Sequence record: PV730300.1
Length of the DNA stretch: 64,000 nucleotides
Direction: 5' to 3' (one strand)
Source: a phage
Shown here: positions 1 through 64,000 of the stretch, in pieces
Layout of the letters: every line of letters starts with the position of its first letter
Numbering within the stretch: position 1 is the first letter of the stretch
The notes under the pieces: generated by a model
Database searches by the model: none
What the model was told of the DNA's origin: nothing
What the model saw: the letters and a program-made list of their open reading frames with translations, nothing else
Position numbers and translations under genes: made by a program

Positions 1-20
1 CACAAGAAGAGAGAAAAATC

Positions 21-305
21 ATGAAAATCACAAAAAGCCTAACTAATTATGCAGCACGTCGCGGATTATGTTTAACCGTTGAAAACTTAGGGAAAGAAGA
101 CTTTTTGTGTTTTTGGGAGCTTGAAAATGATTGCGAGTGGATGTTTTCTTATTCTATCTGCGAAGATCAAAACGGTTGTTTGTTAACCTGTCGCGGTAAT
201 ATCTATTTACCGGAAGAAATTAAAGAAGAGTTACCAGGTACGATCATGACAGAGAGACAGCTTAAGGAAGTGATCAATTTTGTAGGGCAAAACATTAAAA
301 AATAA
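21..305 (+). CDS. hypothetical protein (94 aa)
   Basis: ORF track; ATG preceded by AGAGAAAAA; first gene of rightward array. Confidence 0.45.
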   Translation: MKITKSLTNYAARRGLCLTVENLGKEDFLCFWELENDCEWMFSYSICEDQNGCLLTCRGNIYLPEEIKEELPGTIMTERQLKEVINFVGQNIKK

Positions 306-306
306 T

Positions 307-336
307 TTGACAGTAGGCAAACAACGTAGTAAAGTT
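307..336 (+). promoter_or_regulatory. sigma70-like promoter (TTGACA-N17-TAAAGT)
   Basis: TTGACA at 307-312, TAAAGT at 330-335; followed by leader hairpin GAGCGGCGG...CCACCGCTC at about 346-369. Confidence 0.45.
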
Positions 337-390
337 TATTACATAGAGCGGCGGAATGGTCCACCGCTCACAACAGAAGAGAAACAAATC

Positions 391-561
391 ATGATCCCGA
401 CTATGTTTTATGTATCGCGCAAAGGTCACAATATTTTTTGGTCTGAAGATTTAAATGAAGCTATGACGTTTGCCCGTGATCGTGTTGCTATCGGTGGCGT
501 TAACATCACTGTAACCGATGAAAACGGCATTGAATACTATAACGGCGACGATGAAGAGTAA
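391..561 (+). CDS. hypothetical protein (56 aa)
   Basis: Track ORF 307..561 starts at a TTG that is the promoter -35 box; ATG at 391 follows GAGAAACAAATC. Confidence 0.4.
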   Translation: MIPTMFYVSRKGHNIFWSEDLNEAMTFARDRVAIGGVNITVTDENGIEYYNGDDEE

Positions 562-608
562 TTAATAAGGCGGGGGAGTATTCCCCGCCGTCAATAAAGA
601 GGTAAATC

Positions 609-878
609 ATGAAAATATCATTAGACGTTGCAATCAAGGCCATCGAATCCGGTTACATCCTGGTAAAAGATGATAAGGCTAAAATTGTGCACCACGTTAA
701 CAAGGAAACAGGCGAAAGCATGATCACATATAAAGCCGCCTATCTTCTCCAATCAGTAGCAGATCCGCGCGTACAGCGCCAGGTGACGGCGGCTATTGCT
801 AAAAAATTATGCGCTTTACAGGGTACAAGCTTTAACGAGATCGCCCCGTGTTTTGTCTGGTCAAGCTTGAAAAAATAG
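609..878 (+). CDS. hypothetical protein (89 aa)
   Basis: ORF track; RBS AAAGAGG upstream of ATG. Confidence 0.5.
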   Translation: MKISLDVAIKAIESGYILVKDDKAKIVHHVNKETGESMITYKAAYLLQSVADPRVQRQVTAAIAKKLCALQGTSFNEIAPCFVWSSLKK

Positions 879-906
879 TTTGACAACAGCCAATAATCTG
901 ATAAAG
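879..906 (+). promoter_or_regulatory. sigma70-like promoter (TTGACA-N16-TAAAGT)
   Basis: Same box architecture as promoter at 307; leader hairpin GGGCG...CGCCC at about 917-940. Confidence 0.45.
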
Positions 907-959
907 TGTACTACATAGGGCGGGGCAATAAGGCAACGCCCATTAATGAGGGTAAAATC

Positions 960-1064
960 ATGTTAGAGAAAATTTTCACGGTTGTAATAGTGGGCCTGGC
1001 GTTATCGGTTGGAGTGGTTGCAACTATGGCTAACATGATCCTATCTTCCCACGGTATCGGTTAA
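960..1064 (+). CDS. small hydrophobic peptide (34 aa, MLEKIFTVVIVGLALSVGVVATMANMILSSHGIG)
   Basis: Own translation; RBS GAGGG 8 nt upstream; below ORF-track size cutoff. Confidence 0.35.
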   Translation: MLEKIFTVVIVGLALSVGVVATMANMILSSHGIG

Positions 1065-1074
1065 GGTGAAACAA

Positions 1075-1290
1075 ATGATCACGAATAAGACAGGTAAAAC
1101 GGAATTTTTACGCGGCTTGCAAGTTGGTAAACCTAAGATCTGGCATTGTACTAAATCCGCGCATAATGAAATGAAAGATTTTACCGCTACTTTACAACGT
1201 GTTAAAATATCTATCACACAGAAAAAAGCCTTGTTAGTAGTAGAAAACGAGATCCCGCAAACCATTATCATTGTTGAGCGTACAGCATGA
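1075..1290 (+). CDS. hypothetical protein
   Basis: Track ORF 1066..1290 (GTG); ATG at 1075 after AAGGTG. Confidence 0.4.
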   Translation: MITNKTGKTEFLRGLQVGKPKIWHCTKSAHNEMKDFTATLQRVKISITQKKALLVVENEIPQTIIIVERTA

Positions 1291-1673
1291 AAACAGAAAA
1301 CATTAACGAAATGATCAACGGTTATATAGAAGCTTTTGTTTTTGCAGAAAGTGCAAGCTATTACAATGGCGACTATATCCCGGATCTGGCGAGGTTTGAT
1401 CTTTCTTCTCAAGCCCTGGACCGTATCGCGGACGATGTAACCGCCTTTATTAATGCTAATCTTACCGCTATCTTTGAGGCAATGAGCAACGGAGCAACAG
1501 CCAACCAGATCGGGAATGATTTACATTTCACCCGCAACGGGCACGGCGTAGGTTTTTGGGATCGCCCTGAAATATATACCCCTAACACGGCGAACCGCCT
1601 AACCAGTGCCGCCGAGGTCATGCCGGACGTGTCGGCTTACATTGGTGAAGATAATTTGATTTATATAGAATAA
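1287..1673 (+). CDS. hypothetical protein (128 aa)
   Basis: ORF track; ATGA overlap with upstream ORF. Confidence 0.5.
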   Translation: MKTENINEMINGYIEAFVFAESASYYNGDYIPDLARFDLSSQALDRIADDVTAFINANLTAIFEAMSNGATANQIGNDLHFTRNGHGVGFWDRPEIYTPNTANRLTSAAEVMPDVSAYIGEDNLIYIE

Positions 1674-1679
1674 AAAGTA

Positions 1680-1708
1680 TTGACACCGATCCCCAATATG
1701 TTACTATT
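1680..1708 (+). promoter_or_regulatory. sigma70-like promoter
   Basis: TTGACA at 1680-1685, TACTAT-like -10; leader hairpin GGCGGGA...TCCCGCC at about 1718-1739. Confidence 0.4.
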
Positions 1709-1762
1709 TACCACGTAGGCGGGAAAATGGTTTCCCGCCAGGTAATCAAAAAGGTAAACATT

Positions 1763-2152
1763 ATGCGCAACCTGGTTTCTGTTTCTAACGTTGAAAAATT
1801 TCAATCCTTGCAGGGTATCGTTAACAACGTAGCGCCTTTTTTAGTCAAAGGCTTGATTGTAAAGATGAAAAATAAACATCATACGGCATGGTCTGCTTAT
1901 TGCTTTGATAATGATGAAAAAGCGGCTGAAATGATGTTAAATATGCTTTTGGATAGTGTAGAATCATCTTTACCGGAAAACATCGCAGAAGAGATCACCT
2001 ATCGTTATAATACGGCGATCACCTTTCAGGAGGTTGCACAATTCAACATGCTGGACGATGACGAACAACAAGATCAGGAAATGTTTTGGGAGTACGCGGA
2101 TCGTCAAGCGGCTTTTGATGAAAAGTTAGCGATGTATTATAACGAATATTAA
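1763..2152 (+). CDS. hypothetical protein (about 129 aa)
   Basis: Track ORF 1727..2152; ATG at 1763 preceded by AAAAAGG. Confidence 0.45.
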   Translation: MRNLVSVSNVEKFQSLQGIVNNVAPFLVKGLIVKMKNKHHTAWSAYCFDNDEKAAEMMLNMLLDSVESSLPENIAEEITYRYNTAITFQEVAQFNMLDDDEQQDQEMFWEYADRQAAFDEKLAMYYNEY

Positions 2153-2170
2153 TACACGGTAAAAGAAAGG

Positions 2171-2194
2171 GGGCGCACAAAGCGCCCTTTTTTG
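2171..2194 (+). terminator. rho-independent terminator (GGGCGC-ACAAA-GCGCCC + T-run)
   Basis: Perfect 6-bp GC stem followed by TTTTTT. Confidence 0.6.
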
Positions 2195-2626
2195 TATTCT
2201 TTTTTCACGATGGAAACAACACGTAAAGAATAGGCGTAAAGGTGGCGTAAAGGTGGCGTAAAACCATCTAAAACCGACTGTAACCGCTTAAACAAGGTGG
2301 CAATGATTAATCACCTTACCAGGATGAAAAAGCCGTTATAAAGCTATCTAGAGCGTTTAAAGCACATGGGAAATAATTTGCTTTTTATCTTGCCTTTTAT
2401 TCTGCTTTTGATTATTATTATGGAACGGGCGGCACCTGGGGACAGGTGAAGATAATCACCGGAAGATCCCGCTATATATCGATAGCTAATACCTATCAAA
2501 CAACAAAACATCAAAGAGATAAACTATCAAATCTTTACAATCCTACATATTGACCGATAAATCACAACAGTTTAATATTGTTTTTAGAGGGTAGAACATA
2601 CCCAAAACGAAAACAGGAAAAAGAAA

Positions 2627-2863
2627 ATGAAAGAAGTCATGATCCTCAAAAAATCACCTATTTTACGTGGTGGCTTTATCGCTTACTCCGATGATCTGTT
2701 AATTGCAACGGTTGCAAAAATACTAAAATCAGAAGAGGATAGTAAAAACGGCGTTTATCGTATCTGTTTCACCCGTGGGAAGTTGCAAGGTAAGATCGCT
2801 TATGCTTTTGATTTACAAGATGTAAACGATAAAATATGCGCTGTTATTGATTATGCGAAATAG
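2627..2863 (+). CDS. hypothetical protein (78 aa)
   Basis: ORF track; isolated ORF inside otherwise non-coding region. Confidence 0.35.
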   Translation: MKEVMILKKSPILRGGFIAYSDDLLIATVAKILKSEEDSKNGVYRICFTRGKLQGKIAYAFDLQDVNDKICAVIDYAK

Positions 2864-2927
2864 TTAATTTTCTTATTGACACCGGATCTACTCAATATAT
2901 GAAGCGTTATAATTGACAACAAAACAA

Positions 2928-2955
2928 GGGGGCGCACAAAGCGCCCTTTCTTTTT
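2928..2955 (+). terminator. rho-independent terminator (second copy of GGGGCGCACAAAGCGCCC hairpin)
   Basis: Near-identical hairpin to 2171-2194 followed by T-rich tract. Confidence 0.5.
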
Positions 2956-4537
2956 GCCCGAAAAATGTTGATAGCTTTCGCCTATGAAAAACCGACACAG
3001 AGCAAAACTGAATAAATCACGGTATCAAGCTAATCAACCATCAAATGAATAACCATACACCCCAGGGCAAAAGGCCGTCAGAGAGCTATTTATAGCGTTT
3101 AAAATCGATCAACAGCCAACAACAAACCATCAAAAACACCCTTTTACCTCCTTTCTAGTGCAATGATAACCATTATCATCTACCCATGATTATCTATGCA
3201 ATATAAGCGCATAGTTATAGTGTTGATAATAGTTCGCAACAACTAACCAACAAACAACATAAAACAATAAGCAAACTAATCATAATCAAAGGAATAATAG
3301 CAAGATGATTGATAACGGCAAACAATTAAACCGTGATGAATAGTAAGCAAAATAACGATAACACGACAAAACAACCAACTAACGAACAATAACAAACGAA
3401 ACCATTAAAATAATAACTATTGCCATAATAGTAACTGAATGAAATCATTACAAAACAAATCATTCCCAGGATCATCATTAGCACGCTATGCCGGACACAT
3501 AGCGAGCTAATAATAAGCCAACTACACCCCAACAATCATAACCATCGGTGATGGTTATTTCTTGTTACTGCGTAGCTTGCAATAATTGCAAGCGTAATGA
3601 CGCTTACACTTATTGCGCTGGCTTATTATTAGCATTATATGTAATTACCAAGATCATAACATTAGCGCAATAACAATAATCATTGTAATGGTTACAATAT
3701 GAAATCATTAGCAAGATGAATAATTGCACGTAGCAACATGAGCGAATAGCGACAGGTTGCATAGTGTGCACATAATAGAATAAAAGTCAATAATTTTGGG
3801 GGCGAAATGTTACCGCCAGGGGCGGGAATGTTGAGCACTAAGAAAAGAGATAAACCTTAATCATGGGGGGCGTAAATATCCGAGGATTGCCAACGGCGAT
3901 CCGGTAGGATGTTGAGCAAGTTCTCTTAAACGTAAATAAAATCAGAAAATTCTTGATTTATTTTAGTTTTTATGTTAATAAACGTTTAAATAATAATCAT
4001 TCTCATATAGATAATAGTCTGCTTGTCATGAGCGGGATCGGTTGACATTGTTCCGTCATATGATGAAGTTGCCAAACCATTGATAAATAAGTGTTTGTGT
4101 GATTTATAATCAAATGGCCCACCTTGTCGCTATGTTGGTATGAGCCTTGCATAAGTCATTGAATACAAATGATAATTATTCTCATTCGCATGATATTTGG
4201 GAATTGTCGCTGCGTGGACCTGACGGCCCGAAAATTCGCGTTAAGCACTTCTTACGTATGCGCCATGATTTTTGCCATATTATATTGATTCTATTAGATA
4301 TTCTTGCCATGATTGCCATGAAACAGGGTGTCCCGAAATAATCTCTCCCCGTAGATATTTTGGGTTACTTTTTATACAAGAGTAGGGTGTCAAAAATAAT
4401 CGGTATATATGGGATAATTGATAGGAATCCCCTATGATAATTCGATTGTAATTCCCTGAGATTGATCGTATGATGTTGGTAGATGTTAGTGATTGATGAT
4501 TGCCATGAAAGATGGCTAACGATGAGAGGAGATTATC

Positions 4538-4942
4538 ATGCAAGAGAGTAAAAATGTTCCGTTGAGCAGTATAGTATTGCTTCGATTCTACAAAGCATGG
4601 ATGGCTGATCACTTCAGTATGGATCGCACGAAGAATGGTCTGTGCAATTGTCTTATCAATTTCCTAGCCTCAACACTGCAACCTGAAAATCCGACAGAGG
4701 ACCAATGGATAACCTACTTGAAGGTGCGTAATAAGATTGTAAGAGAGATGAAATCTCAATTCATTTGTGCAAACCTGTCTTATGTCTTTCCATTTAACAT
4801 GGGATTCAAAGATTACGAAGACGAAACCAGATACAAAAGATGCCATGAAAATCCCCTCCGTGTGCAATGGGTGGAGGACAGAATTCAAGATTGTTTGAAT
4901 AATTATGAGGAGGTGTTATGCGAACAAAACAAGTCTCATTGA
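4538..4942 (+). CDS. hypothetical protein, member of 6-copy paralog family (GLCxCL / PFN / HxNxxRxxWVKD motifs)
   Basis: ORF track; RBS GAGAGGAG; shares motifs with ORFs at 4918, 8176, 11505, 14349, 15654. Confidence 0.55.
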   Translation: MQESKNVPLSSIVLLRFYKAWMADHFSMDRTKNGLCNCLINFLASTLQPENPTEDQWITYLKVRNKIVREMKSQFICANLSYVFPFNMGFKDYEDETRYKRCHENPLRVQWVEDRIQDCLNNYEEVLCEQNKSH

Positions 4943-5283
4943 GTAGTACGATGTTGTTGATGTTTTATAAAAGGTGGTTGGAAGGAGATACCTCCCTTAA
5001 TCTCACAGAGCACGGGTTGTGTTTATGTATTAATCATTTTGTGCGAAGTCATTATGCAAAGGATGTGCACAGTCCCAGATGGTATGATGACATGGTGAAC
5101 AGTTTGTTATATGAAATGCGCAAGCAATTTGAAGAAGCTGGTCTTAGTGCTATTAATCCATTTAACAAAGTATATGCAGATTACTTCCTTGAAGTTGAGA
5201 ACAAAATGTGTCATCTGAACCCGCTTCGCATTCAATGGGTGAAAGATCGTATTGAAGATGCAAATAATGCTTGCATTGAATAA
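4918..5283 (+). CDS. hypothetical protein, paralog family member
   Basis: LCLCI, NPFN, CHLNPLRIQWVKDRI motifs shared with 4538 ORF. Confidence 0.55.
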   Translation: MRTKQVSLSSTMLLMFYKRWLEGDTSLNLTEHGLCLCINHFVRSHYAKDVHSPRWYDDMVNSLLYEMRKQFEEAGLSAINPFNKVYADYFLEVENKMCHLNPLRIQWVKDRIEDANNACIE

Positions 5284-5342
5284 AAATGTCTGTATGATGG
5301 TTTGCATACCGCGCATAACAGATAGCCAATGAGGAGATTGAA

Positions 5343-5552
5343 ATGTCAAATATGAAAACTGTATCCTTGTATTTAGCTAACACTGATCGTGTGCACACCC
5401 TTGCTAACGCAAGTCGTGTACTCGTGCAGTTCCGAAACTTCGCACCGTCCGTTGTGACGGGTAGTGAAACGTGTGTGATCGATTTCATCAATGAATATTT
5501 CTACGGGAATCCTGTTGCTCGTCACTTCGTGGAGAATATGAAAGATGCATAA
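5343..5552 (+). CDS. hypothetical protein
   Basis: ORF track; RBS GAGGAG. Confidence 0.45.
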   Translation: MSNMKTVSLYLANTDRVHTLANASRVLVQFRNFAPSVVTGSETCVIDFINEYFYGNPVARHFVENMKDA

Positions 5553-5775
5553 CATGAAACGCATGAAAATTCGTATTGAGAATGATGGTGGTTATAAAGG
5601 ACTTATCCATGCAAAATTTCCACTTGTGTTGGAAGCTACGGTGGAATACAGTGGGCTTGCTCATGTGCGATTCTCGAAGATGATGGAAGTGCAGGAGTGG
5701 TTTTGGGACGAGATAGATGCACGAGAAGGGGAAGATTATGTTTTCTTTCCTCACGAATATGAAATTGTCTATTAA
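5545..5775 (+). CDS. hypothetical protein; paralog of 8886..9107 (shared EWFxxExxxxEGxDYVFF C-terminus)
   Basis: ORF track; C-terminal similarity to 8886 ORF. Confidence 0.5.
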   Translation: MHNMKRMKIRIENDGGYKGLIHAKFPLVLEATVEYSGLAHVRFSKMMEVQEWFWDEIDAREGEDYVFFPHEYEIVY

Positions 5776-5778
5776 AGG

Positions 5779-6027
5779 TTGTGTGCAATGATCACACCAC
5801 AACAGAATGAAGCAGCAATGGATCTTCTTGATAGTTTGTATTTCGATAATTGGTACTCTGAATGTGAATGGATGAATATGCAAACTCTGAAAGAGAAAAC
5901 AGAAGCGTTGATTACAGTAGATCAATTTCTTGCAGAGACGGAAAGAATGAACTATGATATGGCATCTCGCGCACGACGCGTTTCCATTTTCAATAAAATG
6001 TTAGCATTATGGGGAGGTAGAAAATGA
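5779..6027 (+). CDS. hypothetical protein
   Basis: ORF track. Confidence 0.45.
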   Translation: MCAMITPQQNEAAMDLLDSLYFDNWYSECEWMNMQTLKEKTEALITVDQFLAETERMNYDMASRARRVSIFNKMLALWGGRK

Positions 6028-6485
6028 GACAATTCACTATACTGGCAGCTTATGTGCAATGTGTTCACGATTATGTTAGTGCTCATATAGGTTTGCTGGA
6101 AGTTAATAGTAAAATTGAAGGCAATGTGGGTACTGTCTATGTGCAACATACTTTATCTATCGTGCCGTTTAAAGTGTTCAGTGTTGTAGCTGCCGATTAC
6201 AATCGTGTAGATGTGTGTTTCTTGGATCATAATTTTCGTAACGCACTAGATAATATCGAAGATTATCTTCCCGTGAAACCTTTGTCATTTCCACCGAGTC
6301 GTGCAAATAATGTAGTGACAAACCTTAATGAAAGGAATGTGGCTATGCACAAAAAAGTCCGTCAACTGAAAATGCTGATGGAAATGCAAGAAGAGATTGA
6401 AAAAGAACTGAAAGAAGATTTTGGTATGCTTCCAAAAGACGCTTTGAAATGGTATGATGAACTAGGAAGAGAAAGTTATGAATAA
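6024..6485 (+). CDS. hypothetical protein (153 aa)
   Basis: ORF track; ATGA overlap. Confidence 0.5.
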   Translation: MRQFTILAAYVQCVHDYVSAHIGLLEVNSKIEGNVGTVYVQHTLSIVPFKVFSVVAADYNRVDVCFLDHNFRNALDNIEDYLPVKPLSFPPSRANNVVTNLNERNVAMHKKVRQLKMLMEMQEEIEKELKEDFGMLPKDALKWYDELGRESYE

Positions 6486-6672
6486 AGGAACTACTGTATA
6501 TTTAGTAACAAAGAATACCCCAGGCTGGAGCCAATGCAGCACTGTCCCTTACAAGATCTGTGCAACATTAGAACTAGCACAACGTGCAGAAGCAGAAGTG
6601 GATGCCATGCGATACAGCTACGGTGAAATCATTCCTTTCACTCTTGAACAAGAAGGAGCATACAATGTTTAA
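6478..6672 (+). CDS. hypothetical protein
   Basis: ORF track. Confidence 0.4.
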   Translation: MNKGTTVYLVTKNTPGWSQCSTVPYKICATLELAQRAEAEVDAMRYSYGEIIPFTLEQEGAYNV

Positions 6673-6763
6673 AGAAGGTCATGTCTACCGTTTCCAGGAT
6701 GAAGTTTATAAACGTTTGGTTGTTGCTACCATCGGCGTATCTTTTGTTTAAAAGGGGAATGTT

Positions 6764-7201
6764 ATGTTTAAAGTTAATGCTGTTTACTGTTTCAAAACTA
6801 AAGCTGCCCGTGAAGCTTTCTCTATGATCTCTGATGAAAATTTCAAAATGGCAGCTTTGATTGAAGGGTCTTGTTTTCGCGTCGAAGATGTTAGTGAATC
6901 AGGCTCTGTTTGCTCATTGACTTTATTGGACAGCGGGGATATTATTGAAGCTGGACAGTATCCGTTCAGGAGTTGGGAGATATTGTTAGCTCGCGGAGAG
7001 CGTAACTTTTTTATGTGCGTGTCTGCGGGTGAAGTTGTGAAAGAAACTAAGGATGTTTCTGTTTACAATTCTGAATTTATAAGTTATAGTGAGTATCAAC
7101 ATCTGGAAGGCATTGTTGGTCACTTGTTATCTCTGATTGACGTTGAATGTGACCTGCCTGAATCATTGAAAGAAGAGTTGAAAGCATTAGATCTGTTATA
7201 A
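6764..7201 (+). CDS. hypothetical protein; C-terminus LIDVECDLPESLKEELKALDLL shared with 7528 ORF
   Basis: ORF track; RBS AAGGGGAA. Confidence 0.5.
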   Translation: MFKVNAVYCFKTKAAREAFSMISDENFKMAALIEGSCFRVEDVSESGSVCSLTLLDSGDIIEAGQYPFRSWEILLARGERNFFMCVSAGEVVKETKDVSVYNSEFISYSEYQHLEGIVGHLLSLIDVECDLPESLKEELKALDLL

Positions 7202-7228
7202 TGTTTCGCACAACGAAAGGAGAATAAG

Positions 7229-7528
7229 ATGAATCTGACCGAACAGTTACGCCGTATTGCAAAAGAAGCTTCCTTCAACTTCCCTGTTGAAGAAGTGATC
7301 GAGACTTGTTTTGCTGAAGCACGAGCGGGAAACTCTTCAAGAAATTTCACGCCATCCGATTTTGGTCTGGATAACTCCCCTACTCACCCAGGGGAAATCT
7401 ACAATCAGGTGAAATGGATGGATGAAGCAGTAGCAATTCTTCGTGAGCGTGGGCTTGTTGTTTATAAAGAAATGGACCTAAACGGAGCATACGAGTGGAT
7501 CACTATTGATTGGTCCGAGGTGAAATAA
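7229..7528 (+). CDS. hypothetical protein
   Basis: ORF track; RBS AAAGGAG. Confidence 0.5.
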   Translation: MNLTEQLRRIAKEASFNFPVEEVIETCFAEARAGNSSRNFTPSDFGLDNSPTHPGEIYNQVKWMDEAVAILRERGLVVYKEMDLNGAYEWITIDWSEVK

Positions 7529-7740
7529 TGGTTCTTGAACGTTATGACATTGAAGAAACGAGCAAAAACCCTTTTGCATCTTATCGTTGCATCGTAGAGG
7601 TTGACGAAGGGGATTATGTGTTGTATGATGATTACCAGAAGTTAGCCGAAGCCACCTCTTGGTTGGTTTCGATGCTGGATGTGGAGTGTGATCTTCCGCC
7701 TTCACTGAAAGAAGCACTTGAAGAGCTTGAAATTTTATAA
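7528..7740 (+). CDS. hypothetical protein; paralog of 6764 ORF C-terminus
   Basis: Track ORF 7510..7740 (GTG); ATG at 7528 after GAGGTG. Confidence 0.45.
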   Translation: MVLERYDIEETSKNPFASYRCIVEVDEGDYVLYDDYQKLAEATSWLVSMLDVECDLPPSLKEALEELEIL

Positions 7741-7751
7741 GAGGAGATCGT

Positions 7752-7985
7752 ATGAAAGGTAACAAGATGAAAGTTAATCAAGTGCCGAGCGCATACACCT
7801 TGTGGCTTGCGCGAGCGTTACACCAGACGATCAAAAATCCTAAGAAGCCAATGAAGAGCGGGAAGAAGTTTATGTCTAAGGGCAAAACAACCTTTGGCTT
7901 CACTCGTATGTCTGTTAAGATGAAAAGGCTGGGGTACAAGCCAAACTACGCTCGTTACCCTTCTGAATACAACTGGTTTGACTAA
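7752..7985 (+). CDS. hypothetical basic protein
   Basis: ORF track; RBS AGAGGAG. Confidence 0.45.
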   Translation: MKGNKMKVNQVPSAYTLWLARALHQTIKNPKKPMKSGKKFMSKGKTTFGFTRMSVKMKRLGYKPNYARYPSEYNWFD

Positions 7986-7998
7986 AAGGAGAAAGATT

Positions 7999-8175
7999 AT
8001 GGCTACTTTTCAACAACTGAAAGATGTTTCACGTTTAGTAAGAAAAATCCGAGAAGCAGACGCTGCTGTGCGGAATGCATTAACGCCAGCAGAGCGTGAA
8101 GATCTTGAAGAGGAGGTGAAAACAGCCGAGAATGCTTTTGCTGTGTATCTTTCAACACTGTATACAGGAGGTTAA
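7999..8175 (+). CDS. hypothetical protein
   Basis: Track ORF 7978..8175 (TTG); ATG at 7999 after AAAGGAGAAAG. Confidence 0.4.
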   Translation: MATFQQLKDVSRLVRKIREADAAVRNALTPAEREDLEEEVKTAENAFAVYLSTLYTGG

Positions 8176-8490
8176 ATGTCAGAAGAACTTAAAGAATTTT
8201 ATCAAGCATATCATAACTGGCTGTTAGCTGGTGCTCCAGATAATAATCCTTTCTGGCATGATAAAGGATTATGTAGTTGCCTCTACCTTTGGACTGGAGG
8301 TTATGATGATCTAAATTATGAAATGCAAATGCAATTCCGTGAGGCAGGATTGTCTGAAGAATACCCGTTTGATGACGGAGACTGGTTTAAATATGATTTT
8401 GCACAAAGAAACGGGCTATTGCATTTGAATGCTGCCCGTATAAAATGGGTAAAAGATCATGCTACACAGGAGGATGTGCAATGCCAATAG
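8176..8490 (+). CDS. hypothetical protein, paralog family member (GLCSCL, YPFD, RIKWVKDH)
   Basis: Motif sharing with 4538 family. Confidence 0.55.
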   Translation: MSEELKEFYQAYHNWLLAGAPDNNPFWHDKGLCSCLYLWTGGYDDLNYEMQMQFREAGLSEEYPFDDGDWFKYDFAQRNGLLHLNAARIKWVKDHATQEDVQCQ

Positions 8491-8681
8491 TGTTTAGTTT
8501 CTTGATAATTGTTATGGTTGTTCTTTTCGCGGCATGGCTTTGGGATTTTGACCCAGGAGCAGCGCAGCAAAGAGCTACAGACTGGAAAGAACAATGTATT
8601 GTGCTCAAACATGAACGAAATGCGGAGAAATTTCTTGACCTGGAGTGTGATCGCCTTGTAAGATACAAGCAAGATAAATAA
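8480..8681 (+). CDS. small membrane protein
   Basis: Track ORF 8445..8681; ATG at 8480 after AGGAGG; hydrophobic N-terminus. Confidence 0.4.
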
Positions 8682-8695
8682 CCTTGAGGTGCAAA

Positions 8696-8884
8696 ATGGT
8701 AATTGAGATTAAACTTGAATATGCTGGGGCTGTTGCCCTGATCGCACAAATGTTGGGAGCAAAGATTGAAGAAGTGTGTATCAATGCCTGGAGTGTAGAG
8801 ATTAATGTTCCTATGGATAACATTGCTAATCGCTTGCTGGTGGCAGAGTGTGAACGCACCAACATAATCTACAAAGGAGCATAA
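8696..8884 (+). CDS. hypothetical protein
   Basis: Track ORF 8684..8884 (TTG); ATG at 8696. Confidence 0.4.
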   Translation: MVIEIKLEYAGAVALIAQMLGAKIEEVCINAWSVEINVPMDNIANRLLVAECERTNIIYKGA

Positions 8885-8885
8885 T

Positions 8886-9107
8886 ATGAAAATTAGAGTT
8901 TGTGATGTATTGGGTTATGTTGGTTTTGAGAATGTTCAGATTCCTTTTGTTGTTGAAGCACATCTTGTTAGCGATGATATGACAACATTCTTTGTTACGA
9001 TAGAAGAAATGTCCAAAGTTGAGGGATGGGAGTGGTTTGAAGAAGATGTTTGGGAAGGTTGTGATTACGTATTTTTCTCTGATGAAGTGAATGTTCTTTC
9101 GGAGTAG
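8886..9107 (+). CDS. hypothetical protein; paralog of 5545 ORF
   Basis: ORF track; shared WEWFEEDVWEGCDYVFFSDE-type C-terminus. Confidence 0.5.
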   Translation: MKIRVCDVLGYVGFENVQIPFVVEAHLVSDDMTTFFVTIEEMSKVEGWEWFEEDVWEGCDYVFFSDEVNVLSE

Positions 9108-9109
9108 GT

Positions 9110-9316
9110 ATGTCTTGTTTTACGAAAGCAGTATCCATATGTAAGAAACAGTATGAAAGTGATTACGGAATATTTAATATTCCAGCAGATCATACGGAGT
9201 ATTGTTCATGTGGTGGCAGAATGAAGAAAACAGTGATTTATGCGGATAATGAAGATGAACTTGTTCCGGTTATGGTTTGCAAAGCTTGTCATTCTGTTAA
9301 AACATTAAAAGCGTAA
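9110..9316 (+). CDS. hypothetical Cys-rich protein (possible zinc ribbon)
   Basis: ORF track; CxC...CxxC spacing. Confidence 0.4.
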   Translation: MSCFTKAVSICKKQYESDYGIFNIPADHTEYCSCGGRMKKTVIYADNEDELVPVMVCKACHSVKTLKA

Positions 9317-9411
9317 GGAGTCGGGACACCCGACGATTGGAGCTAAAAATTTTGCGTACAACCCTTTCCGCCCAACAGGGGCGCGTCGGGTAAATAAAGA
9401 GGAGAGTTTAT

Positions 9412-9810
9412 ATGAAAAAGATCATCGTAGGTTTATTGTTACTCATTGCATCACTAGGAACAGCAAATGCGTCTCAAGTTTATGAGTGTGTGTCAGAGGT
9501 GGTTGTTAAAAATCTGAAAGGTGAAGTGATTTCTGGTCCTAAGAAAATGGCTTCTGTTGTCATTAATAAAGATAACTCTTTTATCCTTAAAAATTCAGGT
9601 GGTGCTTTGATGAGTGGCATTCTGCAATACACAGGAGAAAAAAGTAAAGATGGTAGTGCTATGTATGGTTCACAACAGTTTATTGGCACTACTAAAGTAG
9701 TAATGATGCGCACAGAGTATCGAGACACTTTGGCTTGGTTTGCATTTCTAAAAAATGATAAAACAATAACGAATGTTCTTACTCTAGAAGCTGATTGTAC
9801 GCAACGATAA
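9412..9810 (+). CDS. secreted protein with N-terminal signal peptide
   Basis: MKKIIVGLLLLIASLGTANA signal-like N-terminus; RBS AGAGGAGAG. Confidence 0.5.
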   Translation: MKKIIVGLLLLIASLGTANASQVYECVSEVVVKNLKGEVISGPKKMASVVINKDNSFILKNSGGALMSGILQYTGEKSKDGSAMYGSQQFIGTTKVVMMRTEYRDTLAWFAFLKNDKTITNVLTLEADCTQR

Positions 9811-9820
9811 GGGGGTATTT

Positions 9821-10267
9821 ATGACTAAAGTGCGACATTATGCTGTAAACTGCAATGATGTTTGGCGTTTGTGTCCTGATGATCCGACAGAAGGCACATT
9901 TGTAAAATATGAGGATTATAAAGAGTTATCGGATGCTGTGATCGCATTGTTAACCGATATCCGTTCACGTTATCCAGGACAAGATTTCACTTGCCCTCAC
10001 ATCAAACTTCTTGCTTGTCTGGTAGAAGGTGAGAAAGAAGTGGAAGATGGCTTCAAGCGTGTAGAGTATCAAGGTGAAATTTTAGAGGTTCCTGAATTTG
10101 TTAATTATATTGCAACAGATTCGAGTGGCGAGCGTTATGGCTACAGCCATAAGCCAGAGATTCCTGATTGGATTCCCGCTTGGAGATATTCCGTTAGTAC
10201 CGGAGACTATATCTTCCTTGGTGTAGGTAGTAGTAAGGATTGGCGGTTCTCTTTGACAGAGGTTTAA
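9821..10267 (+). CDS. hypothetical protein (148 aa)
   Basis: ORF track; RBS AAGGGGG. Confidence 0.5.
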   Translation: MTKVRHYAVNCNDVWRLCPDDPTEGTFVKYEDYKELSDAVIALLTDIRSRYPGQDFTCPHIKLLACLVEGEKEVEDGFKRVEYQGEILEVPEFVNYIATDSSGERYGYSHKPEIPDWIPAWRYSVSTGDYIFLGVGSSKDWRFSLTEV

Positions 10268-10271
10268 TAAT

Positions 10272-10535
10272 ATGGAAGAAACATTGCCAGCAGCATATCG
10301 TTTGAATGATGAGCGTATTTGGGAGTGGACCGACGTTTCTTGTTTTTACCCTGAAATAGTTCAATATTGGCGAGCGAAAGGGTGTGTTGTAGTTATCAAC
10401 CCTTGTGGACCAGTAGATGAAGATTGCTTGTATCTCGATGGGAAGTGGCACAGTTATTGTCGCTGGCCTTTTGAGTGGATGTGTAAAGAAGATCTCCCAG
10501 AGGGTTGGGAGTATCCAAAAGCAAATAGGAGATAA
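10272..10535 (+). CDS. hypothetical Cys/Trp-rich protein
   Basis: ORF track. Confidence 0.45.
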   Translation: MEETLPAAYRLNDERIWEWTDVSCFYPEIVQYWRAKGCVVVINPCGPVDEDCLYLDGKWHSYCRWPFEWMCKEDLPEGWEYPKANRR

Positions 10536-10536
10536 T

Positions 10537-10899
10537 ATGTCTAAAGATTTTGTTGAAGTATTTGTCAAAGATGAAGAAACTGGTTTAGGCACGGATTTCA
10601 TTTGTGAAGAAACTTTTAAGCGTGAACAAGAAAAAGCTATTCTTATGCACCGCTATGATCATGCACTAGAACAATGGAAAAATGCAGAACAAAAATGCAA
10701 AAACCTTTACGCAGAAAATAGAAAACTACAAGATCAAATGGAGTTGTTAGCTATCAGTTTACGATCTCTCATTTTGGCTGTAGAAGATGGCTTTAAAAAT
10801 CCAGATGGTTTTCCTGTGAGCGATATTGAACATGATTTGTATCTTGCTCGTGGTGCTTACTTTTATGTTAAACAGAAGTCTGTAGAAGGAGAGAAATGA
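10537..10899 (+). CDS. hypothetical protein (coiled-coil rich)
   Basis: Track ORF 10417..10899; ATG at 10537 after AATAGGAG. Confidence 0.45.
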   Translation: MSKDFVEVFVKDEETGLGTDFICEETFKREQEKAILMHRYDHALEQWKNAEQKCKNLYAENRKLQDQMELLAISLRSLILAVEDGFKNPDGFPVSDIEHDLYLARGAYFYVKQKSVEGEK

Positions 10900-11072
10900 T
10901 GGAAGAAAAACTGGAACGTATTATCGAGTTAGCCATGTCTATTGGCTACGACGATTGTTTTCTCCAAACCATTGGAGAATCAGAGAAAGATTACGACTCT
11001 TGGGTGAAAGAGTTGGAAGAACTCAAAACTTCCTTGATTGCTGACTTTGCTGAAGCAGAGGAGGATGAATAA
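10896..11072 (+). CDS. hypothetical small acidic protein (58 aa)
   Basis: Own translation; ATGA overlap with upstream and TAATG with downstream gene; below track cutoff. Confidence 0.35.
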   Translation: MMEEKLERIIELAMSIGYDDCFLQTIGESEKDYDSWVKELEELKTSLIADFAEAEEDE

Positions 11073-11299
11073 TGTCGGATTATAACTGGTATGAACTTGA
11101 AGCTGTTTGTCAGTTTTATGATTCAATAGTTCTACGTGATCCAATCTGTCAAGAATTAAGTCGCCGTGCAAGTGCATTGGCAATCCGTGTTAAAATAAAT
11201 GGTTGGGACGCAGATCTGGAAAAAGAATTGGAATTCCTTTTGGAAACAACTCGTGTCTTCCGTAAAGTATTCCCTCAATGGTTTAAGATGGAGGAATAA
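11072..11299 (+). CDS. hypothetical protein
   Basis: ORF track; RBS GAGGAGG. Confidence 0.5.
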   Translation: MSDYNWYELEAVCQFYDSIVLRDPICQELSRRASALAIRVKINGWDADLEKELEFLLETTRVFRKVFPQWFKMEE

Positions 11300-11301
11300 T
11301 C

Positions 11302-11514
11302 ATGTGGATTGTCCGTCTTAAGTATGATGGCAAGTTTCCGTGGGAGAAAGATGTTTGTGCCTGTGATTCGGCAGCACATGCCAAAGCAGCGGGTCAGGCA
11401 GTAGTTGACATGTATAACAACACTTCCGTTGATCCAGAAATGGGAGGTGTTACAATGAGCATGTTCACTTACTATTCTTTTGAGGTTTACTATCATGAAG
11501 GAGAGTGGAAATGA
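11302..11514 (+). CDS. hypothetical protein
   Basis: ORF track. Confidence 0.45.
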   Translation: MWIVRLKYDGKFPWEKDVCACDSAAHAKAAGQAVVDMYNNTSVDPEMGGVTMSMFTYYSFEVYYHEGEWK

Positions 11515-11831
11515 GCGAAGAACTATTAACATTTTACCGCACGTATTTGGCATGGTTGGAAGCTGGTGCTCCTGAAGGTGAACCGTTCACCCGTTGCACA
11601 GGATTGTGCTCGAACCTCTATGATTTTTACGATATAGGGGAAAACGAACGATACGAACCTGTACTGGATGAAATGCATGAGCAGTTCTACCGCAAAGGTT
11701 TGGTTATGGTGTTGCCTTTCAACAGTAATTTTGGAAAGTACACCTTAGAAGCGGAAAGAAGCCGTTGTCATTTGAATGTGGATCGTGTGAACTGGGTAAA
11801 AGAACGTGTAGCAGAAGAAATAATTGGTTGA
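11505..11831 (+). CDS. hypothetical protein, paralog family member (GLCSNL, LPFN, RCHLNVDRVNWVKER)
   Basis: Motif sharing with 4538 family. Confidence 0.55.
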   Translation: MEMSEELLTFYRTYLAWLEAGAPEGEPFTRCTGLCSNLYDFYDIGENERYEPVLDEMHEQFYRKGLVMVLPFNSNFGKYTLEAERSRCHLNVDRVNWVKERVAEEIIG

Positions 11832-11856
11832 CAGAAGGATCTGTCTTTGTCATAAT
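11828..11856 (+). promoter_or_regulatory. sigma70-like promoter (TTGACA-N17-CATAAT)
   Basis: Upstream of 11886 CDS. Confidence 0.4.
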
Positions 11857-11885
11857 CATCTCATCGAAACAGAGAGGAGAAAATC

Positions 11886-12299
11886 ATGAAACAGTTTATC
11901 TGCACCCGTTCCACTAACAGTGATATCCTTGTAGGTAAGGTTATCAAAGGAGAACTCTTCCATGCAAACGGTAAGAAATATATTCTGCTGAAAGATTCTT
12001 TCAACGGGGAATATCCGCGCTGCACTTTCTTCAATTACAACACTCCGTTTGCTTTAGAAGGAGATGCTTGGGAATGGGCTGAACTCAATCCTTGTTGTGA
12101 GGAAGAAGAATCTATGTTCTTAGGTTTAAACGTTTACCGTGTAGATTACACCATGTGCGGAGCGGAACATTCTGTTCGCGTAGAAGCCGAATCCAAACTA
12201 CAAGCACCTTTCAAGGCGGGATTGACTTTGGGTCATTGTTTGGCAAACATTGAAGATGTTGTGATCCAAAGGGTTGTTTTAGAGAAAGAGGCTATTTGA
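11886..12299 (+). CDS. hypothetical protein (137 aa)
   Basis: ORF track; RBS AGAGGAGAA. Confidence 0.5.
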   Translation: MKQFICTRSTNSDILVGKVIKGELFHANGKKYILLKDSFNGEYPRCTFFNYNTPFALEGDAWEWAELNPCCEEEESMFLGLNVYRVDYTMCGAEHSVRVEAESKLQAPFKAGLTLGHCLANIEDVVIQRVVLEKEAI

Positions 12300-12351
12300 C
12301 AGAAGACGGCACAATATTTAAATATAAAGATTAACCACAAAGGAGATAGAT

Positions 12352-12651
12352 ATGCAAGTTGAAGACCTGATCAAAATTTTGAATGAAGCCAAAGAGAAAG
12401 GTGCTATCAAGGACTGGAAACGTGAAACAAGTGAAGACCTATCTCACTGTTGCCGAGAATTTTACATCGAAGGTATTGCTGACGATCATTATATTATCGA
12501 ATGGTATATCAACTTAATGACTCTTAAGCACGGTTCGTTTGAGGTTTGGTTTGATGACATTGATGTAAATGGTTTTCATCCTGGCTATAAAATCGCTATG
12601 CAGTTGTCTTATCGTAGAGAAGTTGTAGCACATTTGGGTTTACATAATTAA
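12352..12651 (+). CDS. hypothetical protein
   Basis: ORF track; RBS AAAGGAG. Confidence 0.5.
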   Translation: MQVEDLIKILNEAKEKGAIKDWKRETSEDLSHCCREFYIEGIADDHYIIEWYINLMTLKHGSFEVWFDDIDVNGFHPGYKIAMQLSYRREVVAHLGLHN

Positions 12652-12661
12652 GGAGAAAAGA

Positions 12662-12985
12662 ATGCAAGCAGTTGTTAACGAAGCTATTATGAACTTATCC
12701 TTCTTGTTAGCTGGTTTAGGAGGTGTTCTCATAGGTTTGGCTCTTATCTGGTGTATTCGTCGATTAATCGGGTACCGACAAAAAGGTGTTTCATGTTTTG
12801 TATCTTACAATTTTACAACTGCTTACAGCAATGAGGTTGGATCTGGCAATGCTCAAGCATTTTTACCAACATATCCTCCTACGGTGGAAGATATTCGAAA
12901 CTTGGAAGTAGAACTTATGGGACTAAGTGATAACTATACATCTCTCGTTATTCAAAATATTTTTCGACTAAAACAGGAGGCGTGA
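12662..12985 (+). CDS. membrane protein (N-terminal TM helix)
   Basis: ORF track; hydrophobic segment LSFLLAGLGGVLIGLALIWCI. Confidence 0.45.
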   Translation: MQAVVNEAIMNLSFLLAGLGGVLIGLALIWCIRRLIGYRQKGVSCFVSYNFTTAYSNEVGSGNAQAFLPTYPPTVEDIRNLEVELMGLSDNYTSLVIQNIFRLKQEA

Positions 12986-13198
12986 ATGAAGGCACATTAC
13001 CCTCATCCCTTTGATCCTAAAAACAAAGCCGTAATTCTTCGTCAGTGGCAACGGGTTTGTCGTACTAAATGTCCAATTAATAGCCAACACGATGTGGACA
13101 AGGACTATCTTGGGACATTTGTTGAATACACTTACATAGACAAAAACAAGCGTAAACAACATGTCGAGGAATACTGCTTAAGAGTAGAATGGCTGTAA
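12986..13198 (+). CDS. hypothetical protein
   Basis: ORF track. Confidence 0.45.
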   Translation: MKAHYPHPFDPKNKAVILRQWQRVCRTKCPINSQHDVDKDYLGTFVEYTYIDKNKRKQHVEEYCLRVEWL

Positions 13199-13210
13199 AT
13201 AATAAATACC

Positions 13211-13239
13211 TTGACAAGTGTTTATTCGTTTTGTAAAGT
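13211..13239 (+). promoter_or_regulatory. sigma70-like promoter (TTGACA-N17-TAAAGT)
   Basis: Same -10 hexamer as promoters at 307 and 879; upstream of recombinase gene. Confidence 0.45.
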
Positions 13240-13268
13240 GAGAATACAGCAATGGTTTAGGAGTGGTT

Positions 13269-13940
13269 ATGAAAAAGTTTGTTGTTTACAGTCGTCTTTC
13301 TAAACAGAAAAAAGGTGAGGCACAATATGGTATGGAGAGCCAAGAGAACGATATCCGTTACTTCTTAGACTCTGTGCCTGATGCGGAAGTTATTGGTCAA
13401 TTTTCTGAATACTATTCGGGTAAGGGCGATTGGAAGCAACGTAAAGAACTGGTTAAAGCGGTTGAAATGTGTAAAGCTACCGGAGCAACTTTATTGGTAG
13501 CTAAAGTTGACCGCTTGGGTCGTAACAACGCCTCCGTAGCAACTCTTCTGGAGATGATCAATGTTAAGATAGCCATCATGCCAGACGCAGATAAAATGGT
13601 TATACAGCTTCTATCTGTTCTGGCTGAACAAGAAGTTAGAGGTATTGCTGATCGTATTAAAAAGGGTCTTGCTGTAGCAAAAAGTAAAGGTGTTTTATTA
13701 GGTAGTGCTAATCCTAAAACTGCCGCTGCACGTAGAAAAGGAAAAATGGAATACAACTCTGTTAAAGCAGATGCTTTTGCAGAGACATTCCGTGAACGCT
13801 TGGAGATCCTTAGAGATTTAAATACACCTTACAAAACTATTGCTGAAAAATTCAATAGTAAGAAAATAGCAACAGCACGTGGTGGTAAATGGGATGCTAA
13901 AACTGTTTCTCGTTTGTGTGCCAGACTTAACATTAAATAG
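13269..13940 (+). CDS. serine recombinase (resolvase/invertase family) with C-terminal HTH
   Basis: YSRLSKQ catalytic-Ser region, VAKVDRLGRN, EQEVRGIADRIKKGL motifs typical of small serine recombinases. Confidence 0.65.
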   Translation: MKKFVVYSRLSKQKKGEAQYGMESQENDIRYFLDSVPDAEVIGQFSEYYSGKGDWKQRKELVKAVEMCKATGATLLVAKVDRLGRNNASVATLLEMINVKIAIMPDADKMVIQLLSVLAEQEVRGIADRIKKGLAVAKSKGVLLGSANPKTAAARRKGKMEYNSVKADAFAETFRERLEILRDLNTPYKTIAEKFNSKKIATARGGKWDAKTVSRLCARLNIK

Positions 13941-13948
13941 GAGAGGAT

Positions 13949-14359
13949 ATGAAACAAGAAAATGAATCTGTAGATCACTTAATCATGCTGTCAGCCCTTT
14001 TTGCCGGATGGGACGTATTTTTTGAAAATTTGTTCAATTCTGCTACAGATGGTTCCGATTTTATGCGGCAGTTTAAACGACGAACTGTTGAGGACTATGC
14101 TTTCTATTCAGGTCGGATTGAAAAAGGTTACGAAGATACAAATACAACACTCACCATTAAAGTTTTAGATGTGATGTTTAGTGTTATAGATGCTATCGAC
14201 GAAAGTCTTCCGATCCTAGACAATTGTAATACGAAAGCCTATGTTTACAAAATAGCTCGTGCTTATGTGTCTGCAAACAGTTGTCTTCTTTCCACCCAGA
14301 TTGCCGTGAACAATCTTGCCAACTTGTTTGATGAAGGAGAAACTTTTTATGACAATTGA
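13949..14359 (+). CDS. hypothetical protein
   Basis: ORF track; RBS GGAGAGGA. Confidence 0.5.
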   Translation: MKQENESVDHLIMLSALFAGWDVFFENLFNSATDGSDFMRQFKRRTVEDYAFYSGRIEKGYEDTNTTLTIKVLDVMFSVIDAIDESLPILDNCNTKAYVYKIARAYVSANSCLLSTQIAVNNLANLFDEGETFYDN

Positions 14360-14714
14360 TTTGAAGTGTAAGAGGATTCTTTTAGATTTCTATAATAATT
14401 GGTTAGAACACCTCCGTCTTTTTCCAAGAGAAAGTGGTTACGCTGATGTTGGCTTATGCCGAGGTCTACGTATGTATATAAGTGATGAATTTCGGGCCGA
14501 GCATTCTTTAGCATATTCTGTTTATGGTATGCAATTAGCCAGTTTTGAAAACGCTGGTTTAGATACAACTTTCCCATTTAACACAGCAAAATCTTTTGAG
14601 CAAGAGTGTAAGGAAAAACGTTGCATGTTTAATGAAAAACGTGTACAGTGGGTTAAGGATCAAGTTAAACAATTGGAACAAGAGTTGGATTTCTTTTATG
14701 ATGAGGCAGAATAA
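14349..14714 (+). CDS. hypothetical protein, paralog family member (GLCRGL, FPFN, RVQWVKDQ)
   Basis: Track ORF 14316..14714; ATG at 14349 after GAAGGAGAA. Confidence 0.5.
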   Translation: MTIDLKCKRILLDFYNNWLEHLRLFPRESGYADVGLCRGLRMYISDEFRAEHSLAYSVYGMQLASFENAGLDTTFPFNTAKSFEQECKEKRCMFNEKRVQWVKDQVKQLEQELDFFYDEAE

Positions 14715-14986
14715 TGGATAGACAAACCTTAAAAACAATGGCAGATGCTACTAATTCCCCGTACTTTGAAAAAGTAAGTAAATTGGTAGCTCAAGCCGCA
14801 GAGGAAGGATATTATAACATAAACATCCACAACCCAAGTCTTATACTAGAAATGCCAAGTGATAAGAAGATGCAAGAAAGTATCTGTGAAGGTATTGTTA
14901 GTTACTGGCGCGAGCGTGGGTGTGGTGCAAACATGGCTTTAGACAGTGCAAACATTGTAAGATATATAAATATTTCTTGGGGGTGA
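14714..14986 (+). CDS. hypothetical protein
   Basis: ORF track. Confidence 0.45.
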   Translation: MDRQTLKTMADATNSPYFEKVSKLVAQAAEEGYYNINIHNPSLILEMPSDKKMQESICEGIVSYWRERGCGANMALDSANIVRYINISWG

Positions 14987-14990
14987 TTTT

Positions 14991-15602
14991 ATGATTCAAT
15001 GCACTCATATCCAAATTACTTGGAGAGATGAACTTTACCATTTGGGACAATTTACTGTAGGGGAAACATACCCTATCATTAAACATAATCCTAACATCGT
15101 AAACTTTGACAGGATGGTTCTTGTTGAGGATGATCTAGGTCAAACTTATTCTTTAGATCTAAAATGTCCGTTTTCTTACGGCTACGATTGGATCGTTACT
15201 TTTGAAGACGTGGAGGAAAATAAAACAATGAACGAAAAAAATTCTTGGTATTATCGTTGTGAACTGCCGCCAGTAGGTGAAAAGGTTATCTTTGTTCCTG
15301 ACTTGGAAAGATATTCTTGGGACAGTTCTTATTCTATTCCTAAAGAAGGCACCGAAGTTGAAGTTATTGCACATCGCACAACTTCGCATGGTAACGATGT
15401 AGCAGTTGTTTTCTGGGATGATGAAGGCGCTGCTTGTGCAGGTGGCTTTGTTGCAGGTAATTTTGAACCCCTGCCAGATCCTTTGAAGGAGGCAATTTTA
15501 GGCGTAGCTTCTTTTGGACTCTCTTACACGTCTGCACAGGAGATCGTAGAAGGTATTTTAAACGGTACCGTTCCAAACGAAATTTTCAAACAGATTAAAT
15601 AA
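14991..15602 (+). CDS. hypothetical protein (203 aa)
   Basis: ORF track. Confidence 0.5.
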   Translation: MIQCTHIQITWRDELYHLGQFTVGETYPIIKHNPNIVNFDRMVLVEDDLGQTYSLDLKCPFSYGYDWIVTFEDVEENKTMNEKNSWYYRCELPPVGEKVIFVPDLERYSWDSSYSIPKEGTEVEVIAHRTTSHGNDVAVVFWDDEGAACAGGFVAGNFEPLPDPLKEAILGVASFGLSYTSAQEIVEGILNGTVPNEIFKQIK

Positions 15603-15608
15603 CAGTTG

Positions 15609-15633
15609 CACCCCGTTCTTCGGGGTGTTATTG
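15609..15633 (+). terminator. rho-independent terminator (CACCCCG-TTCTT-CGGGGTG + T-rich)
   Basis: 7-bp GC-rich stem directly after 14991 CDS. Confidence 0.5.
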
Positions 15634-15653
15634 TATACGTAAAGGAGGAGATA

Positions 15654-15992
15654 ATGTATTACACTGAAGACTACATACTGTATAACTTTTTTAAAGGCTG
15701 GTTGAAATGGGCTGAACAAGCTCCTGTCGGAGATTGTGTTTTTCCTTGGGATTCTCGTCAAGGTTTGTGTCGTTGTTTGGAAGATTGGCTTATAACCACA
15801 AACTACAACTCAGAAACTAAGAAATCTACATCACAAAGACTAAAAATGTTATTTGAAGAAGATGGTTTAGATCCGATTTATCCTTTCGGTGAGGAAAGTT
15901 TCCACAATGGTCTTTTCCTTGGCACTCAACATTATGATAAAGATCGTGTAGATTGGGTAAAAGAAAAGGTAGCACAGTATGAATGGGGTTAA
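15654..15992 (+). CDS. hypothetical protein, paralog family member (GLCRCL, YPFG, RVDWVKEK)
   Basis: Track ORF 15606..15992; ATG at 15654 after AAAGGAGGAG. Confidence 0.5.
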   Translation: MYYTEDYILYNFFKGWLKWAEQAPVGDCVFPWDSRQGLCRCLEDWLITTNYNSETKKSTSQRLKMLFEEDGLDPIYPFGEESFHNGLFLGTQHYDKDRVDWVKEKVAQYEWG

Positions 15993-16182
15993 GAATTATC
16001 ACCGCTGGTTAGAAAGCTATCTTAAGAAATGCGAACTTGGTGTTCCAGGTTATACTTACGACACGGACGAGATTCTTGATGAAATGGAAGTTTGGTTTAA
16101 AGAGCCTCGTGAACTATTGGCAAATATTCTAATGGCTTGGGATGGTACGGCACAAAGCATCGAAGGAGGTAGAAATGAGTAA
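15979..16182 (+). CDS. hypothetical protein
   Basis: ORF track. Confidence 0.4.
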   Translation: MNGVKNYHRWLESYLKKCELGVPGYTYDTDEILDEMEVWFKEPRELLANILMAWDGTAQSIEGGRNE

Positions 16183-16326
16183 GAAATTGTTTAATATTCG
16201 TGAGAATCGTGATGGATCGTTCTCTGTAGTCAATGAATTTAACGTTTCGGTTGGGACTTTTATTACTAAACGTCAAGCAGAACAAGTAAGAGATACTTTA
16301 AACAAGTAAGTTTTTAAGGGGGACTT

Positions 16327-16746
16327 ATGTTAGGTAAGATCAAAGCTTTTTTCAAACGTATTATTGAAGGAAGTCCAACAGAAGGTGCATTAGGAAGATC
16401 TCTAACAGGAGAACCACTTGCCATAATTTCTATCAGTCGTCATGGTGGATATTCCATTCGACAAACACCTTTAGGTATAGAAGGTAGTATGCTTTCTTGG
16501 ACAATATCTCAAGTTGGTGATAACAGACTTGCAGCTATAGCATTGCTTCGTGGGGAGTATGACTATTGTTTATCAGCATCTTGTAAAAAGCACCTCATAG
16601 AGCACATTAGAGACAGAGTAGAAAGAGAAGGCGGATACTTCTTCGAAACTAAGAGAAACGAACAAGGAACTCTTGACTTCACTAAGGTTTACTGGGACAA
16701 TCATACTCGTCAAACTGTTGAACAACTTCTGGAGGAAAGATGTTAA
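16327..16746 (+). CDS. hypothetical protein (139 aa)
   Basis: ORF track; RBS AAGGGGGA. Confidence 0.5.
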   Translation: MLGKIKAFFKRIIEGSPTEGALGRSLTGEPLAIISISRHGGYSIRQTPLGIEGSMLSWTISQVGDNRLAAIALLRGEYDYCLSASCKKHLIEHIRDRVEREGGYFFETKRNEQGTLDFTKVYWDNHTRQTVEQLLEERC

Positions 16747-16949
16747 AAGCTTTTGCTATATACTCTACTGTAGGATTCTTTTATTGGATTATAGTTATTG
16801 CCGGATGTTGGTTAGGTTCTTGTGTTGTGATGGGAGAATGGTTAACATACAACGTATTTGAATGGGATGTAGTTTGTAGATCATTACTTGTTATATGGAC
16901 TGCTATTGTTTGTTGGATAACTGTTAGTCTAACATTAGATCTATATTGA
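16740..16949 (+). CDS. small membrane protein (2 predicted TM segments)
   Basis: ORF track; hydrophobic. Confidence 0.4.
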   Translation: MLKAFAIYSTVGFFYWIIVIAGCWLGSCVVMGEWLTYNVFEWDVVCRSLLVIWTAIVCWITVSLTLDLY

Positions 16950-17309
16950 TTAATAGATGGTAGATAGATGATCATAGTTTATCTACCTTCACTTACGTTT
17001 CATACCTCACTATCGTGAGTAACATGAAACATTATTATATAGAAATCTACTACTCGCTATCGCTCGTAAACATATGTTTAGGGTACCATATTTTTTTGAA
17101 AAAGTCAATGCTGATTCACCTATCAATTATCTGTTTAAGATAAGTCTTACCTATCAATCTAACTCTTAACTAGTATTGCACCTATAGTCAGACTATTCCT
17201 ATAGTTATTAACCCTCTTCTTCTATAGAATGTAATTAGATCCTTGACAAACTCACAAAACCTGTGTTACATTGTGTCTCACAGGTGAATAATACCAAACA
17301 GGAGGAAGA

Positions 17310-17525
17310 ATGAGTTCCAATTTTCTATACAAAGCAAAAGATTCACGAGATGGAGAGAACCATTGGTGGTTGATCACAGAAGATGGTGTTATCATCCTAC
17401 CGTGGGACGGAGAGACGAAAGTTCAAATACTAGAGAAAGTAAAAGGTGTTAGTTTTAATGTTAGTCATGACATAACAACTTTCAAAGCTTTTGCTATGAA
17501 TCCTAGTCTTGTTGCCGAATGGTAA
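17310..17525 (+). CDS. hypothetical protein
   Basis: ORF track; RBS AGGAGGAAG; promoter-like TTGACA at 17243. Confidence 0.5.
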   Translation: MSSNFLYKAKDSRDGENHWWLITEDGVIILPWDGETKVQILEKVKGVSFNVSHDITTFKAFAMNPSLVAEW

Positions 17526-17537
17526 TCCAGGAGAAAA

Positions 17538-17757
17538 TATGACTAAAATGTATGCAGCCGTTGATAAGCTGGATGGGTCTGATTCTGTTTTTATTTTGAA
17601 TAAAATGGGTGTCTTAGTTTATGCCCGAACTTCTCAAAATGTAGAACACCAAGTGGAAGCAGCACAAATTTTAGAGCAAATAACCCCTCCATACCTATAC
17701 TCAAATGTTGAGCGTTTTAACGATGCACTTGGTTTGACGTTAATAGCGGAATGGTAA
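17538..17757 (+). CDS. hypothetical protein (C-terminal AEW shared with 17310 ORF)
   Basis: Track ORF 17509..17757; ATG at 17538 after AGGAGAAAAT. Confidence 0.45.
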
Positions 17758-17957
17758 TAATGGCGAAAATGTTGGAAATTGATAATGTCGTAACAATCAC
17801 TACGTCCATACCTTGTCCTCCTATGCCTTGTCCCTATTGTGGTGGTGCAAGATATGTTATGGCGGATGTAGGTCAAATTTACGAGTGTAACCCGTGCAAA
17901 ACCACAGGTTATATCCAAATAGAATCAGAGGAGAAACACTATGAGCCAAAACGCTAA
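17751..17957 (+). CDS. hypothetical zinc-ribbon protein
   Basis: CPYCGG...CNPCK motif. Confidence 0.45.
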   Translation: MVIMAKMLEIDNVVTITTSIPCPPMPCPYCGGARYVMADVGQIYECNPCKTTGYIQIESEEKHYEPKR

Positions 17958-18390
17958 AGAAAAAGAAGTAATCACGGTAATCCGTCAGATGGAAGGTGCC
18001 GAAAACAATGCTTTTGTTACTAAGATTCTTCTTAACATCTTTGAAGATGTTATTTTAAACAATCCTGGTCATAAAGATTATCAGTATGATGTTATGATGG
18101 GTGCTTTGCTTGAAATTAACAAAAACACTTTTGCTGAATATGAGCAACACATGCTTTTACCAGAGGAAGATCAGGATTATTTGTTATCTGGTGCTTTAAG
18201 TGCACAAGAAAATTTCTACCACGTTCTTAATATGGCTTATGCAGATGAACTTGCTGTTTCCCTTGAAGAGCGGATTCAAATGGTTCGTGACGTAATGAAT
18301 GAACAAATCCAAGAAGTTGAAGATCTGGTAGCAGAGCCTTTAGCAGAAATTCGTGCAGCTATTGAAAAACAAAAAGGAACTCAATCATGA
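17941..18390 (+). CDS. hypothetical protein (149 aa)
   Basis: ORF track. Confidence 0.5.
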   Translation: MSQNAKEKEVITVIRQMEGAENNAFVTKILLNIFEDVILNNPGHKDYQYDVMMGALLEINKNTFAEYEQHMLLPEEDQDYLLSGALSAQENFYHVLNMAYADELAVSLEERIQMVRDVMNEQIQEVEDLVAEPLAEIRAAIEKQKGTQS

Positions 18391-18554
18391 TGCAAGTAGG
18401 TGATGTTGTTTGTCTTAAAGGTGCAAACAAACAAATGACAGTAATAGAAAGTTATGGTGAATCTTGTAAAGTAACTTGGTTTGATGAAAACGGGGAGTTG
18501 CAACACGCTATATTCGATCAAAAAGCTTTGAGGAAGGTTGAAGAAAAAGAATGA
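18387..18554 (+). CDS. hypothetical small protein (55 aa)
   Basis: Own translation; overlaps stop of upstream gene; below track cutoff. Confidence 0.3.
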   Translation: MMQVGDVVCLKGANKQMTVIESYGESCKVTWFDENGELQHAIFDQKALRKVEEKE

Positions 18555-18814
18555 GCCATCCGTCAATATTTTTCTGTTTTGTAGATCTTGAAAACGAGTC
18601 TTTAATCGTTGATAGTGAGGGTTACTTCACTTATTGGGAATCCGAGCACGAAACTATAAGTGTAGTGAAAGAAATTATGCAAACCAATCCAAACCTACCA
18701 GCGCATAAGTACGGTATTGCAAAAGTGTTTGTTACTAAAACAGAGTACACAAAAGAGCGAAGCACTTTGTACCATAATATTGAAGTGATTCACTATTTCA
18801 AAGATGTTATTTAG
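18551..18814 (+). CDS. hypothetical protein
   Basis: ORF track. Confidence 0.45.
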   Translation: MSHPSIFFCFVDLENESLIVDSEGYFTYWESEHETISVVKEIMQTNPNLPAHKYGIAKVFVTKTEYTKERSTLYHNIEVIHYFKDVI

Positions 18815-18822
18815 GAGGTTAT

Positions 18823-19431
18823 ATGGAAGAGAAGATTTGGGATGGTAAAGATCCTTTAGAAGTTGGACACGTAGCGCGTGTCAAAAAATCTACTACAGGT
18901 CCTGGTTTTTCTGGTTTGTATCATATACCAGAAGAAGGTCAGCACGTTACAATTTTGGCTCGTGACAAACAAAACGGAGCAACGCCTGTGTGGATTGTTC
19001 GTTGGTATGACAAAGATCTTAACATTTGCTTGTCACCTATTATGGCTCATTTGCTGGAAGCCCCTTGCTCTGAAGAAGCTCTAATTTTTGTTTCGGCTTT
19101 TCAGAAAGCCACAGGTTTAACATTAGATGTAAAAGATGTGCAAAAAGCACTTGACATTATTGAGGAAGACAACGATACTACATCTAACGACGAACTGGTT
19201 GAAGTTACAATATTATCTTCAGCAGATATCCGAGAGATTGAGAATTGTGATTTTCCAATCACATTTAAAATGTCGCAGAAAGACATACAGTCATCTGGAA
19301 GTTGTTTTGGCATACCTCGTTGGTTTTTTGATTCTATCAAAAATTCTACTACAGAGGGATCAGACTATGATCAAGATGACATGCTTTGGTTCTTAAAAAA
19401 CCGAGAGATTGTTCTCTCACCACTTAAGTAA
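18823..19431 (+). CDS. hypothetical protein (202 aa)
   Basis: ORF track; RBS AGGAGG. Confidence 0.5.
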   Translation: MEEKIWDGKDPLEVGHVARVKKSTTGPGFSGLYHIPEEGQHVTILARDKQNGATPVWIVRWYDKDLNICLSPIMAHLLEAPCSEEALIFVSAFQKATGLTLDVKDVQKALDIIEEDNDTTSNDELVEVTILSSADIREIENCDFPITFKMSQKDIQSSGSCFGIPRWFFDSIKNSTTEGSDYDQDDMLWFLKNREIVLSPLK

Positions 19432-19549
19432 GGAGAAATAATGGTTTCATTTATCGTAGGTGTAGTTGTAGGCTATCTTATTAACAAATATCAAGACGTT
19501 ATTACGGCAAAAGTAAAAGACATTTTAGACTCATCTAAATAATCTATCA

Positions 19550-19580
19550 AAGCTGCATCTTCAATAGGTGCAGCCTTTTA
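19550..19580 (+). terminator. rho-independent terminator-like hairpin (GCTGCA...TGCAGC + TTTT)
   Basis: Inverted repeat followed by T-run. Confidence 0.4.
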
Positions 19581-19594
19581 AAAGGAGATATGGC

Positions 19595-19768
19595 ATGACT
19601 AAACGCACTGATTTTAAATGTATGCATTGTGGGAAATCTTTTGGGGATCATCAAGCTCGCACATTCAACTGTCCACGTAAAGGTCGCGGAAATTTTAAAG
19701 GTTTTAATCCCGCACATGTTTATTCTCCAGATTACGATAAGCCAGAAGAAGAAAAATTTGTTATTTAA
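19595..19768 (+). CDS. hypothetical zinc-finger protein
   Basis: Track ORF 19568..19768; ATG at 19595 after AAAGGAGAT; CxxC...C motif. Confidence 0.45.
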   Translation: MTKRTDFKCMHCGKSFGDHQARTFNCPRKGRGNFKGFNPAHVYSPDYDKPEEEKFVI

Positions 19769-19780
19769 TAAGGAGGTCAT

Positions 19781-20062
19781 ATGGAACTCGTTCAAGAATT
19801 GTATAATGCTTTAGGAGCAAAAGGAAAAGATTGGCCCGAACATGCGCTTATTGCTATAAGAGACTCCGATGGTGAGATTAAGTTTTCAAGCGTAAGTAAA
19901 GAGCACATCGTAGAAACAAAACTGGGTATTTACATGCGTGGAACTTATTGCTTATTCAACACCAGAATGGTAGAAGCCCCTGTTATCGAGGATGGAACAA
20001 AAGGTTGCCCCACAATCGTAACAAAATCCGAATATGAGAAGTTTTTCTACGCTAAGGCTTGA
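19781..20062 (+). CDS. hypothetical protein
   Basis: ORF track; RBS AAGGAGG. Confidence 0.5.
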   Translation: MELVQELYNALGAKGKDWPEHALIAIRDSDGEIKFSSVSKEHIVETKLGIYMRGTYCLFNTRMVEAPVIEDGTKGCPTIVTKSEYEKFFYAKA

Positions 20063-20107
20063 CACAGAAACAATACTATAGGATAGTGATCCTATCGTAG
20101 CAATAGA

Positions 20108-20131
20108 ACCCGCTTCGGCGGGTTTTTTCAT
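20108..20131 (+). terminator. rho-independent terminator (ACCCGC-TTCG-GCGGGT + TTTTTT)
   Basis: Seen directly; tetraloop hairpin plus T-run. Confidence 0.6.
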
Positions 20132-20153
20132 ATCTGTAGCAATAGGAGGTCGT

Positions 20154-20384
20154 GTGTTAAATAAAATCGAAGAAGGTTGTATGGCATTTTTGGTAGATAA
20201 CCCGTTTCCCTTTATGGTTAAGGTCCATGTAGGAGAGTATTTAGGTTATGACGAATGGGATTGTAGTATCAATAGTGAAATGCACCACTACCAACCAACA
20301 ATACTTAAGACGGATCAAATGGCGCGTATTACAGTAGAGGATGAATTGATCATTGAGTTATACGAGAGAGCACTACACAAGTAA
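20154..20384 (+). CDS. hypothetical protein
   Basis: ORF track (GTG start); last gene of rightward block. Confidence 0.4.
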   Translation: MLNKIEEGCMAFLVDNPFPFMVKVHVGEYLGYDEWDCSINSEMHHYQPTILKTDQMARITVEDELIIELYERALHK

Positions 20385-20426
20385 GCTAGAACCCACCTAA
20401 ATCGAACAGAGACGCTCTAAAATAGA

Positions 20427-20455
20427 AAAGGCACCCACTTGGGTGCCTTTGTTTT
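20427..20455. terminator. bidirectional terminator at convergence of rightward and leftward blocks
   Basis: GGCACCC-ACTT-GGGTGCC hairpin flanked by T-runs on both strands. Confidence 0.55.
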
Positions 20456-20726
20456 ATTCTTCGTTAGATTGCGTCTCAGACGCGTTAAATTCGGTTTCAG
20501 TACAACTTGCTAGGTAACTTATATTTTGCATCACTACAACTACAGGTGTTTGAAGTTTATCTTCTAGCCCCGCAGCCACTTGAGCCAAGGCATTATCAAT
20601 ATTTGATTTCCTAACGCCTGTTCCATGTCCTGTTGCCAAGTAAAGATTACCTTCCCCTTTTTGCGTAGCATTAGCAAAGTAGTAAACGTAATGTGCAAGG
20701 TAGTAATCACGGATTTCTTCAGTCAT
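20454..20726 (-). CDS. hypothetical protein (90 aa), last gene of Sir2 operon
   Basis: ORF track; RBS AGGAGAATAAA. Confidence 0.5.
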   Translation of the reverse strand: MTEEIRDYYLAHYVYYFANATQKGEGNLYLATGHGTGVRKSNIDNALAQVAAGLEDKLQTPVVVVMQNISYLASCTETEFNASETQSNEE

Positions 20727-20746
20727 TTTATTCTCCTAATAAGAAA

Positions 20747-20760
20747 GGGGCCGAAGCCCC
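20747..20760 (-). other. conserved intercistronic hairpin GGGGCCGAAGCCCC (copy 1 of 3)
   Basis: Identical 14-nt palindromic hairpin also at 32853 and 37139. Confidence 0.5.
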
Positions 20761-20769
20761 TTGAGTGGT

Positions 20770-21585
20770 TTATTTGTTTAAGTGGTCTTCGACCATTTTA
20801 ATGAAACCTTCATTGCTGAAGGCTGTTGCAGCTTTTTCTCGGTAAACAAAAACTCCACGATCTTCATAGAGAAGTGTTTCTTCGTAATTAACTCCAGGGT
20901 TAACTACAACCATTTTTGTACCCATACTAAGCGCAGGGAATAATTCCCAATTAAAATTGATAACTTGGTTTGAACATCCTACTACTACAACCAAATCTTG
21001 CATGGTCAAAGTATCGAACAAGTGAGCCATATCTGCATACAAAGGTGCAGCCTCACCAAAAAATACAACATTAGGCTTCACCCAGTTATAATCATCTATG
21101 TTTATACTATTGTAACCAATATCTACCAGTGTTTTGTAATCTCCAGGATGCATACGGTAAACTACTTCAGGGAGATATCCGTGCACGTGAATAACAGAAT
21201 CTCTGTCTACACCTGCTCGCTCTAGTAGATCATCAACGTTTGTTGTCAAGTTTACTATTTGGTTAGGATATTCCTTAAACCATTTTGCTATTTGAATATG
21301 TGCAGCATTAGGTTGTACATCTTTAAGTTCAACACGCCTTTTGTTATAAAATTCGTGTGTTTTGGCATACAAATCCATACCGTTCTCGTCTACACCACCG
21401 ACCACCGGAAGATCTGGAGATGTTCTAACACGATAACCTGCCTGGAAAGCTCCAATATCGCAGACCTCTTCTAAATCATATTCTTCCCATAAGGCACGAC
21501 CACTATCGGTGTCTGTTCGGAATGTTCTAATCCCACTATCTGCACTTAAACCTGCACCGCTTACAAAAATCACTCGTCTTGGCAT
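20770..21585 (-). CDS. Sir2-family (sirtuin-like, NAD-binding) protein lacking the zinc ribbon
   Basis: GAGLSADSGIRTFR, NVDDLLERAG, HVHG, VVVVGCS motifs; no CxxC pairs; RBS GAGGAGG. Confidence 0.7.
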   Translation of the reverse strand: MPRRVIFVSGAGLSADSGIRTFRTDTDSGRALWEEYDLEEVCDIGAFQAGYRVRTSPDLPVVGGVDENGMDLYAKTHEFYNKRRVELKDVQPNAAHIQIAKWFKEYPNQIVNLTTNVDDLLERAGVDRDSVIHVHGYLPEVVYRMHPGDYKTLVDIGYNSINIDDYNWVKPNVVFFGEAAPLYADMAHLFDTLTMQDLVVVVGCSNQVINFNWELFPALSMGTKMVVVNPGVNYEETLLYEDRGVFVYREKAATAFSNEGFIKMVEDHLNK

Positions 21586-22073
21586 TCTTCCTCCTCATAA
21601 TCATCATAATCTTCGTCATCCAAATCGTACACTTCATCTTGAGAATAACTCACTTCAAAGTAAATATCAAACTCCGCAAACAAACGTAGAATGTTGGACA
21701 TGCTATAATAAGTATCGTAGGCAGATTCAGCTTCATAGTAAACATAAAGCAAATGGTTAGCCTTATCATCTTCCAAATATTTCCCGTCTGCATACGCATA
21801 GTCTGCATATGCTTTACCTGCATCTTCCACAAGAGAACGATCAAGCAGAGTAGGAAACGGTTTCTCTTTTTCTTTTAGTTTGCTCACCAACCAGTGTGCA
21901 ATATCATGCCAATCTGCATCCTCTCCGCTGAAGCAGCTTGCAACTTCGCCAAACTTGGCATCTCCTAAGTCCCCGCTGATAGTGATCATGGTTGAACTAT
22001 TGTAACCACAAGTTTCGCAATTTGAACAACTGTTGTGCACATGAATTTCTACTTGAAACATATTTCCTCCCAT
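21570..22073 (-). CDS. hypothetical protein with N-terminal Cys cluster and polyacidic C-terminal tail
   Basis: ORF track; CSNCETCG; C-terminus DLDDEDYDDYEEEECQDE. Confidence 0.5.
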   Translation of the reverse strand: MGGNMFQVEIHVHNSCSNCETCGYNSSTMITISGDLGDAKFGEVASCFSGEDADWHDIAHWLVSKLKEKEKPFPTLLDRSLVEDAGKAYADYAYADGKYLEDDKANHLLYVYYEAESAYDTYYSMSNILRLFAEFDIYFEVSYSQDEVYDLDDEDYDDYEEEECQDE

Positions 22074-22119
22074 AAAAGAAAAGCCCCCTGAAACAGGAGG
22101 CTTTGTTCAGATGCTGGCA

Positions 22120-22773
22120 CTATACCAGACTTTGTAGGTATTTGTCAAGGGCTTCTTGATCTCCTTGACAAACATAGCAACGGAAGTCTTGAGCCGAAGG
22201 TTGTTTATTTTCATCCCAGTCCCAATAAACATTACCCTTATAACGTGAACCAGGAAACTCAAAAGAGGCTGTATGTGTAATGTATCCTGGGCCACCAGTG
22301 AAATCACAGAATGAGAATTGGGGGTATGCCGCCTTTACTGCCTCAATAAACCAAGCTTTACGATCTAAAGCTTCATTGATGCTATATGCATGTCTCTCCA
22401 TTTCTTCCCACGTTTTCCAGACACTTCTTTCATCAGGAGAAAAGACAAGCCATTCTGGAAGGTAGAGAGTGTCATAGTAATCATCATATTCGATCTCGGA
22501 GGCGCACGAAGCTGACTCCTCCAGTTTTGAGTAATCAAAAGCAGAATATACCCACCAACCATCTTCCAGTAAGGCTTTGACAGGGACGAAGCCTTTATCA
22601 GCATATTGATCGAATTGTTTGACACGGTGGCTTGTGCAGTCTTCAAACTCACATTCTAAACGATATGCACCTTTTCGACGAGCCTCAAGACCGTGTGTAC
22701 TGAAAATAACAACACTTCCTTCACCATCATTACGATCTACTTGATAAGCAACTACTGGTTTTGAATTTGACAT
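22120..22773 (-). CDS. hypothetical protein (217 aa)
   Basis: ORF track. Confidence 0.5.
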   Translation of the reverse strand: MSNSKPVVAYQVDRNDGEGSVVIFSTHGLEARRKGAYRLECEFEDCTSHRVKQFDQYADKGFVPVKALLEDGWWVYSAFDYSKLEESASCASEIEYDDYYDTLYLPEWLVFSPDERSVWKTWEEMERHAYSINEALDRKAWFIEAVKAAYPQFSFCDFTGGPGYITHTASFEFPGSRYKGNVYWDWDENKQPSAQDFRCYVCQGDQEALDKYLQSLV

Positions 22774-23456
22774 TATTTCTCCTTATCTAGAAGATTGTTA
22801 GACAAAAACACGGCACGAGCAAAACCACGAGCGGTTAGGGATCTAAGTTGTTTTGTTTTTGCACTAGCTCCACCTAAGCTTTTCCAACCCCAGAAGCAGC
22901 CTATATGATCTACTGGTTTCTTCACTGGTTGAACAAAACCATTGCCGTGCCAAATACAAGTTTTCTTTGTATACCCATCACGGGTAGGCATTTTAGGATG
23001 AAAGCTTCCTTCCTCTTCAAACAAATACCCACCATATTCATAAGGATCAAAGTAAAAATCGGGTTTACGCCATAAGGTTGAAAGTTTACCTACTGGGTTC
23101 TCAATCATCCAAGGAACATTATATTTGTTACCCAAAGCTTCCACTACACGAATATTAGCTAAAGCTTCATCTAATTCCTCTGTGCTACGTTCGTGTTTGC
23201 TACCACTACCTGCTAACATAGTGCAAGGTGGAAATCCAAAAATAATATCGGGTTTAGGTATCCCATGATCTTCAGGGTTGAATGTAGAATCTATCCAGGC
23301 ATTCACATAGGTTATGTTTGGGTGCTCCATCCTAACCTCGTATTTACCGTGGTCCCCTTCGTCAGCGTTCACACAAAAACACTTGTGACCTGCTTCGGCA
23401 TAACGTAACACCATGATCCCAGATCCGTCAAACATAGACAAAACTGTTTTACTCAT
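22773..23456 (-). CDS. cytosine-C5 methyltransferase-like protein (compact, no target-recognition domain)
   Basis: LSMFDGSG (motif I-like), FGFPPCT (PC motif IV-like), IENPVG (ENV-like motif VI); ATG at 23456 after GGAGGGG. Confidence 0.5.
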   Translation of the reverse strand: MSKTVLSMFDGSGIMVLRYAEAGHKCFCVNADEGDHGKYEVRMEHPNITYVNAWIDSTFNPEDHGIPKPDIIFGFPPCTMLAGSGSKHERSTEELDEALANIRVVEALGNKYNVPWMIENPVGKLSTLWRKPDFYFDPYEYGGYLFEEEGSFHPKMPTRDGYTKKTCIWHGNGFVQPVKKPVDHIGCFWGWKSLGGASAKTKQLRSLTARGFARAVFLSNNLLDKEK

Positions 23457-23862
23457 TACCCCTCCATTTAAGACAAGCCATAACTTTACGCCAATCACTT
23501 TCTGTAAGAAAAATCTCGTTTGCTTTCTTCCACAAATCTAAATCGTGAAGGGTTGGAATACGATATGTTAGTTCACAGAATCTATGCTCTTCTTCTGTAA
23601 TATAACCAAAATGCAGAGCCACATCGTGAAACCAACACCAACCATGCATCTCTCGAACAACATGGTCATGCTGAGACATTGTTTTATGCCGTAAACCTAA
23701 CCAACAAGGAACAGATACTTTAGTAGTCTTTAATCTGTGATTAACAGTATTAGAGTATTCAATAATAGCTGTCAGTTTCAATCGTGCTTTTTCTAAATCC
23801 TCATGGGTCACTTTGAAATAACTTTCTGAAAGATATCCACACATATTAATAACCTCCTTCAA
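23449..23862 (-). CDS. hypothetical His-rich protein
   Basis: ORF track. Confidence 0.45.
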   Translation of the reverse strand: MKEVINMCGYLSESYFKVTHEDLEKARLKLTAIIEYSNTVNHRLKTTKVSVPCWLGLRHKTMSQHDHVVREMHGWCWFHDVALHFGYITEEEHRFCELTYRIPTLHDLDLWKKANEIFLTESDWRKVMACLKWRGNE

Positions 23863-24787
23863 AAGGCTTAACTACATGTTGATTAGCTTTAAAACGTTCA
23901 ACATAGTCGTTTTCACCCATGTTTTCATATAGCTTAGTAACAACATAAAAGTTTTCCCAAGCATACTCCCTAAACCAACCACTAGTGATGGATGTGCAGA
24001 CTTTAGATAAAGCCATTATAAAACTTTGCTTAGGGGTTGGACCTCCGATCTCTCCACCGAAAGGAATTTGTGAACGTTCCAAAGCCAAAACACACGCTTC
24101 TTCATAAACACCTAATAGGCGCACATGTTTTGGTTGAGCAAAAAACTTTTCTTTGCTGGTCATAACTTCACTTCCATCTTTCATATAAGATTTATATGCT
24201 GGAGCATCCATTACCGCGATTGCTTCATGGATAGAATCATGATCATAAACATACGGAACCTCATCACCTTTAAAGAAGTCTTTACTTTTTACGTTTAAGT
24301 TTGGATGAGAGTAAGTGTATGTTTCTTTCTCACGCAACTCATAAATACTCTTAAGATTTTCTGGGATCTTTGCGCCCAGTGACCGCATGAAATGAATATC
24401 TTTCATAGTTTTAAAGAAGTGAGGACTATCCTTTTTAAAACGATGACTCATTTTAAGAAGGTAGAGCACATCTAAAGGAGCAACAACATGTCCAGCGTAA
24501 GTTCGACGAACATCCTCAGAATCTTCACAATAACTAATCAAAGCTTCTGTGCTATCTCCTTGAGAAGCAATATCGTATTCCAAATGTGCACCAGCTATCA
24601 TTTTGACATGGCCTTTGTTCCCTTTACGTTCTACAAGTTCAACAAACTCATCTTGAGAGAACATTTTTGATAATTCTTCCCACTCTTGTTCTGTACACAG
24701 GTAATCTAAATCTACACAAGGGCGATACAAGTCTTTTCCCATGTCCATAGCATGAATTTGCAATGCACGGCTACCAATTAACACCAT
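23846..24787 (-). CDS. putative nucleotidyltransferase-fold protein
   Basis: N-terminal IGSRA...VDLDYL resembles GS...DxD NTase signature; tentative. Confidence 0.35.
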   Translation of the reverse strand: MVLIGSRALQIHAMDMGKDLYRPCVDLDYLCTEQEWEELSKMFSQDEFVELVERKGNKGHVKMIAGAHLEYDIASQGDSTEALISYCEDSEDVRRTYAGHVVAPLDVLYLLKMSHRFKKDSPHFFKTMKDIHFMRSLGAKIPENLKSIYELREKETYTYSHPNLNVKSKDFFKGDEVPYVYDHDSIHEAIAVMDAPAYKSYMKDGSEVMTSKEKFFAQPKHVRLLGVYEEACVLALERSQIPFGGEIGGPTPKQSFIMALSKVCTSITSGWFREYAWENFYVVTKLYENMGENDYVERFKANQHVVKPFEGGY

Positions 24788-24851
24788 AATATTTCTCCTC
24801 TATTGGTTGATAGGTTAAGTTTATCAAGCTTCCAGATTCCTGTCAATAAAA

Positions 24852-24872
24852 AACCCGCCGAAGCGGGTTATT
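24852..24872 (-). terminator. rho-independent terminator (ACCCGC-TTCG-GCGGGT + T-run)
   Basis: Same hairpin sequence as 20108 terminator, here oriented for the minus strand. Confidence 0.5.
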
Positions 24873-24877
24873 ATTTA

Positions 24878-25150
24878 CTAACACATTGAGGAAGAAGAGA
24901 TCCAAACACCTCTTGTGGTTAAACCATTTTCATCCAACTCTACACCATAATCTTCACAAATGAAATCAATATAGTGATCTGCGGCTGACGTTCCTGTAGG
25001 GTAATAAGTTTCTCCGTTACCGTAGTCACCTATCCAAGCTTGTTCCTGAAACTGTTCACAAAGTTCTTCAATCTCCTTACGAAACTTTCTTTGTGCTTGT
25101 TCCATCTCTTTAACTTTCTTTTTTATCAGCAGTTCGCCTTCAGACTCCAC
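24878..25150 (-). CDS. small acidic protein, W-x-SSS-C C-terminal family (member 1)
   Basis: C-terminus GVWISSSSMC; helical N-terminus. Confidence 0.5.
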   Translation of the reverse strand: MESEGELLIKKKVKEMEQAQRKFRKEIEELCEQFQEQAWIGDYGNGETYYPTGTSAADHYIDFICEDYGVELDENGLTTRGVWISSSSMC

Positions 25151-25159
25151 AATCTCTCC

Positions 25160-25378
25160 TTAACAGCTACTACTGTGCCAAACGCCTTGAGAATTAACGA
25201 CGAAACCATCATCACCTTCGCCATAACAAGAAGAGGATTGCCAATCTTCAAAACAGATTGCGTCATTTTCTAAACTAAGACCAAAACCAGCATCTTCAGC
25301 TTCTTTTGTAAGTTCGTCCACTAAAGCCATAATAGCTTGGGCTTTTTCAGTTAATTCTTCAACATTACGATCACTCAT
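25160..25378 (-). CDS. small acidic protein, W-x-SSS-C C-terminal family (member 2)
   Basis: C-terminus GVWHSSSC plus internal EDWQSSSC; start at MSDRNV (TAATG overlap). Confidence 0.5.
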   Translation of the reverse strand: MSDRNVEELTEKAQAIMALVDELTKEAEDAGFGLSLENDAICFEDWQSSSCYGEGDDGFVVNSQGVWHSSSC

Positions 25379-25692
25379 TAGTATTTCTCCTCTGGTTGGA
25401 AAACTGAACGACAAGCCCACATACTAGCTTCTTTTAAATGTTTAATAGCACAACGGATTTGATCAATACGTTCGTATGCAAGATCTAATTCTTTTTCTGT
25501 GCCGTCAAAAGACCCATGATATGCTTCACAATACTCTTCCTCTAAAGCTTTGAAGATTAAACCTAAACGCTCTTCTGCATCTTTAATAGCGTTAACCTTG
25601 CCAATCTTATCGTCAGTATGCGCCTTATAACCTTTGATATCTTCGATTCCCACTTTACCCCCTATTAACAACTTAAAGAAGATGGATGCCAA
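25378..25692 (-). CDS. hypothetical protein
   Basis: ORF track; start uncertain. Confidence 0.4.
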   Translation of the reverse strand: MASIFFKLLIGGKVGIEDIKGYKAHTDDKIGKVNAIKDAEERLGLIFKALEEEYCEAYHGSFDGTEKELDLAYERIDQIRCAIKHLKEASMWACRSVFQPEEKY

Positions 25693-25862
25693 TTTGTCCC
25701 AGTATTCTCATTTTCATCTTCTGGATCATAATAACCACCCATCCCATATTCAGGGGAGAAACGGAAACCTTTACCAGTCTCATCTGCTAACTGCTCTGCT
25801 TCCGCTAAAGCCTCATAAGCTGCTTTTACGGCTTCTTCTACTGTTTTAAACTTGGTCGTCAT
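25665..25862 (-). CDS. small acidic protein, W-x-SSS-C C-terminal family (member 3)
   Basis: C-terminus TNWHPSSLSC. Confidence 0.5.
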   Translation of the reverse strand: MTTKFKTVEEAVKAAYEALAEAEQLADETGKGFRFSPEYGMGGYYDPEDENENTGTNWHPSSLSC

Positions 25863-26136
25863 AAAATTTCTCCTCTCCTAAAGACATGTTGACATGAAAT
25901 GCACGATATGTAAATTCGTTGTCCGTTGTGTTTGAATAAAACTCAAATTGAACAACACCGTCTTGAGAAGACAGATACATGCCAATTTGAACTGTTCCTT
26001 CTGGTACCAGGTAAGCATACTCTGGACGTAGTGTTACATTGTAAAAATAAAGTTCCCCAACACCCATTTCATCCCAAGCTTCCCAAGCGGTAACGAAGTT
26101 ACTTTCAAAACTTGTTACTGATCCGAACTCTGCCAT
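25846..26136 (-). CDS. hypothetical protein
   Basis: ORF track. Confidence 0.45.
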   Translation of the reverse strand: MAEFGSVTSFESNFVTAWEAWDEMGVGELYFYNVTLRPEYAYLVPEGTVQIGMYLSSQDGVVQFEFYSNTTDNEFTYRAFHVNMSLGEEKFYDDQV

Positions 26137-26627
26137 AAAACCTCCTCAATCTTGTAGTTTGACTCCATCTCCAACACATTTCCACGAACGTCTCTCCGAA
26201 GAAAGGCATAAGCTTTATTAGGTATTGTAGACTCATATTTAACCATATCTGGCACAGCAAAAGATACTACTACTCCTGCTGGGCTTCTGTCAAGAGCCTT
26301 ATTAATATTTCTAAGGATATCGTTAGCCAAGATTTCTGCCAATTCTCCAAGAACAGTTTCGGTTATATCTTTATATCCCATTAAGTATTTGTTGATATCT
26401 TTCATCTCTGTATTGTTCAGAGTATAGTCCAAAGGATAGAAATTCAAAGCGGAGTCACTTTTATGTGTCCACATGAAATGCACCCGATCAGAGCAGAATC
26501 GTAACCCTCTGTGAAGAATATCTTCTACAACAGGGAGAATTTCTTTTGTTACATCATTAACCATGTTGTAATCTAAGATTTCTGCCAAGTTTGTTCTTTG
26601 TTCACCACGTTTACGTTTAGGAATCAC
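26115..26627 (-). CDS. hypothetical protein (170 aa)
   Basis: ORF track. Confidence 0.45.
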   Translation of the reverse strand: MIPKRKRGEQRTNLAEILDYNMVNDVTKEILPVVEDILHRGLRFCSDRVHFMWTHKSDSALNFYPLDYTLNNTEMKDINKYLMGYKDITETVLGELAEILANDILRNINKALDRSPAGVVVSFAVPDMVKYESTIPNKAYAFLRRDVRGNVLEMESNYKIEEVLWQSSDQ

Positions 26628-27198
26628 TTGTTATTGCCCTCATTACCAAAGGTCGTAGAAAATCGTAAATCTCTTGTTTTGTTTTCCCACGAATGTTTAA
26701 ACAAGGAACATTATTGGCTTTAGCTATCTTCCAAGCCGTAGCTGTTCCACCTTTTGCATCTCCATGTTTATCAGCATTAGCACAAGCCAACAAGAAACAT
26801 GATGGAGCAGGATTCTCCAAATCTCTACCTAACACTTGATGCACATTACGTTGGTGCAATTTTCTAGCACCCTGCTTAAGCTTTTCATAGGCTGGGTGAA
26901 CATCTTTGATCCATTGCACAGAGATAGCATAGTTCATTGTATCTGGTTTTGCAAGAACAATAACATCCCCTGGAATCTGATTACCTTTGAAATTTTCCCA
27001 AGGAACATAAATCTCCTTGTTAGTAGGATTTTCAGACTCTTGGACACCTGTTTCAAAAGCAGAATCACTACCCTCTGCCTTCCCAGACCTTAATTTAAAC
27101 CCAAGGTTTGAAAGCCATTTCCCTATGCCTACCATCAAAGCCCACTCTTCTTCGGATATGTCTCTACTTCCAACTCCCGTATAGAACAGTTCTGCCAT
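26617..27198 (-). CDS. DprA/Smf-like (SLOG superfamily) Rossmann-fold protein
   Basis: GVGSR...SGKAEGSDSA motif pattern; start at MAELFYTG after GAGGTG. Confidence 0.45.
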   Translation of the reverse strand: MAELFYTGVGSRDISEEEWALMVGIGKWLSNLGFKLRSGKAEGSDSAFETGVQESENPTNKEIYVPWENFKGNQIPGDVIVLAKPDTMNYAISVQWIKDVHPAYEKLKQGARKLHQRNVHQVLGRDLENPAPSCFLLACANADKHGDAKGGTATAWKIAKANNVPCLNIRGKTKQEIYDFLRPLVMRAITSDS

Positions 27199-27205
27199 AA
27201 TCACC

Positions 27206-27514
27206 TCAACAAGTAATTTCAAAAGGTGTATACGGTTCCGTATTTCTCATGATCCAAGGACTGCTAGGATTGCTCGGATCATAAGGACCAAAAGGTTTTA
27301 TGGTAGGTTGTGTTTCTTTCTTCTGAATCTCTTCAAAAATACGACGAAGTTCAGAATATTCTTGATCCACCATAAGATTCGGTGCATCTGATTCTACAGC
27401 TTGTAGGTTATTTTCCTTAAAAACAACCTCACGAACAAGATTAACATCCTCTGTTTCTAAGATAACTTCTTTACGGATATTACCTACACTTTGAATAATT
27501 GTAATCTTATACAT
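27206..27514 (-). CDS. hypothetical protein
   Basis: ORF track. Confidence 0.45.
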   Translation of the reverse strand: MYKITIIQSVGNIRKEVILETEDVNLVREVVFKENNLQAVESDAPNLMVDQEYSELRRIFEEIQKKETQPTIKPFGPYDPSNPSSPWIMRNTEPYTPFEITC

Positions 27515-28257
27515 TAATCCTCCTCAAGAGTTGAATAAAATTGAAGACCACCGTCCATATCGAAATAAGCAAATGTTAAGTTATTATTGAACACAGATCC
27601 AGTATCCATATAAACACGATTCGCATTGATAATAGGTGTTTTTACATAAGAGTGTCCATGAAACACATAATCCACACCCATCACAACAGGAAGTTTCATT
27701 CCCTCTTTAGCACAATCCACCATATCTCTGTCCCACATAAGTGCTTCAGCAAAACGGTTTTCCTGTGTTTTTGTCATCTTCAAAATGTATTCTGGAATAT
27801 CTGTTACAGGGAGATATTCCAAAGAAGATGGATACCCACCATGAATAAACGCAAGTTTCATGCCTCTGTAGTTAACAATGAGAACAACAGGTAAATCTTC
27901 TGTCATCATTGCTAAGGCTGTAGCTCCTTCTTCACCACATTCTTCAAGGACCGTATATCCTCCATTTTGATACCAACACTCGAAGTAGCTACGATCTCCT
28001 TCCAGCATACCTTTAATCATCATGTCTTCATGATTTCCACGAATAGCATAGCGATGGTGTTTACGAGTAAATTCTAAAACACAACGAAAGTTTTGCTTTC
28101 CACGGTCAGTAAGATCTCCTAAAGATACAACTACATCTGTATCTCGGATACCTAACTTTGCCTTTCCTTTTTCATACAAATTATAACAACCGTGTAGATC
28201 TCCGATTATAAAAAGATCTTGATCGCTTTTAACAGTAATTTCTCTGTGTATGATCAC
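27514..28257 (-). CDS. Ser/Thr protein phosphatase (lambda-phosphatase-like metallophosphatase)
   Basis: GDLHGC, GDLTDRG, GNHE, GHS motifs. Confidence 0.7.
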   Translation of the reverse strand: MIIHREITVKSDQDLFIIGDLHGCYNLYEKGKAKLGIRDTDVVVSLGDLTDRGKQNFRCVLEFTRKHHRYAIRGNHEDMMIKGMLEGDRSYFECWYQNGGYTVLEECGEEGATALAMMTEDLPVVLIVNYRGMKLAFIHGGYPSSLEYLPVTDIPEYILKMTKTQENRFAEALMWDRDMVDCAKEGMKLPVVMGVDYVFHGHSYVKTPIINANRVYMDTGSVFNNNLTFAYFDMDGGLQFYSTLEED

Positions 28258-28583
28258 TTATCCTCCTCAAAATCTAAGAAAATAAAAATATTCACCTTTC
28301 CTTCAATCTCTTGTTCTAAAACAAGATCGGCAAATTCTGCATAAGCTTTCTCTTCAACTTTTTCAATATGTTCTGCGGCATCTTTAAAAGGCGTATCCCC
28401 ATCCACCTTTACTAATAAGAAAAGAGATCGCATTTCGACGTTTTTACTGTTACGAGGAAGGAAATCTACAGCTTCAACAATTCTCCAACCCAAATAGCCA
28501 GGGGTTTTATGAATCTCCCCTAAATACTTTTCTAAGATTTTACGACCCTCGTCGATAAGGGCTTGTTCTGTAGTAATTTCCAT
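28254..28583 (-). CDS. hypothetical protein
   Basis: ORF track; ATGA overlap. Confidence 0.45.
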   Translation of the reverse strand: MEITTEQALIDEGRKILEKYLGEIHKTPGYLGWRIVEAVDFLPRNSKNVEMRSLFLLVKVDGDTPFKDAAEHIEKVEEKAYAEFADLVLEQEIEGKVNIFIFLDFEEDK

Positions 28584-28593
28584 TCCTTCCTCC

Positions 28594-29184
28594 TCAAATT
28601 ATTAACGAAACCGCATGACTAAATCTTGGTTCAGATATAACCTCTGCTACAGTCACATATGTATCGTGCAGCCAAAAAGATTCTACTCTACAAACACAAA
28701 TACCGTTGATAATGAAATCTACACAGGATTTATTATTTTCGCACACCTGTTGACTATAAACAACCCCTAAAGAGTCATAAAGTGATCTCACTGTTGCTAC
28801 CATTTCATCTGTTTCGTCTTCCTGTGAAACAAAGAAAACGAATACAGACAAGTTGTTAGCGAAAGTACTGCTATTCTCTACTTCAACCGACTTACAAGGT
28901 AAAAAGGAGTAATATTTACCGTTAGGTATCAATTTCGCCTCAACCTGGTTAAGTATGCTTTGAGATGGTTTTGTTACATAAAAAAGATTTTCTGTTGGGT
29001 TTTCAACATTGCTCCTTACTATGCAACGAGTGGGGTTCGAAGGATCAAAAACATGATCAAAATCGACACACACAGGTAAGTTAACAACTTTAAACTTTTT
29101 GCTAAGAATGCTTACTGCTGTAAAAATCAAACCAGCATTTATTTTGCCAGTGAAAGTTGAACGCATAACTACTCCTCGGATCAT
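28594..29184 (-). CDS. hypothetical protein (196 aa)
   Basis: ORF track. Confidence 0.45.
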   Translation of the reverse strand: MIRGVVMRSTFTGKINAGLIFTAVSILSKKFKVVNLPVCVDFDHVFDPSNPTRCIVRSNVENPTENLFYVTKPSQSILNQVEAKLIPNGKYYSFLPCKSVEVENSSTFANNLSVFVFFVSQEDETDEMVATVRSLYDSLGVVYSQQVCENNKSCVDFIINGICVCRVESFWLHDTYVTVAEVISEPRFSHAVSLII

Positions 29185-29375
29185 TCTACCAAAGAGAATT
29201 CCGCCTCTTCCAGGTAGATTACAGACCTTGTTGCATGATATTTAACGCTCCAGAAATTACCTTCGCGCCGTAAAAGTATCTCATTCACATCAAGATTGCT
29301 TAGAAAAACCATATAACTTAAAGCTTGTTGACGCGTTGAGAATTGTTTCTCTAAAAGTTCTTCTCCGCTCTGCAT
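29181..29375 (-). CDS. hypothetical protein
   Basis: ORF track. Confidence 0.4.
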   Translation of the reverse strand: MQSGEELLEKQFSTRQQALSYMVFLSNLDVNEILLRREGNFWSVKYHATRSVIYLEEAEFSLVE

Positions 29376-29421
29376 AATCCCTCCCTAAAAATACTCCCTC
29401 CGAGAAGGGAGTATAAGTATA

Positions 29422-29625
29422 TCACGTAGTTGTTATGTTGTCTTCTTGGATACCAGAATCCACTTCTGCAAACATATCTTCTGCACTGTAATTATTTCCA
29501 GTCCAGCGTGATAGAAGGATAGCACCAATCTCTTTTGCATGAGATTCAGACTCCGCATAAACGTTAGTCCCAGTATCACCTTTTTTCTTTTCATGTGCAT
29601 AAATGCAGTAATAATTGTAAACCAT
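29422..29625 (-). CDS. hypothetical protein
   Basis: ORF track. Confidence 0.4.
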   Translation of the reverse strand: MVYNYYCIYAHEKKKGDTGTNVYAESESHAKEIGAILLSRWTGNNYSAEDMFAEVDSGIQEDNITTT

Positions 29626-29861
29626 TAGTCTTCCCAGTCATTGTCCTCGGTAGAGTGAACCAAAGCTCGCACGATGCCGCCATAATCTACTGCTTGGTTT
29701 GCAGCATGTTCGGCATAAACTTCAATGGCTTTTTTGAAGAAAAGAGCAGTAGCTGCTTCAATATTATCCATTTCGCCATCTACGTCAGTAGAAAGTGAAA
29801 GGTTGAGGCTTTCATCTACTTCATCAAAATCAATAGCCACTGTCATAATTAGTTTACCCAT
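29625..29861 (-). CDS. hypothetical acidic protein
   Basis: ORF track. Confidence 0.4.
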   Translation of the reverse strand: MGKLIMTVAIDFDEVDESLNLSLSTDVDGEMDNIEAATALFFKKAIEVYAEHAANQAVDYGGIVRALVHSTEDNDWED

Positions 29862-29873
29862 AGTTCACACTCC

Positions 29874-30383
29874 TTAAACAAAATAAAATGGTTGAGAGAG
29901 GCCCAAACGATTCTTTGGGTCGTATACATACCAAGCGTATGCTGTCTTATCTGTTCCACCTGCAACAAACGAAGGCCGTTCTGAAAGGACTATAAGGTTT
30001 GTTGGTGGATTCTTTTGATGGAACTCTCGTCGTTTCTTTGACTCCAAGAAGCCCAACCGAAGAAGATAAATACAAACATCCGCCTCTTTTAAGCTCTTTT
30101 CCAAGAACTCCATTGCTAACTTGAATGGAGGATTTGTGATTATAATGTCGGGACGATTTTCCCATTCATGACTAAAATAATCTTTACCTTCTTCAAGTTC
30201 ACAATATTCTGAACCTTCAGGAAAATGGCGATAAATCGCTTCAGCTTCACCTCTGCAAGGTTCTGCAAAAACCCAACCTTCTTCCTTTAGATTTTTGAAA
30301 TCTATAACACTAAACAAACTATTGATTGCTTTTTGCGGTGTCGGATAATAATCGCTCGTTGGGCGATCATAATCTAATGCCAT
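29874..30383 (-). CDS. small amino-methyltransferase-like protein (NPPF motif)
   Basis: FAEPCRGEAE (motif I-like) followed by DIIITNPPF (motif IV); only 169 aa. Confidence 0.4.
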   Translation of the reverse strand: MALDYDRPTSDYYPTPQKAINSLFSVIDFKNLKEEGWVFAEPCRGEAEAIYRHFPEGSEYCELEEGKDYFSHEWENRPDIIITNPPFKLAMEFLEKSLKEADVCIYLLRLGFLESKKRREFHQKNPPTNLIVLSERPSFVAGGTDKTAYAWYVYDPKNRLGLSQPFYFV

Positions 30384-30801
30384 CTAAAATCTCCTCTTTT
30401 GTAATATTATCCAACTCTTTAAAGGATGAAATCTCATTTAATAATCCTATTTGATCAGCCTCTAGAGGATAAGTGTTTTTATCTGTTTTTCTAGACAGAA
30501 TATCTTCAACAAACTTATCAATAGCCAAAGAAGAATCATAAAATTTTAAAAGTTGGTAATCCATAGGAGATATTTTGTCATCTCTTAGAAATATTTCTAA
30601 CATGTTTTCAGGAGTATCGTGGTTTAGTTTATGTTCACCAAAAATATTAACTTCGTAAACATCTTTGCCAAACCAACGTTTTTTCTTTTCAACAGTATAG
30701 GTTTTTGCCACCAGACCATCTAAACAGTTTCTTGCCCTCTTACATGTTTGACGGTAAGAGTGGATAGCGCCTTCAACAAACTTAGCAGGAACTTGTAACA
30801 T
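30367..30801 (-). CDS. hypothetical protein
   Basis: ORF track. Confidence 0.45.
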   Translation of the reverse strand: MLQVPAKFVEGAIHSYRQTCKRARNCLDGLVAKTYTVEKKKRWFGKDVYEVNIFGEHKLNHDTPENMLEIFLRDDKISPMDYQLLKFYDSSLAIDKFVEDILSRKTDKNTYPLEADQIGLLNEISSFKELDNITKEEILDGIRL

Positions 30802-30846
30802 TATTAATCTCCTATGTTTAAGAAATGCCCCCGAAGGGGCAGTTTG

Positions 30847-31539
30847 TTAAATAGCGGTTCCTTCGAAATCCGCCACATTTACGAGATTAATATTTTCAGA
30901 TTTAGAAGTCAAGTTGTTTTCTGCAACAGATTTTTCTTCAGTATCCGCCTCGTTACCTGCCACGTTACGAGGTTCTTCTTCACCGTAGGGATTACCGAAT
31001 TTCAAAAGATTGATCAATTCTTCTTTGGAGAAGTTTTCTAAATCATCATCTGTTAATTCAATAATCTCGTCTTGTTCTTCAATAAATGTTTCACCACCAG
31101 AAAAAGCATCTCGCTTTTTAGCTACTTCCATAGCCTGTTCTGGTGTTGCTCCTGCATCAAGAGCAGCTAAAGCAAAATCTGACCCGCTTCCTACCGCATA
31201 ATATTCTTCATCAATCGGATATGCACGTGTTGGGTTGTTACCTTCATGCAGGAAAATACGTCCGTCTGGATGAACAACAAGTGCAATAAACTCTTCATCT
31301 TCTTTGTCTGGATCAGAGTGAATCATCAAACCAGGGACAGCATCACGTGCTGCTTCGCACTGTAGGTTTTGTTCAAACCATTGAAAGAAAGAAAGCACGG
31401 AGGTCAGACGACCAGCACCACCTACAAGGTAATCTCCAATTTTTCGGACCTTTTTGAAATTAATAGAATCTACACGTCCACCGAAAGTTACCTTACCGTC
31501 ACTCAAAATCTTATTTTTGGTTGCAATAATTGTCGTCAC
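30847..31539 (-). CDS. HslV-like Ntn-hydrolase peptidase with acidic C-terminal extension
   Basis: GTG start then TTIIA (Thr2 nucleophile position), KKVRK, GGAG, AVGSGSDFALAALDAG align to HslV; RBS GAGGAGG. Confidence 0.6.
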   Translation of the reverse strand: MTTIIATKNKILSDGKVTFGGRVDSINFKKVRKIGDYLVGGAGRLTSVLSFFQWFEQNLQCEAARDAVPGLMIHSDPDKEDEEFIALVVHPDGRIFLHEGNNPTRAYPIDEEYYAVGSGSDFALAALDAGATPEQAMEVAKKRDAFSGGETFIEEQDEIIELTDDDLENFSKEELINLLKFGNPYGEEEPRNVAGNEADTEEKSVAENNLTSKSENINLVNVADFEGTAI

Positions 31540-32042
31540 TATTCTTCCTCCTCTGTTAATGTTTTAAGAACCGCTTTCCCGCCATTCACATATTTGCAGA
31601 TGTATTCTATCGCACGTAGTGTCTCTTTGTCAACAAAAATTTGATCAGACGTTGCGAGCGGGTTATTAAGAAGATCACTGCAATCACGAACAAGCAGTGC
31701 TTTCTTATTAAACAAATTACTTAAGAACAGTAACTTCGCCTCTTCTTCTGTTATGTGCAGAAGGCTAGGATCGGAGCCAGCTATTCCTATTATACAATCA
31801 AACAAGCTTTCTTTACTATCAGAAAGTTCTTGAAAATGGTTTAAAAGCCAATCTTCTCCTAGACACCAACATTTAAACATTTCCAGTTTATCTCGGAGGG
31901 TCATATTCTCTAAAGTAAGAGCAATCTCTTTTTCAATATGGTTTACACAAATTTGACGAAATTCGTTAGGTTTTACGAGTCCCGTTTGATAGCACTCATC
32001 TATACCGCTTCTTCCGATAGCTATTGTTGCTACACCCATCAA
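31539..32042 (-). CDS. hypothetical protein (167 aa)
   Basis: ORF track. Confidence 0.45.
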   Translation of the reverse strand: MMGVATIAIGRSGIDECYQTGLVKPNEFRQICVNHIEKEIALTLENMTLRDKLEMFKCWCLGEDWLLNHFQELSDSKESLFDCIIGIAGSDPSLLHITEEEAKLLFLSNLFNKKALLVRDCSDLLNNPLATSDQIFVDKETLRAIEYICKYVNGGKAVLKTLTEEEE

Positions 32043-32074
32043 TCCTCCTTATAAATGGCTTCCCTGCCATGTTA

Positions 32075-32833
32075 TTAAATAAACACTTCAGTAATCAGTT
32101 TAGACAAACGTCCACGTTTATTATCGTCCGTTGTCAGTTCAACGTATCCAATAAAATCTACAATTGGCTCACGAACACCTTCTTCATTTTCTGGATACAA
32201 AAGTTCCAAAATTTGATGCAGACCATTACTACGTTTTTTAATTGCATATGTCTGGCGAACATCGCCTAATACAATAACATGCGTATTAATACCTGCACGT
32301 TCAATAAGAAGTTTAAGTGTTTCTGTTGACATAAGTTGTGCTTCGTCAATAATGACGATTGTATTATCCAGGGTAGCCCCTAACAAATAGTTAGGAATAT
32401 TCAATTCGATCTTACCTGATCCAATATCGTTTTCCAATTTGTTGGCTGTCATGAATTGCTGGAAAATACGTTTTGTAGATTCATAGTGTGCTGCTAGTTT
32501 ATCTGTTTTATCCCCCGACAAGAAACCAATCTGATCATCTCCGACTTCAGTAGGGTTCTTGATAAAAAGTAGTTTACGGAAGTCTCCTGAGCGAAGCATC
32601 TGCAAAGCTTTCCATAAAGCAACAGAGGTTTTACCAGTCCCTGCCGGAGCATTTACAACAGTCAGATCATTCCAAATCATGCTTTGAACAATCTTATTTT
32701 GGTCCCCTTCAGGCATAAATTCATCTAAACGGTAATCGTCATTACCTACCGCTTTTGCTGCATAACGGCTTTCAATCTTTGCTGAATTAGCCAGTTTCTG
32801 CCGTTGTGTTTTAGCTGCGGTTTTATTTCCCAT
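32075..32833 (-). CDS. phoH: PhoH-like ATPase
   Basis: NAPAGTGKT Walker A, VIIDEAQ Walker B-like; ATG at 32833 after AAAGGAG (track start 32884 overlaps lysozyme). Confidence 0.75.
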   Translation of the reverse strand: MGNKTAAKTQRQKLANSAKIESRYAAKAVGNDDYRLDEFMPEGDQNKIVQSMIWNDLTVVNAPAGTGKTSVALWKALQMLRSGDFRKLLFIKNPTEVGDDQIGFLSGDKTDKLAAHYESTKRIFQQFMTANKLENDIGSGKIELNIPNYLLGATLDNTIVIIDEAQLMSTETLKLLIERAGINTHVIVLGDVRQTYAIKKRSNGLHQILELLYPENEEGVREPIVDFIGYVELTTDDNKRGRLSKLITEVFI

Positions 32834-32850
32834 AGTAGCACTCCTTTTAG

Positions 32851-32868
32851 AAGGGGCCGAAGCCCCTT
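32851..32868 (-). other. conserved intercistronic hairpin AAGGGGCCGAAGCCCCTT (copy 2 of 3)
   Basis: Between lysozyme stop and phoH RBS. Confidence 0.5.
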
Positions 32869-32870
32869 TA

Positions 32871-33371
32871 TTAGTTGTAAGCATCTAAAGTTCCAGAAGT
32901 CAGAACTTTAATTACTCGTTCAGCACGGTTTGGCGTCTGGCTATACCATCGGCTTTTACGCATGTTTTTACCTGCTTGAGTATAATATGCATTGCTGATT
33001 AAAGTCAAGCTATTTTGAAACCCTTCAGCACCTTTTAACCCCAACTGGAAAACCATGTTGATTATTCCCAATTTACGAGTATCACTAACCTTATCATAGA
33101 TTGGTGATAAGATAGTACTGTTTTTTATGTCTCTCTTCACTTTTGCAACATCGTCAGCAAAGATTTGACGGGCTTCTTTTTCTGTGATAACTCCATTAGT
33201 CTTACGACCAAGAAGATTATCTAAGATTTGAATAGCCTTTGCTTTATCTTTTATTTTAGTCAGAAGGTGTCCTATGCCGACTGTCCAATAACCAAGATGG
33301 TCTTGATAAACAGTAAGCTTCAGTCCTTCATCGACTCGTAGCATATCAAACTCATCTACTACTTTAGCCAT
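32871..33371 (-). CDS. T4-type lysozyme (endolysin, glycoside hydrolase family 24)
   Basis: DEGLKLTVYQDHLGYWTVGIGHLLTK and RWYSQTPNRAERVI align closely to T4 lysozyme. Confidence 0.85.
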   Translation of the reverse strand: MAKVVDEFDMLRVDEGLKLTVYQDHLGYWTVGIGHLLTKIKDKAKAIQILDNLLGRKTNGVITEKEARQIFADDVAKVKRDIKNSTILSPIYDKVSDTRKLGIINMVFQLGLKGAEGFQNSLTLISNAYYTQAGKNMRKSRWYSQTPNRAERVIKVLTSGTLDAYN

Positions 33372-33533
33372 TTACTTCCTATTCGTCGTCTCCTACTCCG
33401 TGATCCAACTCGTTAAACAACAGATGTTCTGGAGAAGTTTCACGTTTTGGTTTCGTTTTCTTTATGTTGGACTTCAGCTCATTTGCCAAAGCACGAGAAA
33501 AGATCTTACGTTTCTGTTTACTTTTCATAATTG

Positions 33534-33794
33534 TTACTCCGCAATTTGAGCCATGAGATCACGCAGTTCGGTAAAACCGCCTACGTATGTTACCTCCCCG
33601 TTCACTTCAGACAGAATTTGTGGAAATGTGCGTGGAGGAACTCCGGTAAGATCAACAACTGTTTTAGTCATTGATTCTAAATCGTAGTCTTGGTCAAGAC
33701 TTAAATATTCAAACTGTTTATTGCGCATAGTCAATAGTTGTTTTGACATTTCACAAAATTGACAGTTAGGTTTACCAAAAATTACAAATTCCAT
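33534..33794 (-). CDS. glutaredoxin-like protein (NrdH/NrdC-type redoxin)
   Basis: CQFC active-site motif, about 86 aa, adjacent to RNR genes. Confidence 0.6.
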   Translation of the reverse strand: MEFVIFGKPNCQFCEMSKQLLTMRNKQFEYLSLDQDYDLESMTKTVVDLTGVPPRTFPQILSEVNGEVTYVGGFTELRDLMAQIAE

Positions 33795-34636
33795 TACCTC
33801 TCCTTATTAAGTAATACTGCTAAAGACTGTTCAATACCTTTATTTAAATCTGATTTTGTAAGATAGTGACTGGTTACTAGTTGTGACTTCACCGGACGTG
33901 CTGCTGGAGCATTATAGGTTGAAGCTGATACCGCCGATATCTTAACAGGTTCTGGCATCTGTGTCAAGATCTTTTCCGCAAACTCCGCCCAAGAAATAAG
34001 ATGGCTTCCTGCAAAATGGTAAGTCTTAACAGACCTTGACCAACCTGTTTTTAATACTTCAAAAATAGCTTCTGCTAAATCTGGAGCATATGTTGGACAA
34101 GAGAACTGATCAGCAACAATAATAAAATCACGTTGTCCATCATTATAGCGAGACAACATGGTTTTTAGAAAGTTATTTCCAAATTCGCTATATACCGAGG
34201 CTGTTCGAATAATATATGCATTTGGGTTAACTCCTCGCACCATTTTTTCACCAAGTTCTTTCGTATACCCATAATTGTTTATTGGGTTAGGTGTAGTATC
34301 TTCAAAAATAGGATGAGAATAATTAAAAATATAGTCTGTAGAAATATGCACAAAATCAATTTTAAGTTTGCTGCACACTGCCGCAATATTTGCAGGTCCA
34401 TACGCATTAACAGCCAAAGCAGTAGCAAAATCATGTTCTGCTTTATCTACAGCCGTATAAGCAGCGCAGTTAATAACACCGTCTACATAATCTTCAACAA
34501 TAGCGTTTCGCACAGCTTCAAAATTTGTAATATCTACACGTTCTTTAGGATAAATTAAAGATACGTTTGAAGGAACCACTTTACGTAAAGCTTGTCCCAG
34601 TTGTCCATTACCACCCAATACCAGATATGTTAGCAT
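33794..34636 (-). CDS. rmlD: dTDP-4-dehydrorhamnose reductase
   Basis: VLGGNGQLG, AAYTAVDKAE, STDYIF, YGYTK, NNFLKTML, DQFSCPT align to RmlD. Confidence 0.8.
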   Translation of the reverse strand: MLTYLVLGGNGQLGQALRKVVPSNVSLIYPKERVDITNFEAVRNAIVEDYVDGVINCAAYTAVDKAEHDFATALAVNAYGPANIAAVCSKLKIDFVHISTDYIFNYSHPIFEDTTPNPINNYGYTKELGEKMVRGVNPNAYIIRTASVYSEFGNNFLKTMLSRYNDGQRDFIIVADQFSCPTYAPDLAEAIFEVLKTGWSRSVKTYHFAGSHLISWAEFAEKILTQMPEPVKISAVSASTYNAPAARPVKSQLVTSHYLTKSDLNKGIEQSLAVLLNKER

Positions 34637-35196
34637 ACACCCTCACTACGCAACTGTTGAAAAGATTTAGCCATTGCATCTTTTGTTGATAAGATAGGTT
34701 TAAAACCTTCGTCAAAAATCATATCGAAGCCCCAATCGATCCCTATGTCAGGATCATCCCAACGTAAACTTTGTTCGCTAGAAGGGTCGTATGGAGTTGT
34801 GCATTTGTATTCAAAGATAGCGTCCATACTCAAAACTATAAAACCATGTGCCAAACCAGGGGGAAGCCAAAACTGCGTATGGTGTCGTGCACTAAGAACA
34901 ACACCGTCCCAAGCACCGTAAGTTGGACTATCTTTACGTAAATCTACAGCGAAATCCAATACTTCTCCACTTACACAACGAACAAGCTTACCTTGCGGGT
35001 TATTTGTTTGAAAGTGCATTCCTCGCAAAACACCGAAGTTTGATTTAGACATATTATCTTGAACGAAAGTTTGTTTACCAATGATATCTTCGTATTTTTG
35101 TTCATTGTATGTTTCTAAAAAGAAACCACGATCATCTTTATAAACGTCTGGTTTGATAATTACCGCACCTTCAATTTTTGTTTTTTCTACTTTCAT
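34630..35196 (-). CDS. rmlC: dTDP-4-dehydrorhamnose 3,5-epimerase
   Basis: DDRGFFLETYN, FVQDNMSKSNFGVLRGMHFQ, GKLVRCVSGEVLDFAVDLRK align to RmlC. Confidence 0.8.
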   Translation of the reverse strand: MKVEKTKIEGAVIIKPDVYKDDRGFFLETYNEQKYEDIIGKQTFVQDNMSKSNFGVLRGMHFQTNNPQGKLVRCVSGEVLDFAVDLRKDSPTYGAWDGVVLSARHHTQFWLPPGLAHGFIVLSMDAIFEYKCTTPYDPSSEQSLRWDDPDIGIDWGFDMIFDEGFKPILSTKDAMAKSFQQLRSEGVC

Positions 35197-35205
35197 TTTC
35201 TCTCC

Positions 35206-35532
35206 TTACCAGACATGTTGAGAAATAATAGTTTCCGTTTTAATGTTATATTTTTCAAGTAGCTCTGCATAGGCTTCTTTTGCATTCTCATTTACTTTCT
35301 CAAGATCTACAGCTACGCTTCCTTCTCCGCCTTCTAAATAAATACCATATATGCAATAAGACTCATCAGCATCGTAGAAAGGAGAGATGCGACTTAAGTC
35401 AAGACCTTCTTGTAAGAACCAGTTAAAATCTCCGTCAAATTCTTCTTCAATTCTAGGGTCTTCTCCTACAGCCTCTTCCCATTTATTAAAAGGTGCACCC
35501 TGTAACATACGCCATTCGATATCAATACCCAT
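35206..35532 (-). CDS. hypothetical acidic protein
   Basis: ORF track. Confidence 0.45.
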   Translation of the reverse strand: MGIDIEWRMLQGAPFNKWEEAVGEDPRIEEEFDGDFNWFLQEGLDLSRISPFYDADESYCIYGIYLEGGEGSVAVDLEKVNENAKEAYAELLEKYNIKTETIISQHVW

Positions 35533-35707
35533 TTTTCATCTCCTCCTCTTCTTGAGCAGCTTTAATAATTGCTTCATAAATATCGTAAGCAATGCCTCCA
35601 CAACATCTAGCTTCGAAAGCTATTGCTTCTGCAATGTGATCTGTTAATTCTCGTGGAATACGGACATACTCTTTTTCATTCTCCATCTTCCACCTCTTCT
35701 TTTTCAA
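35522..35707 (-). CDS. hypothetical small protein (possible ribbon-helix-helix)
   Basis: ORF track; EYVRIPRELTDHIAEAIA resembles RHH N-terminus. Confidence 0.35.
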   Translation of the reverse strand: MKKKRWKMENEKEYVRIPRELTDHIAEAIAFEARCCGGIAYDIYEAIIKAAQEEEEMKNGY

Positions 35708-35821
35708 AGACTACTACTCGTCCCTCACCATGACAATTCAGGCAAGGAAATGTTACCATAATTTCCACTTCCATCTGTCCAGTCCCACCGCACACAGGAC
35801 AAAAAATAAGTTTTTCAGCCA

Positions 35822-36031
35822 TTATTCCTCCTTAATTATTTCAAACTTGGCAACACCGTTTACAATAATATGACCACAAGACATAACTCCTAGCCAAGGA
35901 TCGCCGTTTTTCTTCGGGCGTTTACCGAATACATCACAAAAACCATTCTTCATTTCGGAGGCTTCATAAGAAGCCCCTTTGTCAAAAACGTCTTTGAATG
36001 TGTCGATTATACCAACACATCTCAAAATCAT
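35822..36031 (-). CDS. hypothetical protein
   Basis: ORF track; ATGA overlap with nrdB stop. Confidence 0.4.
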   Translation of the reverse strand: MILRCVGIIDTFKDVFDKGASYEASEMKNGFCDVFGKRPKKNGDPWLGVMSCGHIIVNGVAKFEIIKEE

Positions 36032-37116
36032 TAGAAGTCAAGCTCCTCATCATCAGAGAGATCTTTGTTAGCTGAATTCAATTTGTAATTAGTTAACTGA
36101 ATCTCTTGGGCTGCTGACTGAATCAAATCAGGATTCAACCATTTTTCCATCCAAGCTAAAGGACTATGTTTAGGTGCTTTAAACTTAGCTTTCATTTTCA
36201 ATCGACGATAAATAGGAGCAGCATTGAAATAAACCCACTGTTTAGACAATTCGGCGTTAAGACCTACAATAAAACGACCTTCACTAAACAGGTAGTCACA
36301 CCACTGTTCCTCTTGTTCAACAACAGTGTCGAGGATCAAAGTCAACTCTTCAATATTGTCTTCGTAAATTTTACGCCAAATTGGGTCATGCATCAATGCA
36401 TCAATTACAGCATAATCCATCTTAACATGCAAGATTTCATCTAACATAATTTTCTGGATCAGTTTACAAGCCCCAACAAACAGTTGTTGTTCTGCCATAG
36501 CAAAAGTAGCAGAGAAGGAAGATATAAACTGAATACCTTCTAATCCAATCAGGGCTACCATCCCTTTAAGAATCAGCAGTCGAAGTTCATCGTTAGCTTC
36601 AATCAATCCTAGAGCATACTTATGACCAGCTTCTTCCAACTGACCCATGATATCAGCAATGATACCCATACGATTGAAAATTTTATCATTAATCATAATC
36701 TGATTGATGACTTCGATTGGATCTGGAGTACATTGACGGATTATTTCAGAATACGTTAACGCATGGAGAACTTCCATTTCACTCTGCTTCATCATCATAG
36801 CACAGGCTTCATTGTTACTCAAGAATGGAGAGAACAAAGTGATGATTGATTTTGCAAGAGAATCATTTTCCCATTGGAACGATAAGTTTTTAATCATAAC
36901 ATCATAGTTGTTTTTAGAACAAGCTACGAAATCTTTACGTGTCTGATCCAGATTGACTTCATTCTCATCCCAATCTTGTGCTTTTTGAAGTTTGTAGAGT
37001 TTGTGCATTTCTGGATAAGTTACGTTAACAGAATCAAAGATCCCTAATTGTTCCCCTAAAAATACTGGATATTTTCCTGTTTTGTAAACTTCATTGTGTA
37101 AATTAATTGCTGCCAT
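36031..37116 (-). CDS. nrdB: ribonucleotide reductase class Ia small subunit
   Basis: Length 361 aa; N-terminus and helical core resemble E. coli NrdB; adjacent to nrdA. Confidence 0.8.
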   Translation of the reverse strand: MAAINLHNEVYKTGKYPVFLGEQLGIFDSVNVTYPEMHKLYKLQKAQDWDENEVNLDQTRKDFVACSKNNYDVMIKNLSFQWENDSLAKSIITLFSPFLSNNEACAMMMKQSEMEVLHALTYSEIIRQCTPDPIEVINQIMINDKIFNRMGIIADIMGQLEEAGHKYALGLIEANDELRLLILKGMVALIGLEGIQFISSFSATFAMAEQQLFVGACKLIQKIMLDEILHVKMDYAVIDALMHDPIWRKIYEDNIEELTLILDTVVEQEEQWCDYLFSEGRFIVGLNAELSKQWVYFNAAPIYRRLKMKAKFKAPKHSPLAWMEKWLNPDLIQSAAQEIQLTNYKLNSANKDLSDDEELDF

Positions 37117-37133
37117 TTAAAATTCTCCTCAAT

Positions 37134-37155
37134 AAAAGGGGGCCGAAGCCCCTTT
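37134..37155 (-). other. conserved intercistronic hairpin AAAGGGGGCCGAAGCCCCTTT (copy 3 of 3)
   Basis: Between nrdA stop and nrdB RBS. Confidence 0.5.
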
Positions 37156-37184
37156 ACGTTTACCCTTCTTCACCTGTTCTCCTA

Positions 37185-39428
37185 CTACATTTTACAGGCA
37201 CTACACCCTTCGTCTTCAGAATCTTCTTGTGCTAAAGAGTCTGCTGATTTTGTTCTACTATTAAGGTAATACAATGACTTGCCACCCAGTCTGGCAAAAT
37301 TCAGAATAAACTGCATCTCAGCTTTCACTGATAAACGTCCACCTACCAATTTAGAATAATCTAGCCAAGAATCACAAGAAATTCCTTGGTCCGTGAACTT
37401 GGTAAAGATACCATACATTTCTGCAAGATCTTTAGCCGGAGTATCCCAGGCGGATTGGTAGAACATTTTCAGTTTTTCGTAGTCTGGAACAATAAATAAT
37501 ACACTACCTTTCTGACTTTGTTTATACATAATAGTATCACGAACAGGATACAGAGAGTTAGTAGTATTGCTTACCAAACTGCTGGACTCATTAGGTGCAA
37601 TAGCAGCCAAGACACTGTTACGGATACCACCTTGTTCAATGATTTCAGCACGTAAGCCTTCCCAGTCCATTTTAAGATCAAAATTACCGATACTATCTAC
37701 TGTTTTAGCATAAGTGTCAATTGGTAGCCAACCTTGAGGCCATTTGGTTTTATCGATCCATTCCGCATTACCTTTTTCCTTAGCCAGACGCAGAGAGGCT
37801 TTTGCCAACCAAAAGTAATGACGTTCTGCAAGTTCATGCATTAATTTTTTAGCATAAGCATCTGAATAATTTACAAAATTGCTTGCCAAGTAATGCGCTA
37901 AGTTTGTAATACCTACACCAATAGATCTACGTGCTTTAGCAGTTATTTCGTTATGTTTAAATGGATAATCCATTGTTTCAATAACGTTGTCAATTGTCAA
38001 TACAGTGTAGTATGCAACATCCTCATATTCTTCAGGTAATACACGACCAGCAACAATAGAAGATAAGAAGCATAAAGCCAATTCTTGATCTTCTGTATTC
38101 TCACCAGTAAAGAGATCCGGCATACTGTGGAAAGCTTTAGTTGGTAAGAAGATCTCTTGACACAGGTTTGATTGATATACCGTATCCAGGAAAGGTGTAT
38201 GGTTGTTAACGTTGTCAGCAAAGAACATGTAAATACGTCCTGTTTCTGCACGTTGAACAATAATCTCTGTCAGAAGATCACGAGCCTTAACAAATTTTTT
38301 CTTAATGCGACGACGGCTTACTTTGTCATAAACTGCATCAAACTCTTCTTCACTTTTATACAAAGCTTCATAAAGTTCAGGAGCATCATCACAACTAACT
38401 AACATCCAGTCTTCGTTTTTTGCTGCTCGACGCAAGAACGAACGGTTAACAACAATAGAATAATCTAGTTTATCCACTCGTTTATCTATAGGTGTTGTTG
38501 GATTCTTCAGTCGAATCAGATCGTCGAAGTCTGGTTCAAGTATGGTAAAGGTAACTGTAGCACTACCTCCACGGCTTGCTTGCTTTGAAGCTCCAACACT
38601 ATCTTCCATCCATTTCAGATACGGAAGAAGACCACCGTGAATAATACGATTATTCTTAACACCTTGACCTGTGGCACGAGTTTGAAGATTAACACCAATA
38701 CCTGCGTTATTCAACGTATACTCATGAGCTAAGTAATTAGCAATGGCTAAAGACTCTGCTGTATCGTCTGCACGGAATAAACAACAAGACGCACTTCCTT
38801 TGATCGGAGTTCGTAGAGTTGTCAGATACGGCGATGGCAGATTAATCTTAAGATCGCTAACATAAGTATAAAGTTTTTTAATATCTTCTATACGGCGTTC
38901 TTTTGGTTGGATCTCCATAACCTTCATTGCGACACCAATGAAAAGAAACTGTGGAGACTCATGCACCACATCGTTTACTGCATCTCGAATAAGATATTTA
39001 TCCACCATTTGACGTAAAACAGAATAACCATAAGTTAGATTTTTATTATGCTTTACAATCTTACCGATTTCTTTGATCTCTTCATCAGTATAATCCATTT
39101 TAGCCCAATGACCACGTTCTACCATATCATGATAAAAGGTATTCAGTGAAGGGATACTGTGGTATCCCCCATGAGCCTGTTTGTAAATCATACCCAGAAG
39201 AAGTCTTCCTGCCATATCACTGTAAGCTTGTGTTTTCTTGTCAATACACGCTGCAATCATTGCTTTATGCAGATCACGTGTAGACACACCGTCATAACAC
39301 CGCTTCACAGCTTCTAATTCAATTTCAGACCAGTTTAGTTTACCTGCTGCAAATTCAGACCACTTGCGAAGTTTTTCTGGGTTAAACTCCTCTGTCTTAC
39401 CATTAGATTTAGTTACAAAACGAATCAA
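37185..39428 (-). CDS. nrdA: ribonucleotide reductase class I large subunit
   Basis: 747 aa; ATP-cone-like N-terminus; C-terminal CSACKM redox tail; TTG start after GGGAGGAG. Confidence 0.85.
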   Translation of the reverse strand: MIRFVTKSNGKTEEFNPEKLRKWSEFAAGKLNWSEIELEAVKRCYDGVSTRDLHKAMIAACIDKKTQAYSDMAGRLLLGMIYKQAHGGYHSIPSLNTFYHDMVERGHWAKMDYTDEEIKEIGKIVKHNKNLTYGYSVLRQMVDKYLIRDAVNDVVHESPQFLFIGVAMKVMEIQPKERRIEDIKKLYTYVSDLKINLPSPYLTTLRTPIKGSASCCLFRADDTAESLAIANYLAHEYTLNNAGIGVNLQTRATGQGVKNNRIIHGGLLPYLKWMEDSVGASKQASRGGSATVTFTILEPDFDDLIRLKNPTTPIDKRVDKLDYSIVVNRSFLRRAAKNEDWMLVSCDDAPELYEALYKSEEEFDAVYDKVSRRRIKKKFVKARDLLTEIIVQRAETGRIYMFFADNVNNHTPFLDTVYQSNLCQEIFLPTKAFHSMPDLFTGENTEDQELALCFLSSIVAGRVLPEEYEDVAYYTVLTIDNVIETMDYPFKHNEITAKARRSIGVGITNLAHYLASNFVNYSDAYAKKLMHELAERHYFWLAKASLRLAKEKGNAEWIDKTKWPQGWLPIDTYAKTVDSIGNFDLKMDWEGLRAEIIEQGGIRNSVLAAIAPNESSSLVSNTTNSLYPVRDTIMYKQSQKGSVLFIVPDYEKLKMFYQSAWDTPAKDLAEMYGIFTKFTDQGISCDSWLDYSKLVGGRLSVKAEMQFILNFARLGGKSLYYLNSRTKSADSLAQEDSEDEGCSACKM

Positions 39429-39444
39429 CTTCTCCTCCCTATTA

Positions 39445-39687
39445 TTAATGCATATTCAAAACATCTACATCATAACCGAACTTCATTTCATTAAAAAGTC
39501 CATTAGCATATAGAAAACCTTCAAAATGAGTTATGTCATCAAACCCTTTTGCTTTTGCTCGACGGTCTGCTTCTTGTCTTTTAGGAGATAAACGTTTTGA
39601 AGTGTCTAGAATTACAGTTACATTACAACCAACAGTTTCATCAAAATAGACTTCGATTTCACAGCCTTCATATTTATTATCAGTCAT
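39445..39687 (-). CDS. hypothetical protein
   Basis: Track ORF 39445..39699; start likely MTDNKY. Confidence 0.4.
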   Translation of the reverse strand: MTDNKYEGCEIEVYFDETVGCNVTVILDTSKRLSPKRQEADRRAKAKGFDDITHFEGFLYANGLFNEMKFGYDVDVLNMH

Positions 39688-39695
39688 TGTCCCTC

Positions 39696-40106
39696 TCATT
39701 GATTAGTATCATCTGCTTTCGCAGGATCATAAGAGTTACCGAAATCATCCATCTTAATATGTGACGCACCCCAACCTGTAAATTCTTCATCACCAAAATG
39801 AAAAATATCATTTTCTTGGTAGATTCGTTTAAAACCACAATTAGGTGAAACAGGGAAAGTGAAAAGCGTTGTATTTGCAAACACTACTCGCTTATCGTTA
39901 TTGCTTCGGATATTCACATTACGCTCAACAGAATAGTGTGAATCTTCAGCCATACCCAGCATTACAAGCGACGCTCTAATAACAGCATTTTGTTTCTCGT
40001 GTGGGATATTGCCATTGTGTTTATTTGATTCTAGTTTCCAGATAGGGGTAGACATTACAGTAGACATGCTTACGGTAGCCCAAGTTGTAGTATTTACTAA
40101 TGACAT
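39696..40106 (-). CDS. hypothetical protein
   Basis: Track ORF 39696..40139; start likely MSLVNT after AAGGAGAAAAT. Confidence 0.4.
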   Translation of the reverse strand: MSLVNTTTWATVSMSTVMSTPIWKLESNKHNGNIPHEKQNAVIRASLVMLGMAEDSHYSVERNVNIRSNNDKRVVFANTTLFTFPVSPNCGFKRIYQENDIFHFGDEEFTGWGASHIKMDDFGNSYDPAKADDTNQ

Positions 40107-40204
40107 ATTTTCTCCTTCGTTTTGAATGGGAGGACTCACCTCCTCCCAGTATTGTGCTATATTATACTAAAACTAATACTAAAGTCAATAACTATTTAAA
40201 CAGA

Positions 40205-41203
40205 TCACCATTTAGTATGATTTGTTAAAAGTTGACGATGTTGAATCCAGCCTTTGAAATTGCCAGACCAAAACTTACCATTACGATCTACATGGGTAAT
40301 ACCTGGTTCCCAAGAGTTAAAATCCCAAGGAGCATTGATAAACAAATCTTCAAAACAGTTCTCTCCATATTGTTCGCATGTTTCTTGCATTGGAGTGGCT
40401 TGATGTTCAAACGGAGAAGCATGAACCTTGCGCCCAGTCAGCAAACGACCATAGATATCTAAAGCTTTATCTTTAGTTGCATTCAAACGACGATAGCTAA
40501 CCTGTGCACAACACGAAGCTGAAATAGCTTTGGCTTCTTCCAAAGTAAGCACAACAACTTCTCCAGATTCATCTTGAACGTAGTATCCACCAAAAACAAA
40601 ATGATCGTCACCTTCTGTGCCAATATTATCATAGAAATGGTCTACATAAGGTGTGTGCCATTGCCCTGGTTTCAGCACCTCTGGTGTAGATTCTTCATAC
40701 TCTTTGTGCATATCTTTAGCCAAAGCTTCGATAGTAGGATCGGCTTCTTTGTCATCACGTAGCCACCAGAAATTTTCATATTCTGTTGCTGTCAGAACTG
40801 TTTTAATTCGTTGGAAAGGTTCTAGAAGACGGTTTGCAACTTGTTTGTGGTACCCTGCCAAAGAGAATTCTTCTGCAAAACGTGCTGCACTAAGCGCGGC
40901 AAGATCCCACCACTCTTGAGCAGTATAACCTGCATCAATAAGAGCGTCATGATCAACACCTTTATCCTGCATACCAGGTTGGTTAGCCCCAAAACGATAA
41001 GGACGAGCAGGTTGATTTCGCACCATTTCAATCAGTGTTTTAACAGGTATAGCACGGCTAGAAGCAGCATTACGACTGAACAGGCGGTGAGTCATCAATT
41101 CTGAATGAATAATACGTGGATATTCTAGTTCAAAAGTTACAATCTCTTTTCCGTCTTCAGTGATGGAATGCGCAATAATACTAGCCGAAATCTGTTTTGT
41201 CAT
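40205..41203 (-). CDS. thyX: flavin-dependent thymidylate synthase (ThyX)-like protein, atypically long
   Basis: THRLFSRNAASSRA matches the ThyX RHRxxxxxxxS signature region; 332 aa; RBS TAAGGAGAA. Confidence 0.6.
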   Translation of the reverse strand: MTKQISASIIAHSITEDGKEIVTFELEYPRIIHSELMTHRLFSRNAASSRAIPVKTLIEMVRNQPARPYRFGANQPGMQDKGVDHDALIDAGYTAQEWWDLAALSAARFAEEFSLAGYHKQVANRLLEPFQRIKTVLTATEYENFWWLRDDKEADPTIEALAKDMHKEYEESTPEVLKPGQWHTPYVDHFYDNIGTEGDDHFVFGGYYVQDESGEVVVLTLEEAKAISASCCAQVSYRRLNATKDKALDIYGRLLTGRKVHASPFEHQATPMQETCEQYGENCFEDLFINAPWDFNSWEPGITHVDRNGKFWSGNFKGWIQHRQLLTNHTKW

Positions 41204-41212
41204 TTTTTCTCC

Positions 41213-41821
41213 TTAGTTTTTAAAATTGTTCAAAGTGTTAAAAACATCCAAACATGTTAGCCACTGATCTTCTAAACCTGTGATCACAACATTTGGTTTT
41301 TTCTTTAGTTCTTCTAGATGGTTATCTTTATAAGGCGTATTAAAATATATTTTAACCACTTCATCTGGAAAATATAGTAGGTTATCAGCCCTGTCATCTA
41401 TTGCTATATCACAAGGCAATAAGTATTTTTCTTTCGTAGCAAAAAAGCCGTTACCAGATCCTTTGCTAAAATCAATCGTATCTAACGTTCTTAAAACATG
41501 CTTATGTTTAGAACTTAAGTGACCACCTTTTGTCACACTTGCGATCAAAAGATTGCTACCTTTCCTTGAAACATACTTTAAGAAATCCGGCATACCTGGA
41601 ACAAAACCCATTGTATCATAGAGATGAGGATTATCCAGAAATCCGTAAGGATCTATATTGAACTCCTCCCTGAAACCAGGAAAGTAGTTGGTAAGATCAT
41701 AGTCTGCATTTTTTGTGAATGTGTCTATCTTAACACCAAGTCCACTAATCTTATTCAACCATTCTAACCAAGCAACATCTAATGGAGCCACAACTAAATC
41801 CCAATCACATACTATCTGCAT
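41213..41821 (-). CDS. HAD-superfamily hydrolase, possible 5'(3')-deoxyribonucleotidase
   Basis: N-terminal CDWD (DxD) and IAIDDRADN (motif IV DD). Confidence 0.4.
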   Translation of the reverse strand: MQIVCDWDLVVAPLDVAWLEWLNKISGLGVKIDTFTKNADYDLTNYFPGFREEFNIDPYGFLDNPHLYDTMGFVPGMPDFLKYVSRKGSNLLIASVTKGGHLSSKHKHVLRTLDTIDFSKGSGNGFFATKEKYLLPCDIAIDDRADNLLYFPDEVVKIYFNTPYKDNHLEELKKKPNVVITGLEDQWLTCLDVFNTLNNFKN

Positions 41822-41857
41822 AAAACCTCCTCTCTCTTTTAGTATAGTTATCTTATA

Positions 41858-42433
41858 CTAACTTTCAATTTCCTGCAATAGGATTTTGACTATTTGTTTA
41901 CGGCGTTTTGCTACTGTGCTTTCAGGTTCTATTTTACGCTTCTTCAACCAAGCCTTATCTTTCTTAGCTCTACACAAAGCTATCGCTTCTTTTTCAGCTT
42001 TTGCTTCTTCAAAAGATATGCCTTGCTTGTCTGCATAAGCAAGAATAGAGTTGCACAATTTACAAACCATTCGCAAATCTTCTTCTTTCACATAGATCAA
42101 ACGGAAAACAAAAAGAGGGATATCATCAAAACATTGAAGTTGTTTTGCTGCGTGAATATGATCCACTTGGAAGTCTTTCATTCCTCCTCTATGTCCACAT
42201 ATTTCGCACTCACAATTCCAAACTTGTTTTGGTTTTCCAGTTTTCTTATCTATCATTACATTGCCGTCTTTATCTACACGATCAACTTTAAAACGCCTTG
42301 CATTGATAACCTTAATTTTATTAGGGTGTCTCATCCATGCTTTTCTAAAGCATCCCCTAAGATAAGTATAAAATTCAGCTTGTGTTTTCCAGGGTGTTCC
42401 TTCACCCCACATTATTTTTGGTTCACCTGCCAA
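41858..42433 (-). CDS. HNH endonuclease (free-standing, homing-type)
   Basis: CECEICGH ... QVDHIHA ... CKLCN HNH zinc-finger nuclease pattern. Confidence 0.6.
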   Translation of the reverse strand: MAGEPKIMWGEGTPWKTQAEFYTYLRGCFRKAWMRHPNKIKVINARRFKVDRVDKDGNVMIDKKTGKPKQVWNCECEICGHRGGMKDFQVDHIHAAKQLQCFDDIPLFVFRLIYVKEEDLRMVCKLCNSILAYADKQGISFEEAKAEKEAIALCRAKKDKAWLKKRKIEPESTVAKRRKQIVKILLQEIES

Positions 42434-42656
42434 TATTGCTCACCTTTTTAGCTGTATATTCCCCTGGTGGGATATTGTGTTTAAAAAACAAAAGGCGGTC
42501 TAACCCAGCCTTGCACATTGTTTCTGGAATAGTCAAAGTTAGTAAAAGTTTATCACCTTTTCGGTTGAATATTTTATAAACTTCTCCTGCTCCATATTGT
42601 TTAGTATTACTCGCCACTAATACGTTCCTTAAGTTGTTTAATAGCTTCGATTGCAT
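42423..42656 (-). CDS. hypothetical small protein (start uncertain)
   Basis: ORF track; overlaps both neighbours, true start probably internal. Confidence 0.25.
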   Translation of the reverse strand: MQSKLLNNLRNVLVASNTKQYGAGEVYKIFNRKGDKLLLTLTIPETMCKAGLDRLLFFKHNIPPGEYTAKKVSNIGR

Positions 42657-43002
42657 CTACATAAGAAGAGTTATACATGTGTTTCAGTGCTACTCGTACT
42701 AAAGGATCTTTTGTGAAGAAATCAATAAGAAGCATAGCTTGATCATGTTTAGCTGCATTTGTCATAGATGGATAATTTTCACGAACCATATACGTGTTAT
42801 TTTGCATAAGGGTTCTTTCTAGTTCAATACAATGAATAGCTTTATCTAGGTTAATCTGACGTTCACCTTTGATACGTGTTGCGTATTTTGCCAATTTGCA
42901 AAAACAAGGTGTGCCACCAACCAAATAAGCTAGTTCAATAGGTTGCATTGCCATTTTTGTGTAGTGATCACCGTCAACCTGATTATCAAAAGCATTAGAC
43001 AT
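42607..43002 (-). CDS. DUF3310-like phage protein
   Basis: N-terminal QVDGDHY...MQPIE motif as recalled for DUF3310; unverified. Confidence 0.35.
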   Translation of the reverse strand: MSNAFDNQVDGDHYTKMAMQPIELAYLVGGTPCFCKLAKYATRIKGERQINLDKAIHCIELERTLMQNNTYMVRENYPSMTNAAKHDQAMLLIDFFTKDPLVRVALKHMYNSSYVDAIEAIKQLKERISGE

Positions 43003-43258
43003 AATTTTCCTCCTGAATTCCTACTGCGCCGTCTTCTGGGTAGTCTGTATAATAAGCTACCCTACCTTGATAGATAACATCACCATCGCTATTGTAGATT
43101 GCTGTATCTTCTTGAATTGTTATTTCAACGTCAAGTAAATCTGGGTCTTTCTCGATGGTATAGTTCAAACCTAACATTTCAAACAGTTCGAAAATTTCGT
43201 TACCTGTTAATGTAATGCTCATATTTCCTCCTTTTATTGTGGTTAGCAGAGTATACAC
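42995..43258 (-). CDS. hypothetical protein
   Basis: ORF track. Confidence 0.4.
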   Translation of the reverse strand: MYTLLTTIKGGNMSITLTGNEIFELFEMLGLNYTIEKDPDLLDVEITIQEDTAIYNSDGDVIYQGRVAYYTDYPEDGAVGIQEENYV

Positions 43259-43308
43259 TAATATAAAATTTTTGTCAATAAAAAAGGGAGCAATAAGCTC
43301 CCTGATTA

Positions 43309-44268
43309 TTAGATTCCAATAATAGTTGCTGCTCGTTTATCCTTGGATCTGGTGTTTGCTCTACTACGTGACAAACCTCCACAAGATTCACAACGAATGA
43401 TATCGAAAGAACTTACCGCAGTGTGGTATTGCTTACCAGTAACAACGTGAACATGATCACTTCCGCAACGAGAACAACGGACTTTCTCATCTGGGTAATA
43501 AGCGGATAAGTTAGGATGTTGTGGAATCCACGGAAGGATTTTCATATACAAATCACGGAGTGAAACAACATCACCATCGTTGTAAATCTGCATACGTTCA
43601 AAAGCATCACGATCACCTTCACAACATGCTTTCCATAAAGGGAACCCCTCGTTATCCAGTTTTTCACTCTCTGTTTCGAAATATGCTCCCATTTCTTTAA
43701 GGGAGTTGGAAGGAAGTGCAAATTGTTTCTTAGCTGCCTTCAATGTATCAACAACTACATAATTAGAAGGAGGAGCCATATCGTGATATGCAAATCGTTG
43801 GTTAATGTATGCACGGTCAAACTTATACCCGTTGTGTGCCACAACTACATCTGCCTCATTCAGAAGGTTCCAAAGATCTTGGCAAAGCTCCCAATCATCT
43901 GTATGATCAATATCAAAAAGAGGATAAGAAGACAAATTCTTACCTTCCACTTCACCAGTATACAGATCAGCAGAAGAATAAGATAACAAATAACCTCTGC
44001 GAATTACCTGGTCTGGAGAAATGAAGGCTTTGAATCGACGGAAAGTATATGCAATCTCTGGTGCAGTTTCAACATCAATAATTTTAATAACTGGTTGTTT
44101 CTTTTTAACGGGTTCTTGTTTACTTCCACTGAAACGTGCAAGGAAATCATTTACTGTGCTTTTTCTTGTTGGGCTACCTAAAACAATTGCTGCAATATTG
44201 CGAGAAGACATACCCTCTGCACTCATACTAAGGATATCTGCTTTCTGCTCTTCTGTTAATCTGCTCAC
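43309..44268 (-). CDS. DnaQ-like 3'-5' exonuclease with N-terminal HTH and C-terminal zinc ribbon
   Basis: IIDVETAP (Exo I), VVAHNGYKFD (Exo II), YNDGDVVSLRDLY (Exo III); CSRCGS...CESCGG. Confidence 0.55.
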   Translation of the reverse strand: MSRLTEEQKADILSMSAEGMSSRNIAAIVLGSPTRKSTVNDFLARFSGSKQEPVKKKQPVIKIIDVETAPEIAYTFRRFKAFISPDQVIRRGYLLSYSSADLYTGEVEGKNLSSYPLFDIDHTDDWELCQDLWNLLNEADVVVAHNGYKFDRAYINQRFAYHDMAPPSNYVVVDTLKAAKKQFALPSNSLKEMGAYFETESEKLDNEGFPLWKACCEGDRDAFERMQIYNDGDVVSLRDLYMKILPWIPQHPNLSAYYPDEKVRCSRCGSDHVHVVTGKQYHTAVSSFDIIRCESCGGLSRSRANTRSKDKRAATIIGI

Positions 44269-45371
44269 TCTGCCTCCTGTTGTGAGATGTATGACTGAAG
44301 CATACTCTCAAATGTTGTATCGTCATTATCCCAGCGTTTCATGTATACCAACTGGAAAATTGTTTCTATCCATTCATCTGTTGTCATATGGACTTCTTCT
44401 CCATCCCAAGAAGTAAAATTAACACCATCTGGGAACCACGAGTAGTAAGTATCTTTAACTGTTTGGAAAAGCTCTGCTTGAGTTTTACAAGCTGAAAGAA
44501 GATTAAAACAAGTAATATCTCCAAACTTAATATCAAAATCTTGATAAGGTCGAATACTATCTGTTTTATCTCCCATTAGCATCTGATATGCTAACCAGTA
44601 ACTGCCCCAACCTTTAACTTCTTTCTTTTTACCTTTATCTACGATCCATATATCGCCAATAGACTCGTCAATAAGAATTATATCTGGATTTTTAAATACT
44701 CCATCCTCTTTGTAGAAATTAAAAAGGATACTAGGAGTATGTAAACTATCTTTATCTATAGACACTACGATATAAGAAAATTTACCCGTCCTTTTATAAT
44801 CTTTATAACCTTGGAAACCATACTTCTCTAACTCATCATCGGCTTCTATTACAGTAACAACATCACCATTGTGGAACTCCACAAGATAATCTTTGGTTTC
44901 TGAAAGCTGAAGTGGTTTGATATCTAATCGTTCAGATTTATATTCTACAGGCATTTTGAAGGCGTGTCTGAAAGTTTTTCCTACGCCAATAACTCCGCAA
45001 TATTTTTCTAAACGTAGATGTTTTAGAATACCTAAGACTTTTGTTTTAGCTGCTTGGAAGGTGTGTCCGATATCTTCTGGCGGGTATTGCTTATCAATGA
45101 TTTCGAACTCTTCCTTTGTGAAGGGACGTTTGTTTTTGGAGGCTCTTTCTGCATTTGTATCTCCTAGCCAACCTCCAATTTTAGTCTTGCTTTTACCCCA
45201 AAACTCTGTCTTATTTTTAAATTCCTTTTGAGCACCTGAAGGGATGTGCTTCGCAATGATTGTTCTTTTCTCTAATGCAGATGCTGCTTGGAAAGCGATC
45301 TGATCATAATCAATTGCAGCTATTGTTTCTTCGTTGACATATAAATGAAGATCTTCAGGTTTAATTAAAAT
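44265..45371 (-). CDS. rnh: T4-type RNase H / flap endonuclease (5'-3' exonuclease) with no canonical start codon
   Basis: IAAIDYDQIAFQAASA and GDKTDSIRP align to T4 RNase H; reading frame open from stop at 45396-45398 with no ATG/GTG/TTG until 44954; 5' end approximate. Confidence 0.55.
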   Translation of the reverse strand: MLIKPEDLHLYVNEETIAAIDYDQIAFQAASALEKRTIIAKHIPSGAQKEFKNKTEFWGKSKTKIGGWLGDTNAERASKNKRPFTKEEFEIIDKQYPPEDIGHTFQAAKTKVLGILKHLRLEKYCGVIGVGKTFRHAFKMPVEYKSERLDIKPLQLSETKDYLVEFHNGDVVTVIEADDELEKYGFQGYKDYKRTGKFSYIVVSIDKDSLHTPSILFNFYKEDGVFKNPDIILIDESIGDIWIVDKGKKKEVKGWGSYWLAYQMLMGDKTDSIRPYQDFDIKFGDITCFNLLSACKTQAELFQTVKDTYYSWFPDGVNFTSWDGEEVHMTTDEWIETIFQLVYMKRWDNDDTTFESMLQSYISQQEAE

Positions 45372-45395
45372 ATAACCGCTAATATTTCCCCCTAA

Positions 45396-45605
45396 TTATT
45401 CATCGTCATCCTCTGTTGAGAATGTTTTAGTATACGGACATTGACGACTTTTCGGGATTGCTATAACTTCATCTTGGTTAGCGTTAGAATAGTAGCAATA
45501 TTTTGTATTGCCATTAACTTCAGAATCAGACAAGATTAAAGTAATTTGACCTGCTGCTACTGTGAAACTAAAAGCTAAAAGAACGACTGTCAGAATCTTT
45601 TTCAT
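45396..45605 (-). CDS. small secreted protein (signal peptide)
   Basis: MKKILTVVLLAFSFTVAAG signal-like N-terminus. Confidence 0.45.
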   Translation of the reverse strand: MKKILTVVLLAFSFTVAAGQITLILSDSEVNGNTKYCYYSNANQDEVIAIPKSRQCPYTKTFSTEDDDE

Positions 45606-45677
45606 AACGCCTCCTAAAAAGCCTACCTCATTAAGTAGGTAGGCATAATATCATAACTAATCCCGCAAGTCAAGAAC

Positions 45678-46556
45678 TTATTTAAGGATTGTTGCTTTGG
45701 TTAAATCTTCCATCAGACCTCGAATCTCATTGAAGCACAGAAGGACTGAAGCTTCAATACTACCTTCTTCGTCTGCAAAATATTTCGGAAAACGTAGTTT
45801 AGAAAGTTTAAACTCTTTATCCACTACAAAATCTACAACACCATCATATTCAAGACCGATTGCAACCACATCTTTACCATCTTCTTTTAGTTCGACAGCT
45901 TTAGACTCGTATAGGGATTCTTTACTCCAAACAACAACGCCCTCGCTATCCTCCATTTTGATATAATTTCCGAGAGTAATACGATCTGCTTCGTGATTCT
46001 CCAACAATTCGCCAAAACCTTTTACAATAGCTTCTTCGTGCACACTAAAACCTACCGAAGGGAAAGTCCCCAGAACGGAACGGAGGAAAGAAGTAATCTC
46101 TTCTGCAACCTTTTTACTTCCATTAAGAACATAAAGAAGATTCGTAGTTTTATCCAAGACAACATAGTTAAAGAAATCTTCAGGTTCTGTTTCAGGCAAT
46201 AGTGCAAATTCAATATCTTCCTTCATCGCTTTGACTACTTCTTTATCGACATAAAACTCTTTACCTTCGCTCTCCATGTCCTGACGCATTTCTTCTAGAC
46301 GTTCATTCAGAATACGTTTAACTTTCTTTTTATCTACCTTCTTCACAGATTGACCTACATTAAGCAGTTCAAGATCTGAAAACTCTTTTACAAATTTAGA
46401 GTCATCTTCGAAACGAACAAGACCGATAGTGTGTGACTGGGAGCCTTCTGCTGTTACAAATTCCAGAGGAATATCTGTAATGCTGTTAAGGGATGCTACA
46501 GAAGCATTGTCACCAACAACCATAGGCAGAGCGGATTTAAAAGATTTTACAAACAT
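45678..46556 (-). CDS. rdgC: RdgC-like recombination-associated protein
   Basis: DKTTNLLYVLNGSKKVAEEITSFLRSVLGTFPSV aligns to the RdgC [33 protein letters not shown] region; similar length. Confidence 0.5.
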   Translation of the reverse strand: MFVKSFKSALPMVVGDNASVASLNSITDIPLEFVTAEGSQSHTIGLVRFEDDSKFVKEFSDLELLNVGQSVKKVDKKKVKRILNERLEEMRQDMESEGKEFYVDKEVVKAMKEDIEFALLPETEPEDFFNYVVLDKTTNLLYVLNGSKKVAEEITSFLRSVLGTFPSVGFSVHEEAIVKGFGELLENHEADRITLGNYIKMEDSEGVVVWSKESLYESKAVELKEDGKDVVAIGLEYDGVVDFVVDKEFKLSKLRFPKYFADEEGSIEASVLLCFNEIRGLMEDLTKATILK

Positions 46557-46612
46557 GTTTCCTCCTATTTAATACATCTCACATTACCGCCCATAAAGGG
46601 CGGCTTACAACA

Positions 46613-47338
46613 TTACTTGTTAATAATACCTGCAATATTAGGTTTAATGAAACCTGACCACTTCATGATCTTACCTTTATCATCAAAGAACACATACACT
46701 TTCTGTTTTTCATTATAAACAGCATGAACACCAGTGTATGCCCCTTCTGGACGATTGGCATTTCGTTCTTCAATTGCAGCACATTCTTGTGCAATGGCTG
46801 AATCGATATCTGAAGTTTTCCAAGTTTTCAGCAACTGTTGTTTAGTTGGATACTTGGAATCATTGCTTTTCAATACCTCTTTAATAACTTTCTTTTCTGG
46901 ATATTTTGAACGGATTAGAGTGTCACGAGACATACGCATAATACCCGCAGCCATTAGCGCCATTTGAACTGGCTCTGTAAATGTTTGTTCCAAAGCATCG
47001 AAATCGGTATACACAGTTGGAGTAAAAACATCGCCTACAGCATAGTCCAAGAAATTCATCGTATGTTCTTCACCAAAGAACATGTAAGTCAGATAACTGG
47101 ATACTACAAAAATATCCGCTGCTGCATCCAAGAGTTCTACATGATCGTTTACTTTCGCGGCTGTTTCATACTCTTTAAGCTCTTCACGAACGAACCCGAT
47201 TTGGGACATAAATAGCTCTTGAGTGAATTCAGGTTGTTCGCCACCTCGTGCTTTGGCATTCCAATCAATCACGTGCTTTGCTGCATTTTTGAAAAATTCA
47301 GTATCGAATTTAATATCTTTAAAAAAATTCTCGATCAT
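46613..47338 (-). CDS. MazG-like all-alpha nucleotide pyrophosphohydrolase (putative)
   Basis: EExxE...ExxD acidic helix pattern VREELKEYETAAKVNDHVELLDAAADIF. Confidence 0.4.
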   Translation of the reverse strand: MIENFFKDIKFDTEFFKNAAKHVIDWNAKARGGEQPEFTQELFMSQIGFVREELKEYETAAKVNDHVELLDAAADIFVVSSYLTYMFFGEEHTMNFLDYAVGDVFTPTVYTDFDALEQTFTEPVQMALMAAGIMRMSRDTLIRSKYPEKKVIKEVLKSNDSKYPTKQQLLKTWKTSDIDSAIAQECAAIEERNANRPEGAYTGVHAVYNEKQKVYVFFDDKGKIMKWSGFIKPNIAGIINK

Positions 47339-47347
47339 TATAACTCC

Positions 47348-47608
47348 TTATTTAAAATAGCTTTCTAGAAAGTTGCTAATATTTACTACAGTCTCACCCA
47401 TGTAAATTCCTGCGAAACCGAAAACAAGCATACGTGGAATATTGAAATACCATTTATCCGCCGGAAAAGATGCCAGAATTACAATAGCAATTGCTATCAA
47501 CATCATAAGAATTGTTGCTAAGATTATCATAAAAATGCCTCCAGGTATTTTGCACAATGATAAGCTAAGAAACAAGAAACTACCGCATACCCAACTCCAG
47601 ACATACAT
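47348..47608 (-). CDS. small membrane protein
   Basis: ORF track; hydrophobic; overlaps next ORF, start may be internal. Confidence 0.35.
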   Translation of the reverse strand: MYVWSWVCGSFLFLSLSLCKIPGGIFMIILATILMMLIAIAIVILASFPADKWYFNIPRMLVFGFAGIYMGETVVNISNFLESYFK

Positions 47609-47721
47609 GAATCAATCGCAACACATATGGTTCTTTTCTTTGAATTCTTAGGAAAGTTTTCAGAAGCATTCATACAATAAAAAGAAAGCACACTGAAAAC
47701 GATTAAAATGGCTAAGAACAT
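47527..47721 (-). CDS. small membrane protein
   Basis: ORF track; hydrophobic N-terminus. Confidence 0.4.
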   Translation of the reverse strand: MFLAILIVFSVLSFYCMNASENFPKNSKKRTICVAIDSCMSGVGYAVVSCFLAYHCAKYLEAFL

Positions 47722-47730
47722 TTTTCCTCC

Positions 47731-48846
47731 TTATTCTGCTGGTTCCCAAGTGCCTGGGATCATTTCTCGGATACGAACACCAACAGGTTTTGTTGGAATA
47801 CCTTCATCTGAAAATTCTTCATACTCTATTTCAACGAACTGATTAATCAAGGTAGAAGCATTCTCTGCTTTACGATAATTGATAGTCTCATGAGCATCTT
47901 TACGCATTAAGAATTCGACTACTTTACCATTTTCCATCTCACCTGTCAACACTCCATCGCCATTTTTATCACTTTTTGAATTTATTACTTTAACTTCAAG
48001 CGTATGACGAGGCTTACGTTTAATAACATCATAAGAACGTTTATCAAATTCGTAAACTCCGTGAGCATTACGATATACTACACCTTCAGCTTTCTCAAGT
48101 AAAGCTTTTTCATAGAAAGCATCAAACTGTTCTTGGTTTTCAATATACTCTGTATGAACTACACAAATAAGCTCATCAAGACCATAATCCTCCACTACTG
48201 CCTTAAGAGCAGTAAGAACATCAACACGTTTTTCAAACGGTAGATCTGGAACTGGAATATCGTATACGTAATAATTCAGCAAAGGTGTATTTGCATTATG
48301 CTTCTTCCAGGCACTGTTAATTTGTTGCAGACTAAGAACACCTAACCCAGCAAACACTTCACCATCAAGAGGATGACCAACAACTTCACTAATAAAGTTT
48401 GGAATACCTTTCCAATGAGGTGGCAGGTTGTACACTTCCCCAGCTTTTGATAAACACTCCCCTTTCATGTTAATCATAGAACGTAACCCGTTCAGTTTGT
48501 ATTGTGCATAACCAGGGAACACAACCCTTTCAGGATAATCTTTATAATCCTGGCATTTCATTGGTGTGGAAGGAACATGGTTTTCAGCTTCTTCTTTTGT
48601 TTTATAATAGCCATTCTTTAACTGTTTTGTCCATTTGGCAAAAGCTTCAAGTTCAGCTTGTTCTTCCGGTGTTGTTTCATTGGAACGACCAATGTTTTTT
48701 GCTTCTGCTGTATAAGATTTTTCTGTGATTTTTCCACCTACCCTTCCATGAGCTACAGTAACAACTGCACCATCTGTATACACTGTCCACTGTTTAAGTT
48801 TTCCTTTTGAATCTTTACCATACAGCGTTTGATTTGTTTGTTGCAT
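47731..48846 (-). CDS. ATP-dependent polynucleotide ligase (DNA ligase, or Rnl5-like nick-sealing RNA ligase)
   Basis: Motif I KLNGLR, motif III LDGEVF, motif IV EGVVYR, motif V DVIKRK; ATG at 48846 after GGGAGG. Confidence 0.65.
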   Translation of the reverse strand: MQQTNQTLYGKDSKGKLKQWTVYTDGAVVTVAHGRVGGKITEKSYTAEAKNIGRSNETTPEEQAELEAFAKWTKQLKNGYYKTKEEAENHVPSTPMKCQDYKDYPERVVFPGYAQYKLNGLRSMINMKGECLSKAGEVYNLPPHWKGIPNFISEVVGHPLDGEVFAGLGVLSLQQINSAWKKHNANTPLLNYYVYDIPVPDLPFEKRVDVLTALKAVVEDYGLDELICVVHTEYIENQEQFDAFYEKALLEKAEGVVYRNAHGVYEFDKRSYDVIKRKPRHTLEVKVINSKSDKNGDGVLTGEMENGKVVEFLMRKDAHETINYRKAENASTLINQFVEIEYEEFSDEGIPTKPVGVRIREMIPGTWEPAE

Positions 48847-49067
48847 TAGTCCTCCCACTTAAAAACTGAAATTTTCAATCTGTTACACACTTCATCCAAA
48901 TCTGCGTCGAGTAACGTTGTAGATGTTGCCAACATATAATCAATACTTGTGAAACCTTGCCCTTTGGCATAGTCAAGCATATCTTCATACATATCTTCAA
49001 GATCACCGTCATCAAAAGTAGCTAGAAAATCCTCGTCTCCGCTACGAACATAAAATGCAGTACTCAT
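48846..49067 (-). CDS. hypothetical acidic protein
   Basis: ORF track; TAATG overlap with ligase start. Confidence 0.45.
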   Translation of the reverse strand: MSTAFYVRSGDEDFLATFDDGDLEDMYEDMLDYAKGQGFTSIDYMLATSTTLLDADLDEVCNRLKISVFKWED

Positions 49068-49255
49068 TCTTCTTCATCCCAAGATTCAAAAGCACAACAA
49101 TCATCGGTTTCTATAATACCAACACGTCCGCAGGTATTGCAAGTGATTTTATCCCCGTAGAATAAATAATTTTTATCACCCTCTGTGTTTACAGTTATGT
49201 CATTACTACCACAAGGGCAAGTCAGCCAACCAACAACAACGATATCTTTTTTCAT
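49064..49255 (-). CDS. hypothetical zinc-ribbon protein
   Basis: CPCGS...CNTCG. Confidence 0.45.
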   Translation of the reverse strand: MKKDIVVVGWLTCPCGSNDITVNTEGDKNYLFYGDKITCNTCGRVGIIETDDCCAFESWDEEE

Positions 49256-49264
49256 AATCCCTCC

Positions 49265-49591
49265 TTAAGCGTTAAGTTCGTTGTTGAGTTCGTAAATCTC
49301 TTCTTGAAGAGCATCAATCTCTTCCTCCAAACGGGAGATCTCTTCTTTTAGATATACCATTTCGGATTCTTTCTCTTCTAATTCATTTTCAAATTTTACT
49401 TTATTAGCCTCATTTTCATAATGCAGTTCAGCGTAATCATCACGCATTTGTTCAATAAGATGAATCAGAGACAAGATATAATTGTCTCCCGTTTCATCAC
49501 GCCACTCTTCACCGTGACGGAGAACGGTAATTCGTCCAGTATCTTCATCTAAAATTGTCTCATATTTACGATCATCTGTATAAATCTGCAT
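49265..49591 (-). CDS. hypothetical coiled-coil protein
   Basis: ORF track; heptad-rich C-terminus. Confidence 0.45.
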   Translation of the reverse strand: MQIYTDDRKYETILDEDTGRITVLRHGEEWRDETGDNYILSLIHLIEQMRDDYAELHYENEANKVKFENELEEKESEMVYLKEEISRLEEEIDALQEEIYELNNELNA

Positions 49592-49600
49592 TATTTCTCC

Positions 49601-50005
49601 TTATTGAAGTTTAAGTGAACCACGAAGACGTTTCTCTTGCTGATCACGGATATATTGTGGAACCTCGTGAATTGAATCATTACCGTGCCTATTTTCAACA
49701 ACTAAAGAGATAACTTGATAACCAAACTCTTCAGCAAGAGCTAGGTAAGGTTTAAGTTCTTTCTCTGTGGTTGAAGTATTAGAAACAATAATCTTGTTAA
49801 GATTAGATGCCATAGCATCACGAACAATACCCTGACACCATGCGTGTGCTTTACCTACATTTTCTGGCTTCCAATCGTAAACACCACTTTCTGTGTAATG
49901 ATATTGATCTGCCTCACAGATAGGCCAATAACCTTCAGAAATAATTTCTGCTACTGTAGATTTACCAGCACCTGAAACGCCACGTAAAATGATAAGTTGT
50001 TTCAT
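49601..50005 (-). CDS. P-loop kinase (polynucleotide 5'-kinase-like)
   Basis: ILRGVSGAGKST Walker A at N-terminus, 134 aa; directly downstream of RNA ligase. Confidence 0.6.
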   Translation of the reverse strand: MKQLIILRGVSGAGKSTVAEIISEGYWPICEADQYHYTESGVYDWKPENVGKAHAWCQGIVRDAMASNLNKIIVSNTSTTEKELKPYLALAEEFGYQVISLVVENRHGNDSIHEVPQYIRDQQEKRLRGSLKLQ

Positions 50006-50938
50006 TTATCCTCCAAAAAAGTTTTCGATTTTTTCACGTCGCTCTTGCTGATTTAAAGCAGCCCATTGAGTCTTCGTAAAATTATTTCGAATCCATTCTA
50101 ACAAAGCGTAATATTCTTCGTCAACCATTTGCTTGGCATTTTTTGGATTATCCCAAATCAGATCCCACTTTTTATCTCCACCACGCATAAGAAACTTCTT
50201 AGTAAGATAGTGTGGTGATTTAATTTTTAAAAGTAAGTTGAACGGATAGTTTGTTTCACGAACTACAAACCCTTCGTGTTTACAATGTTTAGACATTTCA
50301 ACCACATCTGAAAATTTAATCATCGGATAAACTTCAGGACGTTTAAATTTTGTAATAGATGCAATCCCATCAAGCACACCTTCAGGTAACATAAAACTTG
50401 TCCCATCAGGATTTTGAATTCTGGCACCAATTAAGTATGCACCTGGTTCTTCTTCGACAATATGCGGATCAGAAGGATCACAGATTTCAAACAGGAAAGT
50501 TGCTTTTGCACTCTCTGCCCATTTGATGAAATGTTCTATGTCATCGCACTCTGAAACAATATGATTCTTTGCAATACTTGCAAAATCTGATTCAAGGCTT
50601 CCTGTTGTCGATACAATAAGTTGACCTTTATATACACCTACAGAGGCCATAAAACCATTTACTTTACGAACCACATCTACAAGTTCATCCGCTGGTAGAT
50701 CTGTGCCATTCTCAAAACGATTAAAAATCTTAGTGAAAGGCCAAATAACAACATTGTCATCAGCATCAACAACGATTCCGCGACATTCTAGAAGACGAGA
50801 ATCAATGCTCCATAAGTTATCCCAGAAAACTTTGTTCTTATACTTAAGAACAGATAGACCAGAATACTCTCCTTCTTTATATGTTTTCTTATGAACTAAA
50901 CCTTTTTCAACCAAATCGTCGCAATTAAATTTAGTCAC
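50006..50938 (-). CDS. rnlA: RNA ligase, T4 Rnl1-type
   Basis: LLECRGIVVD and KVNGFMASV (motif I) align to T4 Rnl1 LECRGIMF / KEDGSLVST; GTG start after AGGAGAG. Confidence 0.75.
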   Translation of the reverse strand: MTKFNCDDLVEKGLVHKKTYKEGEYSGLSVLKYKNKVFWDNLWSIDSRLLECRGIVVDADDNVVIWPFTKIFNRFENGTDLPADELVDVVRKVNGFMASVGVYKGQLIVSTTGSLESDFASIAKNHIVSECDDIEHFIKWAESAKATFLFEICDPSDPHIVEEEPGAYLIGARIQNPDGTSFMLPEGVLDGIASITKFKRPEVYPMIKFSDVVEMSKHCKHEGFVVRETNYPFNLLLKIKSPHYLTKKFLMRGGDKKWDLIWDNPKNAKQMVDEEYYALLEWIRNNFTKTQWAALNQQERREKIENFFGG

Positions 50939-50939
50939 A

Positions 50940-51491
50940 TTACTCTCCTTTGATTATTTTGTGATGGTCTACAGTCACGATATCTCGTTTACTCATCATA
51001 GAAATTATCTCATCAAAATGCAAGATTTTTCCGTGTGCATCCCAACCCACATCTAACATTTTACCATAAGCTTCATCAGGGAAAGATCCGTGGGAATGCC
51101 CGTGTAGCATGATTGATCCACGACCTTGTTTATTCCAGGAGGCTATAGGGTAATGGCTTAAGACGAAGAACAGCTTCTGATATTTCACTTCGTCATAATA
51201 CACCACTTCTCCATACTCTGCAAGCACTTCTCGGTGTTTGCTGTAGTCATGGTTCCCAACACAGTAGGTGATATCTCCTTGGAGACGGGAAGCAATTTTA
51301 CGGGTATCTTCTTCAGTTCCGAAACAGAAGTCGCCCAAATGCCACATCTTAACACCAGGAGTAGTAGCACATTTGTTCCATGCTTCGATCAAGGCTTCTG
51401 TCATGTGGTCCATATCTTCCCACGGACGATATTCAGGAGCAAACTCTCGAATACGTTTATGCATAAAATGCAAATCGCTTGTAATAAACAT
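50940..51491 (-). CDS. calcineurin-like metallophosphoesterase (candidate RNA 2',3'-cyclic/3'-phosphatase)
   Basis: SDLHF, LGDF, VGNHD, HGHSHG metallophosphatase motifs. Confidence 0.7.
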   Translation of the reverse strand: MFITSDLHFMHKRIREFAPEYRPWEDMDHMTEALIEAWNKCATTPGVKMWHLGDFCFGTEEDTRKIASRLQGDITYCVGNHDYSKHREVLAEYGEVVYYDEVKYQKLFFVLSHYPIASWNKQGRGSIMLHGHSHGSFPDEAYGKMLDVGWDAHGKILHFDEIISMMSKRDIVTVDHHKIIKGE

Positions 51492-51847
51492 TAGTATAAT
51501 CCCTCGCTAAATAATTCATGGTCGTGACCATTACGCTCATGGTCGATCTGGTCAGCATTTTCCGCGATGATGTAAGCATCCGCACGACTCCACCAATTGT
51601 AATACTGATCGATAAAGCCTTGATTATCTGGTGTGCACAAAGTTTTGTTGATTACACCTGCTTCTTTCAACACGTTTAACTGTGCATATAGTACAGGATT
51701 TGCATGTCGAACACAAGGAATAATTAATTCTTCACCATTATTCAAAATATACTTATTCGCAGCACAGACGATAACACGTTGCGCATAATGGCCCTCACCA
51801 ATCCAGGTGAGAGGTTGGTAACAAATGTTCTGATCAATACTACTCAT
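51491..51847 (-). CDS. hypothetical protein
   Basis: ORF track; ATGA overlap. Confidence 0.45.
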   Translation of the reverse strand: MSSIDQNICYQPLTWIGEGHYAQRVIVCAANKYILNNGEELIIPCVRHANPVLYAQLNVLKEAGVINKTLCTPDNQGFIDQYYNWWSRADAYIIAENADQIDHERNGHDHELFSEGLY

Positions 51848-51858
51848 TAAATTTCTCC

Positions 51859-52215
51859 TTAATAGTGAACACGAATCATTTTAATACCATAACGCAGCAT
51901 GGATTCTTTTGCAAGCATGAATTTATCCCCAGCGGCGGGATTAGAAGTATGCACGAAAATGGTAGGTGAACCAAAGCAAGGTTTACCAAACGCCAGAAGT
52001 TCTTCCAAACGCAAGAAAACATCATACCCGTCTTGATCAGAATCTTCACCCAAATCGTTGTCAAAATGCCACTCGTCTACAAAACGATAACCCTTCTGCA
52101 CCTCATTCATGTAACGAGAGGCAAGAAGTTCCTGTGAGGTTTTAAACCAGATTGCATCTGGACAACCATAATCTTTTGGATCACGTAAATCATCAAGCCA
52201 AATAATAGTACCCAT
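51859..52215 (-). CDS. hypothetical protein
   Basis: ORF track. Confidence 0.45.
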   Translation of the reverse strand: MGTIIWLDDLRDPKDYGCPDAIWFKTSQELLASRYMNEVQKGYRFVDEWHFDNDLGEDSDQDGYDVFLRLEELLAFGKPCFGSPTIFVHTSNPAAGDKFMLAKESMLRYGIKMIRVHY

Positions 52216-52225
52216 ATAACCTCCT

Positions 52226-52696
52226 CTAAGCTGGCATTATTAAAAAAGAACTCTCCACTTCAAAATGCCAATCATCCACAAGCCCTGATTCCCAATCCTT
52301 CTCTTCATGGAAAGAGCAAATCCAACGGTACATACCTGGCGGTGTATTCTCAACATCTTCTGGCAACCCGTAATCCAAAGCTGTCAAACCGTTCTCTGTA
52401 AAACTAGGATGGAGATTAGGAGCTTTCAATACAGAAACCATGCCTCCAACATCTACAGCCACAATCCACTCTGTCATGTATGGGCTGTCATATTGAGGCT
52501 CATCAGAACCTACCTCAACAGCCTCTGTGCGTAAGATGATAATAGCCTGCTCTGTGATTGGGGCTTTGACAATATACCCGTGGTCCTCAAAAAGATCGAT
52601 AACCTCGAACTCATCACCGTTTTCGATACCATAGCTCTTATTCAAAGAGATAAACTTCGGGTTATCATCGTAAGCTTTAGTTACTTTAATTTTCAT
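52226..52696 (-). CDS. hypothetical protein (156 aa)
   Basis: ORF track. Confidence 0.45.
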   Translation of the reverse strand: MKIKVTKAYDDNPKFISLNKSYGIENGDEFEVIDLFEDHGYIVKAPITEQAIIILRTEAVEVGSDEPQYDSPYMTEWIVAVDVGGMVSVLKAPNLHPSFTENGLTALDYGLPEDVENTPPGMYRWICSFHEEKDWESGLVDDWHFEVESSFLIMPA

Positions 52697-52917
52697 TTTT
52701 CCTCCTTCACTTTAACCTCAAATTCTACAGGCTTGCCCTCAATGTAAAAACACTGATACTCTGACTTATCATCCTCATCACGAGGCCAAGTTACCAAGGA
52801 GTTATAGCAATCTTCTGGTGCTTTGAAGATGTTTTTAGTCTCCACAGTAACATTCCCATTAAGTGTTGCCAATACCACCCAACCAGCTACAGGGATCATA
52901 GTGTCTCCACTTTCCAC
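52693..52917 (-). CDS. hypothetical protein
   Basis: ORF track. Confidence 0.4.
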   Translation of the reverse strand: MESGDTMIPVAGWVVLATLNGNVTVETKNIFKAPEDCYNSLVTWPRDEDDKSEYQCFYIEGKPVEFEVKVKEEK

Positions 52918-53078
52918 GTTTTACCATTATCAACCAAGGTCTTTGCTACAGCATACTCCTTCCCATTAATAATGAAATAATAAACTATAAAAGATTTTCC
53001 GATTGTTACTGTCTTAGTAACCTCTACGCGTTTAACACCTTGCATGTATTTCGCCTTACCGGAATAGAGTAAAATCAT
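52896..53078 (-). CDS. hypothetical protein
   Basis: ORF track. Confidence 0.35.
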   Translation of the reverse strand: MILLYSGKAKYMQGVKRVEVTKTVTIGKSFIVYYFIINGKEYAVAKTLVDNGKTWKVETL

Positions 53079-53356
53079 TTTGCATTCCTCTTGTTGTTGA
53101 TAACATCCATAGTAGTATATGGTTTATTAGTGCCATGATACTCTAGAATCATTGGAGAGCCTTCTTGCACTACTTCAAAAATACCATAAACAGAACTTTC
53201 AGCAAATACCATTTGCTTCGTGCCTTCATCGTTTACAACGAGAGAAAACTTCTTGCCTGTCCCGTTGAGGATCTCGTATTTCTTGCCAGCAGTGAATAAT
53301 CCAGAGTACCACTCGTTATCTGTTGCTTTTACACACTTCAGGAAAGTCTTGATCAT
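53075..53356 (-). CDS. hypothetical protein
   Basis: ORF track. Confidence 0.4.
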   Translation of the reverse strand: MIKTFLKCVKATDNEWYSGLFTAGKKYEILNGTGKKFSLVVNDEGTKQMVFAESSVYGIFEVVQEGSPMILEYHGTNKPYTTMDVINNKRNAK

Positions 53357-53706
53357 TTCTTTTTGCTCCTCTTTTTAGATTTCTCATACAAACCTAACAC
53401 AGCCGCTTCTTTTGCACAAGTAGGAACTGAAGTCATTCCTCTTCTTTTTGCTTCTGGTAGTTGCAAAGTCCATATTCCCCACCAATAAATTTGGTCTGCC
53501 GTGAGTGGTTCAGCCATTGGATCTGCCTCCTGCTCCTCAAGACGTTGCAACGCTTCTTCAATCTTCTCGATTGGTGTGTCAAAGACGAATGCCTCCGTAT
53601 CAAATTTATCTTTCTTAGGAACTGATTTGGCTACTTTGAGAACCTCGTTTTTCGGTTTCTTAGTAACGTTCTTTGGCTTTGATAACTTCTTCGGTGTTTT
53701 CGCCAC
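53353..53706 (-). CDS. hypothetical Lys-rich (putative nucleic-acid-binding) protein
   Basis: N-terminus and C-terminus Lys-rich (KKLSKPKNVTKKPK, KKRSKKK). Confidence 0.4.
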   Translation of the reverse strand: MAKTPKKLSKPKNVTKKPKNEVLKVAKSVPKKDKFDTEAFVFDTPIEKIEEALQRLEEQEADPMAEPLTADQIYWWGIWTLQLPEAKRRGMTSVPTCAKEAAVLGLYEKSKKRSKKK

Positions 53707-53899
53707 TTACTACCTCCATACGATCTAAAAAGTCATTCACAAATCTCCAGTAACGTTGACCTGTTCTAAGATCTTCATAGATAACCACAGGATCAAACAC
53801 TTTAGATATTCCGGCAGGTTTTGGAAATTCCACTACTGTATATAAACCACCTTTTGCTACACAAGAATAGGTTACGCCTGTAATTGGATAGTTGCTCAT
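53660..53899 (-). CDS. hypothetical protein
   Basis: ORF track. Confidence 0.4.
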   Translation of the reverse strand: MSNYPITGVTYSCVAKGGLYTVVEFPKPAGISKVFDPVVIYEDLRTGQRYWRFVNDFLDRMEVVSGENTEEVIKAKERY

Positions 53900-54090
53900 T
53901 TCTTTACGTACTCCATGATTGGGGTATGGTCGCCAGTAAGCGTAACACGGCTGTAGGACACATCTTGTGTCTTCAGTGTATCAATCCACTCTAAGAAGTG
54001 TTCTTTCGCTTCTGTGTAGTTCTGTGTGCCTTTAACAACGTGTATACCATCTAGAGTTACACGGAATACCATTTGAATAACGTCTTTCAT
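53896..54090 (-). CDS. hypothetical protein
   Basis: ORF track. Confidence 0.4.
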   Translation of the reverse strand: MKDVIQMVFRVTLDGIHVVKGTQNYTEAKEHFLEWIDTLKTQDVSYSRVTLTGDHTPIMEYVKK

Positions 54091-54284
54091 TTCTTACCTC
54101 CTTTGTTGTCAAAATAACTTACCAGAACATCGTGAACCACACACATGGCAAAAATCAGAACAATTGTTGTCAGGACTGGATTCTCACTAATTAGTGCTAT
54201 CATCTTTAACCACCTCCAATTGCCTTTCGAGTTTGACTTTGTTTGAGAACTGATAATGACACAACTTACATTGCATGTCAACAA
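54087..54284 (-). CDS. small membrane protein (start uncertain)
   Basis: ORF track; overlaps upstream ORF. Confidence 0.3.
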   Translation of the reverse strand: MLTCNVSCVIISSQTKSNSKGNWRWLKMIALISENPVLTTIVLIFAMCVVHDVLVSYFDNKGGKK

Positions 54285-54510
54285 TCTGATCGTGATTTAA
54301 CCCTACAATTTTAACTTCCTTTGCACCATCCCACTCCAAATACTCAAAGCCATCCAAATGATTACTCTTGTCCAACAGGAATGCTATCTGCTGCCATTCA
54401 ATCTGAATGTCATTTAAATGATATGCTGCACAGAAGATATCCTCATAGTAAAAGACGATCATTGTCATTGCTTCGTCCAGCACAACTACCTCTTGTCTTG
54501 TAAATCTCAT
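54187..54510 (-). CDS. hypothetical protein, first gene of leftward block
   Basis: ORF track; RBS AGGAGG. Confidence 0.45.
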   Translation of the reverse strand: MRFTRQEVVVLDEAMTMIVFYYEDIFCAAYHLNDIQIEWQQIAFLLDKSNHLDGFEYLEWDGAKEVKIVGLNHDQIVDMQCKLCHYQFSNKVKLERQLEVVKDDSTN

Positions 54511-54719
54511 TCTAGCCTCCTAAACGCGTCTCTGACGCACTTTTTATATATAAGATGATAAATCACCTTACCTAGTAAGTGAACTTGCTCTACGAGCCTC
54601 TTATGAAGCTTATGTTATAGGTTATACTATTGCTACCTGTTTAAGCAAGGTTTTTGCACACAGAAAATAATTTTTAATAAAACTCTTGACTTTTGTGTTC
54701 GAAGTATGCTACCCTAGAA

Positions 54720-54975
54720 ATCTATTAACGAGCGCAGCGAGTTAAGGTTTTAGGTTGTTGATGTAGTACTCTGTACTCAAGTACTGTACTCCGTACTAGA
54801 TTAATAATTATTAAATATTAATAATAAATAATTATTAGATCTAACAAACAGGTACAGTGTATCAGAACTGGTACGTACAGATCAACTTCTATCAATTAAA
54901 AATAAAATAATAAATTATTATAAATAATACTTGATCTATAGATCAGTATGAAGTACAGTACGGAACATCTTAACA
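54720..54975. promoter_or_regulatory. divergent control region with GTAC-rich imperfect inverted repeats flanking an AT-rich palindromic core
   Basis: Five GTACT repeats at 54764-54799, AATAATTATT palindromes, GTACAGTACGG arm at 54950-54965. Confidence 0.4.
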
Positions 54976-54991
54976 AGAATGGAGGTGTGCA

Positions 54992-55177
54992 ATGATTAGT
55001 GAGAATCCGTGCAAATGGCATCATGTGCCTATTAAAGATTGTATGTCTTGTAATCCACGTTCTATTTATAACATTGCATCTTATGATGATGACAATGTGT
55101 TAGACGATGATGAAGGCTGGGAGGATTTGGATTGGACTGGTTATGAAACCAAAAAGGATAAAATTATTCCTAGTTGA
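54992..55177 (+). CDS. hypothetical acidic protein
   Basis: ORF track; RBS GGAGG. Confidence 0.45.
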   Translation: MISENPCKWHHVPIKDCMSCNPRSIYNIASYDDDNVLDDDEGWEDLDWTGYETKKDKIIPS

Positions 55178-55214
55178 CTTAAGATATCCTTCGTGCTAAA
55201 CTAGAAGTGAGGAG

Positions 55215-55466
55215 ATGCCGATCACTCCCCATTTGGGGTTCGAAGGATATATGCAAAATAGCTTTTATTTTAGGTGCCGTGCTTGTAATAGGCATTTGAC
55301 AAACCACTCCAGACGTGATAAAAATGGAGTCATCAAGGAATCAGACCTCTGTTCTATTTGCACAGGTTTGGCTTTTGATGATAGTCCCGAAAGGGTTTAT
55401 CAGCATCAATGTATAACAGACGTTCTCGTGTCAAACTTGGTAGAGGACGAACAACTAACAGATTAG
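55215..55466 (+). CDS. hypothetical Cys-rich protein
   Basis: ORF track; CRACN...CSIC. Confidence 0.45.
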   Translation: MPITPHLGFEGYMQNSFYFRCRACNRHLTNHSRRDKNGVIKESDLCSICTGLAFDDSPERVYQHQCITDVLVSNLVEDEQLTD

Positions 55467-55474
55467 GAGGAACA

Positions 55475-55723
55475 ATGTCTCTATTAGAAAAACACGTGTT
55501 TGAAGATGGTAACGGCAATGCAGTTTTTCTTTTCCATCCAGAAAAATACACATCTGAAAACAATGGTACAACTTCTATTGTAATCACTAAAGATGTTAAA
55601 GTTATTGATTTCTTGGCTCTGATGCGAGAGATGGATCTTGAAATTAATACTTTTAACGCAGAAGCTTTGGTTGTTGCTCTTCTGGAAAAGAAAGATAGTG
55701 AAGAAGTAGCAGAATATGCTTAA
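55475..55723 (+). CDS. hypothetical protein
   Basis: Track ORF 55409..55723; ATG at 55475 after AGGAGGAACA. Confidence 0.45.
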   Translation: MSLLEKHVFEDGNGNAVFLFHPEKYTSENNGTTSIVITKDVKVIDFLALMREMDLEINTFNAEALVVALLEKKDSEEVAEYA

Positions 55724-55730
55724 ATAACTA

Positions 55731-55759
55731 TTGACAAACGTATCCTTCATATGTTAGGA
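55731..55759 (+). promoter_or_regulatory. promoter (ACTATTGACAA box) upstream of tRNA cluster
   Basis: TTGACA-N17-TTAGGA; box ACTATTGACAA repeated at 56318 and 57288. Confidence 0.45.
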
Positions 55760-55969
55760 TACGTTCATCAAGTGTGGTAACAGGGTCGTTGACTTTTGTT
55801 AAGAGGGGCTTGCACTGCGGTAGTGTTAGAGACTACTTCTTCAGAGGTTAGCTACCAAAGAGGAAAAGGAATAGTCTCGGCTCAAGAACTTTTACGCTGA
55901 AAGTTGGGCTTGGTCTTAGAGAATGTAGCGGTTCTCTACAATCGTCAGCGTCTCTGTTACCACATTTAT

Positions 55970-56044
55970 GGCCCTGTAGCTCAATGGGAGAGCTGTCGGC
56001 TCATAACCGATAGGTAGCTGGATCGAAACCAGCCAGGGCCACCA
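55970..56044 (+). tRNA. tRNA-Met (anticodon CAT; could be lysidine-modified Ile2)
   Basis: Manual cloverleaf: 7-bp acceptor GGCCCTG/CAGGGCC, loop CTCATAA, encoded CCA. Confidence 0.65.
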
Positions 56045-56046
56045 AC

Positions 56047-56121
56047 GTCTTTATGGTGTAATGGATAGCACAGGAGTCTTCTAAACTCTTAGTCAAGGTT
56101 CGATTCCTTGTAAAGACACCA
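56047..56121 (+). tRNA. tRNA-Arg (anticodon TCT)
   Basis: Manual fold: loop CTTCTAA, T-arm CAAGG-TTCGATT-CCTTG, CCA end. Confidence 0.65.
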
Positions 56122-56317
56122 GAACATTTTAACATGAATTAGCTCAAGTGATTTGAACCCACTACTGATCATGGTGGCAGAGAATGAGGCAAGTATGTCA
56201 GACATTATAAACAAAGGCCACGGTTATATTAGAAGACATAAATGCTCGAAGAGCACCGTTCGTTGAGAACGGGGGTTGGTGGAGTCACCATTCATGGTAA
56301 AATGTTTTAAAAAACTA

Positions 56318-56346
56318 TTGACAACTAACATTATTTTATGTTAGAT
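56318..56346 (+). promoter_or_regulatory. promoter (ACTATTGACAA box) internal to tRNA cluster
   Basis: TTGACA-N17-TTAGAT immediately upstream of tRNA-Ser. Confidence 0.45.
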
Positions 56347-56355
56347 TATAAGTAT

Positions 56356-56446
56356 GGAAGGGCAAATCGACGTGGCGACGAAAACGGTCTTGAAAACCGC
56401 CGAGCTTGAAAGAGCCTTGGGAGTTCGACTCTCCCTCCTTCCGCCA
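56356..56446 (+). tRNA. tRNA-Ser (anticodon TGA), type II
   Basis: CGGTCTTGAAAACCG anticodon arm matches E. coli tRNA-Ser(UGA); long variable arm; G73; CCA. Confidence 0.6.
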
Positions 56447-56451
56447 GATTA

Positions 56452-56537
56452 GGTAGATTGGTGAAATGGTAGCCACGACAGTTTGCTAAACTGTAGTCGG
56501 AAACGGCGTGTAGGTTCGAGTCCTACATCTACCGCCA
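56452..56537 (+). tRNA. tRNA-Ser (anticodon GCT), type II
   Basis: Acceptor GGTAGAT/ATCTACC, loop TTGCTAA, long variable arm, G73, CCA. Confidence 0.6.
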
Positions 56538-56667
56538 AGTTCTTTTTAATATAGCTTACTTTAATAGAGTAAACTTTCGGCAGATGGCCCCCACCATCTT
56601 ACCGATAACTCATAGTTAGTGGTGTGAACACTGGCTATTTTAAAAAGAATTTAAATATTAGTATTTA

Positions 56668-56755
56668 GGTGAGTTAATTCCGTAGGGGTAGCGGGGCAGA
56701 CTGTAAATCTGTTATCATTGCGATTCGGGTGGTTCGACTCCATCACTCACCACCA
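56668..56755 (+). tRNA. tRNA-Tyr (anticodon GTA), type II
   Basis: GCAGACTGTAAATCTG anticodon arm as in E. coli tRNA-Tyr; A73; CCA; D-arm atypical. Confidence 0.55.
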
Positions 56756-56761
56756 AATTAA

Positions 56762-56847
56762 GATGAGTTGGCTGAATGGTTTAAGCGGCGGACTGTTAAT
56801 CCGTGTTCGAAAGAACGATATAGGTTCAAATCCTATACTCATCGCCA
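56762..56847 (+). tRNA. type-II tRNA (long variable arm, G73) with GTT anticodon (Asn codons); identity uncertain
   Basis: Perfect 7-bp acceptor, loop CTGTTAA, variable arm GTTC-GAAA-GAAC, T-arm ATAGG-TTCAAAT-CCTAT, CCA. Confidence 0.55.
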
Positions 56848-56852
56848 GAATT

Positions 56853-56932
56853 ATGGACTTGTAGAGTTAAGGTAAACCCCCAGTCGCCAAGAGGCTTCTG
56901 AAATTGCAGGTATCGAATCCTGCCGAGTCCCA
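56853..56932 (+). ncRNA. tRNA-like element, isotype unresolved (possible degenerate tRNA)
   Basis: Acceptor-like GGACTTG/CGAGTCC and T-arm-like GCAGG-TATCGAAT-CCTGC but no canonical anticodon arm found. Confidence 0.25.
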
Positions 56933-56937
56933 GCTTT

Positions 56938-57012
56938 GCTCCTATAGTATAATGGCTATTACAACGGTTTTGTAATCCGTGGATCTCTGTTCGATTCAGA
57001 GTGGGAGCACCA
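56938..57012 (+). tRNA. tRNA-Thr (anticodon TGT)
   Basis: Acceptor GCTCCTA/TGGGAGC, loop TTTGTAA, T-arm CTCTG-TTCGATT-CAGAG, CCA. Confidence 0.6.
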
Positions 57013-57287
57013 ACACAACATTAAGAGCACTGTGATTGATCGTCGTATCCTGTGCACAAGGTCTGTTCGAAAGACAGTGTTCTTAGTATTGTGTTGATCA
57101 CACAAAAAGAGTTACCTGAAACTTGACCGGAGTAGGGTTGGATGGGGCAAAAGAAGAAGCGGCTCTCCCATCGACAGCAACGAAGAATAATATTTGACTT
57201 TGGTTTTGTATTATTTTAAGTTAGCTTACCGAACGTAGGGCTAGTCACCCAATGGGATACTCGTCACTGTCCCACTCAATAAAACTA

Positions 57288-57317
57288 TTGACAACCAATA
57301 GTAAAATGTAGTATAGT
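57288..57317 (+). promoter_or_regulatory. promoter (ACTATTGACAA box) internal to tRNA cluster
   Basis: TTGACA-N18-TATAGT upstream of tRNA-Gly. Confidence 0.45.
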
Positions 57318-57328
57318 AAAGATGTAGG

Positions 57329-57402
57329 GCGTTCTTGGTGTAGCGGTAGCATTCCGTCCTTCCAAGTCGGCGGCACGAGTTCGATCCTCGTAGAACGCTC
57401 CA
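57329..57402 (+). tRNA. tRNA-Gly (anticodon TCC)
   Basis: Loop CTTCCAA as in E. coli tRNA-Gly(UCC); T-arm ACGAG-TTCGATC-CTCGT; CCA. Confidence 0.6.
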
Positions 57403-57499
57403 AATTATTTAATAAAGGGTTGCCAGAAAACTTTCTCTTTTACTCATGGTTTTCTCCTTCTCTCACACCTCTTCTGGTTGCCCTTCATTAAATGATTTA

Positions 57500-57575
57500 T
57501 TGGTTTGTAGTGTAGTCCGGTAGCACACGACACTTTGACTGTCGTAGGTTTGGTTCAAATCCAGACAGACCAGCC
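57500..57575 (+). tRNA. tRNA-Gln (anticodon TTG)
   Basis: Anticodon arm CGACA-CTTTGAC-TGTCG; T-loop TTCAAAT; CCA. Confidence 0.6.
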
Positions 57576-57580
57576 ATATA

Positions 57581-57657
57581 ACGGAATTTAGCTCAGTTTG
57601 GTAGAGCATACGCTTTGGGAGCGTAGGGTCGCAGGTTCGAATCCTGCAATTCCGACC
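57581..57657 (+). tRNA. tRNA-Pro (anticodon TGG)
   Basis: Acceptor CGGAATT/AATTCCG; arm TACGC-TTTGGGA-GCGTA; T-loop TTCGAAT; CCA. Confidence 0.65.
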
Positions 57658-57663
57658 AATTTA

Positions 57664-57737
57664 ATGTTTCGTAGTTCAATGGTAGAACCCACGACTGATA
57701 ATCGTGAGACACAAGTTCGATTCTTGTCGAAACAACC
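57664..57737 (+). tRNA. tRNA-Ile (anticodon GAT)
   Basis: Acceptor TGTTTCG/CGAAACA; arm CACGA-CTGATAA-TCGTG; T-loop TTCGATT; CCA. Confidence 0.65.
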
Positions 57738-57741
57738 AGTT

Positions 57742-57811
57742 TCCCGTTAGACTTACAGGATAAGAGTTCCACAGCTTATTGTGATGCTGGTTCGAATCCA
57801 GCACGGGATAC
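57742..57811 (+). ncRNA. tRNA-like element, isotype unresolved
   Basis: T-arm GCTGG-TTCGAAT-CCAGC and acceptor-like TTCCCGT/ACGGGAT but anticodon arm not resolvable by eye; no CCA. Confidence 0.3.
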
Positions 57812-57816
57812 CTAAT

Positions 57817-57895
57817 AGCGGGATAGAGGAGTCTGGTCGTCCTCGCCAGTTTCATATGCTGGAGATCATCGGTTCGAATCCGATTCCCGCCTCCA
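57817..57895 (+). tRNA. tRNA-Met-like (anticodon CAT) with A1-C72 mismatch
   Basis: Arm CCAGT-TTCATAT-GCTGG, T-arm ATCGG-TTCGAAT-CCGAT, CCA; first acceptor pair unpaired. Confidence 0.5.
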
Positions 57896-58012
57896 AATAT
57901 CGCTTGCCAGCGGTATCTTTGAAGACCTTGCCTGGTTCCTTCTAAGATGGAGGGGTGCGACTCCTTAACGCACAATTATAATAAAGCATTTCAACTTAAC
58001 AGTATTTATTAG

Positions 58013-58038
58013 CCTCCTTATTGGAGGCTTTTTGCTAC
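58013..58038 (+). terminator. rho-independent terminator after tRNA cluster (AGCCTCC-TTATT-GGAGGCT + TTTTT)
   Basis: Seen directly. Confidence 0.6.
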
Positions 58039-58102
58039 CTATTGAATAAAACTTGACTTATTATTTTTTATATGTTAAGATAAAGTTTAGGAGGATTTTA
58101 TT

Positions 58103-58399
58103 ATGCCTAAACTAAAACGTGGTCGTGGAAGACCAACAGCCGAAATGCAACAGATTTACGCAATGGATGCGGCGCAAGCAAGTGTAAAAGAATTATTTGC
58201 AGAGCATTATTTAGAAGCTATGCGGTATATTGTTGAACTTGTTAATGATAAGGATGCAGCAAAACCTCTCCGCTTCCAAGCAGCTAAAGCTATTAAAGAG
58301 CAAGTAGAAGAATGGTTAGAAGAACATTATGAAGCTATGGAAGAAGAAACCCCTGCCGTGCAGAATACAGATGACGTTCCTAAAAAGATCGTAATCTAA
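58103..58399 (+). CDS. hypothetical DNA-binding protein (AT-hook-like KRGRGRP N-terminus)
   Basis: ORF track; RBS AGGAGGA; position upstream of terminase could fit a small terminase subunit but no motif support. Confidence 0.45.
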   Translation: MPKLKRGRGRPTAEMQQIYAMDAAQASVKELFAEHYLEAMRYIVELVNDKDAAKPLRFQAAKAIKEQVEEWLEEHYEAMEEETPAVQNTDDVPKKIVI

Positions 58400-58760
58400 T
58401 CCCTCTCCTCTCTTGGGGCTTTGCCCCCTCCTCCTTGTTATTTTTAACACCCCTCTCCGAAAGGTTAGGGGCTTTTTATTTTTAATGCTTGCAATTATAT
58501 ATCATTTTATGATAAGATCAGATATGAGGAGGATAAAATATGCGCAATTTTGTAGTTAAAAATGATTTTAACCGTTCTTCTTATCATAAAGATAAAAAGA
58601 ATGATTACACACGGGCTTGGAACTTAGAGGAAGAACTTTATGATGACAGAGAAGACTTGGGAAGAGATCCTAGCGGAGGCTCAACCAATGGAAGTGAAGA
58701 AGATAGTTAACAACGCCCCTTCTCTTCCTAAAATAAAATTTTATGAGGAAGTAGAAGATA

Positions 58761-59153
58761 ATGAATCTAAAGACTAAAACTGTATTAAGTTTTGTTTTAA
58801 TTGTTGTTCTTATTCTTGCCGGAATGTTTGCTTATAACAAGATACGTGAGTCTGGCTACAAAGATGGTGTTGCCTATCAAACGCAAGTATATCAAGCAGC
58901 CCAAGCAAAAGCAAAACAAGATTTCGATGTTCTTCAAAAAAGAGCGGATGAAGAAAGAGCATTATTAAATACTCAAATAAACAACTTGTCTAAAAACAAT
59001 GCACAATTAAAAGCAGATTTAGAGAAGAAGAAACAAACGATCAATGAGGATACAACGAATTATGCAAAAACTAATTCTGGCAGTATGTCTTGCTTTGCCC
59101 CTAATGATGACGGGTTGTTCATCATCAACAAAAGTTTCCCCAGTTCTTATTGA
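58761..59153 (+). CDS. i-spanin (Rz-like): N-terminal TM anchor plus periplasmic coiled coil
   Basis: TM segment TVLSFVLIVVLILAGMFAY then charged coiled-coil; overlapped by lipoprotein ORF in another frame. Confidence 0.55.
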   Translation: MNLKTKTVLSFVLIVVLILAGMFAYNKIRESGYKDGVAYQTQVYQAAQAKAKQDFDVLQKRADEERALLNTQINNLSKNNAQLKADLEKKKQTINEDTTNYAKTNSGSMSCFAPNDDGLFIINKSFPSSY

Positions 59154-59388
59154 TGAGTGTAAGGCTGTAGCCATAGAAAAGGTTAAAGGTCCAGATTCGG
59201 ATTTGATGGATAAAGTATCGACACCTGTGCCATACACTAAAAATCAAATTGCAAAAGGGGTTAGTAGATCTGAAGTTGTTAACAACCAAACTCAAAACAA
59301 CGCTCTTTGGGAGCAAGATAGACGAAAGGTTTTAGGTTTACAAACATATATTAAAACACTGCAAGAAAAAGGTATTATTGCTGAATAA
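59062..59388 (+). CDS. o-spanin (Rz1-like outer-membrane lipoprotein), overlapping i-spanin
   Basis: Signal peptide with lipobox LMMTGC; starts inside 58761 ORF in a different frame. Confidence 0.5.
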   Translation: MQKLILAVCLALPLMMTGCSSSTKVSPVLIDECKAVAIEKVKGPDSDLMDKVSTPVPYTKNQIAKGVSRSEVVNNQTQNNALWEQDRRKVLGLQTYIKTLQEKGIIAE

Positions 59389-59397
59389 GGAGGGAAT

Positions 59398-61473
59398 GTG
59401 GCAAAGAAAAAGGCAGCAGGTAGTTTAGCTGGAGTAGATATTGAAGTAAAGGCTCAACCAGGTAAACAGACTCTTGCAATGGATTTAATGCCAGAAGTTA
59501 TGATTTATGGTGGTGCCGCTGGATGTGTTTCTGCTGAAACGGAATATCTTACAAAAGATGGTTGGAGACAGATTAGTGAATATTCGGGAGAGGATATTTA
59601 CCAATACAACCCTAAGAATAAGCGTTTAGAATTGGTAACACCTTATTTTGTAGAATACGATTTAAATGGAGATAACCTATACAGAATAACAAATGGTGTA
59701 GGATTGTTCCAAGAACTTAGTATGGAACACCGTTTTGTATTCTATAAGAAAAAGAAATCAAAGAAACATTTCGAGATTCTTGTAGGAGATCTTATTGCAT
59801 TACAGCAAATAGGAAAACCCCTTCAAGGTTATGTAGAAAATCCATTCGGTAAACGTGTTCCTTTTAACATACCTGGTAAAAAGAGCACTTACTTAAAAAT
59901 ACACGAGGTTATTTCAACAGATGATAAGAAATATTGTTTTGAGACTCCAAGCAGTTATATTGTCTTTAGACGTGGCGATCACTGCTTCGTTACTGGGAAT
60001 AGCGGCAAGTCTCGTCTGCTATTGCTGAAAGCTTTAAAATACGCCTACAAAGACCCTTTGTTTGGTGGAATACTTTTCCGTAAGAACACCACTGCTCACC
60101 GTAAACCAGGGGGTCTGTTTACAGAAGCAAAACGTTTGTATCTTCCTTTACAACCGCACGTAAAAGAAAGTACAATGGATATCATTTTTGAAGCCACTGG
60201 TGGCGGAACCCTCAAATTTGACCATTTGGAAAACGATAACGTAACCGCAGAAACAAACCATCAGGGTACACAGTATTCAATGGTAGGTTTTGACGAGTTA
60301 ACCCACTTCACACAGTATGAAATGCTCTATCTTCTGGGACGTATGCGTTCAGAGTCAGAAACAAGTTTCATGTTGTGCACATGTAACCCTGACGCAGATA
60401 GTTGGGTTTTGAATTGGGTGTTACCTTATCTTGATGAGGGTGGTTATCCTAGAGAAGATATGTGTGGTAAACAAAAATATTTCATCATTGTTAACGATGA
60501 ACCTGTTTTTGCTGACACACCTGAAGAACTGAAAGAAAAATATCCAGAAAACTGTTTCATGGAAAACCCTAATACAGGGGAGACAGTTGTTATTGAACCA
60601 CAAACTTTCGTATTTATTGGTGGGACAATATTTGATAACCCAGAACTCATTAGGCTTAACCCTAATTACTTAGCACAGCTTAAATCACAAACAGCGATCA
60701 AAAGAGCACAGCTTCTGGACGGTTGTTGGTTTGCACGTATCCAGAAAGAATCTTTCTTTCAACGCGAATGGTTACATAAAATATCTTATAAAGATGTTCC
60801 TAACAATCTTAAACTAATGCGAGCATGGGATAAAGCTGTTTCAGTTCCTACAGAAACTTATCGTTATCCAGACTATACAACATCTGTCAAAATGGGTAAA
60901 GACCAAGATGGTAATATCTACATCTTTGGCGACTATGATTATGATGCTGTGGATGAGAAAAGTAAAATTTTCGGAAGGTTTCGAAGACTACCTGGGGAAA
61001 GGGATAACCTGATTCTAAATCAATGTAAGATTGATGGACCAGAAGTTACAGTAGTTCTTCCTAAAGACCCATCTGGTGCTGGGACAATAGAATATACAGA
61101 GTCTGCAAAGAAACTTATTCTAGAGGGTTTTGTTGTTAAACCAGATGCTATGCCAGGCAACAAGAAAAAGCTTCAGCGTTTTATGCCTTTTAGTAGTGCG
61201 TGTCAAAACGGTTTTGTTTATATTGTTGAAGACTCTTTCCCTAATGTGGAAACTTTAACCCACTTTTATAAAGAATTGGAATCTTTCAATGGTGAAAGAT
61301 CTACAGCCACTATTAAAGATGACATTCCCGATGCTGCTGCCTCTTGTTTTAATACTCTGTCAAAAGAGAATACTTTCAAGGCAGTAGCTATCCCTACAAC
61401 AACAAATGCTCCTACAGGATACAGTAGAATGAACAGCGGATTTCACCAACCGTATAGTGTCCGTAAAAGATAA
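59398..61473 (+). CDS. terL: terminase large subunit (intein-containing precursor)
   Basis: Walker A GGAAG|SGKS split by intein; Walker B MVGFDELTHF; C-terminal nuclease-like domain; followed by portal. Confidence 0.8.
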   Translation: MAKKKAAGSLAGVDIEVKAQPGKQTLAMDLMPEVMIYGGAAGCVSAETEYLTKDGWRQISEYSGEDIYQYNPKNKRLELVTPYFVEYDLNGDNLYRITNGVGLFQELSMEHRFVFYKKKKSKKHFEILVGDLIALQQIGKPLQGYVENPFGKRVPFNIPGKKSTYLKIHEVISTDDKKYCFETPSSYIVFRRGDHCFVTGNSGKSRLLLLKALKYAYKDPLFGGILFRKNTTAHRKPGGLFTEAKRLYLPLQPHVKESTMDIIFEATGGGTLKFDHLENDNVTAETNHQGTQYSMVGFDELTHFTQYEMLYLLGRMRSESETSFMLCTCNPDADSWVLNWVLPYLDEGGYPREDMCGKQKYFIIVNDEPVFADTPEELKEKYPENCFMENPNTGETVVIEPQTFVFIGGTIFDNPELIRLNPNYLAQLKSQTAIKRAQLLDGCWFARIQKESFFQREWLHKISYKDVPNNLKLMRAWDKAVSVPTETYRYPDYTTSVKMGKDQDGNIYIFGDYDYDAVDEKSKIFGRFRRLPGERDNLILNQCKIDGPEVTVVLPKDPSGAGTIEYTESAKKLILEGFVVKPDAMPGNKKKLQRFMPFSSACQNGFVYIVEDSFPNVETLTHFYKELESFNGERSTATIKDDIPDAAASCFNTLSKENTFKAVAIPTTTNAPTGYSRMNSGFHQPYSVRKR
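59524..60000 (+). mobile_element. mini-intein (159 aa) inserted in the terminase P-loop
   Basis: Starts CVSAETEYLTKDGW (block A), TxxH-like SMEH (block B), ends DHCFVTGN followed by +1 Ser; excision restores GGAAGSGKS. Confidence 0.7.
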
Positions 61474-61476
61474 TTG

Positions 61477-61505
61477 TTGACAAAAGTCACTTTAAAGTGT
61501 ATTAT
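61477..61505 (+). promoter_or_regulatory. sigma70-like promoter (TTGACA-N17-TATTAT) upstream of portal gene
   Basis: Seen directly. Confidence 0.4.
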
Positions 61506-61574
61506 AACTAGATAGGTGAGGTTGTATATAATACAGCCTTGCCTTAACGATTTTATACCTGACTGGAGGAACAA

Positions 61575-63140
61575 GTGTCAACAGGAAAAAGAACGTACAC
61601 TAAAAAGTCAGAATACTGGGACAAAGGTGCTGCAAATAAAGCTGCTCTCTCTCCAACAAAAGAAGCAGAGAAAGAGAAAACGTTACTCCTGTCACCTGAA
61701 ATAGGAACGATCGGATTAAACTCAATCAAAGCATTTACGAATTTCATGCAACCCTATGAGACTCGTTTCCCAGAATGTATTCGCACTTTTAAAGAGATGG
61801 GTGAAGACCCTGATGTAGCTACTGCTCTTGACGCTACATATATCTTTGTAGATAGAGCATTCTTTGATTTCAAGATAAAATACAATGTAAACTCGGCAAA
61901 GTCAAGAAAAGCTGCTAAGTTTATTGATTACATGTTACGCAATATGCAAGCCCCTCTACGTCAATATGTTAGATCACTTTTGACATATAAGCAATATGGT
62001 TTTGCATTCGCAGAGAAAGTTTATGAGTTGGATGAAGATCCTAAAAGTCCTTACTTTGGGTATTGGCGATTGACCAAATTGGCTTTTAGACCACAAGACA
62101 CTCTTCACATGGCTCAACCTTTTACATATTCGGCAGACGGACGTTCTATTCTATCTGTTAACCAGAATATCACCAATACGATGTTAGCTCCAGGTAATAC
62201 AACTTTAGAAACGGGTATTAAAGAAATTCCTTTCAGTAAAGTTTTATTTGTTGGTAGCAACATTACAGAGAATAACCCATTAGGAGTTAGTCCGCTGTTA
62301 GCTGTATATCGTAGCTGGCGTGAAAAATCTCTTATTCAGGAATTTGAGGTTATTGGGGTATCTAAAGATTTAGGCGGTATGCCAGTTCTTAAGGTTCCAA
62401 GTGACATTCTAAACAGGGCATCTTTAGATCCTGCGGGGGATGAAGCACAATCTCTTCGAGTTCTCCAAGCCAACATCGCTAACCTGCACTCTGGTGAGCA
62501 AGCCTACATGGTATTGCCTTCAGACGTTTATGAAGGTACAGTGATGCGTCAATACGATCTTGTATTCCAAGGTGTTGATGGCACGGGTAAACAGTTTGAC
62601 ACTCAAGCACTAATCAAACAACGCAAACTGGATATTTATAACCGCTTTGGTGCGGGTGTGTTGATTATGGGTGATGGTGATGCAGGAAGTTTTGCGCTTT
62701 CTGACAACAAACAAACACTATTGTCTCATTTTATTGAGCGAGATGTAGATATTGTTGTAGAAGCTATAAACTCTCAACTGATCCCTCAAACACTACGACT
62801 AAACAATATCTTCCTTTCTGATGAAGATATGCCTAAGTTTGTCAGTGGTGAAATGGGTGATCCTGATATTGAAGTAAATGCTAAAGCTATTCAGCAGTTG
62901 GTAGCCTCTGGTGCAATACCTTTAACCCCAGAAGTTATTAACGAGTTCCTTGAAAAAATTGGTTTTGAATATCGCATCCCTGACGATATTGTTGCCAATA
63001 AAGAAAAATTCTTTGAATTCATGGATAACTATATGCCTGACAAAACTTCACGATCAGGAGATGGTTTAGCTACAGCGGGAACTGGAACGTCTGATACTGT
63101 TTCTGCTTTAGATCCTTCAGCACAAAACCTGTCGAATTAA
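61575..63140 (+). CDS. portal protein (putative)
   Basis: 521 aa ORF immediately downstream of terL and upstream of prohead protease; GTG start after GGAGGAACAA; call by size and synteny. Confidence 0.6.
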   Translation: MSTGKRTYTKKSEYWDKGAANKAALSPTKEAEKEKTLLLSPEIGTIGLNSIKAFTNFMQPYETRFPECIRTFKEMGEDPDVATALDATYIFVDRAFFDFKIKYNVNSAKSRKAAKFIDYMLRNMQAPLRQYVRSLLTYKQYGFAFAEKVYELDEDPKSPYFGYWRLTKLAFRPQDTLHMAQPFTYSADGRSILSVNQNITNTMLAPGNTTLETGIKEIPFSKVLFVGSNITENNPLGVSPLLAVYRSWREKSLIQEFEVIGVSKDLGGMPVLKVPSDILNRASLDPAGDEAQSLRVLQANIANLHSGEQAYMVLPSDVYEGTVMRQYDLVFQGVDGTGKQFDTQALIKQRKLDIYNRFGAGVLIMGDGDAGSFALSDNKQTLLSHFIERDVDIVVEAINSQLIPQTLRLNNIFLSDEDMPKFVSGEMGDPDIEVNAKAIQQLVASGAIPLTPEVINEFLEKIGFEYRIPDDIVANKEKFFEFMDNYMPDKTSRSGDGLATAGTGTSDTVSALDPSAQNLSN

Positions 63141-63168
63141 AAATATTTAATATTTTTTAATTTTTCTA

Positions 63169-63197
63169 TTGACAAAACAACAAATATCCTGTAGACT
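63169..63197 (+). promoter_or_regulatory. sigma70-like promoter (TTGACA-N17-TAGACT)
   Basis: Seen directly; upstream of 63234 CDS. Confidence 0.35.
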
Positions 63198-63233
63198 AAG
63201 ATTTATGGGATATCTGTTTTTAAGAGGTTTCAA

Positions 63234-63713
63234 ATGGAACTCAATAAAGATACACTGTGGGAACTCTTCAAAACCTTCGCTGGTTTTAAAGAGAATTCTG
63301 AATCCCAACAAGATTCTATACCATCTCAAAAACCTGAAACTTTAGTCAAACAAAATAAATTTGATGAAGAAAAGATGCAGGTTATTGAGGTCTTGTATTG
63401 TCCACCTGAAGAAGACGATCTCCACGGAGAGCGCATGTCTGATTTGGAAATCAGGAAGATGGTTGACAACTTCAATGAGAATATTACCAACATTAGCGGT
63501 AATCTTGGTCACATGAAGAACACCGATAAGTTTTCTCCAATTAAAGCTTGGGTAAATGAAGTCGATTGTTACATTGGTGACGAACTCGTTGTGGAAGGAA
63601 CTCCCCTCGTTAAAATCCAATTCAACGACCCTGAATTATATCAAGCTCGTAAAGACGGCGTTCTTAAAGGTTTGAGTATAGGCGCAATGGGCGTTAAAGT
63701 CAAGAAGGACTAA
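63234..63713 (+). CDS. XkdF-like prohead protease / scaffold-associated protein (putative)
   Basis: EDDLHGERMS ... GLSIGAMG pattern recalled from XkdF-like family; position after portal. Confidence 0.45.
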   Translation: MELNKDTLWELFKTFAGFKENSESQQDSIPSQKPETLVKQNKFDEEKMQVIEVLYCPPEEDDLHGERMSDLEIRKMVDNFNENITNISGNLGHMKNTDKFSPIKAWVNEVDCYIGDELVVEGTPLVKIQFNDPELYQARKDGVLKGLSIGAMGVKVKKD

Positions 63714-63716
63714 TCG

Positions 63717-64000
63717 TGGCAAATACATATTTAACTAACGTAGACTTTTCAGGAAAAGCTACGGAAGAGTCACTAGGTGCTCATATTGCTTACACTTTTG
63801 ATTTTCAAGGTGGAGCGGCATCTGGTTATAATACCCCCCTTTTATTTAAGTCAGACGGATCTCCAGACATAACTTTTGAAAAGTTAGAAGCTCTCACTAA
63901 AATGGGAGAAGATGTTACAGAGTTACGTAAAAGCTATATCCAACAAGTGATGGATCGCATTTCTGAAAAAGTGCGTGAAAAATTTGAAGCTGGTTGGGAT
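63717..64000 (+). CDS. hypothetical head-module protein (partial, continues past window end)
   Basis: GTG-initiated ORF open to end of window. Confidence 0.35.

Follow-up and report, generated by a model that had tools for sequence, protein, structure and literature searches.

The window analysed here, 64,000 nt of sequence record PV730300.1 from a Stephanstirmvirinae coliphage, begins with near-identical cassettes of a promoter, a predicted RNA hairpin and a ribosome site, which precede almost every small early gene. It covers just the final 1.8 kb of an early array of roughly 10 kb. Window base 1 is located immediately 3' of the hairpin of another module, whose promoter and hairpin fall to the left of the window; in ASO2A (L001, 1443-1523), TTGACA-16-TAATAT-gtatcttgta-GGGCGGCaatgGTGCCGCTC abuts the bases that align to window position 1. 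The modules that follow, together with a hairpin copy without a promoter and two terminators, are listed in Table 1.

Table 1. Positions of module elements, terminators and a similar promoter in the window.
Position	Strand	Feature	Remarks
1-23	+	Preceding module, 3' part: leader, SD AGAAGAGAGAAA, ATG 21-23	From comparison with ASO2A
296-306	+	Module 1 A-rich tract, UP-element-like	Contains stop TAA 303-305 of the upstream gene; covered by repeat D1 (278-320 and 851-893)
307-335	+	Module 1 promoter: -35 TTGACA 307-312, 17-nt spacer, -10 TAAAGT 330-335	Predicted start A341 or A343, inside ACATAG 341-346 (from sigma-70 geometry)
346-369	+	Module 1 leader hairpin GAGCGGCGG..CCACCGCTC = GAGCGG-C-GGA atgg TCC-A-CCGCTC	dG -14.4 kcal/mol, z -4.4; covariance model match at 340-372
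375-393	+	Module 1 purine-rich SD AGAAGAGAAA and ATG 391-393 of a 56-aa ORF	Repeats D3, D7
569-589	+	Promoter-less hairpin copy (GGCGGGGGA gta TTCCCCGCC)	Covariance model 18 bits; dG -15.9; 7 nt past stop TAA 559-561; followed by SD 597-602 and ATG 609
880-907	+	Module 2 promoter: TTGACA 880-885, 16-nt spacer, TG-extended TAAAGT 902-907	ACATAG 913-918
918-941	+	Module 2 leader hairpin GGGCG gg GC aataag GC aa CGCCC	dG -13.4, z -3.9
948-952	+	Module 2 SD GAGGG	Then ATG 960
1680-1707	+	Module 3 promoter: TTGACA 1680-1685, 16-nt spacer, TG-extended TACTAT 1702-1707	ACGTAG 1713-1718
1718-1739	+	Module 3 leader hairpin GGCGGGAAA atgg TTTCCCGCC	dG -14.6; covariance model 33 bits, E = 2.5e-6
1751-1754	+	Module 3 SD AAGG	Then ATG 1763
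2165-2193	+	Canonical intrinsic terminator GGGGGCGC acaaa GCGCCC + TTTTTT	Closes the cassette array
2927-2949	+	Second copy of the canonical terminator, T-rich tail	Repeat D2, 91% identical
13211-13239	+	TTGACA 13211, 17-nt spacer, TAAAGT 13234-13239	Without hairpin; outside the module family

Promoter-hairpin modules in the window

The initial annotation had described three TTGACA promoters with 16-17 nt spacers and a TAAAGT or similar -10, each followed closely by a GC-rich hairpin and then by an RBS. All three are present, the second starting at 880 (879 in that annotation), with TAAAGT in modules 1 and 2 and TACTAT in module 3, and behind each GC-rich hairpin lie an SD-like purine run and an ATG (391, 960 and 1763). 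The recurrence of the TAAAGT -10 at 13234 is likewise real, though the hairpin is absent there. The first paired base was the 11th nt past -10 in all three modules, and an A-rich tract with a TAA or TAG stood directly 5' of the -35. Including the promoter-less copy, the four hairpins folded at dG -13.4 to -15.9 kcal/mol with z of -3.3 to -4.4, and of four leaders folded, three left SD and AUG unpaired. The ORFs flanking the modules belong to PHROGs of unknown function or to none, and a Pfam search of these ORFs gave no match.

A motif search for the promoter-hairpin unit, named in the initial annotation as a check, revealed 3 matches to TTGACA-N16-17-TANNNT-N6-12-RGCGG against 0.02 expected, and three or more were reached in none of 100 shuffles. 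A hairpin of dG <= -9 starting no more than 14 nt from the -10 accompanied all three early promoters; of the 71 promoter-like sites in the rest of the window, 3 had one (Fisher p = 3e-4). Matches of the covariance model in the 64-kb window were confined to 340-1743.

The module family in related phages

A search for relatives through an 89-aa protein in IMG/VR returned only 2 loci, and a GenBank phage collection was used instead. The earlier structural reading of the locus, as repeated promoter, leader-hairpin and RBS modules in the early region, holds and generalises to these relatives: each Stephanstirmvirinae early array contained 11-16 module copies, and rV5 and CR3 a few. In the early arrays of 8 relatives and the window's own early region, 76 of the 136 promoter-like sites carried a hairpin, and roughly one-third to one-half of such sites in early arrays did not. 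The first paired base was located 9-11 nt past the -10 in 64 of the 76 hairpin-bearing sites, and the gap from hairpin to ATG had a median of 20 nt (IQR 18-22). In 5' to 3' order, the cassette has an A-rich tract containing the stop codon of the upstream gene, a sigma-70 promoter close to consensus (often TG-extended), AC(A/G)TAG, and a GC-rich stem-loop of 7-10 bp that as a rule begins 10-11 nt past the -10. A purine-rich SD and an ATG, which opens a small ORFan, follow about 20 nt beyond the stem-loop. The best reading of the modules is that they are early-gene expression cassettes of phi92/phAPEC8-type coliphages (Stephanstirmvirinae).

Comparison of individual hairpins revealed variation above a more stable base. 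At the site orthologous to module 1, the same promoter bears three different hairpin tops over one conserved base, and the promoter-less copy at 569-589 retains its pairing in relatives despite a different sequence. Most copies, one from the distant phage CR3 among them, share an apical AAT(A/G)G word; the exceptions are rV5 copies with AATGT or AAAAC, module 2 with a different top, and another copy with ACAA.

The closest known system is that of the PeSLs (promoter-early stem-loops) of T4-like phages (RB49/phi1, T4/PST, KVP40/nt-1; PMC2839356, PMC4122927), for which promoter activity, terminator activity and mini-circles have been demonstrated. Both systems have an upstream stop in an AT-rich tract, a near-consensus sigma-70 early promoter, a G/C stem-loop, an SD and a small ORFan; in both, the early region is plastic and rich in similar copies, and the junctions of indels and replacements between close relatives sit in the elements. 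Four features of PeSLs, namely the promoter with its AT-rich stop tract, the stable stem-loop, the many copies and the indel junctions, were found in the modules. The modules differ in belonging to another phage lineage (Stephanstirmvirinae and, more sparsely, Vequintavirinae), in their stem motif GGCGG..CCGCC with the conserved AC(A/G)TAG in front, and in the position of the stem-loop, which is fixed 10-11 nt past the -10 and so would be transcribed into the cassette's own mRNA, whereas in phi1 PeSLs it is most often located between -35 and -10 or overlaps the -10 (PMC2839356). The papers on phAPEC8, rV5, phi92 and Certrevirus mention sigma-70-like promoters and predicted terminators, and not the module. 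PeSL-type cassettes, which appear in the searchable literature only from T4-like phages, would organise the ORFan-rich early region of phi92/phAPEC8 phages too and extend more sparsely to rV5 and CR3.

Analysis of the junctions between relatives placed 13 of 16 homology breakpoints inside modules, which make up 14% of the region, although this enrichment is inflated because viable gene-indel junctions must be intergenic anyway. Module 2 of the window consists of the left of two tandem modules of phage alia up to the -35 and of the right one from the -10 onward, with alia_122 removed, which matches a deletion between tandem copies. Judged from these genome comparisons, the modules are crossover points for the gain, loss and replacement of early genes between related phages. 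Module shuffling would explain in mechanistic terms how coliphages in wide therapeutic use turn over their early genes so quickly.

The hairpin might also have no function of its own and be a passenger in the repeated module as this is duplicated and spread by homologous recombination. In favour of a passenger, the modules are highly similar, flanks included, and the composition of module 2 relative to alia demonstrates recombination within them. We regard this explanation as very improbable, since pairing survives sequence turnover, unrelated hairpins occupy the same position after the promoters at 61477 (+) and 40188 (-), and the architecture is maintained in the distant phages rV5 and CR3.

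The leader hairpin as a probable RNA structure

Pairing was retained in 97% of alignment cells, against 90.6% after column shuffling and no more than 75% once partners were slid. The underlying alignment (A3) was fitted to the covariance model, which took the place of a MAFFT alignment of 36 hairpins in which the 3' arms were misaligned. Both sides were changed in 5 of the 9 base pairs, and on the sense strand the distinct + rows contained 21 G·U against 6 A·C (binomial p = 0.006); these events come from related paralogues and orthologues and so are not independent. Of 39 distinct hairpins, 25 folded more stably as the sense than as the antisense strand and 6 the other way round, which together with the mismatch counts is suggestive, and only suggestive, of sense-strand-specific selection on the hairpin.

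Covariation and the sense-strand excess of G·U over A·C both speak for a structure formed in RNA. Since sigma-70 transcription usually starts 6-8 nt past the -10, the stem would begin at about +4 to +6 and lie within the transcript; with the start at the 6th or 8th nt past the -10 and the stem at the 11th, 5 or 3 unpaired nt would remain at the 5' end. Most likely, therefore, the hairpin is an RNA structure 3-5 nt from the predicted 5' end of the mRNA. The roles suggested in the initial annotation, mRNA stabilisation or a regulatory target, would be compatible with this geometry. No paper with a transcription start map emerged from a literature search on Vequintavirus.

The same inverted repeats could instead act as DNA, either as the operator of a dimeric repressor just past +1 or as a cruciform or recombination signal. 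They are centred at about +15, a classical roadblock position, and the authors of the PeSL studies speculated on a DNA-binding recombination protein. However, the distance from the GCGG to the CCGC half-site varies from about 8 to 13 nt with internal mismatches and bulges, the changes are compensatory and do not conserve half-sites, and G·T is tolerated 3.5 times more often than A·C on the sense strand. An operator was rejected on the variable half-site spacing and the compensatory changes, and a DNA palindrome of any of these kinds is, in our view, very improbable.

Candidate functions of the hairpin

The module hairpins resemble intrinsic terminators in being short, GC-rich and intergenic, and the annotators of ASO2A labelled the same hairpins as rho-independent terminators (WebGeSTer). 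In contrast to terminators, they are located downstream, not upstream, of the adjacent promoter, and conventional terminators occur close by (2165-2193 and 2927-2949). The U tract was missing, with 0-2 T in the 8 nt past the stem in 56 of the 63 distinct modules, on which ground a canonical intrinsic terminator was rejected, and a terminator scan of the + strand did not call the module hairpins. In the original PeSL view, the stem-loops would be attenuators or insulators that partly terminate or pause upstream transcription and thereby stop at least 15 tandem strong promoters from summing over the downstream genes. This view gains from the finding that a PeSL stem-loop of RB49/phi1 lowered lacZ expression by roughly the same amount as rrnB T1 did (PMC2839356), from the WebGeSTer labels, from the presence of only about three canonical terminators for the whole array, and from the location of the promoter-less copy between two genes. 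We nevertheless consider attenuation rather unlikely: besides the absent U tract and the negative consensus scan, textbook terminators are used at the array end, and a hairpin at a fixed distance past the start of its own promoter would have an equal effect on its own transcripts, whereas a pure terminator would have no need of a fixed distance. On these grounds, the labelling of the module hairpins as rho-independent terminators in the ASO2A GenBank record would be corrected.

Our preferred reading, held tentatively and with somewhat less than even confidence, is that the module is a PeSL-like cassette for early expression and shuffling, whose hairpin, transcribed at a fixed position, may serve 5'-end protection or insulation. 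Either of the first two A residues of ACATAG would serve host RNA polymerase as the start, so that every early mRNA would begin with 5'-A(CA)UA and the stem-loop directly after. The 5'-proximal stem-loop and the pyrimidine at the second nucleotide could then hinder RppH and 5'-end-dependent attack by RNase E; in read-through transcripts cut in the AU-rich promoter segment, the hairpin would cap the downstream cistron, and it would also keep the SD region clear of pairing with upstream sequence. The outcome would be expression units that are complete in themselves, work independently of context and lend themselves to shuffling.

Stem-loops at the 5' terminus, such as those of the ompA and papA leaders, stabilise transcripts by blocking RppH and 5'-end-dependent RNase E. 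The leader hairpin of T7 gene 10 is likewise a 5'-terminal stabilising stem-loop. The modules similarly place a stable hairpin near the predicted 5' end with an accessible SD downstream, but they form a multi-copy family with one copy lacking a promoter, and their 5' end is a predicted one with 3-5 unpaired nt, at or above the limit for protection, for which a stem within about 0-4 nt of the 5' end would be expected. RppH and RNase E act on 5' ends with no fewer than 2 unpaired nt, three or more being preferred, and RppH favours a purine as second nucleotide (PMC8833179). Were transcription to start at the first A of ACATAG, 5 nt would be unpaired, enough for both enzymes, and protection could therefore be weak. 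The promoter-less copy at 569-589 also counts against 5' protection, since there the hairpin is retained even away from a primary 5' end. Under the expression-cassette reading, the fixed geometry (promoter, about 3-5 nt, hairpin, about 20 nt, AUG) would offer about 40 natural variants of a compact expression unit as candidate 5'-UTR stabilisers or insulators.

Recognition by a trans-acting factor would give the hairpin a different role, in which its frequent AAU(A/G)GU top is bound on the RNA by a phage or host protein and all early transcripts are co-regulated, for example through antitermination of the boxB/nut kind, through an operator that controls translation, or through decay targeted to the switch from early to middle expression. 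In favour of a binding site, the apical words are shared by most copies, CR3 included, above stems that covary, and the element has a fixed place in every early leader. The loop is not universal, however, given the exceptions in rV5, module 2 and the ACAA copy; its conservation could stem from shared recent ancestry or from gene conversion between paralogues; no candidate binding protein was identified, and the flanking ORFs are without a Pfam match; and no Rfam family matches. A factor site is accordingly improbable in our assessment. A bolder version, to which we give an equally small chance, is that the hairpin, with its recurrent AAU(A/G)GU top, and the AC(A/G)UAG before it form a common RNA address tag for one factor, either an early or middle protein of the phage or an RNA-binding protein or RNase of the host. 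If it were true, the whole set of 15-20 early mRNAs would be switched on, off or into decay together, by a regulon-wide leader operator that works like nut/boxB or a RegA-type operator but has a sequence family of its own, a new one.

Lambda nut (boxB) and HK022 put are small RNA hairpins in the leaders of early transcripts. As a possible lead, they resemble the module hairpin in having a variable stem under a loop that tends to conservation. The modules differ in that neither a boxA-like element nor an N-like protein was identified, their loop varies, and there is one element per gene, not per operon.

Other identities were also considered. An Rfam scan of window positions 1-3200 at E <= 5 detected nothing at the modules and only weak matches at the terminator, around 2070-2217; a REP-like host repeat was rejected on the lack of an Rfam match and the confinement of the family to the phage early array. 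RNase III needs stems longer than 7-10 bp, and the module stems, at this length, are too short for a site of this enzyme. A search for the Fur box 19-mer with up to 3 mismatches gave 0 matches. The TAG before the stem was excluded as an in-frame stop, as its phase relative to the upstream ORF, checked by hand, was not constant; its phase to the downstream ATG is constant because the spacing is fixed.

Promoter–hairpin modules of the early array

The three early units proposed in the initial annotation, each joining a promoter, a hairpin and a ribosome-binding site, were all found at about 307, 880 and 1680, with TTGACA, a 16–17 nt spacer, a hairpin, a Shine–Dalgarno (SD) sequence and an ATG. 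A search for TTGACA-N16-17-TANNNT-N6-12-RGCGG returned 3 matches against 0.02 expected, and hairpins with dG ≤ −9 followed 3/3 early promoters versus 3/71 promoter-like sites elsewhere in the window. The window hairpins folded at −13.4 to −15.9 kcal/mol (z-scores −3.3 to −4.4), and SD and AUG were unpaired in three of four folded leaders. The TAAAGT promoter also cited, at 13234, is present (13211–13239) but lacks a hairpin. A same-family hairpin without a promoter lies at 569–589, 7 nt past a stop codon and 19 nt ahead of ATG 609.

Coordinates of the window modules and of the hairpins labelled as terminators in the public annotation of ASO2A (record MZ726793)
Feature	Strand	-35	Spacer (nt)	-10	AC(A/G)TAG	Hairpin	SD	ATG
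Module 1	+	TTGACA 307-312	17	TAAAGT 330-335	ACATAG 341-346	346-369	375-384	391
Module 2	+	TTGACA 880-885	16	TAAAGT 902-907	ACATAG 913-918	918-941	948-952	960
Module 3	+	TTGACA 1680-1685	16	TACTAT 1702-1707	ACGTAG 1713-1718	1718-1739	1751-1754	1763
ASO2A labelled hairpin						1002-1028		
ASO2A labelled hairpin						1476-1516		
ASO2A labelled hairpin						1846-1879		
ASO2A labelled hairpin						2069-2100		

Positions 1–3000 share 90–93% identity with Escherichia phages of Stephanstirmvirinae (alia, VEcB, ASO2A and phi92 relatives). The counterpart of the window start in alia is the final part of a ~10 kb array (alia record 78.2–87.7 kb) of small rightward ORFs separated by gaps of 50–100 bp, so the window begins within the early array; its base 1 lies directly 3′ of another module's hairpin, visible in ASO2A. 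The phi92 array ends ~1 kb ahead of the annotated right terminal repeat. All ORFs flanking the modules are of unknown function.

Comparison of the window's early region with the early arrays of eight relatives (alia, phi92, ukendt, SD2, VivaForever and ASO2A, plus rV5_ev158 and Cronobacter phage CR3, which are more distant) revealed a hairpin after 76 of 136 promoter-like sites, with 11–16 module hairpins per array in Stephanstirmvirinae, two in rV5 and four flagged in CR3, one of these four being a false positive within a gene. At 64 of 76 hairpin-bearing sites, pairing began 9–11 nt past the −10, and the distance was identical with 16-nt and 17-nt spacers, indicating that the stem is placed relative to the −10 and the start site, not to the −35; from the hairpin 3′ end to the ATG the median was 20 nt (IQR 18–22). 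The consensus comprises a stop codon in an A-tract, TTGACA, N16–17, (TG)nTAnnnT, gtatc and AC(A/G)TAG, followed by GGCGG..loop..CCGCC, an a/c-rich spacer, AGAGA or GAGG, and ..ATCATG. The likeness also takes in the closing codons of the gene upstream and the surroundings of the start codon (repeats D1, D3, D7 and D10).

Scanned with a covariance model of the hairpin built from 12 copies, the 64-kb window gave the element at 340–372, 563–592 and 1711–1743 and nowhere else, apart from weaker antisense signals and a single chance match at E = 7; matches in relatives were confined to early arrays. A 95-nt module used as query matched 129 phage records, at ≤4 places per record. The modules are a real, conserved feature with solid statistical backing. 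Outside the early family, consensus promoters at 61477–61544 (+) and 40188–40125 (−) carry stable hairpins of unrelated sequence 8–12 nt past the −10, without a T tail and followed by a strong SD; the promoter/5′ hairpin/SD layout therefore recurs beyond this family.

Selection on the hairpin and its possible role

Standard pairs filled 97.1% of cells in the model-based alignment, compared with 90.6% in column shuffles and 47–75% when partners were slid, and changes on both sides were present at 5/9 pairs (basal pair: GC 49, GU 16, AU 10); these figures are supportive, not conclusive, since the alignment had itself been fitted to the model and the aligned sequences are related to one another. 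At the position orthologous to module 1, one promoter (TTGACActaggcaaacaacgtagTAAAGT) is followed in different phages by three different stem tops (CGGAATGGTCCA, GAAATGGTTTC and CAATAGTG), all fully paired on a GGGCGG/CCGCTC base, which we read as an independent sign of selection on the hairpin. Distinct rows contained 21 G·U pairs versus 6 A·C mismatches on the sense strand (p = 0.006), and of 39 distinct hairpins, 25 folded more stably in the sense than in the antisense orientation and 6 less stably; both results favour a structure formed by the sense RNA. The variable spacing between the conserved GCGG and CCGC half-sites (about 8 to 13 nt) counts against a rigid dimeric DNA operator.

A canonical terminator was rejected, with 0–2 T found within 8 nt past the stem in 56 of 63 distinct modules, and a consensus terminator scan called none of the module hairpins on the + strand. 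Textbook terminators mark the end of the array, GGGGGCGCacaaaGCGCCC plus a T-run at 2165–2193 and a copy at 2927–2949, and relatives carry their homologues. The ASO2A record labels module hairpins directly 3′ of annotated promoters "rho-independent terminator (WebGeSTer)". Given the lack of a U tract, the scan result for the window modules and the textbook terminators at the array end, these labels are doubtful and probably wrong. That the hairpin attenuates read-through transcription seems rather unlikely; service as a factor-binding tag is more improbable again, and the remaining readings rank below that.

Escherichia coli RNA polymerase normally starts 6–8 nt past the −10 hexamer. At nucleotides 6 and 8 the modules have A residues of ACATAG, separated by a C at nucleotide 7, and pairing starts with nucleotide 11, the G of TAG. 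Transcripts would accordingly open with 5′-AUA or 5′-ACAUA and run straight into the stem, leaving three or five unpaired nucleotides, with a pyrimidine as the second base. RppH and RNase E require at least two unpaired 5′ nucleotides and prefer three or more, and RppH prefers a purine at position 2 (PMC8833179); the predicted geometry is therefore compatible with 5′-end protection, but lies at the margin of what is known to be required. A stem-loop at the 5′ terminus is a known stabiliser according to references within PMC3997798. Our literature search turned up no data on where transcription begins in these phages. Protection of the 5′ end, or insulation, ranks as the most likely role, and we propose it tentatively.

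Cassette exchange and likeness to PeSLs

Aligned with its relatives, the window loses homology at 384/395, 615, 863–872, 899, 923–950 and 1738–1765, in every case within a module. Modules held 13 of 16 breakpoints while making up 14% of the region, a figure to be read with caution, since only intergenic junctions would be viable in any case. Module 2 is the clearest example. Its left part, through the −35, corresponds to the module ahead of alia gene 122, and from the spacer on it corresponds to the next alia module; gene 122 is missing from the window. Module 2 marks a deletion (or the reciprocal insertion) via crossover of two tandem modules. An IMG/VR relative has the same layout with a different inserted gene. 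In phi92, SD2 and ukendt, unrelated ORFs stand in place of the genes after modules 1, 2 and 3, and the sequences diverge at the hairpin or the ATG. Sequence comparison thus shows modules taking part in cassette exchange. Both phi92 and SD2 lack precisely the 71-aa gene at 1075–1290 (window 1073–1282); the junctions coincide with the ends of the gene and involve no module, so modules are not used in all cassette turnover.

The closest described system is the promoter-early stem-loop (PeSL) of T4-like phages, a repeated cassette with a strong sigma-70-like early promoter, an AT-rich upstream tract and a G/C stem-loop, which flanks ORFans in hyperplastic regions and mediates indels and mini-circle formation (PMC2839356; PMC4122927). 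The window modules share its four sequence-testable defining features; its experimental traits are promoter/terminator activity and mini-circles. They differ in phage lineage, stem motif and the conserved AC(A/G)TAG, and chiefly in that the stem of this family occupies a single fixed position past the predicted +1, whereas phi1 PeSL stem-loops are commonest between −35 and −10 or over the −10 (PMC2839356). A stem-loop at those positions would not be carried whole on the RNA of its own cassette, in contrast to the window modules, given the predicted +1. With a leader hairpin that is locked in position and, as placed by that +1, transcribed, the window feature is a PeSL-like cassette for early expression and shuffling. 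In the searchable literature, PeSLs were described only for T4-like phages, the term appearing also in one cyanophage paper; the rV5, Certrevirus and ASO2A papers mention only promoters and predicted terminators.

In CR3 (4775–7630), the −35 and −10 of early promoters enclose a conserved palindrome, CCGGGnnnnnnCCCGG; rV5_ev158 has three GATGGCC-TTGACT-ccaGGGCCATC copies around the −35 (2413, 3034 and 6772). In both phages the palindromes form further PeSL-like promoter/stem-loop geometries, comparable to the PeSL subclasses.

Other features of the window

The terminator is duplicated at 2162–2193 and 2921–2952 (91% identity over 32 nt, 759 bp apart), with one small gene (2627–2863) and a non-coding stretch between the copies. 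Just past the first copy lies a tandem repeat, GGCGTAAAGGT (2232–2262, about 2.5 copies; fewer in alia). Non-coding sequence at ~2930–4200 matches the phi92 stretch leading into and inside the annotated right terminal repeat, with 4151–4199 matching the repeat interior. The physical genome end probably lies at ~2930–4200, with the early array transcribed toward it.

Fur-box-like 7-1-7 motifs (TGATAATnATTATCA, 1–2 mismatches) numbered 5 in the whole window versus 0.77 expected, and three (3164–3178, 3991–4005 and 4170–4184) cluster past the early array in the ~1.6 kb non-coding stretch 2950–4537. Related 'gataatcattctcat' words abound in the non-coding sequence flanking the early array of alia. 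The motifs could be sites bound by host Fur, or a phage repeat with no connection to it. A cluster of 10 tRNAs (Met, Arg, Ser, Asn, Thr, Gly, Gln, Pro, Ile and Met) occupies 55970–57895, accompanied by consensus TTGACA promoters at 55731, 56318 and 57288.

Follow-up and report, generated by a model that had tools for sequence, protein, structure and literature searches.

The dense packing of genes in the 64,000-nucleotide stretch of phage DNA analysed here (sequence record PV730300.1, hereafter 'the window') breaks off between about 2.2 and 4.5 kb, which raises the question of what a region of this size might be for. A preliminary description, made from the letters of the sequence, noted compositional skew, palindromes and short repeats within it, and suggested that it could be a replication origin, a protein-binding array or the template of a non-coding RNA. 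The features it listed are all present, at slightly offset coordinates; what it missed is the main identity of the region, that of a physical terminus and concatemer junction. Comparison with the deposited genomes of relatives makes it very probable that the genome ends here, and that the particle packages a linear molecule bounded by short direct terminal repeats (DTR).

Extent and conservation of the gene-free region

Taxonomy and synteny assign the window to a Phapecoctavirus genome, that of a phAPEC8-like E. coli phage; phages of this genus are virulent myoviruses with genomes of ~150 kb. The description of 2200-4530 as largely free of genes holds for 2951-4537, an ORF-free gap of 1587 bp that is unannotated in relatives such as ASO2A, but not for 2200-2950, where a real 78 aa gene and a diverged duplicate are found. 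A gap lies at the same syntenic place in all 11 further Stephanstirmvirinae relatives inspected, so that the region is kept, at a length of 1.5-2.0 kb, across 12 of 12 genomes representing five lineages. Two mechanical ORFs in the gap (3326-3535 and 4280-4612, both on the minus strand) were rejected as genes, having no PHROG family and being lost across genera, and a scan for tRNA and tmRNA genes found none in the region.

On its upstream side, 2150-2540 (plus strand) is a diverged duplicate of 2910-3289, comprising the terminator and the start of the right-end non-coding region. The local alignment of the two scores 117, compared with 47.8 +/- 6.8 (maximum 73) for shuffles, and the duplication is supported by repeat families D4, D5 and D8. 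This duplicate includes a terminator at 2165-2193, located by a terminator scan, and a GGCGTAAAGGT tandem at 2222-2262, identified by TRF; the direct repeat noted earlier near 2231-2262 consists of two exact copies of GGTGGCGTAAA at 2241-2262, with a degenerate third copy immediately upstream. The 78 aa gene (2627-2863, plus strand) lies between two near-identical terminators. Its tblastn homologues, found in 28 phage records, identify it as a real accessory ('moron'-type) gene, one with no PHROG family: identity is 99-100% in some Justusliebigvirus and Phapecoctavirus, and 56-66% at the amino-acid level in unrelated Enterobacter, Pantoea and Klebsiella phages. The segment 2200-2950 probably represents a later duplication of the start of the gap, which brought in this small accessory gene. 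The Rho-independent terminator AGGGGGCGCACAAAGCGCCCTTT (2927-2949, plus strand), detected by the terminator scan, conserved across genera and annotated as such in ASO2A and Schickermooser, closes the last transcription unit before the right end of the genome.

Beyond this terminator, 2951-3471 (plus strand) forms a G-poor, A/C-rich and unstructured spacer of the right end, with 12% G, a C/G ratio of 1.7 and an RNA fold z of -0.3. The strand skew reported for 3000-3480 is pronounced, this interval being composed of 45% A, 21% C, 12% G and 22% T, and the highest A+C content in the 64 kb is that of the 480 nt from 2988 (0.675, against a mean of 0.506 and sd of 0.034). The CAA/AAC repeats described in the same interval are real as a compositional bias but not as a true tandem array: TRF identified only a weak 10 nt array at 3108-3137 and the lag-3 autocorrelation gave z = 4, such that tandem periodicity, being merely weak, was set aside. 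Blocks 2995-3039 and 3160-3225 of the spacer are conserved in the cross-genus alignment. Much of 3226-3470, and likewise of 3640-3900, is unalignable between genera, and G-poverty (9-14% G) is kept in 11 genomes even where the sequence of the tract cannot be aligned. Together, the terminator and this G-poor, rut-like tract would halt rightward transcripts ahead of the genome end.

Terminal repeats and cut sites

The records of Schickermooser and WPEC4 carry identical 328/329 bp copies of a sequence at both ends, and these map to 3915-4243, which would make this interval of the window a single collapsed copy of a 329 bp direct terminal repeat. A terminal repeat of 328 bp has been published (Korf 2019, PMC6563267), and that of BME3 measures 342 bp (PMC12210895). 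The Schickermooser, WPEC4 and Ro121lw records all begin at AGCAAGTTCTC, equivalent to window position 3915, with that of Ro121lw starting AGCAAG and ending ...ATGTTG; those of Mt1B1_P17 and BME3 begin at the right cut; and that of phi92 annotates a DTR-R beginning ...TTTGTTG|AGCC and ending ...CGCGTTA, where the bar marks the cut. In all, six independently deposited records have a terminus at GTTG|AGC or CGCGTTA|AGC, in one case to within 1 nt, and by these records the ends are fixed rather than permuted, falling at the same nucleotides in independent isolates.

Only a single copy of the repeat is present in the window, and this phage's own ends are accordingly placed by reference to relatives of 90-96% identity. 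The cuts would be ATGTTG|AGC on the left and CGCGTTA|AGC on the right, and the repeat, seen at both ends in close relatives, would likewise stand at both ends of this virion DNA. Conservation of the two motifs extends to every relative with mapped ends, across five lineages, and their spacing predicts repeats of 329, 331-332, 343, 344 and 321 bp in these five, matching the published lengths in two genera (328, 343 and, for BME3, 342).

The left cut belongs to a pair of modules (3796-3918, plus strand), recognised from record starts and hairpins, in each of which a GC hairpin precedes ATGTTG|AGC. The cut motifs of the two copies occupy 3828-3837 and 3909-3918, and these are the two occurrences of ATGTTGAGCA that had been noticed as a direct repeat near 3830-3915. 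The predicted left physical end of the genome (3915) falls inside the second, which was created by an 81 bp duplication (3834-3914); comparison with WPEC4 predicts which copy this phage uses. As a word, GTTRAGCA is not over-represented in the window (5 observed, 5.0 expected) and was discounted on that score; what lends it weight is where it lies and how well it is kept across genera. Inside the repeat, an invariant, -35-like TCTTGATTT is found at 3951-3959.

To the right of the repeat, a promoter scan, repeats and alignment point to 4244-4537 (plus strand) as the early promoter region and leader of the left-hand end. Two plus-strand sites, TTGCCA-18-AATAAT (4313-4342) and TTGTAA-17-TATGAT (4446-4474), are sigma-70-like by consensus match only; ATGATTGCCATGAAA boxes are repeated at 4309-4323 and 4496-4510 (repeat D12, also seen by k-mer enrichment); and block 4401-4431 is conserved in the cross-genus alignment. 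The first early gene after the left end (4538-4942, plus strand) encodes 134 aa of family phrog_2510, and its homologue is the first annotated gene in the Schickermooser and Ro121lw records. The direction of packaging is taken by analogy from T7. On infection the left end probably enters first, whereupon host RNA polymerase would initiate at the promoter-like sites within and immediately right of the repeat, and transcription would run on into the early genes that point rightward from 4538. The ~960 bp to the left of the repeat (2951-3914) would correspond to a gene-free right end of the genome.

A candidate packaging signal shared with E. coli islands

The right cut is embedded in a module of ~85 bp (4188-4271, plus strand), defined by invariant boxes, record ends and copies in bacterial islands, in which GATATTTG is separated by ~38 nt from TCGCGTTA|AGC, followed by a further ~25 nt; the cut comes after 4243. 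The GATATTTG and TCGCGTT boxes are invariant across five phage lineages and four islands (alignment A2). This module is a candidate terminase recognition and cleavage (pac) site: terminase would recognise it in replicated concatemers and cut there, and the related GTTG|AGC site 329 bp upstream would supply the other end, such that every packaged genome would have the repeat at both ends.

The same module is the only nucleotide similarity between phage terminus regions (for this phage, the whole 64 kb) and a set of 12-13 kb E. coli islands. Island copies of the Phapecoctavirus type extend over 81 bp at 84% identity and occur in 242 of 5426 complete E. coli genomes; those of the Justusliebigvirus type cover 46 bp at 93-96% and occur in 467 of the 5426, two sets of genomes that may overlap. 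In the plasmid collection there were only two short matches, both to the right-cut module. The islands are located at tRNA-Leu or tRNA-Thr and encode a tyrosine integrase and an O-like initiator with iterons. Their virion-type genes are few, encoding Dit-like, tape-measure-like and capsid-like proteins, the first of which is 61-65% identical to a Stephanstirmvirinae protein; for the capsid-like one, tblastn against the phage collection gave no match. Being small and integrated, with an integrase and a replication module of their own and without a full set of virion genes, these islands are candidate satellites, and their copies of the module resemble satellite mimicry of a helper's pac site; alternatively, the shared sequence could reflect some other common function. 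The literature searched yielded no satellites of this phage subfamily.

A conserved folded core

To the left of the cut modules, alignment, RNAalifold and a covariance model delimit a single-copy, multi-helix core of 165 nt (3472-3635). The structure, obtained with RNAalifold from an alignment of 22 distinct homologues (A1), comprises helix H1 (3484-3490/3498-3504), the long-range helix P1 (3506-3520/3619-3633), H2 (3538-3546/3550-3558), H3 (3575-3582/3586-3593) and a possible CTAC/GTAG helix (3522-3525/3572-3575). H3 is the perfect palindrome GCTTGCAATAATTGCAAGC, first placed at 3578-3594 and found at 3575-3593, which is invariant in the 22 homologues; an alternative 3' hairpin in its place gained no support from the alignment. 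The share of cells that pair is 95.4%, as against 26-49% with the partners slid, and both members have changed in 14 pairs; none of 500 shuffles attained the observed figures. Covariation scores 0.217, compared with 0.02-0.05 in the slid controls. The inverted repeats go far beyond chance, 3472-3640 folding at z = -7.1, -8.6 and -7.9 relative to dinucleotide shuffles. The core is present throughout the subfamily, in 133 phage records, with lineage-specific hairpin insertions at one site in Justusliebigvirus and KP2025. The covariance model gives a single hit in the 64 kb, at 181.7 bits, and no second copy was found in the window or in the E. coli islands; looser pattern scans of IMG/VR and metagenomes returned some unrelated chance matches, which were discarded.

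Since this 165 nt fold is supported by covariation, the core is taken to be a real single-stranded nucleic-acid element, whether RNA or DNA. Among the functions first suggested for the region, that of a protein-binding array accords with the cut-site motifs, ATTAGC iterons and Fur-box-like palindromes present in it, and those of origin and non-coding RNA survive, as possibilities, for the folded core only. With its iterons, the core may serve in repeat duplication, in priming or replication, or as an RNA. Our tentative overall proposal, to which we attach somewhat less than even confidence, is that the right-cut module is a true packaging signal, copied helper-specifically by unrecognised E. 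coli satellites, and that the core is a new single-strand (DNA or RNA) element on which phages of this subfamily depend, at the end of the genome, to duplicate the repeat or to prime synthesis.

Iterons and the question of an origin

Word enrichment reveals two iterons at 3443-3715: ATTAGC, at 3477, 3506 (inverted), 3628, 3661 and 3707, and AATCATT, at 3443, 3458, 3678 and 3703. The five copies of ATTAGC fall within 240 bp, compared with a background of 0.4 per kb, and are the maximum for any 320 nt stretch in the window; iteron copy number differs between genera. A direct repeat, in which 3409-3482 resembles 3672-3743, flanks the core.

That core and iterons together (~3440-3720) constitute a replication origin or single-strand priming signal is possible but doubtful. 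An initiator would, on this doubtful reading, bind ATTAGC and AATCATT, and diverging forks or primers would originate there. The ~30-fold enrichment of iterons, their variable number between genera and the AT-richness of the flanks, affording an easily melted region, are as expected of an origin; the hairpins, given their compensatory changes, require a single-stranded state, and pairing in H1 and P1 is 100% Watson-Crick, G.U pairs being absent, which is what DNA hairpins should show. In addition, the islands have an initiator and iterons of their own and carry a copy of the cut module without the core, and therefore packaging probably does not need the core. In 11 of 11 genomes the top strand is G-poor to the left of the core (C/G 1.3-2.0) and C-poor to its right (0.5-0.9), the polarity expected at a bidirectional origin, but divergent transcription or a rut-like function could yield the same. 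This local switch is the only one seen: the extremes of cumulative GC skew lie elsewhere, at 20,370 and 54,600, where gene orientation flips, and the skew of the whole window, tracking gene orientation only, was discarded as evidence for an origin. DnaA boxes were likewise discarded, there being no perfect one and one-mismatch boxes occurring at background frequency. Furthermore, the iterons are irregularly spaced and no initiator gene adjoins them.

A possible structured RNA

It is unlikely that the core instead encodes a new structured non-coding RNA, transcribed from a single strand close to the end of the genome, in which hairpin H1 would be followed by a 15 bp closing helix around a multi-branch loop. 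Such an RNA would account for the long-range helix, whose arms are 98 nt apart and would be difficult to form in duplex DNA, and for the 14 double-sided changes, the excess of covariation over slid controls, the fold z of -7 to -8.6, the hairpin insertions by lineage and the single-copy, subfamily-wide occurrence of the core. By contrast, Rfam 15 contains no match to 2100-4700 even at E<=1, and at the gathering threshold identifies only a distant tRNA cluster in the whole window. A conserved promoter upstream of the core was sought on either strand and none lies at a fixed distance; neither does a U-rich terminator, and H2 was rejected as an intrinsic terminator, its U-rich tail not being kept. 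The earlier suggestion of an RNA template retains its fold but no conserved promoter or terminator framing it. Wobble pairs favour neither strand, plus-strand G.U cells being balanced by C.A and both being absent from H1 and P1, so these counts were uninformative as to the strand transcribed. The literature searched offered no transcript data for the core and no transcriptomes of this subfamily.

Fur-box-like palindromes

Three AT-rich palindromes resemble binding sites of the host iron regulator Fur. Matches were scored against the 7-1-7 inverted repeat TGATAATnATTATCA and GATAATGATAATCATTATC, the 19 bp E. coli Fur consensus (PMC3788343). One site, TGATAACCATTATCA (3164-3178), matches 13 of 14 positions of the 7-1-7 and, in 11 of 12 genomes, keeps a fixed spacing of ~205-250 nt relative to the terminator; the others (3991-4005 and 4170-4184) are inside the terminal repeat. 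That these are operators of Fur is a prediction we consider improbable, as are its corollaries, namely that Fur would gate the promoter within the repeat or that phage DNA, as it replicates, would titrate it, and that such titration would derepress host iron-uptake genes. The three sites score 12-13 of 14, the other 62 kb contain just two further 12/14 sites, and three such sites arose in 0 of 500 Markov shuffles; five of the ten sites scoring >=14/19 against GATAATGATAATCATTATC are in the gap; positions are kept in 12 genomes, with a perfect 14/14 inside the repeat in Justusliebigvirus; and one site follows the invariant TCTTGATTT at 30-50 nt downstream. However, AT-rich promoter DNA looks like Fur boxes, and the literature searched holds no report of Fur control in these phages. 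The palindromes also share an AATCATT centre with the iterons, and therefore a single phage-encoded protein could bind both.

That the region is non-functional filler, made up of decayed genes and low-complexity DNA, is scarcely credible, since the unalignable stretches (3226-3470 and 3640-3900) and the decaying duplicate at 2150-2540 have to be set against conserved blocks, compensatory changes, cut motifs at mapped ends, a preserved compositional polarity, a gap of 1.5-2.0 kb in 12/12 genomes and mimicry by islands.

Significance

Phages resembling phAPEC8 and phi92 are often considered for phage therapy, and their cis-acting DNA signals are undescribed. With exact ends and cut motifs known, and a compact packaging signal as a candidate, genomes could be correctly oriented and annotated. 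Such a signal could also permit the engineering of transducing or biocontained particles, as done with T7, and the prediction of which DNA these phages can mobilise. The island family copying it suggests that many E. coli strains hold elements able to exploit or block these phages, which would bear on both the efficacy of phage therapy and horizontal gene transfer. The folded core represents a well-supported new structured element.

Comparison with known systems

The closest parallels are the DTRs of phi92 (Justusliebigvirus) and Schickermooser (Phapecoctavirus), which belong to the same subfamily and share with the window the syntenic gap, the place of the repeat and its boundary motifs. The published work consulted and the database records on these give only their presence and length (328, 342 and 343 bp), and no description of the cut motifs, right-cut module, folded core, iterons or Fur-like boxes was found in the literature searched. 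The candidate Fur sites resemble the E. coli Fur box in matching both the 7-1-7 inverted repeat and the 19 bp consensus, but differ in lying in the terminus of a virulent phage, not an iron-uptake promoter, and in having a core common to the phage iterons. The folded core is comparable to the G4 origin, phiX-type primosome sites and the M13 minus-strand origin, which likewise span ~100-170 nt and contain several hairpins, a resemblance only. These single-strand initiation signals and hairpin origins act only on single-stranded DNA.

The junction of T7 and T3 has a short exact terminal repeat with defined cuts at both of its boundaries, a recognition element adjoining the repeat, short flanking repeat arrays and strong early promoters inside the left end. 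The terminus described here is alike in its exact short repeat, boundary cuts, neighbouring candidate recognition element, repeat arrays and putative early promoters. The two junctions are unrelated in sequence and differ in repeat length (329 bp here, 160 bp there); the phage here is a 150 kb myovirus in which no T7-type promoters were seen, and its right-end side includes ~1 kb free of genes and containing a folded element. In T7, Pac consists of PacB, bound by TerS, and PacC, cut by TerL (PMC9860248).

For the islands, the nearest likeness is to PLE and ICP1 (also to P4 and SaPIbov5): a small integrase-bearing island and a virulent myovirus whose sole nucleotide similarity is around the packaging site. 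PLE mimics 89 bp of the ICP1 pac site, with 71% identity, and requires this sequence for transduction (bioRxiv 10.1101/2024.04.22.590561); the corresponding island sequences are 46-81 bp at 84-96% identity. The presumed helper here differs in having exact DTR ends in place of headful pac packaging, and unlike PLE, P4 and PICI, the islands encode Dit-like, tape-measure-like and capsid-like proteins. If the copies are indeed helper-specific, of Phapecoctavirus and Justusliebigvirus types, these satellites would be the E. coli counterpart of PLE and ICP1.

Genome terminus and gene-free gap

The 2200-4530 interval, in a megablast search, matches 121 phage records; with few exceptions these are ~150-kb myoviruses, either from the genus Phapecoctavirus or from elsewhere in the Stephanstirmvirinae, that share 90-96% identity with it. 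The preliminary description considered it mostly non-coding, which holds for the ORF-free gap at 2951-4537, while one real gene (ORF 2627-2863, 78 aa) lies within the interval. In the carefully annotated relative ASO2A, the homologue of the gap contains no gene and is bounded by a terminator and the next CDS; each of 11 other relatives examined has a syntenic gene-free gap of 1.5-2.0 kb, and these represent five lineages (Phapecoctavirus, the phiWec179 group, Justusliebigvirus/phi92, a Klebsiella-phage group and Citrobacter phage Tr1). The region is the genome terminus of a phage with direct terminal repeats, an identity that is well supported; features of this type are known, and the repeat has previously been reported for the subfamily. 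Several records named 'Campylobacter phage' (MG0656xx), and one record each named for an 'Acinetobacter' and a 'Pseudomonas' phage, hardly differ from E. coli Stephanstirmvirinae, and their host labels are probably unreliable. A plus-strand tRNA gene cluster at 55970-57895 in the window comprises 10 (ARAGORN) or 11 (Rfam) genes.

Several relatives' records break within the gap. Schickermooser, with a reported 328-bp terminal repeat (Korf et al. 2019, PMC6563267), has a record in which the first 329 bp equal the last 329 bp, both mapping to window 3915-4243, as do the identical end copies of the WPEC4 record. The Ro121lw record starts with AGCAAGTTCTC (window 3915) and ends with ...ATGTTG, and that of Mt1B1_P17 begins on the opposite strand, at window 4242. 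The annotated right terminal repeat of phi92, from another genus, starts at ...TTTGTTG|AGCC and ends at ...AAAATCGCGTTA, at most 1 nt from the start of the BME3 record. Together, these record ends and the phi92 annotation place the physical ends at GTTG|AGC (left cut) and CGCGTTA|AGC (right cut). When the left cut is taken as the last TGTTGAGC preceding CGCGTTAAGC, motif spacing predicts repeats of 329, 331-332, 343, 344 and 321 bp in the five lineages, agreeing with published lengths of 328, 343 and 342 bp, the last for BME3 (PMC12210895). An 81-bp duplication, absent from Schickermooser and Ro121lw, accounts for the two left-cut copies of the window; WPEC4 also has two, and its left end falls at the copy closer to the repeat. 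Four of the five lineages have a GC hairpin, variable in sequence, directly upstream of the left cut. The ATGTTGAGCA direct repeat noted previously exists, at 3828-3837 and 3909-3918. In the BME3 record, the terminal part (146300-147371) includes N bases and carries a 'DTR-L' annotation at odds with the motif-defined repeat; the record appears to be mis-joined near its terminus.

A duplicated segment carrying an accessory gene

The 2150-2540 segment is a diverged duplicate of 2910-3289 (alignment score 117, versus 47.8 +/- 6.8 for shuffles); hence 2200-2950 represents a copy of the start of the gap carrying an accessory gene, which sits between two near-identical terminators. The 78 aa product is conserved in unrelated phages, with homologues of 56-66% amino-acid identity in Enterobacter and Pantoea myoviruses and one Klebsiella siphovirus, and among some Justusliebigvirus and Phapecoctavirus genomes with strong differences elsewhere it reaches 99-100% identity. 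This pattern suggests that the cassette, flanked by terminators, was exchanged horizontally in recent times. Upstream of the gene, the previously described GGTGGCGTAAA direct repeat is present (2241-2262), and GGCGTAAAGGT forms a tandem of 3.5 copies at 2222-2262, similar to GGGGGCGTAAA (3866-3876) adjoining the left-cut module.

Strand composition and the folded core

The A/C skew reported in the preliminary description is borne out: no other 480-nt stretch of the 64 kb is as rich in A+C as the one from 2988 (0.675, versus a mean of 0.506, sd 0.034), where G makes up 12%. The CAA-rich low complexity is real as a compositional bias, but does not constitute a tandem array. The top strand of all 11 genomes is poor in G between the terminator and the folded core (9-14% G, C/G 1.3-2.0) and, starting at the core, poor in C (C/G 0.5-0.9), a polarity persisting where the sequences are unalignable. 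The A/C-rich tract itself is unstructured (z = -0.3). This polarity fits a rut-like zone halting rightward read-through, divergent transcription or a local origin. As regards the replication origin suggested previously, cumulative GC skew across the window has its extremes at 20,370 and 54,600, tracking gene orientation, with no origin signal at the gap, and there is no perfect DnaA box.

The stretch of the gap best conserved across genera is 3478-3642, overlapping the folded core (3472-3635), which occurs once in the window (181.7 bits) and includes the position of the palindrome described earlier, at 3575-3593. An alignment of 22 distinct homologues, collected from phage records, IMG/VR and metagenomes, supports four helices, on the basis of RNAalifold and explicit pair counts: H1, a 7-bp hairpin; P1, a 15-bp long-range helix with arms 98 nt apart; H2, a 9-bp hairpin with a stem sequence wholly replaced in some lineages; and H3, an invariant palindrome. 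Cells are paired in 95.4% of cases, versus 26-49% when partners are slid by 1-3 columns; 14 pairs have changed on both sides (3-6 in slid controls), and the covariation score is 0.217 (0.02-0.05 in these controls), values reached by none of 500 shuffles. The core is also far more stably folded than its shuffles, whichever strand is taken and also when DNA parameters are used (z = -7.1, -8.6 and -7.9). H1 and P1 contain no wobble pairs, and G.U and C.A cells are balanced in H2, such that these do not discriminate between the strands or between RNA and DNA. The non-coding RNA proposed previously finds no backing from Rfam, none of whose families matches the core, and no promoter or terminator was found at a fixed, conserved distance from it.

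ATTAGC and AATCATT iterons, in copy numbers varying by genus, cluster around the core. In Justusliebigvirus, tandem ~16-nt GTAATCATTTCATAC units lie directly upstream of it (muut locus L011, 1932-1993; arall locus L003, 3580-3613), annotated as repeat_region in both records. These have the ATCATT centre in common with the window iteron ATGAAATCATTAGC and carry TCAT (ATGA in reverse complement) as the other-side flank, as if the two sequences were opposite halves of one palindrome.

Fur-like palindromes and putative early promoters

Sites at 3164, 3991 and 4170 share 12-13 of the 14 positions of the 7-1-7 Fur motif; the remaining 62 kb contains only two more, and none of 500 shuffles contained three. 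Half of the ten sites matching at least 14 of 19 positions of the 19-bp Fur consensus (PMC3788343) fall in the gap. The positions are conserved in 12 genomes, with one palindrome ~205-250 nt past the terminator, lacking in Tr1, and one or two within the repeat; Justusliebigvirus has a perfect 14/14 site. Since these palindromes share their AATCATT centre with the iterons, a phage protein may be an alternative ligand.

To the right of the repeat, 4244-4537 contains predicted sigma-70-like sites (4313-4342 and 4446-4474), repeated ATGATTGCCATGAAA boxes (4309-4323 and 4496-4510, also 4304-4312) and a conserved block (4401-4431), all of them preceding the first rightward early gene, which starts at 4538. 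One ATGATTGCCATGAAA copy, ~30 nt ahead of the start codon, is conserved between genera (GATGWTTGYCATGAAAGAT), and these boxes may be an operator or leader element. In T7, early promoters lie at the genome end entering the cell first, and the layout of 4244-4537 is consistent with such an arrangement. In the WPEC4 record (1-1500), the left end is followed after ~730 bp by sequence found at ~28.5 kb in the window (regions compared: 3915-4659 and 28505-28910), implying that a ~24 kb block of small early genes is missing or relocated in WPEC4.

The right-cut module in E. coli islands

Two boxes at the right cut are invariant in all lineages: GATATTTG and, ~38 nt on, TCGCGTT. When 3440-4260 was compared with complete E. 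coli genomes, 242 of 5426 had a 70-81-bp match of 81-84% identity, covering only window 4188-4271, the segment straddling the right cut. In the three genomes inspected, this copy lies within a 12-13 kb island at a tRNA gene, as in F5505-C1 (locus L043, 2700-15180); further islands are L044, L045 and L046. Integrated at tRNA-Leu or tRNA-Thr, these encode a tyrosine integrase, an O-like replication initiator that has its own iterons, and Dit-like tail, capsid-like and tape-measure-like proteins; a small serine recombinase is frequently present too. The remainder of the island has no further match to the window. A Justusliebigvirus-type junction (46 bp, 93-96% identity, centred on the cut) is found in 467 of 5426 complete genomes; it occupies the same position in the same island backbone. 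The Dit-like protein of the islands shares 61-65% identity with one from Stephanstirmvirinae. In each of the four islands, TACGAGGTTGAGCCTG occurs ~130-170 nt away from the tRNA (L043 14925, L044 14171, L045 14188, L046 15158); it is similar to the left-cut motif GTTG|AGCC of Justusliebigvirus and may represent another cut site or have arisen by chance.

The accessible literature yielded neither the shared cut motifs and compact right-cut module, nor the covariation-supported core, conserved compositional switch, Fur-like boxes of the gap or E. coli islands copying the module. The cutting mechanism, the role of the core and the satellite relationship are what we infer here. The 4188-4271 segment is a candidate terminase recognition and cleavage signal, for which the island copies offer independent, indirect support; the folded core is absent from the islands, which argues that it is not needed for terminase recognition. 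Judged by their gene content and the copied module, the islands look like an undescribed satellite of virulent Stephanstirmvirinae. The PLE satellite has 89 bp in common with the ICP1 pac site, required for transduction (bioRxiv 10.1101/2024.04.22.590561), and the pattern seen in the islands is the one described for such satellites, which mimic their helper's packaging signal.

Follow-up and report, generated by a model that had tools for sequence, protein, structure and literature searches.

Serine recombinases of the resolvase/invertase superfamily act as dimers that recognize a short site of dyad symmetry, and synapsis of two such complexes yields a tetramer. The serine nucleophile cleaves both DNA strands with a 2-bp stagger, leaving 5'-phosphoseryl links; one half of the tetramer then turns by 180 degrees before the ends are rejoined. 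In the large serine recombinases, zinc-ribbon and coiled-coil domains set attP/attB selectivity and directionality. Here, we analyzed a gene of this superfamily in a stretch of phage DNA of 64,000 nucleotides (PV730300.1; hereafter, the window, which denotes the whole stretch).

The window belongs to the genus Phapecoctavirus (phAPEC8-like, Stephanstirmvirinae) and is about 98.7% identical over 4 kb to vB_EcoM_DE16. The gene belongs to strictly lytic phages of E. coli; the genus is annotated as virulent, which agrees with the virulent appearance described in the initial annotation of this DNA. The same protein, at 99% or more identity, occurs in 63 GenBank phage records. Its identity as a serine recombinase is already in public records, where the labels read 'serine recombinase' (MH051333), 'DNA invertase' (PQ571289), 'recombinase family protein' (OP595145) and, in further records, 'resolvase'. 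In records such as LR597654 and OR062526, the recombinase match falls on a feature mislabeled 'methionine ABC transporter ATP-binding protein'. The 70-aa ORF upstream of the gene (12986–13198) is labeled 'putative ABC transporter ATP-binding protein' in phage nieznany; we regard both labels as annotation noise. For the orthologue of the Justusliebigvirus/phi92 type (phi92 gp053), which is about 57% identical and does not differ in length or architecture, the annotation reads 'putative recombinase, resolvase family protein / DNA invertase'. In the literature, we found annotation-level remarks on the gene and no functional study, and no experimental characterization of its plasmid and phage relatives. 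According to a speculation in the SKA64 paper (PMC10282059), the function of the enzyme is to keep concatemers as single genomes.

Architecture of the gene and its protein

The Pfam model PF00239 'Resolvase, N-terminal domain' matches aa 5–142 of the protein with 66.1 bits (E 4.6e-18; gathering threshold, 23.3 bits), and the 223-aa protein matches PHROG 125 'DNA invertase' with an E value of 1.5e-32. Among PDB sequences, the Tn3 and gamma-delta resolvases match best (E about 1e-5), followed by Sin and Gin. In an alignment of 26 homologues with identity down to 31%, Y7, R9, S11, Q25, R58, D81, R82, R85, and E120 are invariant. The predicted nucleophile is Ser11, alongside the active-site set R9, D81, R82, and R85; R9, S11, D81, R82, and R85 are equivalent by position to R8, S10, D67, R68, and R71 of gamma-delta resolvase. 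This correspondence argues that the chemistry is intact, and the recombinase appears, from its sequence, to be catalytically competent. The AlphaFold2 model (pLDDT 88.4) has an alpha/beta catalytic fold, a long E helix (residues 109–139), and four further helices, and Foldseek gives a probability of 1.00 for its match to Bxb1 integrase, Sin, Tn3 resolvase, and TP901-1 integrase. Collectively, sequence and model indicate with high confidence that the product is a small serine recombinase of the resolvase/invertase superfamily. The initial annotation had placed such an enzyme at 13269–13940; the assignment held, and the coordinates were exact. Among the curated NCBIfam families, the YneB, XisF, Mpi, and CcrB models all score far under their cut-offs (for the Mpi invertase, 22.7 bits against a cut-off of 272), which places the protein outside every curated named family.

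In the C-terminal part, the match to PF07508 'Recombinase' is weak and below the cut-off (aa 187–216, 30 residues, E 0.003). PF07508 is also precomputed for the homologue clusters P0073, P0074, P0078, P0082, and P0087. The model has four short helices after helix E, and its longest Foldseek structural alignment, also the top match, is that to Bxb1 integrase. No Pfam match to HTH_7 or to a Hin-type HTH was obtained at an E value of 1 or less. By sequence and model, the C-terminal module resembles the start of the 'Recombinase' domain of large serine recombinases, to which it appears to be related, and not the HTH of Hin or the resolvases. The relatives show full-length homology with the same length and architecture, and, judged on these features, the protein is a member of an experimentally uncharacterized clade of about 220 aa that is both plasmid- and phage-borne. 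The protein database holds 93 homologue clusters, mostly of about 210–260 aa and many from contigs of about 150 kb, and the recombinase is 99% identical to cluster P0001. As a compact, large-serine-recombinase-like enzyme, it may be of interest as a tool.

The intergenic region 5' of the gene is only 70 bp and holds the promoter and one weak dyad. The promoter matches 10 of the 12 consensus positions, so that the early promoter reported in the initial annotation is borne out as a consensus match. TTGAC(A/T) promoter-like elements also lie upstream of the homologue in the phages Paula, FBKp34, phiWec188, and ICP1. The arms of the dyad are complementary at 10 of the 14 positions, with the core AATAAATAC-8-GTGTTTATT at 13201–13226. 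No second copy of this dyad occurs in the window when up to 3 mismatches are allowed, and its inverted-repeat score is not above that of shuffled sequences (z 0.1). Read by eye, the promoter of Paula contains a dyad with this geometry (11 of 14 positions, not significant), and the phiWec188 and FBKp34 promoters have none. We consider the dyad of the window a candidate operator or recombinase site. The first terminator-like hairpin lies only downstream of four further ORFs (Table 1), which suggests that the recombinase probably heads an early transcription unit of five ORFs, whose members would be cotranscribed.

Table 1. Features of the recombinase locus (positions in the window unless another record is named)
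Feature	Position	Strand	Basis or remark
Weak imperfect dyad, 14 + 8 + 14 nt, centered on -35	13196–13231	.	Read from sequence
Sigma-70-type promoter, TTGACA (13211–13216), 17-nt spacer, TAAAGT (13234–13239)	13211–13239	+	Consensus scan
Ribosome-binding site AGGAG	13259–13263	+	5 nt spacing to ATG; sequence
Serine recombinase CDS, 223 aa + stop	13269–13940	+	ORF call, PF00239, PHROG 125, model
Start ATG; stop TAG	13269; 13938–13940	+	Sequence
Catalytic domain and helix E, aa 1–146	13269–13706	+	PF00239, invariant residues, model helix
C-terminal helical DNA-binding module (predicted), aa 147–223	13707–13937	+	Weak PF07508, model helices, Bxb1 alignment
Alternative C-terminal module	phiWec188 (L008) 3439–3675		Equivalent to window 13707–13937
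ORFs 3' of the recombinase	13949–14359, about 14350–14714, 14714–14986, 14991–15602	+	ORF list, nieznany annotation
First terminator-like hairpin downstream of the recombinase	15608–15628	+	Terminator scan

Several features lie elsewhere in the window. Positions 1–6500 (nieznany 50–57 kb) hold very small ORFs separated by repeated hairpin-plus-motif units (e.g., GCGGCACCATTGCCGCCCTAC... and AAAGGGGGCGCACAAAGCGCCC), a repeated terminator/promoter architecture. At 3780–3915, the motifs AATGTTGAGCA/GATGTTGAGCAA recur in a G+C-rich noncoding stretch. In at least 10 related GenBank records (e.g., Schickermooser, BI-EHEC, and Mt1B1_P17), the start or end of the record matches 3909–3926, which suggests a physical genome end or packaging start. 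A conserved 40-nt family, D1 (CATTTGAAT...GGGTAAAAGA), is found in four early ORFs (at 5212, 8422, 11769, and 15930) and marks a paralogous small-gene family, VOG7392 in nieznany, whose members are dispersed over the early region. A bidirectional terminator hairpin (20427–20450) separates the + strand early genes from the - strand genes that converge on them, and judged by the annotation of relatives, the first large - strand gene (20770–21585) encodes a Sir2-like NAD-dependent deacetylase. At 54760–54880, five GTACT repeats with a start-to-start spacing of 5–8 nt are followed by an AT-rich near-palindrome of roughly 36 bp (TAATAATTATT...AATAATTATTA) and then by GTAC-containing motifs. By its correspondence to nieznany, this region appears to be the divergent intergenic region between two transcription arms, and it looks like an origin or regulatory hub. 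Ten tRNA genes (Met, Arg, Ser, Asn, Thr, Gly, Gln, Pro, Ile, and Met) form a cluster on the + strand at 55970–57895.

Selection, decay and mobility of the gene

Over the first 146 codons, the window and phiWec188 share 82% DNA identity and 94% protein identity, with a dN/dS of 0.033. Based on this comparison, the catalytic domain is under strong purifying selection, and a decayed remnant is unlikely because of this low ratio. The gene is intact in 63 of the 65 Phapecoctavirus records with this allele, and the remaining two represent one phage, Schickermooser (NC_048196.1, L009, 11302–11602, equivalent to window 13269–13590). Its allele has six deletions (1, 1, 7, 1, 2, and 7 nt) that are clustered in a stretch of about 190 nt, all inside the first 230 nt of the gene, and the flanks of the deleted stretch are about 99% identical. 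The deletions reflect either a targeted loss of function or a local sequence-quality problem. Since Schickermooser is viable with the decayed allele, the gene is probably dispensable, with the limit that this is one record only, in which a sequencing or assembly error is possible. A decayed allele in phAPEC8 was also considered and rejected; the DNA search shows that of Schickermooser only.

The homology to phiWec188 starts about 10 nt upstream of the -35 element and runs through codon 146. Beyond this point, the C-terminal module is about 29% identical, and homology returns only for the last 15 nt. The alternative C-terminal module is common to phiWec179, 181, 186, 188, and 190 and PsgM04F. 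The flanking genes of the window and phiWec188 are unrelated. Furthermore, Justusliebigvirus (Paula) and Klebsiella phage FBKp34 carry the gene between the homologues of nieznany genes 53 and 55, a slot that belongs to the other transcription arm and holds an unrelated small gene in nieznany. The ICP1 homologue (30% identical) lies between the former gp30 and gp41, in a stretch without earlier gp names that we read as variable between isolates. Because the homology starts at the promoter and both the flanks and the slots differ, the moving unit comprises the promoter and the gene. No conserved partner gene was found; the immediate neighbors in the window, Paula, FBKp34, phiWec188, and ICP1 are unrelated except for Paula_0013 and its FBKp34 counterpart FBK_001, and the most widespread neighbor family occurs in only 7 of 75 IMG/VR loci. 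The initial annotation had offered a remnant of a mobile element as one explanation of the gene. As decay, this is made unlikely by the dN/dS value, but as a movable promoter-plus-gene module with another slot in Justusliebigvirus, it stands.

Cognate site and proposed function

We compared plasmid and viral homologues and their upstream regions. In IMG/VR, there are at least 486 relatives, and their contexts are very diverse. In PLSDB, 121 plasmid records carry homologues with under 60% identity, 114 of which cover at least 80% of the query, and the best rows show 35–40% identity at 94–99% coverage. Among the carriers are non-mobilizable 5.8–6.4-kb plasmids of Klebsiella, Marinovum, and Synechococcus with little beyond replication/partition genes. 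On such small plasmids, the usual role of a serine recombinase is multimer resolution. Inverted repeats are enriched upstream of 78 homologues relative to 377 neighboring-gene controls (Mann–Whitney p 3e-5 to 5e-5). For example, the Klebsiella plasmid relative has the dyad TATCATTTGTTTGCCG-aa-CGGCAAATTTATGATA at -67, and the L077 relative has the dyad GTACAAATGCTTGA-8-TCAAGTATTTGTAC. These upstream dyads of the relatives are single within +/-2.5 kb, and by analogy, a gene with a lone upstream dyad would correspond to the arrangement of single-site systems, with res or att beside the gene and exchange between copies. Compared with the relatives that have a single upstream dyad, the window gene has only its weak dyad. 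The upstream inverted-repeat z is 1.0 or less in all five large lytic phages (the window, Paula, FBKp34, phiWec188, and ICP1), and about one-quarter of the distant relatives score higher than these five. We found no convincing cognate site in this phage.

The relatives on small plasmids and phage contigs with a lone upstream dyad point to a single-site resolvase mode for the phage enzyme as well. The promoter and gene would form a self-contained module that host RNA polymerase probably transcribes early in infection. The product, a competent small serine recombinase, would attack DNA through Ser11 as described for the superfamily and might recombine one site per genome copy, comparable to plasmid res/resolvase and P1 lox/Cre. 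As an outcome, replicated or co-infecting genomes would be monomerized or exchanged, an accessory function that would raise fitness and not be essential. We put forward this reading, an accessory promoter-plus-gene module acting as a single-site, resolvase-like recombinase, with moderate confidence. The interpretation offered in the initial annotation holds in part, and of its three suggested roles, the resolution of replication multimers is the most plausible in view of the homology to the recombinases of 6-kb plasmids. The weak dyad, not above shuffles and not conserved in the phiWec188 and FBKp34 promoters, speaks against the resolvase reading. It is also not obvious why a virulent phage would need to resolve multimers when its DNA is packaged from concatemers. 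A further argument against this reading is that the predicted DNA-binding module differs between alleles, so that the targets may differ as well and need not lie on the phage.

Alternatively, the gene might be selfish or relic cargo, either a mobile promoter-plus-recombinase cassette that persists through its own spread or the leftover of an ancestor that was integrative or a plasmid; in both cases, the phage would gain nothing from it. Its different genomic slots in sister genera, its own promoter, the very diverse viral contexts of its relatives, and the decayed Schickermooser allele are all consistent with such an origin. However, the strong purifying selection and an active site that is invariant across the clade indicate sustained selection (although selfish elements also conserve activity), the gene is kept in essentially every Phapecoctavirus record, and neither flanking repeats nor element ends are recognizable. 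Collectively, we regard selfish or relic cargo as unlikely.

Another explanation is that the recombinase is directed against the host or competitors, as an early weapon that rearranges DNA outside the phage genome, such as invertible or excisable host prophage or defense loci, satellites, or co-infecting phages. The host-type promoter, with probably immediate expression, would suit this role, and the phage has no recognizable cognate site, whereas relatives have clear dyads. Moreover, the predicted DNA-binding module is swapped between alleles that are otherwise about 94% identical. The position of the ICP1 homologue in a variable stretch also fits. Host Pin-type serine recombinases are reported to change phage adsorption through the inversion of cryptic prophage DNA (PMC12529663), and small serine recombinases have been reported to be linked to defense islands (PMC13552941), which we count in favor of a host-directed role. 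This evidence is purely circumstantial, however; a host target was not found, a PADLOC search gave no match for the recombinase, and the neighbors of the homologues are too diverse for a shared system. Taken together, a host- or competitor-directed recombinase is distinctly unlikely. A related proposal, in which the substrate lies off the phage genome and the enzyme is an immediate-early countermeasure that rearranges host, prophage, satellite, or rival-phage DNA, is slightly more doubtful still. If it were true, invertible loci controlling receptors or defense might, for example, be locked or flipped, and the exchange of DNA-binding modules between alleles would be the trace of an arms race over targets.

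Only one feature of the locus is genuinely odd: it lacks the clear dyad of the plasmid and other phage relatives, and for this reason the host-directed reading retains some probability. There is also a mild puzzle, namely that a whole virulent subfamily keeps a recombinase under strong purifying selection although no target is apparent. Knowledge of the target would tell whether site-specific recombination serves lytic phages in processing their genomes or in acting against the host.

Inversion, integration and comparison with known systems

The initial annotation had also suggested that the enzyme might invert a host-range segment, in the manner of a Gin/Cin/Hin-type invertase that flips tail-fibre genes, for example, and thereby alternates the host range. 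The PHROG 125 label 'DNA invertase', a name also used by some GenBank records, favors this possibility, and phages of the subfamily carry several tail fibres according to annotation. For the repeats expected at the borders of such a segment, we searched the window and the complete genome of phage nieznany (98.6% identical), which was assembled and compared with itself; no invertible segment was found in either. In the window, inverted-repeat pairs do not exceed chance, apart from terminator hairpins. In nieznany, inverted matches of 20 nt or more consist of terminators, an AT-rich palindrome, and one match with an E value of 1.1 only, and shorter matches are at chance level. A 17-nt exact inverted match (nieznany 42375–42391 and 26267–26283), which sits in the gene downstream of the recombinase and in a DNA methyltransferase gene, was rejected as chance, with a genome-wide E value of 1.1 and an exchange that would break both genes. 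The nieznany 'repeat_region' features near the gene are two unrelated 44-mers and not a repeat pair.

The arrangement of the related genomes argues against inversion as well. Each of the 60 best related records has the 23.5-kb tail-fibre module at a single, collinear position, and the early region keeps its order, too, except for record permutation (in records whose ends it does not cross). In nieznany, the recombinase gene (42626–43297) is about 59 kb from the tail-fibre module (from 102597). The comparison with Gin, Cin, and Hin, which had been proposed as a check, likewise gave no Hin-type HTH, and the Gin structures are weaker sequence matches than the resolvases; the low Mpi score points in the same direction. 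The context of a Pseudomonas prophage homologue (37% identical), which follows tail genes, has no invertible segment and is uninformative. Collectively, the other results largely refute the invertase reading, and we consider it very improbable.

Discordant orientations of the early arm and the tail module are found in WPEC2 and WPEC6. The WPEC2 junctions have no common motif and cut through ORFs, and one of them duplicates exactly 77 bp (nieznany 86018–86094). Recombinase activity was rejected as the cause of the WPEC2 rearrangement, which looks like a scaffolding artifact; the 77-bp duplication is read as an assembler k-mer overlap. The WPEC2 record (PV691511.1, loci L011–L013) is scrambled relative to every other Phapecoctavirus, and two of its junctions carry one sequence of about 60 nt in opposite orientations; its sister records WPEC1, WPEC4, and WPEC6 also show extra places in the search tables.

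An integrase for a hidden lysogenic or carrier state is equally improbable: some distant relatives do lie near prophage-like contig ends or beside terminase genes, but the protein is without the zinc-ribbon and coiled-coil domains of serine integrases, repressor and excision genes are not annotated in the complete relative nieznany, and the gene DNA has no match in 5,426 complete E. coli genomes and thus gives no sign of an integrated state there. The recombinase is neither an inversion switch nor a lysogeny integrase. Since Phapecoctavirus phages are considered for use in therapy and biocontrol, this matters in practice: any recombinase is flagged by screening pipelines as a lysogeny risk. 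For this gene, the flag is probably a false alarm because it encodes neither an integrase nor a phase-variation switch.

Compared with Gin, Cin, Hin, and Pin, the enzyme is likewise a phage-carried small serine recombinase and shares the PHROG label. In contrast, the Hin-type HTH, the inverted crossover sites, and the invertible segment of those systems are absent here, and orientation polymorphism is not seen among the relatives of this phage. For P1 Cre/loxP and plasmid multimer resolution, the likeness is a functional analogy only, namely the proposed single site per replicon beside a non-essential recombinase gene; Cre is a tyrosine recombinase, and a lox- or res-like site in this phage is a candidate at most.

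The gamma-delta/Tn3 and Sin resolvases share with the phage protein the catalytic domain, the E helix, and the active-site residues, and the catalytic cores superpose. The inferred logic would also be similar, with a site beside the gene that is recombined between copies. However, the HTH_7-type C-terminal domain of these resolvases is not present in the phage protein. Furthermore, the multi-subsite res of Tn3 and gamma-delta (three subsites, about 114–120 bp) is not found at the phage locus, and the phage gene has neither a transposase in its flanks nor transposon ends, whereas the Tn3/gamma-delta resolvases come with both. The stretch from the nucleophile to the conserved Gln is longer in the phage protein than in resolvases, as in the large serine recombinases. 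The latter have 400–700 aa with a full Recombinase domain, a zinc-ribbon, and a coiled-coil, whereas the phage protein has 223 aa and lacks most of the Recombinase domain, the zinc-ribbon, and the coiled-coil. Nevertheless, it shares with Bxb1, phiC31, A118, and TP901-1 the N-terminal motif with the extended S...Q spacing, and with the large serine recombinases more generally the weak PF07508 match and a model for which Bxb1 gives the top and longest Foldseek match.
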